DNA of 32,356 nt, from positions 1 to 32,356 of the forward strand of contig DASQBE010000068.1 in assembly GCA_035635355.1 (NCBI GenBank), in the 5' to 3' direction. Shown here piece after piece: positions 1 through 32,356 of this stretch; position 1 is the first letter of the stretch; every line of letters starts with the position of its first letter. This DNA comes from Candidatus Binatia bacterium. Its GTDB lineage: Bacteria; Eisenbacteria; RBG-16-71-46; SZUA-252. The translations under genes were made by a program, and so were the position numbers. A model generated the notes under the pieces. That model was given only the letters and a program-made list of their open reading frames with translations, made no database searches and had not been told where the DNA came from.

Positions 1-368
1 ATCTCGCAGGCGCGGTTGGCCAGGACCTCGTTCATGTTCATGTGGAAGGAAGTCCCGGCGCCCGCCTGGTAGGCATCCACCACGAAGTCCTTGTCGTGCT
101 TTCCCGCCAGGACCTCCTCGGCGGCCTGCACGATCGCCTCACCCTTCTTCTTGTCGAGGGCTCCGACCTCCATGTTGGCGCGGGCGGCGGCGATCTTGAT
201 GCGCGCCACCGCCCGCACCATCTCCACGTGGAGCCGCTCGCCGCTGATGGGGAAGTTCTGCACGGCGCGGGCGGTCTGCACGCCGTAGTAGGCCTCGGCC
301 GGCACCTCGAGCGCGCCGAGCGAGTCGCGCTCGACCCGGGTTTTCGGCCGGGACTTCACGTCAGGCAT
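1..368 (-). CDS. aspA: Aspartate ammonia-lyase (aspartase/class II fumarase family), N-terminal ~122 codons; the gene continues past the window start
   Basis: Manual reverse-complement translation from ATG at 368-366: MPDVKSRPKTRVERDSLGALEVPAEAYYGVQTARAVQNFPISGERLHVEM...EVLAGKHDKDFVVDAYQAGAGTSFHMNMNEVLANRACE. AYYGVQT..NFPI and Q.GAGTS..MN.NEVLANRA are aspartase-type N-terminal signatures. It is missing from the ORF track because it is open-ended. Its start overlaps the lipB stop by 8 nt. Confidence 0.7.
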   Translation of the reverse strand, partial: MPDVKSRPKTRVERDSLGALEVPAEAYYGVQTARAVQNFPISGERLHVEMVRAVARIKIAAARANMEVGALDKKKGEAIVQAAEEVLAGKHDKDFVVDAYQAGAGTSFHMNMNEVLANRACE

Positions 369-1053
369 GGAGCTCCTCGAGGTGGGGGCGCCCGGGCATT
401 TCCACGACGGGCCGCCCCCAGATTCGCGCGAACGCCTCGCGCAGGCGCGCCTGGACCTCGGCGCGCGGCGGGGCCGTGCCCAGGAGGGAGCGCATCGAGG
501 TCACGCCCAAGTCGCGAAGGCCGCAGGGGTGGATCCAGTCGAAATGCGAGAGATCCGGATCCACGTTGAGCGCGAATCCGTGCAGCGTGATCCAGCGGCG
601 CACCGCGACGCCGATCGCGGCCACCTTGCGGTCCCCCACCCAAACGCCCGTGTGGGGGGCGCGCCTTCCCGCGCGGATGCCGTAGCCGTCCAGGGTTCCG
701 ATCAGGACCTCTTCCAGATCCCGGAGGTAGCGATGAAGGTCGCGGCCCGAGGGCAGGCCGGAGAGCTCGAGGATGGGGTAGGCGATGATCTGGCCCGGGC
801 CGTGGTAGGTCATGTCCCCGCCGCGCTCGACCGGAATGATCTCGACGCCGCGCGCGGCCAGTAGGGCCGGGTTCGCCCGGAGGCTCGAGGCGCTGCCGGC
901 GCGCCCGACCGTGAGAACCGGCTCGTGCTCGGCGAAGTAGATCGCGTCCGTGGAGGCGGCGGAGGCGCGGGCCGAGACGGCGCGCCGCTGGAACTCGAGC
1001 GCTTCCCGGTAGGGAATCCGGCCCAGGTCATACGCCGCGATCGGCGGGATCAT
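361..1053 (-). CDS. lipB: Lipoyl(octanoyl) transferase LipB
   Basis: 230-aa ORF with ATG at 1053. Contains RGGDMTYHGPGQIIAYPIL, GVWVGDRKVAAIGVAVRRWITLHGFALNV and HPCGL (catalytic Cys region). Lies 7 nt downstream of the lipoyl-dependent E2 gene. Confidence 0.9.
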   Translation of the reverse strand: MIPPIAAYDLGRIPYREALEFQRRAVSARASAASTDAIYFAEHEPVLTVGRAGSASSLRANPALLAARGVEIIPVERGGDMTYHGPGQIIAYPILELSGLPSGRDLHRYLRDLEEVLIGTLDGYGIRAGRRAPHTGVWVGDRKVAAIGVAVRRWITLHGFALNVDPDLSHFDWIHPCGLRDLGVTSMRSLLGTAPPRAEVQARLREAFARIWGRPVVEMPGRPHLEELHA

Positions 1054-1060
1054 GAGCGCC

Positions 1061-2401
1061 TCAGATGGAGTCGAGCAGCCAGCTCTCGGGATCTTCGAGA
1101 AGCTCCTTCACGCGGTGGAGGAACTGGACCGCGGGGGTCCCGTCCACCAGGCGGTGGTCGAAGCTCACCACGAGCGTCATCATGTTGCGGATCACGATGC
1201 GGTGATCGCGCACGACCGGGCGCTCCTGGATCAGGTGCACCCCCAGGACGCCTGATTCCGGATAGTTGATGATGGGGGTCGAGGCGGTCGCGCCGAACAT
1301 GCCCGCGTTCGTGATCGTGAAGGTGCCGCCCTGGATGTCGTTCAGCTGGAGCTTGTCCGCCCGCGCCCGGCTCCCCAGATCCTCGATCTCCTGAGCCACC
1401 TGCAAGAGCGTCTTCCGGTCGGCGTCGTGCAGGACGGGCACGATGAGCCCCGAGTCGCGGTGCACCGCGATACCGATGTTGTAGTACTTCTTGTAGTGGA
1501 TCTCGCCGCTCTCGGTCATCGAGGCGTTGAGCATCGGATACTCGTGCAGGGCGCGCACCACGGCCTTCACGATGAAGGGCATGTAGGTGACGTTGACGCC
1601 GTAGGTCGCCTTCACCTTCTCCTTCAACCGCGCGCGCAGCGCGACCAGCGCCGTCATGTCCACCTCGTCCCACGTGGAGCAGTGGGCCGCCATGTGGCGG
1701 GCGCGGAGCATGTTCTCGGCGATCTTCTTCCGGACGTTCGTGGCCTGGACGACCTCTTCCTCGCGCGATCCTGTCTGCCCGAAGGACGGCCCGGGAATCG
1801 GCTTCAGGGGCTGGGGCGCCGCCTGCGGCGCGGGCGCTCGACCGGGGGCCTGCCCGGACGGGGGAGCGGAGGGCGCCGACGCGGCCACCCGGCTTCCTTC
1901 GATGTGGCTCAAGACGTCTTCCCGCGTGACGCGGCCGCCCATGCCGCTGCCGCGGATGCGCGCCACATCGAGGTTATGTTCTCTCAAGAGCTTCCGGACC
2001 GCGGGGGAGACGCGCTGCTCCTCCCCGTTCATTCGCTCGGCGACCGCGGTGCCCGCCCGCTCCGGGGCCGGCGAGGGAGAGGGAGCCGCGGGTCGGGGAT
2101 CGGGCTGGGAAGGCGCCGGCTTGGGGGCCGCCTGCTTGGCGCCGCCCTGGGGCATGGATTCGCCCTGGGCCAGAATCTGGCCCAGCTCCTGGCCCACCTG
2201 CGCCACGGTGCCTTCCGGGATCGTGATCCTGCCCAGCGTGCCCGCGGACGGCGCGGGAAGCTCGATGTTGATCTTGTCGGTGATGATCTCGACGATCGGC
2301 TCGTCCTTGGCGATCGGGTCGCCTTCCTTCTTGAGCCACTTGCCGACGGTACCCTCGACGACACTCTCGCCCAGCTGCGGCACTACGATCGTGACCGGCA
2401 T
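1061..2401 (-). CDS. 2-oxoacid dehydrogenase E2 component (dihydrolipoamide acyltransferase); substrate class (pyruvate, branched-chain or acetoin) not resolvable
   Basis: 446 aa. N-terminal lipoyl domain (EIITDKINIELPAPSAG), Pro/Ala-rich linker, subunit-binding domain (SPAVRKLLREHNLD), C-terminal catalytic SFDHRLVDG. GGAGGAAGGG Shine-Dalgarno just upstream of ATG at 2401. Confidence 0.9.
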   Translation of the reverse strand: MPVTIVVPQLGESVVEGTVGKWLKKEGDPIAKDEPIVEIITDKINIELPAPSAGTLGRITIPEGTVAQVGQELGQILAQGESMPQGGAKQAAPKPAPSQPDPRPAAPSPSPAPERAGTAVAERMNGEEQRVSPAVRKLLREHNLDVARIRGSGMGGRVTREDVLSHIEGSRVAASAPSAPPSGQAPGRAPAPQAAPQPLKPIPGPSFGQTGSREEEVVQATNVRKKIAENMLRARHMAAHCSTWDEVDMTALVALRARLKEKVKATYGVNVTYMPFIVKAVVRALHEYPMLNASMTESGEIHYKKYYNIGIAVHRDSGLIVPVLHDADRKTLLQVAQEIEDLGSRARADKLQLNDIQGGTFTITNAGMFGATASTPIINYPESGVLGVHLIQERPVVRDHRIVIRNMMTLVVSFDHRLVDGTPAVQFLHRVKELLEDPESWLLDSI

Positions 2402-2434
2402 CCCTTCCTCCGACTCAGGTCCCGGGTGACCGGG

Positions 2435-3466
2435 CTAGTAAGCGACGGTTTCGCGGATCGCCTGGGCGATCCGATTCGCGTCGGGGAGATAGGCTTCCGC
2501 GAGCGTGGGCGCGAACGGCTCCTGCGGCGCGTCGGGCGGCGACACGCGCCGCACCGGAGCGTCCAGGAAGGAGAACCCGTCCTCGGCGATCATCGCGCCG
2601 ATCTCGGCCCCCACCCCCATCGTCTTGGAGCTCTCGTAGACCACCACCGCGCGCGCCGTCTTCTCCACCGACTCCAAGATCGTTTCCTTGTCGTAGGGAA
2701 GGAGCGTGCGCAGGTCGATCACTTCGACGTCGATGCCTTCCGCCGCGAGCTTCTCCGCGGCCTCGAGGGAGCGGTGCAGCATGAGCGCGTAGGAGATCAC
2801 CGTGACGTGCTTTCCCTCGCGCACCACGGCGGCCTTCCCGAGCGGCACCGTGTAGTCGCCCCGGGGAACGGGCCCCTTGATGGTGCGGTAGAGACGCTTG
2901 TGCTCGTAGTAGAGCACCGGGTTCTGCCCGCGGAACGCGGATTTCAACAATCCCTTCGCGTCGTACGGGGTCGACGGGGTGACCATCACGAGGCCGGGGC
3001 AGTGCATGAACCAGGATTGATTCGCCTGGGAGTGGAAGAGCCCGCCGCCCACGGCGGCGCCGTAGCAGCAACGGATGACCATCGGGCAGGTGAACATGCC
3101 GCCCGAGCGGTAGCGCATCTTCGCGGCGTGCTCCACGATGCCGTCGACCGCGAGCGAGATGAAGTCGTCGAACTGGATCTCCGGCGAGGGGATCAGGCCC
3201 GCGATCGAGGCGCCCACCGCGCCCTGCACCAGGAAGTTCTCCGAGATGGGGCTGTCGATGACCCGCATCGGCCCGAACTTCTCGTAGAGCCCCTTGGTCG
3301 CCTTGAACACGCCGCCGTAACCGGCGATGTCCTCGCCGATGAGGAAGATGCGCTCGTCGCGCTCCATCTCCTCGCGGAGGCCCTCGGTGATGGCCTCGAT
3401 GTACGTCATGGTCTTCACGTCGGAGGCGATGGCCCCCGGGGTCGCTTGCGCCACGTCCATCTTCAT
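2435..3466 (-). CDS. 2-oxoacid dehydrogenase E1 component, beta subunit
   Basis: 343 aa. MTYIEAITEGLREEMERDERIFLIGEDI..., transketolase-like pyrimidine-binding and C-terminal domains typical of E1beta. ATG at 3466 overlaps the upstream thioesterase stop (ATGA). An internal ATG at 3409 (MTYIEAI) is an alternative start. Confidence 0.88.
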   Translation of the reverse strand: MKMDVAQATPGAIASDVKTMTYIEAITEGLREEMERDERIFLIGEDIAGYGGVFKATKGLYEKFGPMRVIDSPISENFLVQGAVGASIAGLIPSPEIQFDDFISLAVDGIVEHAAKMRYRSGGMFTCPMVIRCCYGAAVGGGLFHSQANQSWFMHCPGLVMVTPSTPYDAKGLLKSAFRGQNPVLYYEHKRLYRTIKGPVPRGDYTVPLGKAAVVREGKHVTVISYALMLHRSLEAAEKLAAEGIDVEVIDLRTLLPYDKETILESVEKTARAVVVYESSKTMGVGAEIGAMIAEDGFSFLDAPVRRVSPPDAPQEPFAPTLAEAYLPDANRIAQAIRETVAY

Positions 3467-3924
3467 CGCTGCTCGATCTCCCTTGGTGTCGCGCCGTAGG
3501 GCCGGCTCTTGAGCCGGGCCTTACGCCGCGCTTCCGCCGCCTGGGCCTCGCGCTTCTCCTCCTCCGTCTCGAGGAGGAGCGGAGGCACATCGGCGGGGCG
3601 GCCGTTCTCGTCGACCGCCACGAACGTCAAGTACGCCGTGCTGGTTCTCCGGCGTTCTCCGGACATCAGATCCTCGCTCTGCACGTCGACCCGGATCTCC
3701 ATGGAGGTCCGGCCCACGAACGTCATGCACGCCGAGATCACCGCGATCTGCCCGACGCGGATCGGCGCCAGGAACGACACTTCGTCCATGGACGCCGTCA
3801 CGGCCTCGATGCGGCAATGGCGGTGGGCCACGATGGCCGCCGCCAAGTCGATCCAGTGAAGCACCCGTCCGCCGAGGACGTTCCCCATCGTGTTCGCGTC
3901 GTTCGGCAGCACGAGCTCGACCAT
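3463..3924 (-). CDS. Hotdog-fold acyl-CoA thioesterase (YciA/Acot-like)
   Basis: MVELVLPNDANTMGNVLGGRVLHWIDLAAAIVAHRH...AYLTFVAVDENGRP is the typical acyl-CoA hydrolase hotdog pattern. I trimmed the 209-aa track ORF to the first ATG (3924) that does not overlap E1alpha, which ends at 3965. There is no other ATG/GTG/TTG in frame between 3925 and 3964. Confidence 0.75.
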   Translation of the reverse strand: MVELVLPNDANTMGNVLGGRVLHWIDLAAAIVAHRHCRIEAVTASMDEVSFLAPIRVGQIAVISACMTFVGRTSMEIRVDVQSEDLMSGERRRTSTAYLTFVAVDENGRPADVPPLLLETEEEKREAQAAEARRKARLKSRPYGATPREIEQR

Positions 3925-3964
3925 CTCGACCCGCGTTTCCCGCGGGCTCTTGCCCCGGCGATCC

Positions 3965-4930
3965 TCAGAGCGGGGCGTACACGTCCTCCAGGATCTCGTG
4001 AGGCTCGGGGTGCGGGCTCTTCTCCGCGAACTCGATGGCTTCCTCGATCTCGCGCTCGATCCGCTGGAGCGTCGCCTGCTTGTACGATTCATCGATCACG
4101 CCGCGCTCCATGAGAATCTTCTCGAACCGCGGAACGGGATCCCGCTTCTTCCAGTACTCCAGCTCCTCCTGCGTCCGATAGTTCGCGGGATCGATCTCGG
4201 AGTGGCCGTACCAGCGGTAGGTCTTCATCTCGATCAAGGTCGACCCCTCGCCTCGCCGCGCGCGCCGGATCGCATCCTGAGACGTCTCGTAGGTGGCGAA
4301 GAGGTCGTTCCCGTCGATGGTGACCCCCGGGAAGCCGTACGCTCTCGCCCGCTCGGAGACATCCTCCACCGGCACCCCCAGCGACGCGGGCACCGACTCG
4401 GCCCAGAGGTTGTTCTGGACCACGAACACGCAGTTGAGCTTGTGGATGCCCGCGAAGTTCAGCGCCTCGTGCCACACGCCGTTCGACGTGGCGCCCTCGC
4501 CCACGAAGCAAACCGCCACGTTGTCCTTCTTCTGGATCTTGTAGGCCAGCGCGCACCCGGTCGCGATCACGGTCTGCGCCGCGATCGTGGAGGCCGGGGT
4601 GATGATGCCGAGGGGCTTCCATCCATAGTGGCAGGGGTGCGACTTGCCCCGGTCGGGGCTGTCCTTCCGCGCGAACAGCTCCGCCATGATGTACTTGAGC
4701 GGCATTCCCTTCGTGATGGCCGCCCCCAGCTCGCGGTGCTGGATCCCGATCGTGTCCTCGGGCCGGAGCCCGTAACAGGAGCCCACGACGGTGGCCTCCT
4801 GGCCGACGGCGCTGAAGTAGGTGCCGTGGAACCGGCCCTGCTTGAAGAGCTTCCGGCAGCGCTCGTCGGTTGTGCGGACGAGGTTTAGGTAGTAGTAGAG
4901 ACCCTTCAGCTCATCGTTGGTGACCGGCAT
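3965..4930 (-). CDS. 2-oxoacid dehydrogenase E1 component, alpha subunit (TPP-dependent)
   Basis: TPP-binding motif GEGATSNGVWHEALNFAGIHKLNCVFVVQNN, plus YRWYGHSEIDP. Start moved to the internal ATG at 4930 (MPVTNDELKGLYYY...), which is preceded by GGAGGA. The 37-codon upstream extension in the track ORF is Arg/Gly/Ser-rich and unlikely to be coding. Confidence 0.88.
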   Translation of the reverse strand: MPVTNDELKGLYYYLNLVRTTDERCRKLFKQGRFHGTYFSAVGQEATVVGSCYGLRPEDTIGIQHRELGAAITKGMPLKYIMAELFARKDSPDRGKSHPCHYGWKPLGIITPASTIAAQTVIATGCALAYKIQKKDNVAVCFVGEGATSNGVWHEALNFAGIHKLNCVFVVQNNLWAESVPASLGVPVEDVSERARAYGFPGVTIDGNDLFATYETSQDAIRRARRGEGSTLIEMKTYRWYGHSEIDPANYRTQEELEYWKKRDPVPRFEKILMERGVIDESYKQATLQRIEREIEEAIEFAEKSPHPEPHEILEDVYAPL

Positions 4931-4957
4931 GCATCCTCCTCGAGCCGTCCTGATCGC

Positions 4958-4988
4958 CTCGGCGCTTCGAGGCAGCGAAGGCGCCGAG
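4958..4988. repeat. Imperfect inverted repeat (8 bp + 1-nt bulge + 4 bp stem, 6-nt loop) in the divergent E1alpha/mrp intergenic region
   Basis: CTCGGCGC-TTCG aggcag CGAA-g-GCGCCGAG read directly from the sequence. Lies about 28-58 nt upstream of the E1alpha start on the minus strand. Confidence 0.3.
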
Positions 4989-5168
4989 CCAGAGCGGGTT
5001 ACGGTACCACACCGCGGTCCCCCCTTCCAATGGGCATCCAACCCCCGCGCGAGGCATCGTAAGGAGAGGTAAGACGCCTATTTTCATTTCGATTCGGCGC
5101 TCGCGCTGCTATGATTCTGCGCCCAATCCCGCACCGGTTGTTCCGGGTATCTGCCCACGGAGTCTTGG

Positions 5169-6248
5169 ATGACGAATGCCACGATAACGGAGTCCCTCAT
5201 CTTGGACGCACTGCGCTCCGTGATGGATCCGGATTTAGGGAAGGATATCGTTTCCCTCAACTTCATTCGTAACATGAGGATCGAGGAGGGGATCGTTTCC
5301 TTCGATGTGAATCTCACCACCCCCGCCTGTCCGGTCAAGGAACGCCTCCGGGAGCAATCCCGCCAGGCGGTGCTCTCCAAGGTGCCCGGCGTGAGCGACG
5401 TCCGGGTGAACATGACCGCCGAGGTGAGGCGGCCACCCGCGCCCGAGACGAGCCGCATCCGCGGGGTGAAGAACATCGTCGCGGTCGGGAGCGGCAAGGG
5501 GGGTGTCGGAAAGTCCACCGTCGCCGCGAACATCGCCGCGTCGCTCGCGAACAGCGGGGCCAAGGTGGGGCTTCTCGACGCCGACATCTACGGACCGAGC
5601 ATCCCCATCATGATGCGCTCCTCCGGCGAGCCCGAGATGAAGGACGGGACCATCCAGCCGGTCGTGGCCCACGGCGTGAAGCTCATGTCGATGGGCTACA
5701 TGAGCGGCGAGATGCCGCTCATCTGGCGCGGTCCGATGGCCCACAAGGCGCTCCAGCAAAGCCTGCTGGGCGTGAACTGGGGGGAGCTGGACTACCTGAT
5801 CGTGGATCTTCCGCCCGGAACCGGCGACGTGCACTTGACGCTGGTGCAGAGCGTCCCGGTCACAGGTGCTGTGATCGTCTCCACGCCTCAGGACGTGGGT
5901 CTCCAGATCTCGATGAAGACGCTCCGGATGTTCCAGCAGACCAAGGTTCCGTTGCTCGGCATCGTGGAGAACATGAGCTCCTACATCTGTCCGCACTGTG
6001 GCGGACGGGACGAGATCTTCGGGCACGGCGGCGCCGCCCGCGCGGCCGGGACCCTGGGCGTTCCGTTCCTGGGCGAGATCCCGCTCGACTCCGCCATCCG
6101 AAAGCACAGCGACACCGGGATGCCGGTCGTGCTCGCGGAGCCCGACTCGGTCTCCGCGCGCGCCCTCTCGGAGATCACGGGAAAGGTGGCCCAGCAGATC
6201 AGCATCCAGGCGTTCAAGACCATTCCCCTCACGATCATCGAGGAGTAG
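5169..6248 (+). CDS. apbC: Fe-S cluster carrier ATPase Mrp/ApbC (NBP35 family) with N-terminal DUF59 domain
   Basis: 359 aa. DUF59-like N-terminus (LRSVMDPDLGKDIVSLNFI...TTPACP), deviant Walker A VGSGKGGVGKSTVAANIA, CPHCG cluster-ligand motif. Confidence 0.9.
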   Translation: MTNATITESLILDALRSVMDPDLGKDIVSLNFIRNMRIEEGIVSFDVNLTTPACPVKERLREQSRQAVLSKVPGVSDVRVNMTAEVRRPPAPETSRIRGVKNIVAVGSGKGGVGKSTVAANIAASLANSGAKVGLLDADIYGPSIPIMMRSSGEPEMKDGTIQPVVAHGVKLMSMGYMSGEMPLIWRGPMAHKALQQSLLGVNWGELDYLIVDLPPGTGDVHLTLVQSVPVTGAVIVSTPQDVGLQISMKTLRMFQQTKVPLLGIVENMSSYICPHCGGRDEIFGHGGAARAAGTLGVPFLGEIPLDSAIRKHSDTGMPVVLAEPDSVSARALSEITGKVAQQISIQAFKTIPLTIIEE

Positions 6249-6249
6249 C

Positions 6250-6576
6250 GTGCTCACCTCTCCGGAGCAAGGGGCGACGCCCGCCGAGATCAGGAAGAAG
6301 GCCGGGGAAGGGATCGTGATCCGCTGGGAGGGCGGCCACTCGAGTACGTTCGGCGCGCGCTTCCTGCGCGGACGCTGCCCGTGCGCCCAGTGCGTGAGCG
6401 AGACCACGGGCCAGAGACTCGTGACGGACGAGCACATCGATCCCGGCGTCAGGATCGAGACCGCGCGCACCGTCGGGAACTACGCGCTCCACTTTTCCTT
6501 CAGCGACGGCCACACCACCGGAATCTACAGTTTCGACTACCTGAGACGCATCTGCCCCTGCGAGGACTGTGCATGA
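6250..6576 (+). CDS. DUF971 (gamma-butyrobetaine hydroxylase-like N-terminal domain) protein
   Basis: GTG at 6250, immediately after the mrp TAG. IRWEGGHSSTFGARFLRGRCPCAQC...VGNYALHFSFSDGHTTGIYSFDYLRRICPC matches the DUF971 pattern as I recall it. This family is commonly found next to mrp/apbC. Confidence 0.75.
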   Translation: MLTSPEQGATPAEIRKKAGEGIVIRWEGGHSSTFGARFLRGRCPCAQCVSETTGQRLVTDEHIDPGVRIETARTVGNYALHFSFSDGHTTGIYSFDYLRRICPCEDCA

Positions 6577-7556
6577 AGATCGAAACGACGCTGTCCGGGA
6601 GCTTTCCCAAGCTCCCGCTCGAGCCCGGCGCGCCGAACGTGCGGGTGATTCGGAACCGGATGGATCAGAGCAAGGCGACCGAGAAGGATCTCTCGGACGC
6701 GGCCCGCGAGACCACGCGCCGCATCGTGGCCTTGCAAGAGTCGGCGGGCGTGGACATCCCGGTGGGAGGCCAGGTGGCGTGGGACGACGCGCAGACCTTC
6801 TTCGCGCGCGGGGTCCCGGGGTTCACGATCGCGGGGCTCATCCGCTACCTCGACACGAACACCTATTACCGCCAGCCCGAGATCACCGGTAATGTCTCCT
6901 GGGCGCGTCCGGTCACGGTCGAGGACTACCGTCTGGCGCAGGGCATGGCGCACCGCCCGCTCAAGGCGTTTCTTCCCGGCCCCTATTCCCTGTACCGGTT
7001 CTCGCGCGACCTCCATTACAAGGATCCCAAGGAGGCGCTCGCGGCCGTCGGAGAGGCGCTGGGCCGCGAGGCGCAGGCCCTCGAGGAAGCCGGCGCCACG
7101 TGGATCCACTTCGAGGAGCCCTGGATCGGCCGCGCGCCCGCCTCGGAAGCGCCGCACGTGGCCGCCGCGCTGACCCCTCTGTTGCGCGGCCGGAGAGCGA
7201 AGACCGTGATCCACGTTCCGTTCCGCTCGCCCGCGGCGGTGTTCGGCGCGATCCGCGATCTTCCCTGGACCGTCCTCGGGCTCGACCTGGTCGAGGCGGC
7301 CGACGCGTGGGATCTGATTCCGGAGGTGCCGGCGGGGCGGACCGTCGCCCTGGGCCTCGTGGACGCGCGGAACACGCTCCTCGAGGATCCCGCGCGCGTC
7401 GCCGATAGCGTGCGCCGCGCGCGCTCGATGCGATCCGACCTCTCCTGGCAGCTCTGCACGACCGCGAGCCTCGAATACTTGCCGGTCGACCGCGCGGCGA
7501 TGAAGGTCGCGCGGCTCACCGAGGCCGCGCGCCTCGCATCCGCGAACGGAGGATGA
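6573..7556 (+). CDS. Cobalamin-independent methionine synthase N-terminal-domain-like protein (Meth_synt_1-like; no zinc ligands)
   Basis: ATG at 6573 overlaps the DUF971 stop (ATGA). 327 aa. IRYLDTNTYYRQPEITG resembles the MetE KWFDTNYHYxVPE box, GLVDARNTLLED resembles the GxxDGRNIW box. IHVPF and LCTTASLEYLP replace the H-x-C and DCGL zinc motifs. Confidence 0.7.
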   Translation: MKIETTLSGSFPKLPLEPGAPNVRVIRNRMDQSKATEKDLSDAARETTRRIVALQESAGVDIPVGGQVAWDDAQTFFARGVPGFTIAGLIRYLDTNTYYRQPEITGNVSWARPVTVEDYRLAQGMAHRPLKAFLPGPYSLYRFSRDLHYKDPKEALAAVGEALGREAQALEEAGATWIHFEEPWIGRAPASEAPHVAAALTPLLRGRRAKTVIHVPFRSPAAVFGAIRDLPWTVLGLDLVEAADAWDLIPEVPAGRTVALGLVDARNTLLEDPARVADSVRRARSMRSDLSWQLCTTASLEYLPVDRAAMKVARLTEAARLASANGG

Positions 7557-7558
7557 TC

Positions 7559-8536
7559 ATGCCGCGTGGGCTCTGGACCACGACTGTCGGAAGCTTCCCC
7601 AAGCCGCCCCATCTCGAGAAGGCGCGGAACCAGTTCGCGCGCGGCGAGATCACGGCGGACCAGCTCCGGGCGCTGGAGCGCGACGCCACGATCGAGGTGA
7701 TCCGGTCCCAGGAGGAGATCGGGCTGGACATCCTCGTGGACGGGGAGCTCTACCGCGGCGACATGACCACGTATTTCGCCGAGCTGATGGAGGGATTTCA
7801 GATCTCGAACCCGGTCCGCTCGTACGGCAACCGCTACTACCGGAAGCCGGTGGCGACGGGGCCGGTCCGGCGTACCAAGTCCTGGACCGTGGACTGGTGG
7901 AAGTTCGCGCAGAGCCAGACCAAGAAGCCGGTGAAGGGGATGCTGACGGGGCCGTACACGATGATGGACTGGTCCTTCAACGAGCACTATCCCTCGCGCG
8001 AAGCGCTCGCCATGGACCTGGCGGAGGCGATCCGCGAGGAGGCGATGGCGCTGGCCGAGGCGGGCGCCACGTTCATCCAGGTGGACGAGCCCGCGATCTC
8101 GGTGCGGCCGGAAGAGCTGAAGCTCGCCGTGCGCGCGCTGGGCCGGGCGGTGGAGGGCGTCAAGGCCAAGACCATCACCCACATCTGCTACGGCGACTTC
8201 GACGTGATCTACCCGGCGCTTCTCGATCTCCCCGTCGACATGATCGACCTCGAAATGGCCAACAGCCGCTACGACCTCCTGGACCGCTTCAAGCAGCACC
8301 GGTTCACCAAGGAGATCGGCTACGGCGTACTGGACGTGCACTCGCACCGGATCGAGACGAAGGAGGAGATCAAGCAGGGCATCCTCCGAGGGCTCGAGAT
8401 CTTGAAGCCGGAGCAGATGTACATCGATCCCGACTGCGGCCTGAAGACCCGCACGGTGGAGGAAGCGAAGGAAAAGCTCGCCGTGATGGTCGCGGCGGTC
8501 CGGGAGGTGCGGGAGGAGCGGGGCATCACGGCGTGA
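7559..8536 (+). CDS. metE: Cobalamin-independent methionine synthase catalytic (C-terminal) domain protein, core-MetE-like
   Basis: All Zn ligands present: THICYGDF (His, Cys), IDLEMANSR (Glu), DPDCGLKTR (Cys). VRSYGNRYYRKPVATGPV matches the Meth_synt_2 box. ATG at 7559 lies 5 nt after GGAGGA. The alternative ATG at 7553 overlaps the upstream stop. Confidence 0.85.
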   Translation: MPRGLWTTTVGSFPKPPHLEKARNQFARGEITADQLRALERDATIEVIRSQEEIGLDILVDGELYRGDMTTYFAELMEGFQISNPVRSYGNRYYRKPVATGPVRRTKSWTVDWWKFAQSQTKKPVKGMLTGPYTMMDWSFNEHYPSREALAMDLAEAIREEAMALAEAGATFIQVDEPAISVRPEELKLAVRALGRAVEGVKAKTITHICYGDFDVIYPALLDLPVDMIDLEMANSRYDLLDRFKQHRFTKEIGYGVLDVHSHRIETKEEIKQGILRGLEILKPEQMYIDPDCGLKTRTVEEAKEKLAVMVAAVREVREERGITA

Positions 8537-9783
8537 CCGCGGAAACACCCCGGGATCTCTCCGGGCTCACGATCGATCGCGACGCGCCACCGCCCGAACC
8601 CGGTCCCGGCCGGCGCCTCACGCTCATCGCGCTCGGCGTCCTCGTCCTGGGAGCGCTCTCCTTCCTCGCGTGGCGGGCGACCCATCCCGCCACCCTCACC
8701 GTGGCCGTGGCGCGCGCCGAATCGCTGGGAGGCACTCCCGGCGCCAATGCCACCGAGATCCTGACCGCGAACGGGTACGTGGTCGCGCAGCAGCGGGCCT
8801 CGGTCTCGACCGAGGTCTCGGGCCGCCTGAGCCAGCTTCTCGTGGAGGAGGGCTCGCGCGTCACCAAGGGCCAGGTGCTGGGCATCCTCCAGAACTTGGA
8901 CCAGAAGGCCTCTCTGGAGAGCGCCCGCGCCGCGCAAACCGCCGCGGAGGCGCGCGAGGCGGAGGCGCGGGTGGACGCGCGGCAGACGGCGCTCACGCGA
9001 GGACGCAGCGAGGAGCTCCACGCGCGCGGCCTCGTGAGCCAGGCCGAGCTGGATCAGGCGGTGGCGGCGGACGACGCGGCGCAGGCGCGCGTGAAGAGCG
9101 CCGCGGCCGACGCGGCCAGCGCCCGGGCGCGGGTGAGCTCGGCCCAGGTGGAGTACGACCGCACGTTCGTGCGCGCGCCCTTCGCGGGCGCCGTGCTGCG
9201 CAAGGAGGCCGAGGTGGGGGAGATCGTGAGCCCCCTTCCCTCGTCGGGCGGGCTGACCCGCGGGGCGATCGTGACGATGGCCAATCTCGCCTCGGTCGAG
9301 GCGGAGGCGGACGTGAACGAAGCCTACGTCTCGCGGGTGCACGAAGGAATGCGCGCGGAGGTGACGCTCGACGCCCTTCCGGACGAGCGGTTTCCCGCGC
9401 ACGTTCGGCAGATCGTGCCGACCGCGGACCGCCAGAAAGCCACCGTGCTGGTGAAGGTCTCGTTCGACAAGCTGGATTCGCGCGTGCTTCCGGAGATGGG
9501 GCTCAAGGTGACGTTCCTCGCGGATGCCGCGAGCGCGGCCGCGGCCTCCGGAGGGGCGCCGGTCGCCGCGGCCGTGGCCATTCCGAAAGCGGCGGTTCGC
9601 GATGCCGAGGGACGCGCGGTGGTCTATGTTGTGGAGGACGGTCGCGCGAGGATGCGGGGCGTCTCGCCCCGGCCGCTCGGGCAGGATCGTGTCATCGTGA
9701 GCGGCGGCCTCGCTCCGGGGGAGATGGTGATCGTCCAGGCGCCGGCCGGGCTCTCCGACAAGAGCCGCGTGCGCGTGAAATGA
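8533..9783 (+). CDS. HlyD/MacA-family periplasmic adaptor (membrane fusion protein)
   Basis: GTG at 8533 overlaps the metE stop (GTGA). N-terminal TM helix [19 protein letters not shown], Ala/Arg-rich coiled-coil hairpin region, beta-barrel/MP domains ([26 protein letters not shown]). The exact start is uncertain. Confidence 0.8.
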
Positions 9784-9796
9784 GGACGGAGGACCG

Positions 9797-10483
9797 GTGG
9801 ATTCGAAGAACGGCAATCTGATCGAGCTGCGCGGCGTCACCAAGGTGTATCACCGGGACCGGATCGAGGTGCCGGTGCTTCAGGGCATCGACTTGGCGAT
9901 CCGCGAAGGGGAGTTCGTGGCCCTCATGGGACCGAGCGGCTCCGGAAAATCCACGCTCCTGAACCTGATCGGCGGCATCGACACGCCGACGAGCGGCGAG
10001 GTGCGGGTCGCCGGCGAATCGCTGGGGACCCTCAAGTCCTCGCGGCTCGCTTCGTGGCGCGCCCGGCACATCGGCTTCATCTTCCAGCTCTACAACCTGA
10101 TTCCGGTGCTCACGGCCTATCAGAACGTGGAGCTTCCGCTCCTCCTCACGCGTCTCTCCTCCGCGGACCGGAAGAAACGGGTGACCTTCGCGCTCGGCCT
10201 GGTGGGCCTGGAGGGACGCGAGAAGCACTTCCCGCGGCAGCTCTCGGGCGGGGAGGAGCAGCGCGTGGCCATCGCGCGCGCCATCGTGGCCGATCCCACG
10301 CTCCTCGTGGCGGACGAGCCCACGGGCGACCTCGACGCGAAGAACGCCGCCGAGATCCTGCTCCTCCTGCAGCGGCTCAACCGGGAGCTCCAGAAGACGA
10401 TTCTCATGGTCACGCACGACCCGCACGCGGCCGAGCGCGCGCAGCGGACCCTTCATCTGGACAAGGGCGTGCTGCAGCCGTGA
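9797..10483 (+). CDS. ABC transporter ATP-binding protein (MacB/LolD-type)
   Basis: 228 aa, GTG start. Walker [10 protein letters not shown], signature [14 protein letters not shown], Walker [13 protein letters not shown]. Confidence 0.92.
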
Positions 10484-11628
10484 AGTTCTTCCGGCTGATC
10501 CTCGCCAACCTCATGCGCTCGAAGCGGCGCACGTTCCTCACCACCTTCTCGATCGCCATCGCGCTCTTCCTCTTCTGCACGCTGCGCACCGTGATCACCT
10601 CCTTCGAGGCTTCGCTCCGCGCCTCCGAGGCCACGCGCCTCGTGGTGCGCCACGGCGCCTCCCTGGTCTTCCCGCTGCCGCTCTCCTACGAGGACCGGCT
10701 GGCCCGGGTGCCCGGCGTGACCGGCGTCACCTACGGAAACTGGTTCGGCGGCGTCTATCAGGATCCGAAGAACCAGTTCGCGCAGTTCGCCATGGACGTC
10801 CCGACCATGTTCGATCTCTTCCCGGACACGGTCCTCCCGGAGGACCAGAAGAAGGCGTTCCTGGCGGAGCGCACGTCCTGCATCGTCGGCCGCGCGCTCG
10901 CGAAGAAGTTCGGCTGGAAGATCGGGGACGCCGTGCCCATCCTCGGAACGATCTACCCGGGCGACTGGCGGTTCGTGATTCGTGGGATCTACGAGGGCCG
11001 GACGAAGGACGTGGACGAAAACACCCTCTTCTTCCACTGGGACTACTTGAACGAATCGCTGCCGCAGGGCCGCAAGGATTATGTCGGGATCTACTGGCTT
11101 CGGATCGCGTCGCCCTCCATGGCCGCGGCGGTGAGCGAGCGCGTGGACGACATGTTCCGGAACAGCTCCCAGCCCACCAAGACCGAGACCGAGAAGGCCT
11201 TCCAGGCGGGATTCATCTCCATGATCGGGAACATCCAGCTCCTCCTGACCATCCTGGGCTCGGCCATCGTGTTCGCGATCATGCTGGTGACGATCAACAC
11301 CATGATGATGGCGGCCCGCGAGCGGACCACGGAGATCGCGGTGCTGAAGACCCTGGGCTTCTCGGACGGGCTGATCCTGCGCCTGGTGGGAGGGGAGGCG
11401 CTCCTCGTCTCGCTGGTCGGGGGGGTGCTGGGCTGCGGCCTGGCCGCGCTCATCTTCCACGAGATGGATTTCACGGGCGGAGGGTTCTTCCCGAATTTCC
11501 GCGTCCTCCCGGAGACCATCCTGGCCGGGCTCCTGCTCGCGGTGCTCATGGGCGTCCTGAGCGGCGTGGCGCCCGCCGTGTCGGCGGCGCGGCTCAGGAT
11601 CGCCAACGCGCTGCGCAAGGTGGCCTGA
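10480..11628 (+). CDS. ABC transporter permease, FtsX/MacB-type (4 TM with large periplasmic loop)
   Basis: GTG at 10480 overlaps the ATPase stop (GTGA). [33 protein letters not shown]-terminal TM helix, C-terminal FtsX domain ([31 protein letters not shown]). Confidence 0.85.
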
Positions 11629-11632
11629 CGCC

Positions 11633-12796
11633 ATGCGCATCCCGCTCGCCTACAACATCCGCAATCTGGCGGCCCGCCGGGTGAGCACGATCCTGACCGC
11701 GCTCGGGATCGGGCTCGTCTCGTGGGTGTTCATCTTCACGCTCGCCCTCGCGGGAGGATTCCAGTCGGCGCTCCAGACCACCGGCTCGCCGCAGAACGCC
11801 ATCGTGGTCCGGAACGGGTCCACGGCGGAGGTGACCAGTATCATCGACCGCGAGTCGGCCGCCGCGATCGAGAGCCAGCCCGAGATCGCGAAATCGCCCG
11901 ACGGGAGCGCGCTCGCCACCCACGAGCTGGTGGTTCTCTGGAACCTGCCCCGGAAGAGCGGGACCACCACGAACGTGGTGGTGCGGGGCGTCACCGCGAA
12001 ATCGTTCGCCCTGCGGCCCCAGGTCCACCTGATCCAGGGCCGCATGTTCCGCCCCGGCCTCGAGGAGGTCGTGGTGGGAGCCCTCGCGCACGAGCGGATC
12101 GCACATTGCCTGGTGGGCGACAAGATCCGGCTGGCCGGGCACGAATGGTCGATCGTCGGCGTCTTCGACGCGCACGGAACCTCCTTCGACTCCGAGATCT
12201 GGGGCGACGTTCAGCTCTTCATGCCCGTCTTCGACCGCCCGGTCTACCAGAGCGTCACGTTCCGCCTCGACGAGCCCTCGCATTTCGGGGCGATCCAGAA
12301 GCGGCTCGAAGCCGATCCGCGGATGAGCGTCCGCGTCCACCACGAGGACGAGTTCTACGCGGCACAGTCCGCCACGCTCGCCGCGCTGCTCCGGGGGCTG
12401 GGCCTCTTCGTGACCCTCATCATGGCGCTGGGCGCGGTGTTCGGCGCGCTCAACACCATGTACGCCGCGGTCGGCTCCCGCACCAAGGAGATCGGCACCC
12501 TCCTCGCGCTGGGCTTCTCGCGCGGCGCGGTGCTCGTGTCCTTCCTCATCGAGTCGGTGATGCTGGCGCTCTTCGGCGGGTTCCTCGGCTGCCTCCTGGC
12601 GCTGCCGGTGAACGGCATGGCGACCAGCACGACGAACTTCGCCTCGTTCAGCGAGGTCGCGTTCCGCTTCCAGGTCACGCCCCAGATGCTCCTCGCCGGG
12701 ATGATCTTCGCCGCCGTCATGGGCGCGCTCGGGGGATGGTTTCCCTCGCGGAACGCGTCGCGCCGCGTCATCGTCGAAGCGCTGCGACAGGCCTGA
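11633..12796 (+). CDS. ABC transporter permease, FtsX/MacB-type (second paralog)
   Basis: 387 aa, ATG start. IRNLAARRVSTILTALGIGLVSWVF, C-terminal FtsX domain (EIGTLLALGFSRGAVLVSFLIESVMLALFGG). Confidence 0.85.
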   Translation: MRIPLAYNIRNLAARRVSTILTALGIGLVSWVFIFTLALAGGFQSALQTTGSPQNAIVVRNGSTAEVTSIIDRESAAAIESQPEIAKSPDGSALATHELVVLWNLPRKSGTTTNVVVRGVTAKSFALRPQVHLIQGRMFRPGLEEVVVGALAHERIAHCLVGDKIRLAGHEWSIVGVFDAHGTSFDSEIWGDVQLFMPVFDRPVYQSVTFRLDEPSHFGAIQKRLEADPRMSVRVHHEDEFYAAQSATLAALLRGLGLFVTLIMALGAVFGALNTMYAAVGSRTKEIGTLLALGFSRGAVLVSFLIESVMLALFGGFLGCLLALPVNGMATSTTNFASFSEVAFRFQVTPQMLLAGMIFAAVMGALGGWFPSRNASRRVIVEALRQA

Positions 12797-12844
12797 TCCC
12801 CCCGCGTTGACCCTTCCCTCCGGCGTGTGATAGCGTCGCCGCCC

Positions 12845-13759
12845 ATGACCAAGCCGAAGATCAAAGTCGGAGTCCGGGACAACCGCCTCGGACGCATCCT
12901 CGGGGAGCAGATCCTCGAGCTCCTGCGGCCCCACGTGGGTTCCGCGGTCTTCTCGATCGTCCCCGTGGGGAATTCCTCCGGGCGCGGCCACGCGCACGTG
13001 TTGCGCTGGCCGGGCGCCATGCTCGAGCGCGCGCTGGCGGAGGGCGAGGTCGACATCGCGGTCCAGAACATGAAGGACGTATCGCCGGAGCTCCCGCCGG
13101 CCCTCGTGCTCGCCGCCGTCACCGAGCGGTTCACGCCCTTCGACGTGCTGATCGCCCGCGACGGCACGATCGTGGACGAGCTCCCCGAAGGATCGGCGGT
13201 CAGCGCGCACACGCCGATCCGGCGCGCGCAGCTCCTCCATTACCGCGACGATCTCTCCATCCTCGATTTCTCCGGGACCCTCGAGGAACGGATGAGGAAG
13301 CTGGAGCTGGGCGAGGTGGACGGCCTCGTGGTTTCCGCCTCGGCGGTCGAGCACATGGGGTACCAGGACCGCGTGACGGAGGTGTTCACGACGGAAGTCG
13401 TCGTGCCCGCGCCCGGCCAGGGCGCCCTCGGCATCCAGGTGGCCCGGGCGTCGAAGGATCTCCTCAAGGCGGTGAAGCATCTCGACGACTTGGTCGCGCG
13501 CGTGGAGATCGAGGCGGAGCGCGCCTTCCAGCGCGAGATCACCTCGGATCCCACGGTGCCGGTCGGCGCCCTCGCCAAGCTGGACGGATCCCGTCTGCGG
13601 CTGGAAGGCGTGATCGCCGACCGAGAGGGCCTCAAGGTCTACCGCGACGAAGAAGAAGGGAAGGCGGGCGACGAGGAGCAGATCGGCGTGCGGCTGGCGC
13701 GCCGGCTCCTCCTCGATGGGGCTCGCGGCCTCCTCTCCCCGGCGGAAAGCTCCCACTAG
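12845..13759 (+). CDS. Hydroxymethylbilane synthase (HemC)-family protein; divergent and contains no cysteine
   Basis: HemC-like blocks VDIAVQNMKDV, TPIRRAQLL, VVPAPGQGALGIQV, EAERAF. The GGKGLF loop and the GGC(Q)VPIG cofactor-Cys box are replaced (here SDPTVPVGA). ATG at 12845 preferred; GTG at 12827 is the track start. Confidence 0.65.
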   Translation: MTKPKIKVGVRDNRLGRILGEQILELLRPHVGSAVFSIVPVGNSSGRGHAHVLRWPGAMLERALAEGEVDIAVQNMKDVSPELPPALVLAAVTERFTPFDVLIARDGTIVDELPEGSAVSAHTPIRRAQLLHYRDDLSILDFSGTLEERMRKLELGEVDGLVVSASAVEHMGYQDRVTEVFTTEVVVPAPGQGALGIQVARASKDLLKAVKHLDDLVARVEIEAERAFQREITSDPTVPVGALAKLDGSRLRLEGVIADREGLKVYRDEEEGKAGDEEQIGVRLARRLLLDGARGLLSPAESSH

Positions 13760-13764
13760 CGAAC

Positions 13765-15042
13765 ATGCTCGATCTCAAGCGGATCCGCACCGAGACCGAT
13801 CGAGTGCGGGAAGCGATCGCATTCAAGAAAACGCATGCGGATCTGGACCGCTACCTCCTCCTGGACGAGGAGCGGCGCGAGCTCCTGGTCGAGACCGAGC
13901 GGCTGAAGCACGAGCGAAACGCGGTCTCCGAGGAGATCGGACGCCTGAAGAAGGCGGGACAGGACGCGGCCGACAAGGTCCAGGCGATGAAAGGGGTCGG
14001 CGAGACGATCCGGGAGCTGGACGCGCGGATCGCCGATCTCGAAGGGAGCCTCCAGAAGATCGCCGAATGGATCCCCAACGTGCCGCATCCCACCGTCCCG
14101 CGCGCCGAGGACGCGAGCGGGAACGTGATCGTGCGTGAAGCGGGCGCGATCCGGAACTTCGACTTCGAGCCCAAAGCGCACTGGGAGCTGGCCGAATCCC
14201 TGGGCCTCCTGGATTTCGAGCGGGCGGGGAAGGTCGCGGGCGCGGGATTCCTCCTCTTCACGGGGCGCGGCGCGAGACTCGAGCGCGCGCTCATCCAGTT
14301 CATGATCGATCTCGCGGTCCGGCGCGGCTACACCGAGGTCTGGGCGCCGCACCTCGTGCGGCGCGAGTGCCTCTTCGGCACGGGGCAGCTTCCCAAGCTG
14401 GAAGAGGACATGTACCGGATCCAGGGCGAGGAGCTCTTCCTGAATCCCACGGCCGAGGTCCCGATCACGAACATCTACCGCGACGAGATCCTGGACGGAG
14501 CGAAGCTTCCCATCCGCCACGTCGGCTACTGCGCGAGCTACCGGAAGGAGGCGGGCTCCTACGGCCGCGAGACGCGGGGCATGATCCGGGTCCACCAGTT
14601 CGACAAGGTCGAGCTGGTGAAGCTGGTGCTTCCCTCCACTTCCTACGACGAGCACGAGAAGCTCCTCGCCGACGCCGTCGCGGTGCTGGAGGCGCTGGAG
14701 CTCCCGCACCGGGTGGCCCTGCTGGCCACCGGGGACCTGAGCTTCGCGGCCGCGAAGTGCTACGACCTGGAAACCTGGGCGCCCGGCGAGGGGGGACGCT
14801 GGCTCGAGGTCTCCTCGTGCAGCAACTTCGAGGATTTCCAGGCCCGCCGCGCGGGCATCCGGTTCCGGCCGGAGGCCGGCGGACGGGTGGAGTACGTTCA
14901 CACCCTGAACTCCTCGGGGCTCGCGCTGCCGCGCACGTACGCCACGCTCCTCGAGGTCCACCAGACGGAGCGCGGAACCGTGCGGCTTCCCGAGGCACTC
15001 CTCCCCTACTGGGACGGCGATCGAGAGATCGGGCCCCTCTGA
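13765..15042 (+). CDS. serS: Seryl-tRNA synthetase
   Basis: 425 aa. N-terminal coiled-coil arm, class II motifs (YRKEAGSYGRETRGMIRVHQFDKVE; TLNSSGLALPRTYATLLE). Confidence 0.95.
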   Translation: MLDLKRIRTETDRVREAIAFKKTHADLDRYLLLDEERRELLVETERLKHERNAVSEEIGRLKKAGQDAADKVQAMKGVGETIRELDARIADLEGSLQKIAEWIPNVPHPTVPRAEDASGNVIVREAGAIRNFDFEPKAHWELAESLGLLDFERAGKVAGAGFLLFTGRGARLERALIQFMIDLAVRRGYTEVWAPHLVRRECLFGTGQLPKLEEDMYRIQGEELFLNPTAEVPITNIYRDEILDGAKLPIRHVGYCASYRKEAGSYGRETRGMIRVHQFDKVELVKLVLPSTSYDEHEKLLADAVAVLEALELPHRVALLATGDLSFAAAKCYDLETWAPGEGGRWLEVSSCSNFEDFQARRAGIRFRPEAGGRVEYVHTLNSSGLALPRTYATLLEVHQTERGTVRLPEALLPYWDGDREIGPL

Positions 15043-15049
15043 GGCTCGC

Positions 15050-16345
15050 ATGTCCGGCTCTGGCCGTGAGGCGGGACCGCGAATGGTCCGGCCGCTTTCC
15101 TACAAGATGTTCCTCTTCCTGGCGGTCGTCATGCTCATGGCGGCCCTGGTGCTCCACTCCAATTACCTGATCAGCCGCCTCAACAGCGAGACCCAGAACC
15201 TGTGCACCGTGCTCGCCCGCTTCTTCGCGGTCTCGACCTTCCAGGCCGCCGAGGACCCCGACCTGAACGCGATCTTCCGGGACGTGGTGAGCAACATCAA
15301 TTTCCCGCTCATCCTGACCGACACCGGGGGAATCCCGCGCGCGTGGAGGCTGATCGGGATCCCGTCGTCGGCGGTGCCGGACTCGCTGCTCCAGCGCGCG
15401 GCGGAGACCGGGGTCGTGCCCCCGCTGGTGAGGCGGATCCAGGAGCGCGCCCGAGAGCTGGATCGCCGTCATCCGCCCATCGAGGTTCTGCGGCTCGGAC
15501 ACCCCGGCGTCCTGGGCTACGTTCATTACGGCGAGCCGCCGCTGGTGGCCCGGCTCCGCTGGGTGCCCTACATCGAGTTCGGGGTCGTCCTGGCCCTCTT
15601 CGTGTTCGGGTTCGTGGGATTCCGGGCCATCGCGGACGGCGAGCAGCGGTCCCTCTGGGCCGCGCTCGCCAAGGAGACGGCGCACCAGCTCGGGACACCG
15701 CTCTCCTCGCTCCTGGGATGGTCGGCGCATCTGCGCGAGGCGGCCGTGAGCGGCGAGACCACGCCGGAGCGGGTCGAGGCGATCGCCGCCGAGATCGATC
15801 TCGACCTCGAACGGCTGAACAAGGTCGCGTCCCGCTTCGGGCAGGTGGGCTCGGTTCCGGTGCGGAAGGAAGGGGACCTGACCGAGACGGTCGCCGGCGT
15901 CGTGAGCTACTTCCGCCACCGGCTGCCGCATCTGGGGCACGAGGTCGAGATCGTGGAGCGCTACGACGCGATTCCACGGGTCGCGTTCCACCAGGAGCTG
16001 ATCGAGTGGGTCCTCGAGAATCTGATCCGGAACGCGATCGACGCGAGCGACAAGCCGCACGGTGAGATCGCGATCGAGCTCCACTGGCGCCGCGAGCGGC
16101 GCGAGGTCGAGCTCAGCGTGAGGGACAACGGCCGGGGGATGACGGCCGCGGAGCGCCGCCGGGCGTTCACCCCGGGGTTCAGCACGAAGCGGCGCGGATG
16201 GGGCTTGGGGCTCGCGCTTGCGAGGCGGGTGGTGCGCGAGTATCATCAGGGGCGAATCACCATCGTGGAATCCATGCCCGGCCGCGGGACCACCGTCTCC
16301 GTGGCGCTGCCCGTCGCGCCTTCCTCGAACGCCGGTTCCGCCTAA
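15050..16345 (+). CDS. Sensor histidine kinase (two TM segments flanking a ~140-aa extracytoplasmic domain); PorY-like by context
   Basis: H-box ETAHQLGTPLSSLLGW, N-box ENLIRNAIDA, G1 DNGRGM, G2 GWGLGLALARR. TM helices MFLFLAVVMLMAALVL and FGVVLALFVFGFVGF. Confidence 0.88.
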   Translation: MSGSGREAGPRMVRPLSYKMFLFLAVVMLMAALVLHSNYLISRLNSETQNLCTVLARFFAVSTFQAAEDPDLNAIFRDVVSNINFPLILTDTGGIPRAWRLIGIPSSAVPDSLLQRAAETGVVPPLVRRIQERARELDRRHPPIEVLRLGHPGVLGYVHYGEPPLVARLRWVPYIEFGVVLALFVFGFVGFRAIADGEQRSLWAALAKETAHQLGTPLSSLLGWSAHLREAAVSGETTPERVEAIAAEIDLDLERLNKVASRFGQVGSVPVRKEGDLTETVAGVVSYFRHRLPHLGHEVEIVERYDAIPRVAFHQELIEWVLENLIRNAIDASDKPHGEIAIELHWRRERREVELSVRDNGRGMTAAERRRAFTPGFSTKRRGWGLGLALARRVVREYHQGRITIVESMPGRGTTVSVALPVAPSSNAGSA

Positions 16346-16363
16346 CCCCAAGAGCGAAACGCC

Positions 16364-17935
16364 ATGGCCTCCCAAGACCGAAAGATTCTCTGGGCTGACG
16401 ACGAGATCGATCTCCTGAAGCCCCACATCCTGCTCCTGGAATCGAAGGGCTATCGGGTGACCTCGGTCAGCAACGGCACCGACGCGGTCGCGTGCGCCGC
16501 GCGCGAGAAATTCGACGTGGTGCTGCTGGACGAGTCGATGCCGGGGCTGGGCGGCCTCGCGACCCTCGAGGCGATCAAGGAGCGCGATCCTCTGGTCCCG
16601 ATCGTCCTCGTCACCAAGAACGAGGCCGAGTCACTCATGGACGAGGCCATCGGGAAGCGGATCGACGACTACCTCCTGAAGCCCGTCCGCCCCACGCAGA
16701 TCTTCCTCGCCCTGAAGCGCCTCTTGGAGTCGGACCGGCTCCAAGACAATCAGCGGACGCGGGACTACGTAGCCGAGCTGAATCGGATGCGCGCGGAATC
16801 GACCGGGGGCCTGGACTGGCGTGGTTGGGTGGACCTCTACGTCCGGAGCGCGCAGTGGGACGTGGAGCTGGATCGCGTGGAGGACGCGGGCCTCAAGCAG
16901 GCGCATCAGGATCAGCGGCGCGAGCTGAACGTGGAGTTCGGCCAGTACGTGGAGGCGAACTACGCATCCTGGGTCTCGGGCGGCGCCGGCGGCGGCGCGC
17001 CCCCCATGTCCGTGGACGTGATCGAGCGCTGGGTGGCGCCGCTTCTGCGCGAGAAGCGCCACGTCTATTTCATCGTGGTGGACTGCATGCGCCTCGACCA
17101 GTGGCTCACGGTCGAGCCCCTGGTCCGCGAATTCTTCGACGTCACGGTGGATCATCACGTCTCGATCCTGCCCACCGCGACCCCCTACTCTCGAAACGCG
17201 ATCTTCGCGGGCCTCTACCCGGACTCGATCCAGAAGCAGCATTCCGAGTTCTGGCACGAGGGAGCGGGGGACGAGCGGAGCAAGAACCGCTTCGAGCGCC
17301 AGCTGCTCGATCTGAATCTGAAGAGACTCGGGATCGACCTTTCGTCGCCGCCCAAGTACATCAAGATCTACAACGCCGACGAGGCGAACAACGTCCGGCG
17401 GAACGTGGTCACGTTCCAGAACATCCCGCTCGTCGCCCTCGTGTTCAACTTTCTCGACATGCTCACCCACGGGCGCTCGGAGTCGGACCTCCTCCGCGAG
17501 CTGGCCCCGGACGAATCGGCGTTCCGGTCGGTCATGCGCTCCTGGTTCCTCCATTCCTCGCTCTTCGACGCGCTGAAATGGATGTCGAAGCAGGACTGCA
17601 CCGTGATCCTCACCACCGACCACGGAGCGATCCTGAGCCGGCGCTCGGCGCTGGTGTACGGGAACCGCGAGACCTCCACGAATCTACGCTTCAAGTTCGG
17701 GACGAACCTGACCTGCGACCCGAAGTTCGCGGCCCAGGTCAAGGATCCCGCCCGGTTCCGGCTTCCCGCGGACGCGAGCAACAAGAACTACATCATCGCC
17801 AAGGAAGACTTCTATTTCGTATACCCCACCAATTTCCACGAATACGAGAACAAGTACCGGGGGAGCTTCCAGCACGGAGGCATCTCGCTGGAGGAAATGA
17901 TTCTCCCCACGGCCGTCCTCACGCCGCGAGGCTGA
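16364..17935 (+). CDS. Response regulator with C-terminal PglZ/alkaline-phosphatase-superfamily domain (PorX-type architecture)
   Basis: REC domain (ILWADDE, VVLLDESMPGLGG, LLKP), then a helical linker and PglZ-like motifs FIVVDCMRLDQW, PTATPYSRNAIFAGLYP, DMLTHG, LTTDHG. 523 aa, close to the PorX size as I recall it. Confidence 0.85.
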   Translation: MASQDRKILWADDEIDLLKPHILLLESKGYRVTSVSNGTDAVACAAREKFDVVLLDESMPGLGGLATLEAIKERDPLVPIVLVTKNEAESLMDEAIGKRIDDYLLKPVRPTQIFLALKRLLESDRLQDNQRTRDYVAELNRMRAESTGGLDWRGWVDLYVRSAQWDVELDRVEDAGLKQAHQDQRRELNVEFGQYVEANYASWVSGGAGGGAPPMSVDVIERWVAPLLREKRHVYFIVVDCMRLDQWLTVEPLVREFFDVTVDHHVSILPTATPYSRNAIFAGLYPDSIQKQHSEFWHEGAGDERSKNRFERQLLDLNLKRLGIDLSSPPKYIKIYNADEANNVRRNVVTFQNIPLVALVFNFLDMLTHGRSESDLLRELAPDESAFRSVMRSWFLHSSLFDALKWMSKQDCTVILTTDHGAILSRRSALVYGNRETSTNLRFKFGTNLTCDPKFAAQVKDPARFRLPADASNKNYIIAKEDFYFVYPTNFHEYENKYRGSFQHGGISLEEMILPTAVLTPRG

Positions 17936-17939
17936 CCTC

Positions 17940-18413
17940 GTGGACCCGGCCCGCCGTTCGCTCCTCCGCGGAGCGGAAGAGACGCAGTCCCTGGGGCGCC
18001 TCCTCGGCCGCCACCTGAAGCCCGGCGACTGGGTGGCCTTGAGCGGGGACCTGGGCGCGGGCAAGACCACGCTCGTCTCCGGCATCGTCGAGGGGATCCA
18101 TCCCGGGATGCGGAGCCGCAGCCCCACCTACGTGCGCGTGGAGGTGTACGGCGGGTCGCCTGCGATCGTTCACGCCGACCTCTATCGTCTGGAGAGAGCC
18201 GAGGAGTGGGATACGCTCGGGATCGAGGATCTGGCGTCGGACGGAGCGATCGTGGTGGTGGAGTGGGCGGAGCGGGCGCCGGGACGGCTTCCGGAGGATC
18301 GGCTGGATATCGCGATGGAGTACGCGGGGCCCGACGCGCGCGAGGTCCGCATCGAGCCGCGGGGCGAGGCGTGGGCGCGCCGGCTTTCGGAAGGAGCGCT
18401 CGACCCGGCATGA
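17940..18413 (+). CDS. tsaE: tRNA t6A37 biosynthesis ATPase TsaE (YjeE)
   Basis: GTG start. LSGDLGAGKTTLVSGIV P-loop, SPTY, HADLYRL motifs. Confidence 0.88.
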   Translation: MDPARRSLLRGAEETQSLGRLLGRHLKPGDWVALSGDLGAGKTTLVSGIVEGIHPGMRSRSPTYVRVEVYGGSPAIVHADLYRLERAEEWDTLGIEDLASDGAIVVVEWAERAPGRLPEDRLDIAMEYAGPDAREVRIEPRGEAWARRLSEGALDPA

Positions 18414-19102
18414 CGACAGGGCGCTACATGCTGGGGATCGACACGTCCTCCCGCATTGGCTCGATCGCCCTGGCCGTCGATGGGGAGGCGGGCCCGTCGC
18501 TGCCGCTTCCGCCCGGCGGTCATTCCAACGGCCTCTCGCAGGCGGGGGAATCGCTTCTCCGCGCCCGCTCGATCGGGTGGAAGGACCTCGCGGGCGTCGC
18601 GGTCTCGGAGGGCCCCGGCTCCTTCACGGGACTTCGGATCGGCCTCGCGTGGGCGAAGGGGATTTGTTTCGGCTCGCGCGCCAGGCTGACGCTCGTTTCC
18701 GCCCATGCCGCGAACGCCCACCGTCACCGGGGCGACGGGGCCTGGATCGCCACCGTGCTCCAGGGAGAGCGCGGCGAGGCGCAAGCGACGCTCTGGTCGG
18801 GCGGCGAGGACTTGGCGCGGGTCTGGGGACCCGAATCCGTGCCGGAGGTGGAGCTGGCGGCGGCCCTCCGATCCGCGGCCGCCGCGCGTGCGATCGCGAT
18901 CGCGGGTCCCGATCTCAAGGAGGGGCTGCTCCAGGCCCTCCGCGAGGACGGATTCCGTATTCTCGCCGACGCGGCTCGGTCCACCGCCGCCGCCGTCGCG
19001 GAGCTTGGGGATCGAATGCTGCTCGCGGGTGAGGCCGCGGACCTGGTCACCTCCGCGCCCGCGTACGGGCGCGCCCCCAACGCCCGGAAGCCAGCGCCAT
19101 GA
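18410..19102 (+). CDS. tsaB: tRNA t6A37 biosynthesis protein TsaB (YeaZ)
   Basis: ATG at 18410 overlaps the tsaE stop (ATGA). MLGIDTSS..., GPGSFTGLRIGLAWAKG. Confidence 0.85.
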   Translation: MTTGRYMLGIDTSSRIGSIALAVDGEAGPSLPLPPGGHSNGLSQAGESLLRARSIGWKDLAGVAVSEGPGSFTGLRIGLAWAKGICFGSRARLTLVSAHAANAHRHRGDGAWIATVLQGERGEAQATLWSGGEDLARVWGPESVPEVELAAALRSAAAARAIAIAGPDLKEGLLQALREDGFRILADAARSTAAAVAELGDRMLLAGEAADLVTSAPAYGRAPNARKPAP

Positions 19103-19572
19103 CCGAGCGCGATTCCCCGGACGTCGTGCCGCTCCAGCGCGAGCACTTGGACGAGATCCTCTCCATCGAGCGCCTCTCGTTCACCGACCCCTGGACGCGG
19201 GGGATGTTCGAATCCGAGCTCGACGTGCAGGCCCGCGGCTATGCTCGGGGGGCGATCCGGCACCGGAGCCTGATCGGATACATCTTCGCCGTGATCATTC
19301 CCGACGAGGCCCACATCGGAAACCTCGCGGTCACTCCGTCCGAGCGGGGGCGCGGCGTGGCCCAGGAGCTTCTGAACCAGCTGGTGCATGACGCGACCGA
19401 GGCGGGGGTGACCCGGGTCACTCTCGAGGTGCGCGCCTCCAATCACACGGCACGTAAGTTCTATTACAAGAACAACTTCATCGACATCGCGATCCGAAAG
19501 AACTACTACCGGAGCCCCGTGGAGGATGCTATCGTCATGTATCGTGTCCTCCCGGAGGATCCGAGCGTATGA
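19099..19572 (+). CDS. rimI: Ribosomal-protein-alanine N-acetyltransferase RimI (GNAT)
   Basis: ATG overlaps the tsaB stop. GNLAVTPSERGRGVAQELL acetyl-CoA motif. Canonical tsaE-tsaB-rimI order. Confidence 0.85.
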   Translation: MTERDSPDVVPLQREHLDEILSIERLSFTDPWTRGMFESELDVQARGYARGAIRHRSLIGYIFAVIIPDEAHIGNLAVTPSERGRGVAQELLNQLVHDATEAGVTRVTLEVRASNHTARKFYYKNNFIDIAIRKNYYRSPVEDAIVMYRVLPEDPSV

Positions 19573-20714
19573 GCTGGCTCAAGAAGTCCAAAGAAGGGCT
19601 CAAGTCGACGCAGCGGAAACGGGAGCTGCCGGACGGCCTCTGGACGAAATGCGAGGAATGCGGCGAGATCCTGTATCACAAGGAGCTCGAGCGAAACCTC
19701 TGGACCTGCTCCAAGTGCTCCTACCACTTCCGGATCTCCGCGCGCAGCTACATCAAGATCCTGCTCGATGAGGACTCGTTCGTAGAGCGCTTCTCCGAGG
19801 TCGTCTCCACCGACCCGCTCAAGTTCCGCGACACGAAGCGCTACGCCGACCGTCTCCGGAAGGCGCGCGAGGAAACCGGTCTGAGCGAGGCGATTCTCGT
19901 GGGCGAGGGGACGATCGAGGGACGCCCGCTGGTGATCGGCGTCATGGACTTCGCCTTCCTGGGCGGAAGCCTGGCCTCGGCGGCCGGGGAGCGGATCGCC
20001 CGCGGCATCCTGCTCGCGCTCGAGAAGCGCCACCCCCTCGTGCTCCTCTCCTCCTCGGGAGGCGCGCGCATGTTCGAGGGGATTCTCTCCCTGATGCAGA
20101 TGGCGAAGGCGAACGCGCTTCTGGCGAGGCTGAACGACGCCGGCGTCCCGTATATTTCCATCATGACCCATCCCACCACCGGCGGCGTCACGGCCAGCTT
20201 CGCCTCCGTCGGGGACGTGATCCTGGCCGAGCCGCGCGCGCTGATCGGGTTCGCCGGGCCCCGCGTCATCAAGCAGACGATCAATCAGGAGCTTCCGGAG
20301 GGCTTCCAGCGCTCCGAGTTTCTCCTCGCCAAGGGGATGATCGACCGCATCGTCCATCGAAACGAGCTCCGGAAGACGCTCGCGTGGCTGCTCCAGTTCT
20401 TCGCAGCGGCGGCGCAGCTGCCGCAGAAGCCGCGTCGCCGCGCCGGCGAGACTCTGGCCCGATTCCGCGCGGTCGGCGGTCCGATCGCTTCGACCCCCGC
20501 GCCTCCGCCCGCGCCGGTCAAGCCTCCGGAGGAGGTCCCTGTGGAAGCGGGAGCCCGGGCGCCTTACGAGCCGGCGCAGCAACCGGGGCCCAACGGCGCG
20601 CCGCCTTCGCCTCCGGAGGCGAAGCCCACCGAGGCGCCCGAAGAAGCCGCAGAGCCCAATCCCGGCGGCTCTGCCGCGTTCCCCGCCGATCAGGAGATTC
20701 CCATCCGCGAATGA
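19569..20714 (+). CDS. accD: Acetyl-CoA carboxylase carboxyltransferase beta subunit, with ~100-aa Pro/Ala/Glu-rich C-terminal tail
   Basis: Zinc ribbon CEECGEILYHKELERNLWTCSKC, GGSLASAAGERI, SGGARMFEG. ATG overlaps the rimI stop. Confidence 0.92.
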   Translation: MSWLKKSKEGLKSTQRKRELPDGLWTKCEECGEILYHKELERNLWTCSKCSYHFRISARSYIKILLDEDSFVERFSEVVSTDPLKFRDTKRYADRLRKAREETGLSEAILVGEGTIEGRPLVIGVMDFAFLGGSLASAAGERIARGILLALEKRHPLVLLSSSGGARMFEGILSLMQMAKANALLARLNDAGVPYISIMTHPTTGGVTASFASVGDVILAEPRALIGFAGPRVIKQTINQELPEGFQRSEFLLAKGMIDRIVHRNELRKTLAWLLQFFAAAAQLPQKPRRRAGETLARFRAVGGPIASTPAPPPAPVKPPEEVPVEAGARAPYEPAQQPGPNGAPPSPPEAKPTEAPEEAAEPNPGGSAAFPADQEIPIRE

Positions 20715-22021
20715 AGGCGCCCGCGAGCGCCACCCTGACCCGGCGCCTCGATGAGATGTACCGCTTCGAGCGGAGCGGCATGAGGCCGGGCCTCGCCGGA
20801 ATCGAGCGCCTGCTCGAGACGGCCGGCCGTCCCGACCGCGCGTTCCCCTCCGTTCTGGTCGCCGGGACGAACGGCAAGGGATCGACCGCGGCGCTCCTGG
20901 ACTCCATCCTCCGCGCGGCCGGACTGAAGACCGGCCTCTACACCTCGCCGCACCTCCTCCGCTTCCATGAGCGCATCCGGATCGACGGCCGGGAGATCGG
21001 CGACGCCGAGCTGGAAGCGGCGCTCGAGCGGTGGTGGCCCCGCTTCGAGGAAATGGCTCCGTCCTTCTTCGAGGCGGCGACCGCTCTGGGATTCGACCAC
21101 TTCGCCTCGTCCGGCCTCGACGCCGCGGTGGTCGAGGTCGGCCTGGGCGGGCGCCTGGACGCCACGAACATCCTCGTGCCGCGGCTCTCCGTGATCACGA
21201 CCATCAGCAGCGACCATGAGGAGATCCTGGGCAGCACCCTGGGCCGGATCGCGACCGAGAAGGCCGGGATCGTGAAACCGGGGGGAACGGTCGTGTGCGG
21301 GGTCCGGGGGAAGGAGGCCTGCGCGGCCATCGCCGCCGCCGCGTCCGAGCGGGGGGCCAAGGTGCTCTGGCTCGACACCTCGGCCCGGTGCGCGACGCGA
21401 GAAGTGACCCTCGATGGAACCGAGTTCCAGCTCGAAACATCCTCGTTCTCAGGGAGGCTCAAGACGAGGCTCATGGGAAAACACCAGGCCCGAAACGCGG
21501 CGCTCGCGGCGTTGGCCGCGGAGACGTGGCTCGAGGGGAGGCCCCGGGTCGAGATCGCCGCCGCCATCCAGCGCGGGATCCAAGGCGCCCGGTGGCCGGC
21601 GCGCGCGGAGCTGGTGCGCGAGGATCCCCCGGTGCTGGTCGACGTCGCGCACAACACCGAGGGCGCCGGAGCGCTGGCGGAGACGGTGGGCGCGCTCTTT
21701 CCGGGGCGAAGCGTGGCCTTCGTGGTGGCCCTGTCGCGCGACAAGGCGCACGTGGATTTCCTGAGGCGCCTGGGCGCGGTGGCCGCGCGGTTCTACCTCA
21801 CCGAGTTCGAGGGAGAGCGCGCGACGCCCGCCTCCACGCTCCTCGCCTCGGCCCCGTGCGGGCATCTGACCTGCGAGGCGGTCCCCTCGATCCCGGAGGC
21901 GCTGGACCGCGCCGTCGCCTGGGCCAGGGACCATGGAGGCGTCGTGGTCGTGGCCGGATCCTTCTTCCTTCTCGCCCGCGCCCTGCCGCATCTGGGAGCC
22001 CCCGTACCCCATGCCCTTTGA
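20711..22021 (+). CDS. folC: Folylpolyglutamate synthase/dihydrofolate synthase
   Basis: ATG at 20711 overlaps the accD stop (ATGA). VAGTNGKGSTAALL P-loop, Mur-ligase-type middle and C-terminal domains. Conserved accD-folC pairing. Confidence 0.9.
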   Translation: MKAPASATLTRRLDEMYRFERSGMRPGLAGIERLLETAGRPDRAFPSVLVAGTNGKGSTAALLDSILRAAGLKTGLYTSPHLLRFHERIRIDGREIGDAELEAALERWWPRFEEMAPSFFEAATALGFDHFASSGLDAAVVEVGLGGRLDATNILVPRLSVITTISSDHEEILGSTLGRIATEKAGIVKPGGTVVCGVRGKEACAAIAAAASERGAKVLWLDTSARCATREVTLDGTEFQLETSSFSGRLKTRLMGKHQARNAALAALAAETWLEGRPRVEIAAAIQRGIQGARWPARAELVREDPPVLVDVAHNTEGAGALAETVGALFPGRSVAFVVALSRDKAHVDFLRRLGAVAARFYLTEFEGERATPASTLLASAPCGHLTCEAVPSIPEALDRAVAWARDHGGVVVVAGSFFLLARALPHLGAPVPHAL

Positions 22022-25000
22022 CGGCCGGCCCGCCGGCCCGATCTTCGTTCTCCTCCTGGCTTGGGCCACGCTCGCGCACGCGCAGACCTCGGGGAAGCCG
22101 ATCGACGACACCTACCACATGAAGGCGGACCATCTCTCGGGTTCCGCGGGAGGGAACGACGATGTCTACACCGCGACCCAGGTCACCGTGCAGCACGGCC
22201 CGACCACGGTGACGGGAGACTCCGCGCACGTCTACCGGCAGCGGGAACAGGTCGAGGTGATGGGCCACGTGAAGATCGTGGACGGCTCGACCCACATGTG
22301 GGGGGACAACGCCACCTACGATCGCAGGACTCGTGTGGCGATCCTGCGCGGCCTGGTGCGCATCGAGGAGGGGACCGCGCGGATCACGGGTCGCGAGGCG
22401 CGGTTCTACCGGAACGAGAACCGCTCGGTCATCGTGGGACGGCCCGAGATGATGGATTCCACGCGGACCCTGACCGCGGACGAGATCGACTACGACCGCG
22501 GCCACGACGAGGTCGTGGCCCTGGGGAACGTGATCGCCGTGGACCGCGCGGAGAGCACCACGGTGCGCGCGGGCCGCGTGCGGTACGACCGGACGCGAAA
22601 CTACGCGTGGGCGAGCCAGAGCCCGGTCCTCACGATCGAAGAAGCGGGAGGGAAGTCGACCAAGGTCCGCGGCCTCACGATGGAGTTCGACAACACGAAG
22701 CGGGCGGTGGTGGCGCTGGGCGACGTGCTCGTGGAGCGCGACAAGCTCCGGGCGAAAGGGGACCGGGGCGAGTTCTACGGCAACGAGGAGCGCGCGCTCC
22801 TGGTGGGTCACCCGCACGCCTGGGACGAGGAAGGGGAGGTGCAGGGCGACACGCTGGAGATCCACTTCAAGGAGCACCGCGTCGCCGCCGTCCAGGTGCG
22901 CCCCCACGCCACCGTGAAGTATCAGGCGGCGAGCGAGCACGGACGTGGAGAGCGGAACGAAGCGGTCGGTGATACGGTGACGCTCTTCAATCCCGACGAG
23001 GAGACACGGCGCGCGGTGGTCGTGGGGCACGCCCGGAGCTCCTACTGGCCCAGCTCCCAGGACAGCGCCCAGGGCGGCCGGAACATCTCCAGCGGCGACA
23101 GCATCATCGTGGAGTTCGCGAATGGTCGGGCGCGCAAGGCCACCGTCGTGGGCCAGAGCGAGGGCACCTATTACATGGCGGCGGAGGGGGACACGAGCCG
23201 CGTGAATCAGGAGGAGCGGGTCAAGTACAAGGGCGCGCGGATCATCTACGACGTGGACCAGAACCAGGTGGACGTGCTGGGCGCCGCCGACGTGAACTAC
23301 AAGGAGCTGCGCCTGAACGCCGACAAGGTGACCTTCAACACCAAGACCGAGCGGATGCGCGCCGAGGGTAAGCCGGTCCTCTACGACGGGAAGGACAAGA
23401 TCGTGGGGAACACCATGACCTACGACCTCACGATCCGGCGCGGCACGATCTACGGGGGCAAGACGACCTACGAGCGGGGTTATTACTACGGGGAGCAGAT
23501 CCGGAAGGTCTCCGACGATGTGCTCGACGTGAAGAACGGGAGCTACACGACCTGCGAGCTGGACGAGCCGCACTATCACTTCGGGAGCAGCAAGATGAAG
23601 GTGATCCTGCGCGACAAGGTGATCGCGAGCCCCGTCATCTTCTACATCAAGCACATTCCGGTCATGGCGCTCCCGTTCTACGTCTTCCCGATCCGCCCGG
23701 GCCGGCACTCGGGGTTCCAGCTCCCCCAATTCGAGTTCGGCTCCTCGAGCTCGGCAGGGAAGTTCATCCGCAACGTGGGCTACTACTGGGCCATGAACGA
23801 CTACCTCGATGCCACGCTGTGGGGGGACTACTACCAGGACGACCGCTGGCTCCTGCACTCACAGACGCGCTACCAGAAGCGCTACAACTGGTCGGGGGAG
23901 ATCGACGCCTCCGTCCAGCACAGCCTGGGCCTCCAGGGCTCCAACCAGTGGGACTTCTCCGGCCGGCACTACCAGATCCTGGGCCCCAATTTCACGCTGA
24001 CGGGACAGGGAAACTTCACCAATTCCAGCGCCTACTTGAAGGACCAGTTCATCGGCCGCTCGGTGCTCCTGCGCGTCCAGAGGAACTTGCACTCCCAGAT
24101 CTCCCTGAGCAAGAGCTGGAGCGGCGCCTCGCTCAACATCGGCGCCCAGCGGAACCAGGATCTCGATCCGGATCCGGGCGGCAACAGGGTGGCGGATCAG
24201 ATCCCTTCGATGACGTTCTCGTTGTCCTCGCGGCCGCTGGGCCATCCCGCGCGCGGCAAGGAGCCGGCCAAGCTGCCCGGGCTCGCGTCGACCTTCTTCA
24301 GCTTCAGGTCCACGCTCCTGGGCGAGCACGACGAGTTCTTTCAGGCCCGTCCCGAGACCTCCGTGGTTCTGGATTCGCTCGGCATGCCGGACACGACGGT
24401 CACGGGGGTCGATACCCACCTCACCCAGGCCGCGGCGCGGCAGGACCTGACGCTCACCGACGTCCGGACCCTGTTCGGCTTCTTGCACGTGAGCCCCAAC
24501 ATGAGCTACTCGGAGATCTTCTACAGCAAGGACGCGGCCGGGAATCGGAATCAGAGGGCGGGCGTGTGGCGCGGCGGGGTCAACGCGAACACCGCGATCT
24601 TTGGGACGTTCCGTCCCTCGCTCGGTCCGATCCGGGCCATCCGACACGTCATCACGCCCTCGGTGGGTCTGGTCTACCAGCCGGCGTATCCCAAGCTGAA
24701 CTACATGGACGCGGGCGGGATTCTGAGGCCACGCTTCACCGGCGTGAGCGGGATCGAGCTCTCGGCGTCGGAGGCGCGCTTCATCACGTTCTCGGTTCGA
24801 AACGACATCCACGCCAAGGTGGGGGACCCGGCCCAACCCAAGATTCTCAACAACCTGATCCAGCTCACGACCTCGGGCAGCTACAACCTGCTCGCGAGCC
24901 GGGTGGGCCAGCGGCCGCTCTCCGACCTGTCCAGCGTCCTGAGCCTTCACCCCTGGAGCCGGGGATCGGTGGACATGAGCTTCGCGCACAATCCCTACGA

Positions 25001-25514
25001 CGGAAAGCTGCTCAACTTCGGCGTCTCCAGCGGACTCTTCTTCCAGGGGATCCGGCGGGCCCAGCTCCAGGAGGAGAAGGTGGAGCTGGACCCGGCGGCG
25101 CAGGCGGTCCAGGCGCCGACGGGATGGACGCCTCCGGGCCTCGTGTCCTCGGATCTTCCGTGGCTGGCGTCCCTCTCCCTGAGCCACACGGGCTCGGCGG
25201 GGCGTCTTCCGACGGGCGGGTACTCCCGCTGGAGCTCGAGCACCACCGCGAACGGCTCGGTGGGCCTCAACCCGACGAGCCACTGGCGCGTGGACTATTC
25301 GGCGCAGTTCGATGTCGAAGGCCGGAAGATGATCTCCTGGAATTATTCGGTGAAACGGGATCTGCACTGTTGGGAAGCGCAGTTCACGCGAAGTTTTTCC
25401 GGTGGAATCACGGAGTACTACTTCAAGATCAACGTGAAGAATCTGCCGGAGGTCTATTACGAGCAAGGCTCGAAGGGCCTGCGCGGCTTCGGAGGAATCC
25501 AGAACCAATTCTGA
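22011..25514 (+). CDS. lptD: LPS-assembly outer-membrane protein, LptD/OstA family (1167 aa, expanded N-terminal OstA-like repeat region)
   Basis: ATG at 22011 gives the signal peptide MPFDGRPAGPIFVLLLAWATLAHA-Q. About 12 OstA-type strand-pair repeats (GDSAHVYRQREQVEVMGHVKIV, ADEIDYDRGHDEVVALGNVIAV, ...), the LptD junction motif GSYTTCELDEPHYHF...IKHIPVMALPFYVFPI, and a long aromatic-rich beta-barrel region ending in ...GGIQNQF. Confidence 0.72.
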   Translation: MPFDGRPAGPIFVLLLAWATLAHAQTSGKPIDDTYHMKADHLSGSAGGNDDVYTATQVTVQHGPTTVTGDSAHVYRQREQVEVMGHVKIVDGSTHMWGDNATYDRRTRVAILRGLVRIEEGTARITGREARFYRNENRSVIVGRPEMMDSTRTLTADEIDYDRGHDEVVALGNVIAVDRAESTTVRAGRVRYDRTRNYAWASQSPVLTIEEAGGKSTKVRGLTMEFDNTKRAVVALGDVLVERDKLRAKGDRGEFYGNEERALLVGHPHAWDEEGEVQGDTLEIHFKEHRVAAVQVRPHATVKYQAASEHGRGERNEAVGDTVTLFNPDEETRRAVVVGHARSSYWPSSQDSAQGGRNISSGDSIIVEFANGRARKATVVGQSEGTYYMAAEGDTSRVNQEERVKYKGARIIYDVDQNQVDVLGAADVNYKELRLNADKVTFNTKTERMRAEGKPVLYDGKDKIVGNTMTYDLTIRRGTIYGGKTTYERGYYYGEQIRKVSDDVLDVKNGSYTTCELDEPHYHFGSSKMKVILRDKVIASPVIFYIKHIPVMALPFYVFPIRPGRHSGFQLPQFEFGSSSSAGKFIRNVGYYWAMNDYLDATLWGDYYQDDRWLLHSQTRYQKRYNWSGEIDASVQHSLGLQGSNQWDFSGRHYQILGPNFTLTGQGNFTNSSAYLKDQFIGRSVLLRVQRNLHSQISLSKSWSGASLNIGAQRNQDLDPDPGGNRVADQIPSMTFSLSSRPLGHPARGKEPAKLPGLASTFFSFRSTLLGEHDEFFQARPETSVVLDSLGMPDTTVTGVDTHLTQAAARQDLTLTDVRTLFGFLHVSPNMSYSEIFYSKDAAGNRNQRAGVWRGGVNANTAIFGTFRPSLGPIRAIRHVITPSVGLVYQPAYPKLNYMDAGGILRPRFTGVSGIELSASEARFITFSVRNDIHAKVGDPAQPKILNNLIQLTTSGSYNLLASRVGQRPLSDLSSVLSLHPWSRGSVDMSFAHNPYDGKLLNFGVSSGLFFQGIRRAQLQEEKVELDPAAQAVQAPTGWTPPGLVSSDLPWLASLSLSHTGSAGRLPTGGYSRWSSSTTANGSVGLNPTSHWRVDYSAQFDVEGRKMISWNYSVKRDLHCWEAQFTRSFSGGITEYYFKINVKNLPEVYYEQGSKGLRGFGGIQNQF

Positions 25515-25546
25515 TCGAAAAAACCGCGCCCGCATCAGGAATCCAT

Positions 25547-25575
25547 TTGACACCCCCTGGGGTGCGGCGTAACTT
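25547..25575 (+). promoter_or_regulatory. Candidate promoter for the HU gene (TTGACA-17 nt-TAACTT)
   Basis: Perfect -35 hexamer at 25547-25552, 17-nt spacer, TAACTT at 25570-25575, in a locally AT-richer intergenic region 38 nt upstream of the HU ATG. The GGGGAGGTGA RBS follows. Confidence 0.35.
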
Positions 25576-25612
25576 GACGCCCGTTGTTCAGACGAGGGGA
25601 GGTGAAACGAAA

Positions 25613-25903
25613 ATGAACAAGACGGAACTCATCGCCACCGTAGCAAAGAAGACCGGTCTTTCGGCCCGCGAGGCGCGTGCCGCCGTCGAAACGCTTTTTT
25701 CCCCAGGCAAGGAAGGTCTGATCGCGGCCGCTCTCATGTCCGGGAAGAAGGTTCAGATCACCGGATTCGGGACCTTCGAGACCCGCAAGCGCAAAGCCCG
25801 CGAAGGTCGCAATCCCCAGACCGGAGAGCGCATCAAGATCGCTGCATCTCGATTCCCGGCGTTCCACGCGGGAAAGGCCCTGAAGGAACGCATCAAGAAG
25901 TAA
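25613..25903 (+). CDS. hup: HU/IHF-family DNA-binding protein
   Basis: 96 aa. MNKTELIATVAKKTGLS...ITGFGTFETRKRKAREGRNPQTGERIKIAASRFPAFHAGKALK. Strong RBS 8 nt upstream. TAA stop. Confidence 0.92.
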   Translation: MNKTELIATVAKKTGLSAREARAAVETLFSPGKEGLIAAALMSGKKVQITGFGTFETRKRKAREGRNPQTGERIKIAASRFPAFHAGKALKERIKK

Positions 25904-25926
25904 GGGAACCCCCCCATCGGCTTTGT

Positions 25927-25960
25927 GAAGGAGCGGGCAGCGTGGGCTACCCGCTCCTTC
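25927..25960 (+). terminator. Stem-loop downstream of HU (11-bp perfect stem, 12-nt loop), possible intrinsic terminator
   Basis: GAAGGAGCGGG cagcgtgggcta CCCGCTCCTTC read directly. It starts 24 nt after the HU stop and is followed by tctatata rather than a clean T-run. Confidence 0.45.
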
Positions 25961-25993
25961 TCTATATAGGTAGGGGTGTCCTTTGCCGAAATG

Positions 25994-26023
25994 TTGAACC
26001 CGACAGCCTTTGCGGGGTATAGT
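25994..26023 (+). promoter_or_regulatory. Candidate promoter for the cytochrome gene (TTGAAC-18 nt-TATAGT)
   Basis: Hexamers at 25994-25999 and 26018-26023, about 25 nt upstream of the ATG at 26049. This placement argues against the TTG track start at 26010. Confidence 0.35.
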
Positions 26024-26048
26024 TTCCAGCGTTCTCCCTTGGATCAGG

Positions 26049-27404
26049 ATGGAGGTGAATTCACTGACGCGGTTTCGGGCCTTACTCTTTCTCCTTGTCG
26101 CGGCGGGGCTTGCGGCACTGAGCCCAAGGCTGATGGGGAAGGGCACGCCATGCGACATCCTGATTCAGAGCACCACGGATGTGTACGGCGAACTCGCTCC
26201 CTGTGGCTGACACGCTCACCCGCTAGGCGGACTCGCCCGGAGGGCGAGTCAATTCAAGGTAGGCGCCCTGAAGTTCCCCAACCACTTCCGCGTGGATTCG
26301 GGTGACTTCTTCGGCACGGCCGGGGAGCAGGACTCCCTGAAGACCGAGTTCATGGTCCAGGCCATGGACAAGCTCGGGTACGACGTCGTGACCGTGGGCG
26401 AGCGCGAGTTCAATTTCGGCCAGGCGTTCCTGCTCAACACGTTCAAGAAGACGAAGATCGACCTCGTCTCCTCCAACCTGGTCTATGCCGATACGAAGAA
26501 GCCCTTCACGAAACCTTACGTCATCCGCAAGATGTGCTCGGCCCGCGTCGCGTTCTTCGGCCTCATCGGCACCGACGTGAAGCTGCGGACCCTGGCGAGC
26601 GAGCGCGCCCTCCTGATCCAGGATCCCGTCGCGACCGCCAAGGCCCTCGTTCCGGAGCTGCGGAAGAAGGCGGACGTGGTCGTGCTCCTGTCGCACATCG
26701 GGCTCACCGAGGGACAGCGTCTCACGCTGGAGGTTCCGGGCATCGACGTGATGGTGTTCGGGCATCAGCCCGGCCTCTTCCGTGAGATCACGAAGACGAA
26801 CGGCGTCATCAACACCCGGTCCGGAGAGCGGGGGCAGTACATCCCGGGCATCCACCTGGTCGTGGAGGACGGCAAGATCGCCTCCTACGACGGCGAGGTG
26901 GTCACCCTGGACGACAAGGTGCCCGCGGACGACGAAATGAATCGCTCGGTCGATGCGTTCAACGACGAGATGAACCGGCGCTTCGCGGCCGCTCCCACGA
27001 CTCCGACCCAGGCCACGAACACGAACCTCGCCGGGGACCACTTCCTGGGCGAGAAGAACTGCCGGCGGTGCCACGAGGCCGAGTACCAGATGTACTCCAC
27101 GCAGCAGCACGCCCAGGCGTTCGCCACGCTGACCAAGAACCAGCGGGACGCGTCGCCCGAGTGTCTCCCGTGCCACGTCGTCGGCTACGGCCTACCGGGT
27201 GGATTCTCCTCGAAGGCCGGCACGCCCGACCTCGTGAACGTCCAGTGCGAGAATTGCCACGGCATGGGCACGAAGCACCCGGAGAAGGGGGACGCCGCGG
27301 CGGTGGTGGGCCCGGATGTCTGCCTCACCTGCCACACCCACGAGCAAAACCCGGACTTCGATTACGATCAGGCGCTGACGCACATTGTGCACTGGCATCC
27401 ATAG
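26049..27404 (+). CDS. Exported 5'-nucleotidase/metallophosphoesterase-like domain fused to a C-terminal tetraheme cytochrome c, interrupted by one in-frame TGA at 26208-26210 (candidate selenocysteine; alternatively a nonsense pseudogene)
   Basis: Track ORFs 26010-26210 and 26292-27404 share a frame. My translation of 26211-26291 (HAHPLGGLARRASQFKVGALKFPNHFR) has no stop, and the track start at 26292 is a GTG. The signal peptide (MEVNSLTRFRALLFLLVAAGLAAL) lies only upstream of the TGA, yet the downstream part needs export for its four CXXCH sites (27060, 27162, 27246, 27321). Metallophosphatase-like motifs: TTDVYG, DSGDFFG, LLSHIG, VFGHQ. Confidence 0.6.
26230..26250 (+). promoter_or_regulatory. 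GC-rich hairpin 20 nt downstream of the in-frame TGA (candidate bacterial SECIS apical stem-loop)
   Basis: GACTCGCCC gga GGGCGAGTC: perfect 9-bp stem with a G-initiated 3-nt loop. The loop lies 28 nt after the TGA. Confidence 0.3.
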
Positions 27405-28410
27405 CCTTCGCCTCACGGCGCTCCTCGCGGCCATCGGGCTTCTCCTCTCGACCGGCGCCTCTTCGGGCCAAGTCCTCAAGCTGTCCTCCCTGAGGGTGCC
27501 CGCGGACGTGGCGGCGGGCAGCTGGGTGGCCTACCAGGTCAACGTCTCGTCCAAGAACAGGCCGCCCCGGCGCTTCACCCAGAGGCTGTCGGTCGTCTCC
27601 CGCGAGGGCACCGGGTCCGAGGCCGGAGTCTGGGTGGAGCTGAAGACGATCGAGAGCGGCAAGACGCGGATGGAGCGGGGCTACTTCATGCCCCCGGATG
27701 CCGGAAAGGATTTCGCGGACTCGAGCCTCTACGACGACATGTCCGGGGGCGGGGGGGCGCCGCCTTCCGACGCTTCCGAAACGCCTCAGGCGGCATCGCG
27801 GTCGGGTCCCTCGAGCAGGCTCAAGCTCGCCCGGTACCAGAGGCTCACCCCGGATGGGAAGCTCTACGAGTACCCGGTCGGCGAAGAGGGGGCGCCGATG
27901 ACCGACGAGGAGGTGTCCGCCATGGACATGCTCGAGTTCACGGCGAAGTCGTTCCCGGACACCCTGGCGCCCGACACCCTCCGGGCCGGCCGGAAGGTCA
28001 TCCCCTGCCGCCTGCGGCGCGTGCGCCGCTACGGCACCCAGCAGTGGGAAGGAGACGAGTCCACGTACGTGAACCGCGCCCTGATGACCCGCACTTCATG
28101 GCGTAACCCGTGGATCCCGGTGACGGGCTATGGGCGCCTCGTGGTGGTCGTCTCCGCGGAGCGGGTTCCGATTCACGCCGGCGCTCCCGCGGATTCCGCT
28201 GTCCACGTGGCGTCTCCGGCGCCCCCGGACACGTCGCACGCGGGAACCCCGGCGCCGCAGCCGCGGGAGTCCGGCCCGGATCAGGACTATTTCTACAGGG
28301 CGGACGCCACCCTGGTCGATCTGGGCCGGGATGCCGTTCCGGAGGTCACCCAGGCCGCCGAGCCCGCTCCGCAGGAGTCCATCCCGAAGCCCCGAACCAT
28401 CCTCAAGTAG
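27385..28410 (+). CDS. Hypothetical secreted protein (signal peptide, Gly/Ser/Pro-rich disordered segments)
   Basis: 341-aa ORF. TTG at 27385 is the only in-frame start that preserves the signal peptide (HSLRLTALLAAIGLLLSTGASSG), and it overlaps the cytochrome gene by 20 nt. I recognise no family. Confidence 0.5.
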   Translation: MCTGIHSLRLTALLAAIGLLLSTGASSGQVLKLSSLRVPADVAAGSWVAYQVNVSSKNRPPRRFTQRLSVVSREGTGSEAGVWVELKTIESGKTRMERGYFMPPDAGKDFADSSLYDDMSGGGGAPPSDASETPQAASRSGPSSRLKLARYQRLTPDGKLYEYPVGEEGAPMTDEEVSAMDMLEFTAKSFPDTLAPDTLRAGRKVIPCRLRRVRRYGTQQWEGDESTYVNRALMTRTSWRNPWIPVTGYGRLVVVVSAERVPIHAGAPADSAVHVASPAPPDTSHAGTPAPQPRESGPDQDYFYRADATLVDLGRDAVPEVTQAAEPAPQESIPKPRTILK

Positions 28411-28527
28411 CGCTCCGCCCCAAATCCCTCCAGATCGGTCCCGCCCGGGCCGATACGTGCGTCGAAGAAGGCCGGATTTCCAACCGGCGTTCGCGACTTC
28501 CATCCGATCCCCGACAGAGGAGCGTTC

Positions 28528-30240
28528 ATGGCCGCCGGTGGGCGAAAGCCGCTCGGACAGAGCCTGCTCGAGCAAGGGCACCTGTCGCGCGAGGCGCTTT
28601 CCCGCGCGCTGGAGGAGCAGCGTCGCACGGGGCAGGCGCTCCGCGAGGTGCTGCTCCGGCTCGAGCTGGTTTCCGAGGAGGCGATCCTCGACTACTACGA
28701 GGAGCAGCTCGGCATCCCGCGCATGGACCTCACGACCTACGTGCTGGAGCCCGAGATCGTGCGGCTGGTCCCGGAACGGATCGAGCGGCAATTCAAGCTC
28801 GTCCCCCTGTTCAAGATCGGGAACACGCTCACCATCGCCATGGTGGATCCGCTCGACATCGTGGCTCTGGACGAGGTGAAGCTGGCGACGGGCCTCGAGG
28901 TGGACGTGGTGGTCTCCCCGGAGCCCCACATCCGGGAGGCGATCGACCGCTACCATCCGCTCGGGGGCGGGCTCGAGCTCCTCGTGCGGGAGCAGAAGAA
29001 GGGCGCGGCCGGGGAGGAAACCGCCGTCCGGGCCGAGGAAGACGGTCCGGTCATTCGATTCGTGAACGCGGTCGTGCATCAGGCGGTCCGCGAGGGGGCC
29101 TCCGACCTCCACTTCGAGCCCGACGAGTCGAATCTCAGGATCCGCTACCGCGTGGATGGGATCCTCCGCGAGGCCTCGGTCCAGTCGAAGTCGATCCACG
29201 CCTCGGTGGTGTCGCGGGTGAAGATCATGGCCCAGCTCGACATCGCCGAGCGGCGGCTTCCGCAAGATGGACGCGCGCGGATCGAGATCTCGGGCAAGGA
29301 GTTCGATCTTAGGGTCTCGACGTTCCCCACGATCCACGGCGAAAACGTGGTGCTGCGCGTGCTGGACAAGACCAGCGCCCTCCTCGGCACCTCCGAGCTG
29401 GGGCTCGCGCCCGAGCCTCTCGAGGCGCTGTCGCGGATGATCGAGCGCCCGAACGGGATCGTGCTCGTCACGGGCCCGACCGGAAGCGGAAAGACCACGA
29501 CGCTCTATTCCTGCATCGGGAAGATCAACACGGTCGAGCGGAACATCGTGACCCTGGAGGACCCGGTCGAGTACCACATCCCCTCGATCCGCCAGACGCA
29601 GGTGGATCCCGACGTGGGCCTGACCTTCGCGCGCGGGCTGCGCGCGCTTCTGCGCCAGGACCCGGACGTGATCATGGTCGGCGAGGTCCGCGACGCGGAA
29701 ACCGCCGAGATCGCGGTCCGCTCCGCGCTGACGGGCCATCTCGTGCTCTCCACGCTGCACACCAACGACGCCGCGGGCGCGCTTCCGCGCCTCCTGGACA
29801 TGAAGATCGAGCCCTTCCTCCTCTCCTCGGCGATGCTGGGGGTGGTGGCGCAACGCCTCGTCCGCCGGGTCTGCGAGAAGTGCAAGAAGCCCAGCGAGCC
29901 GCCGGCGGAGGCCCTCGAGGAGCTGGGGACCACCGCGTCGCGCGGGACCTTCGTGGTGGGCGCCGGATGCATGGCCTGCGGCCAGACCGGCTACCGGGGC
30001 AGGCTCGGGATCTTCGAGGTGCTGGTCGTGACCGACGAGATCCGGGACCTCATCGTCTCCCGCGCCTCGACCGAGGACATCGCGCGCGCCGCGAGCCGCG
30101 CCCGCATGGCGACCCTTCGCGATGACGCGGTCCGGAAGGCGACCCAGGGGATCACGACGCTCTCCGAGGTGATCCGGGTCACGCGGAAGAACCTCACGAC
30201 CCAGGACTTGGACCAAGACGTCCTTCCGGTCCGGAAGTAG
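28528..30240 (+). CDS. pilB: Type IV pilus/type II secretion assembly ATPase (PilB/GspE family)
   Basis: 570 aa. N-terminal GSPII_E_N-type domain, Walker A GPTGSGKTTTLYS, Asp/His boxes, tetracysteine motif CEKC...CMAC. GAGGAG RBS. Confidence 0.9.
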   Translation: MAAGGRKPLGQSLLEQGHLSREALSRALEEQRRTGQALREVLLRLELVSEEAILDYYEEQLGIPRMDLTTYVLEPEIVRLVPERIERQFKLVPLFKIGNTLTIAMVDPLDIVALDEVKLATGLEVDVVVSPEPHIREAIDRYHPLGGGLELLVREQKKGAAGEETAVRAEEDGPVIRFVNAVVHQAVREGASDLHFEPDESNLRIRYRVDGILREASVQSKSIHASVVSRVKIMAQLDIAERRLPQDGRARIEISGKEFDLRVSTFPTIHGENVVLRVLDKTSALLGTSELGLAPEPLEALSRMIERPNGIVLVTGPTGSGKTTTLYSCIGKINTVERNIVTLEDPVEYHIPSIRQTQVDPDVGLTFARGLRALLRQDPDVIMVGEVRDAETAEIAVRSALTGHLVLSTLHTNDAAGALPRLLDMKIEPFLLSSAMLGVVAQRLVRRVCEKCKKPSEPPAEALEELGTTASRGTFVVGAGCMACGQTGYRGRLGIFEVLVVTDEIRDLIVSRASTEDIARAASRARMATLRDDAVRKATQGITTLSEVIRVTRKNLTTQDLDQDVLPVRK

Positions 30241-30243
30241 ACG

Positions 30244-31461
30244 ATGCCCGCATTCCGCTACCGCGCCCTGAGCCCCGCGGGCGAGGCGCAGCAGGGTCTC
30301 CTGGACGCCACCGATCTGGATCAGGCGGTGGATCGTCTCCACAACATGGGGCTCGTCCCCGTCCGCCTCGAGCCCCAGGGCGAGGCCAAGCGGGCCACGG
30401 ACCGACTCCCCTTCCTGAAGAAGAAGGTCGCCCCGCGCGACCTCATCCTCTTCACCCGCCAGCTCGAGACGATGCTCGACTCGGGCCTGCCGATCCTCTC
30501 CTCGCTGGAGAGCCTCCACGCGCAGACGACGCATCCCAGGCTGAAGCCGGCGATCGACCGGGTGCGCGCCGACGTCGAGCAGGGATCCACCCTGACGGAG
30601 GCGCTCCGTCGTCAGCCCGACTGCTTCCCGCGCATCTACGTCAACCTGGTCTATGCCGGGGAGGAGGGCGGTCTCCTGGCCCAGATGCTGGACCGGGTCG
30701 CCACGCTGTTGGAGTACGAGGCCGAGACGGAGCAGCGGATCCGCTCCGCCACGTTCTATCCGACCCTCATCATCACCGAGCTCGGCCTCGCGTTTCTGGT
30801 CCTGATCAAGTTCGTGCTGCCCCGGTTTGCGTCCCTGTTCCGCAAGTTCGACACCACGCTCCCGCTCCCGACCCGGGTCCTGATCGGTTTGAGCGATTTC
30901 TTCGAGAAGCAGTGGTTTCCATTTCTCTTCTTCCTGGGATGCGCGGTGGTGGCCGGCATCCTCTGGAGCCGCTCCGAGCGGGGCCGGTGGAAGATCGACC
31001 GGTCGGTGATCCGCGTTCCCATCTTCGGTCCCATCTTCCTGATGACGATCATGTCGCGCTTCTCCCGGGTGCTGTCCGCGCTCCTGGCCAGCGGTATCCC
31101 GATCGTCCAGGCGCTCGACATCGTGCGCGGGGTGGTGGGGAATCGGGTGGTGGAGGCCGAGGTCGACAAGATGCGGGACGGCGTCGTGGCGGGGATGGGT
31201 CTGGCGGAGCCGCTCAAGGAGAGCCGCGTGTTCCCGCCGCTGGTGGTCAAGATGTTGTCGGTCGGGGAAGAGACCGGCGCCGTGGACAAGATGCTCCTGC
31301 GCGTCTCCCGATATTACGATCAGGACGTCGATTACGCGGTCAAGAACCTCTCGACCGCCATCGAGCCGGTGCTCCTCATCATCCTGGGCTGCGCGGTCCT
31401 ATTCACGGCCCTGGCGGTGTTCCTGCCCCTCTGGAACCTCATGAACGTCTTCCGGCACTGA
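30244..31461 (+). CDS. pilC: Type IV pilus/type II secretion platform protein (PilC/GspF family)
   Basis: 405 aa. Duplicated GspF domains (LILFTRQLETMLDSGLPILSSLE and MSRFSRVLSALLASGIPIVQALD) and three TM segments. Confidence 0.9.
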   Translation: MPAFRYRALSPAGEAQQGLLDATDLDQAVDRLHNMGLVPVRLEPQGEAKRATDRLPFLKKKVAPRDLILFTRQLETMLDSGLPILSSLESLHAQTTHPRLKPAIDRVRADVEQGSTLTEALRRQPDCFPRIYVNLVYAGEEGGLLAQMLDRVATLLEYEAETEQRIRSATFYPTLIITELGLAFLVLIKFVLPRFASLFRKFDTTLPLPTRVLIGLSDFFEKQWFPFLFFLGCAVVAGILWSRSERGRWKIDRSVIRVPIFGPIFLMTIMSRFSRVLSALLASGIPIVQALDIVRGVVGNRVVEAEVDKMRDGVVAGMGLAEPLKESRVFPPLVVKMLSVGEETGAVDKMLLRVSRYYDQDVDYAVKNLSTAIEPVLLIILGCAVLFTALAVFLPLWNLMNVFRH

Positions 31462-31471
31462 TCGTAAAGAT

Positions 31472-31487
31472 GGGGGCCCGGATTGCC
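31472..31487 (+). promoter_or_regulatory. Weak sigma54-type -24/-12 candidate upstream of the pilin gene
   Basis: gGGggC-ccgga-TTGC has GG and GC at the canonical spacing of the TGGCAC-N5-TTGC consensus (7 of 10 specified positions). Lies 75 nt upstream of the pilin ATG. Pilin genes are often sigma54-dependent. Confidence 0.2.
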
Positions 31488-31561
31488 GATTGCATTCTTG
31501 GACACAGGAGTACGTCCCCGGGGACGGGGTGAACGGAAGAACCCACGAGGAGGTTGTGCGT

Positions 31562-31942
31562 ATGGTTCGCAGAAATTCTGAAAGCGGTTTCACGCTGATC
31601 GAGCTCGTCATCGTGATCGTGATCCTCGGCATCCTGGCCGCGGTCGCGATTCCGAAGTACGAAGACATGCGGGAGCAGGCCCGTACCGCGACGCTGAAGG
31701 GGCAGCTCGGCGCGATTCGCTCGGCGATCGCGATTCAGTACGCGCGCAACGCCCTGAACGGCGCCGCCACGTTCCCGACGCTGAACGGAAGCATCTTCGC
31801 GGACGGCAACGTTCCGAAGGAGCCGGTCAACAACTCCAGCGCGGTGAAGACCACGGCCGGCGTGGACAACGCGGGGGGATGGCAGTACACGGCCGCGACG
31901 GGCATCGTCAAGGCCAACATGAACGCGTATTCGTCCTACTAG
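31562..31942 (+). CDS. Prepilin-type (type IV pilin/pseudopilin) protein, cysteine-free
   Basis: ATG at 31562, 8 nt after GAGGAGG. Leader MVRRNSESG, then mature FTLIELVIVIVILGILAAVAIP with Gly-1/Phe+1/Glu+5. 126 aa, C-terminus ...NAYSSY. Confidence 0.88.
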   Translation: MVRRNSESGFTLIELVIVIVILGILAAVAIPKYEDMREQARTATLKGQLGAIRSAIAIQYARNALNGAATFPTLNGSIFADGNVPKEPVNNSSAVKTTAGVDNAGGWQYTAATGIVKANMNAYSSY

Positions 31943-31980
31943 ACACGGTTTCGGTTCCAGGGGTCGGGCAGACGGCCGGG

Positions 31981-32001
31981 GTGGGAGCGACATGCTCCCA
32001 C
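31981..32001 (+). terminator. Stem-loop downstream of the pilin gene (8-9 bp stem, 5-nt loop); possible terminator or attenuator
   Basis: GTGGGAGC gacat GCTCCCAC, 39 nt after the pilin TAG. No T-run follows. Confidence 0.3.
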
Positions 32002-32047
32002 CTCGTACGCCATTCGGGGGTGTAGCTCCCGGGGAACGGGGGAGTCG

Positions 32048-32356
32048 ATGAGATGGACCCGCGCCGGGGCAGGAAGCCTCGTCGCAGCGGCGATCGCGGC
32101 CTTCGTCTACGGCGTGACACTCTCGCCCTCCGTGGGCGCGGGCGACAGTGGGGAGCTCATTCTCGCCGCCCACTCCCTGGGAATTCCACACCCACCCGGC
32201 TACCCGCTCTGGCTTCTCCTCGCTCGATGCGCCGACCTCCTTCCCTGGGGAACCGTCGCGCTCCGCGTGAACGCGCTCTCGGCGCTCTTCTCGGCCGTCG
32301 CGGTCGGGCTCTTCTATCGGCTGGCCGCCCGCTGTGGGCTGAGCCGCTCGGGCCGG
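32048..32356 (+). CDS. DUF2723-family (TMEM260-like, GT-C fold) membrane glycosyltransferase, N-terminal 103 codons; continues past the window end
   Basis: Manual translation from ATG at 32048 (GGGGGAG RBS): MRWTRAGAGSLVAAAIAAFVYGVTLSPSVGAGDSGELILAAHSLGIPHPPGYPLWLLLARC... The GDSGEL...LGI.HPPGYPL N-terminal signature matches DUF2723 as I recall it. Open-ended, so absent from the ORF track. Confidence 0.6.
   Translation, partial: MRWTRAGAGSLVAAAIAAFVYGVTLSPSVGAGDSGELILAAHSLGIPHPPGYPLWLLLARCADLLPWGTVALRVNALSALFSAVAVGLFYRLAARCGLSRSGR

Follow-up and report, generated by a model that had tools for sequence, protein, structure and literature searches.

Selenoproteins of an UshA-like (COG0737) family with a CxU motif were listed by Zhang and Gladyshev in 2008 (PMC2398784), and the same family is found in reviews of 2022 (PMC9312934) and 2026 (PMC13188914). 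It is represented by the curated NCBIfam model NF041198 (UshA_like_PCGU, UshA-like (seleno)protein), in which Sec and Cys forms both exist, as they do among the genes analysed here. The published model of the bacterial SECIS element (bSECIS) has an apical loop of 3-9 nt and an upper stem of 4-16 bp (PMC13188914, Fig. 2 legend), together with a G in the first two loop positions, a distance of 16-37 nt from the UGA to the loop, and an MFE of -7.5 kcal/mol or lower (PMC13188914).

In the present study, we analysed a window (the whole stretch of DNA under analysis, 32,356 nucleotides) from Candidatus Eisenbacteria, in which an earlier note had proposed a candidate novel selenoprotein, of a family that it did not count among the described bacterial selenoproteins. 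The selenocysteine codon was upheld by the aligned column in homologs, by the conservation of the UGA and by a specific hairpin. The novelty was not, as the family has been listed since 2008 and has the curated model NF041198. The best explanation of the locus is, with high probability, one gene that encodes an exported selenoprotein of this known UshA-like PCGU family. With Cys in place of Sec, the protein scored 287.8 bits against NF041198, 13 bits over the curated equivalog cutoff of 275. Profile positions 21-261 correspond to protein residues 34-266, and the C-terminal 154 residues alone gave 115 bits at positions 388-518 of 519; the model thus spans the cytochrome domain too, and both its N-terminal and its C-terminal regions are matched. 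The PCGU motif, which in NF041198 follows the first beta-strand, is present in the window as APCG-UGA-H.

Reading frame and domain layout

The open reading frames 26049-26207 and 26211-27404 are in the same frame, with codon 54, a TGA at 26208-26210, as the sole internal stop. The features of the gene are as follows.

26049 to 27404, forward strand: read-through coding sequence of 451 residues, with predicted Sec as residue 54 and the stop codon TAG at 27402-27404
26049 to 26138, forward strand: N-terminal export signal, approximately residues 1-30 (MEVNSLTRFRALLFLLVAAGLAALSPRLMG), identified by eye, its end approximate
26148 to 26981, forward strand: UshA / 5'-nucleotidase-like (calcineurin-fold) domain, approximately residues 34-311, with degenerate metal-ligand motifs
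26202 to 26210, forward strand: codons TGT GGC TGA for Cys52-Gly53-Sec54, the predicted Sec-UGA being 26208-26210
26230 to 26250, forward strand: putative bacterial SECIS hairpin, with stem GACUCGCCC at 26230-26238, loop GGA at 26239-26241 and stem GGGCGAGUC at 26242-26250
27015 to 27401, forward strand: C-terminal tetrahaem cytochrome c554-like domain, with CXXCH sites at 27060-27074, 27162-27176, 27246-27260 and 27321-27335

After the TGA, no candidate start codon occurs for 27 codons, until the GTG at 26292. In the upstream piece of 53 codons, GC3 is 0.72 in the shared frame versus 0.62 and 0.51 in the other frames, and a tblastn search aligned orthologous loci across the TGA over query residues 1-450. 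Among the 22 high-GC3 genes of the window, 14 are terminated by TGA, so that this codon has not been reassigned, and an internal stop is present in the target gene alone. The earlier note had described two same-frame ORFs joined by a single TGA in a Cys-Gly-UGA context, no downstream start before the GTG, and TGA as the normal stop of most genes in the window, and on all of these points our results agree with it.

As judged by eye, the N-terminus has the features of a signal peptide, namely a basic n-region (R8 and R10) followed by hydrophobic residues 11-24, and hydrophobic N-termini comparable to it were found in full-length Cys homologs and in distant Sec homologs. The SoxB and CpdB models gave weak matches to the N-terminal domain. 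Sequence matches of the UshA-like domain in the PDB are 3jyf, 5eqv and 2z1a, and the AF2 model of a Cys homolog (P0123) resembles the N-domains of CD73 and UshA over ~305 residues (Foldseek). The C-terminal part matched Pfam PF13435 (Cytochrome_C554; E = 3e-16, 60.5 bits against a gathering threshold of 20.8). Its four CXXCH sites (CRRCH, CLPCH, CENCH and CLTCH) are invariant in the family alignments, and exactly four such sites occur in 142 of the best 150 representatives. The order proposed before, a signal-peptide ORF (again, judged by eye) upstream of four CXXCH sites, agrees with these results. Haem attachment to CXXCH needs export (cytochrome c maturation).

The UGA codon and its downstream hairpin

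We surveyed the codon 54 column in 80 related genome loci. It is TGA in 68 genes (the one of the window included), TGC or TGT in 25 genes, and nothing else. The TGA is kept in 26 of 26 close orthologs at 65-91% identity and is also present in most homologs of 34-40% identity, all remaining homologs having TGC or TGT; conservation of the UGA thus covers identities between about 34% and 91%. Its presence at the same column in 67 further, independently assembled genes is not a matter of chance. Conservation of the peptide STTDV.G...PCG[U/C]H.P.GGLARRAS extends to both sides of the UGA, and the Cys and Gly codons just 5' of it vary synonymously (TGT/TGC and GGC/GGT/GGG). In the scored loci, all 67 Sec genes and all 24 Cys genes have P51 and C52, and two residues past C52 solely UGA or Cys was found; across the Sec genes, G53 is invariant as well. 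Full-length homologs of just 25-38% identity conserve C52 and the Cys of the Sec column at 90% or more, and at the DNA level two distant representatives have the same layout, with a signal peptide, PCG, TGA and then GGLARRA. Inspection of this column had been suggested beforehand, together with the statement that homologs carry PCGC here, and the alignments confirmed that statement, with Sec or Cys as the only occupants.

The hairpin of the window sits within the codons for G-L-A-R-R-A-S. It has a stem of 9 bp, a GGA loop starting 28 nt past the UGA and a free energy of -16.1 kcal/mol; its apical loop of 3 nt is at the lower limit of the SECIS model. All four published bSECIS criteria hold for this hairpin, and they hold in 68/68 Sec genes versus 2/25 Cys genes. 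In every one of the 68 TGA genes, the stem is uninterrupted (7 or 9 bp) and the loop is GGA or GGC, 25 or 28 nt from the UGA. A search of Rfam matched no SECIS or other family, as expected because bacterial SECIS elements are gene-specific.

One possible alternative is that the UGA is read through without Sec, by near-cognate insertion of Cys or Trp or by structure-stimulated read-through. A stable hairpin 3' of a stop codon can stimulate read-through in some systems. Furthermore, we found no Sec machinery in the window or in 1.22 Mb of related flanks: tblastn with E. coli SelA, SelB and SelD detected no selA, selB or selD in these flanks, and ARAGORN detected no tRNA-Sec in the window or in 60 loci. 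These absences say little, because the search was confined to local flanks. However, the hairpin agrees with all the bacterial SECIS constraints, including the loop G and the 16-37 nt spacing, the UGA alternates solely with Cys across paralogs, which is the classic Sec/Cys signature, and both the curated model and the literature treat the family as one of selenoproteins. We consider read-through without Sec to be very improbable.

We also rejected several candidates. A 94-nt 'tRNA-Ala' adjoining the Sec gene in one related locus (L050) is a false positive without Rfam support. In a scan of the flanks for further selenoprotein genes, marked by an in-frame TGA with a hairpin, a recurring match (L061, L038, L028, L051 and L077) is an off-frame TGA; the true frame at this match, as read by eye, is FVTTAGFEDLLEIGRQDRP. 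A match of the same kind within the window, at 11558, is apparently off-frame, as judged from ORF coordinates only.

Another explanation is that there are two products, a 53-residue peptide ending at the TGA and a cytochrome translated separately from the GTG at 26292. This is the model that gene callers give for the best 120 homologs, with small orphan ORFs upstream. However, a product starting at 26292 would be without a signal peptide and yet have four CXXCH sites, whose haem attachment depends on export. Protein-level conservation extends over the 27 codons from the TGA to the GTG and over at least 20 codons ahead of the TGA, and both flanks align residue by residue with single-chain Cys homologs. 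Two separate products would also leave the UGA-specific hairpin without a reason, and we regard them as very unlikely.

The hairpin itself might be a by-product of coding GGLARRAS in a GC-rich genome, with no recoding role, since its stem is wholly inside conserved codons. In fact, the fold of the whole region was not significantly more stable than those of shuffled sequences (z = -1.65), and the MFE of a 66-nt segment did not separate Sec from Cys genes. The high GC content of the DNA makes the whole-region MFE uninformative, and only the register-specific analysis of the hairpin is informative. In that analysis, a stem of at least 7 bp was found in 0/25 Cys genes versus 68/68 Sec genes, although the peptide encoded by most Cys paralogs is identical or almost identical; they lose the stem through other synonymous codons. 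The hairpins of Sec genes have an MFE of -13.7 kcal/mol on average, those of Cys genes one of -6.3 kcal/mol (p about 1e-13). Covariation is seen between the Leu and Ala codons at their third positions (CUC..GCG, CUG..GCC and CUU..GCA), and the stem has compensatory changes (CUC..GCG to CUG..GCC, and A-U to G-C), with a double compensatory change in 15 sequences at one pair and in 5 at another. As a control, 92% of cells are paired in the true register versus 16-52% with the partners slid. Furthermore, LARRAS is near-invariant in Sec genes (66/68), while Cys genes drift to RRAA, RRAT and RIAS. A hairpin without a recoding role is thus hardly credible. The reading of the TGA as an assembly or sequencing error, or as a pseudogene made by a nonsense mutation, for which a lone stop in an intact ORF resembles a recent mutation or a base-call error, is effectively refuted by the same-column TGA in 67 further genes, which derive from independent assemblies and studies and span 34-91% identity, by purifying selection on both flanks and by a column that is only ever TGA or a Cys codon.

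There is strong support for reading the in-frame UGA as a Sec codon that joins a single exported protein, because the column holds Sec or Cys only, the UGA is conserved over this whole range of identity, and a UGA-specific, covarying, SECIS-like hairpin follows it. On this comparative evidence, the ribosome would pass the UGA at 26208-26210 without terminating. The hairpin at 26230-26250 would work as the bacterial SECIS element through its GGA loop and recruit SelB with Sec-tRNA(Sec), and Sec would be placed at residue 54.

Public records of the family

In the best 120 database homologs, 64-84% of the query is covered (mostly 80-84%) and the N-terminus is missing. The public records are truncated proteins of ~370 aa, named 'multiheme c-type cytochrome' or hypothetical protein, because gene callers take the UGA as a stop and begin again further downstream. 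About 117 of the best 150 representative clusters begin right after the Sec column, and thus the family appears to be mostly Sec-containing and systematically truncated in databases. The gene of the window is therefore mis-annotated, as are many relatives in MAGs of soil and groundwater, lacking the signal peptide and having a small orphan ORF upstream, which skews inventories of selenoproteins and of cytochromes. In Eisenbacteria, tandem Sec and Cys paralogs occur.

Our literature search for Eisenbacteria with selenocysteine or selenium found, in the library covered, no report pairing them. The gene offers indirect evidence for the use of selenocysteine by Candidatus Eisenbacteria. The selenoprotein itself is no discovery; the new part is only its occurrence in Eisenbacteria, with truncated public records.

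Putative function and comparison with known proteins

The dimetal ligand set of catalytic metallophosphoesterases (DxH, GD, GNHE, H and GH) is not present in the protein. In the window, DVY stands for DxH and GEREF for GNHEF. None of the 67 Sec genes has the His of DxH or the N-H of GNHE, while the Asp of GD is kept in 25, the His of motif IV in 25 and the His of motif V in 32. These positions are not conserved in distant homologs either. The Pfam Metallophos model scored 17.6, below its cutoff of 21.5, and no Pfam match was obtained for a C-terminal 5'-nucleotidase substrate-binding domain, Cytochrome_C554 being found there instead.

The invariant P-C-G-U-H loop directly follows motif I of a domain in which the classical metal ligands are largely lost. 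As the phosphoesterase ligands are not conserved, the likely function is that of a haem-linked redox site formed by Cys-x-Sec. From these patterns of conservation alone, the protein would act as a redox enzyme of the periplasm rather than as a phosphoesterase, and the Cys52/Sec54 couple may be the reactive centre, trading electrons with the haems. Invariant residues flanking this couple are His55, Arg64, Arg65, Asp44, Asp83 and Asn143. The conserved neighbours, which are LptD, an unknown secreted protein and PilB/PilC/pilin, gave no hint of function. The loss of ligands, the invariant C-G-U-H loop and the four haems point to a redox enzyme worth characterising. Somewhat more tentatively, and with slightly less than even confidence, we propose that the PCGU family as a whole may be a widespread periplasmic redox enzyme, with Cys-x-Sec on a ligand-less 5'-nucleotidase scaffold wired to four haems, that is mostly Sec-containing and has been hidden by systematic truncation. 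Under this proposal, the pocket with the invariant His and the Arg-Arg pair would hint at an anion as the substrate, such as an oxyanion of sulfur, selenium or arsenic.

Compared with UshA, CD73 and CpdB, the N-terminal fold is the same, and the GG..R.A helix and the 'SxN' motif are common to both. However, DxH is replaced here by DxY/K/F/N and GNHE by [GS][ED][RK][ED], and the Asp of motif II and the His of motifs IV and V are each present in less than half of the Sec genes. Furthermore, the C-G-U loop is inserted after motif I, and the nucleotide-binding C-terminal domain is replaced by the tetrahaem cytochrome. After NF041198, the best-scoring characterised family is the thiosulfohydrolase SoxB (TIGR04486; residues 79-311), although its score of 86.9 bits is far under the cutoff of 550. 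SoxB is a periplasmic protein of the same fold that acts in sulfur redox metabolism; unlike the window protein, it has a dimanganese site and is without the haem domain and the C-x-U motif.

Among other selenoproteins, ExtKL also has a cytochrome c554-type domain, and UshA-like family 2 is likewise UshA-like. The model NF049981, whose listed motif is CxxU and not CxU, gave 50.8 bits for the window protein against a cutoff of 140, and a profile search with NF040886 gave no match. The closest known system is NF041198, the UshA-like CxU family, whose profile includes the P-C-G-U motif together with an UshA-like domain at the N-terminus and a multihaem region at the C-terminus, as in the window protein. 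Between the two there is no structural difference; the window contributes a member from Candidatus Eisenbacteria whose score is barely over the cutoff of the model.

Reading frame and codon 54

The gene frame as read from the window sequence is the following.

26049-27404, + strand: frame of the gene, ATG at 26049 to TAG at 27402-27404

Only one TGA, at 26208-26210 (codon 54), interrupts this frame. The upstream part, MEVNSLTRFRALLFLLVAAGLAALSPRLMGKGTPCDILIQSTTDVYGELAPCG, has a basic n-region and a hydrophobic core followed by mature sequence, and the GC3 of this 53-codon piece peaks in the frame common to the downstream part. After the TGA the frame continues as HAHPLGGLARRASQFK..., with 27 codons until the first possible start, GTG at 26292, beyond which lie a 5'-nucleotidase-like region and then four CXXCH sites. 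Every detail that the earlier note described (single frame, lone TGA, distance to the GTG and CXXCH sites) was confirmed. Its remark that TGA is the usual stop in the window also holds: 14 of the 22 high-GC3 window genes end in TGA, and the present gene alone among the 22 has an internal stop.

The best 120 homologs from a search of 5.8 billion proteins are 291-386 aa long (117 of them 349-386 aa), span only 64-84% of the query (mostly 80-84%), with the N-terminus missing from every one of them, which is the outcome of gene callers stopping at the in-frame UGA. We fetched 80 genomic loci, nearly all from Candidatus Eisenbacteria MAGs of many studies, and aligned them by tblastn. Codon 54 is TGA in 26 of 26 close orthologs (65-91% identity) and also in most homologs of 34-40% identity; all others have TGC or TGT, and no further codon was seen. 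The earlier note had proposed inspecting this column, which holds solely TGA or Cys codons. The peptide STTDV.G...PCG[U/C]H.P.GGLARRAS is kept on both sides of it, the Cys and Gly codons directly upstream vary synonymously, and C52 and the Cys of the Sec column reach 90% conservation or more even when full-length homologs of only 25-38% identity are aligned. At the sequence level, this alternation is the classic Sec/Cys signature, and its presence across homologs rules out two independent genes split at the TGA, a pseudogene, and an assembly error at 26208-26210.

At many of the 80 loci, the TGA copy has a Cys-codon paralog in tandem with it. In the more distant subfamily, which shares about 35-40% identity with the window protein, the Sec copy is followed by one or two Cys-codon paralogs about 200 nt downstream; therefore, these organisms carry both versions next to each other.

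Arrays of Sec and Cys paralogs (fetched locus: positions in the locus)
L030: 7100, 8625
L034: 10061, 11592
L047: 331, 1965
L063: 10052, 11670
L075: 10139, 11670
L049: 10061, 11678, 13230

In the long-read assembly of L035, the Cys paralog from 11588 onward reads ...PCGCHTPKGGLRASRGVRG..., out of frame, and its near-identical counterpart in L034 reads ...GGLARRAAFADSVR...; the cause is probably either an indel error or a frameshift of recent origin.

The hairpin downstream of the UGA

26230-26250, + strand: predicted SECIS hairpin with a perfect 9-bp stem, GACUCGCCC, loop GGA, GGGCGAGUC

Since the hairpin is embedded in the codons of the conserved G-L-A-R-R-A-S peptide, the Cys paralogs are the fair control: most of them encode this peptide or one almost identical to it. 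When 68 TGA genes and 25 Cys genes were compared with the peptide as the anchor, an uninterrupted stem of 7 or 9 bp, with the loop GGA or GGC 25 or 28 nt past the UGA, was present in all 68 TGA genes, and a 7-bp stem was reached in none of the 25 Cys genes. In the Sec genes, GCC, CGG and [AC]GG are fixed at the Ala and two Arg codons, and the Leu codon and the second Ala codon change together at their third positions (CUC..GCG, CUG..GCC, CUU..GCA); different synonymous codons are found in the Cys genes. Counted over the alignment, 92% of cells pair in the stem, versus 16-52% with the partners slid. Double changes were found in 15 sequences at one stem pair and in 5 at another, the observed covariation score was matched by none of 500 shuffles, and RNAalifold returned the same stem. 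The constraints described for bSECIS elements are a loop of 3-9 nt, a stem of 4-16 bp, G in the first two loop positions, a spacing of 16-37 nt and an MFE <= -7.5 kcal/mol (PMC13188914). All four bSECIS constraints hold for 68/68 Sec genes versus 2/25 Cys genes, and the mean hairpin MFE is -13.7 kcal/mol in Sec genes versus -6.3 kcal/mol in Cys genes (p about 1e-13). The DNA of two further representatives, from other metagenome and sequencing-run assemblies, encodes a signal peptide, ...PCG, TGA and ...GGLARRA with a similar stem.

Immediately 5' of the SECIS stem, at window 26220-26229 (alignment columns 19-21 with 27-29), there is an additional short helix, CCG..CGG in the window's clade and CCC..GGG in the distant clade. 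It is built by Pro and Gly codons, with 26 double changes at one pair, and since the Cys genes carry similar Pro/Gly codons, it may be a by-product of coding rather than a lower stem of the SECIS element.

A scan for further selenoprotein genes (TGA, then a hairpin) returned a recurring site (L061:18526, L038:18136, L028:11280, L051:17033, L077:18060), where the TGA is off-frame; this is not a second selenoprotein. By eye, the true frame there reads FVTTAGFEDLLEIGRQDRP, a conserved coding sequence. The selA, selB, selD and tRNA-Sec genes were found neither in the window nor in 1.22 Mb of related-locus flanks. ARAGORN called a 94-nt tRNA-Ala(cgc) at L050:6420-6513, about 180 nt upstream of the Sec gene of that locus; Rfam finds no tRNA there, so in such GC-rich DNA the call is most likely false.

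Fold, neighbourhood and possible function

The AF2 model of P0123, the closest full-length Cys homolog, is confident (pLDDT 89.5, pTM 0.84), and in its N-terminal domain about 305 residues superpose on CD73, UshA and CpdB, in agreement with sequence hits to 3jyf, 5eqv and 2z1a. These alignments place the C-G-U loop directly after metallophosphoesterase motif I. The classical dimetal ligands are not retained in the 67 Sec genes: the DxH His is replaced by K, Y, F or N in all of them, GNHE reads [GS][ED][RK][ED], and the motif II Asp, motif IV His and motif V His are present in 25, 25 and 32 genes, respectively. Distant homologs likewise show no conservation at these positions. Invariant or nearly so are D44, P51-C52-G53-U54-H55, G60-G61, R64-R65, D83, N143 and the haem sites. 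From this residue pattern, we infer that the protein may be a periplasmic redox enzyme and not a phosphoesterase; electrons would pass between the Cys/Sec couple and the four haems, and a pocket of His and Arg-Arg might accommodate an anionic substrate. An alternative possibility, in which a remodelled metal site has Cys and Sec as ligands, could apply to the window's clade, since D86, H216 and H239 are kept there.

The neighbouring genes (LptD, an uncharacterised secreted protein, and PilB/PilC/pilin) are syntenic in 26/26 close orthologous loci, within the reach of each contig, and gave no functional clue. The next gene, 27385-28410 (+), begins about 20 nt before the selenoprotein gene ends. 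Its product has a hydrophobic N-terminus and matches nothing in Pfam or NCBIfam; the gene is syntenic in orthologous loci and fast-evolving (30-68% identity, versus 69-96% for the neighbouring PilB). Elsewhere in the window, the adjacent, slightly overlapping ORFs 6381-7556 and 7553-8536 (+) match Meth_synt_1 and Meth_synt_2, the domains of cobalamin-independent methionine synthase; this appears to be MetE split in two genes, or two MetE-like paralogs.

Family identity and annotation

When the part after the UGA was searched exhaustively against 1.84 billion representatives, 581 clusters were found at E <= 1e-30. Among the best 150 representative clusters, exactly four CXXCH sites were counted in 142; 33 run the full length and keep the (P)CGC..GG motif intact, and about 117 begin at a start codon shortly after the Sec column; the TGA was confirmed in DNA for only two, and thus the truly Sec-containing share is an estimate. 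All 120 best homologs likewise start shortly after the Sec column, and truncation of the family in public protein sets seems to be systematic. The N-terminal piece is dropped, or called as a small orphan ORF of 47-60 aa (L083:1306-1488, L084:1285-1428).

The gene is predicted, with strong support, to encode a selenoprotein, and we consider this very probable. Of the earlier note's "candidate novel selenoprotein", the selenoprotein part is supported by the Sec/Cys column and the hairpin; the novelty is not. The main interest of the gene is the annotation lesson and the question of family function, and is otherwise low. Our literature search found no paper linking Eisenbacteria to selenocysteine.

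Pfam finds a Cytochrome_C554 domain and a Metallophos match below threshold. The NCBIfam equivalog NF041198 (UshA_like_PCGU, UshA-like (seleno)protein) matches at 287.8 bits against a cutoff of 275, and the C-terminal tetrahaem part alone aligns to profile positions 388-518 of 519 (115 bits); therefore, the curated model already holds the whole architecture of UshA-like domain, PCGU motif and cytochrome. The GOS study lists "COG0737, UshA-like, CxU" with 76 Sec sequences and 92 Cys homologs (PMC2398784), and the family is included in a 2022 review (PMC9312934) and in a 2026 review that ties it explicitly to NF041198 (PMC13188914). Because the family is curated and published, the earlier note was wrong to place it outside the described selenoproteins: the gene adds a new member, mis-annotated in public records, to the known UshA-like PCGU selenoprotein family.
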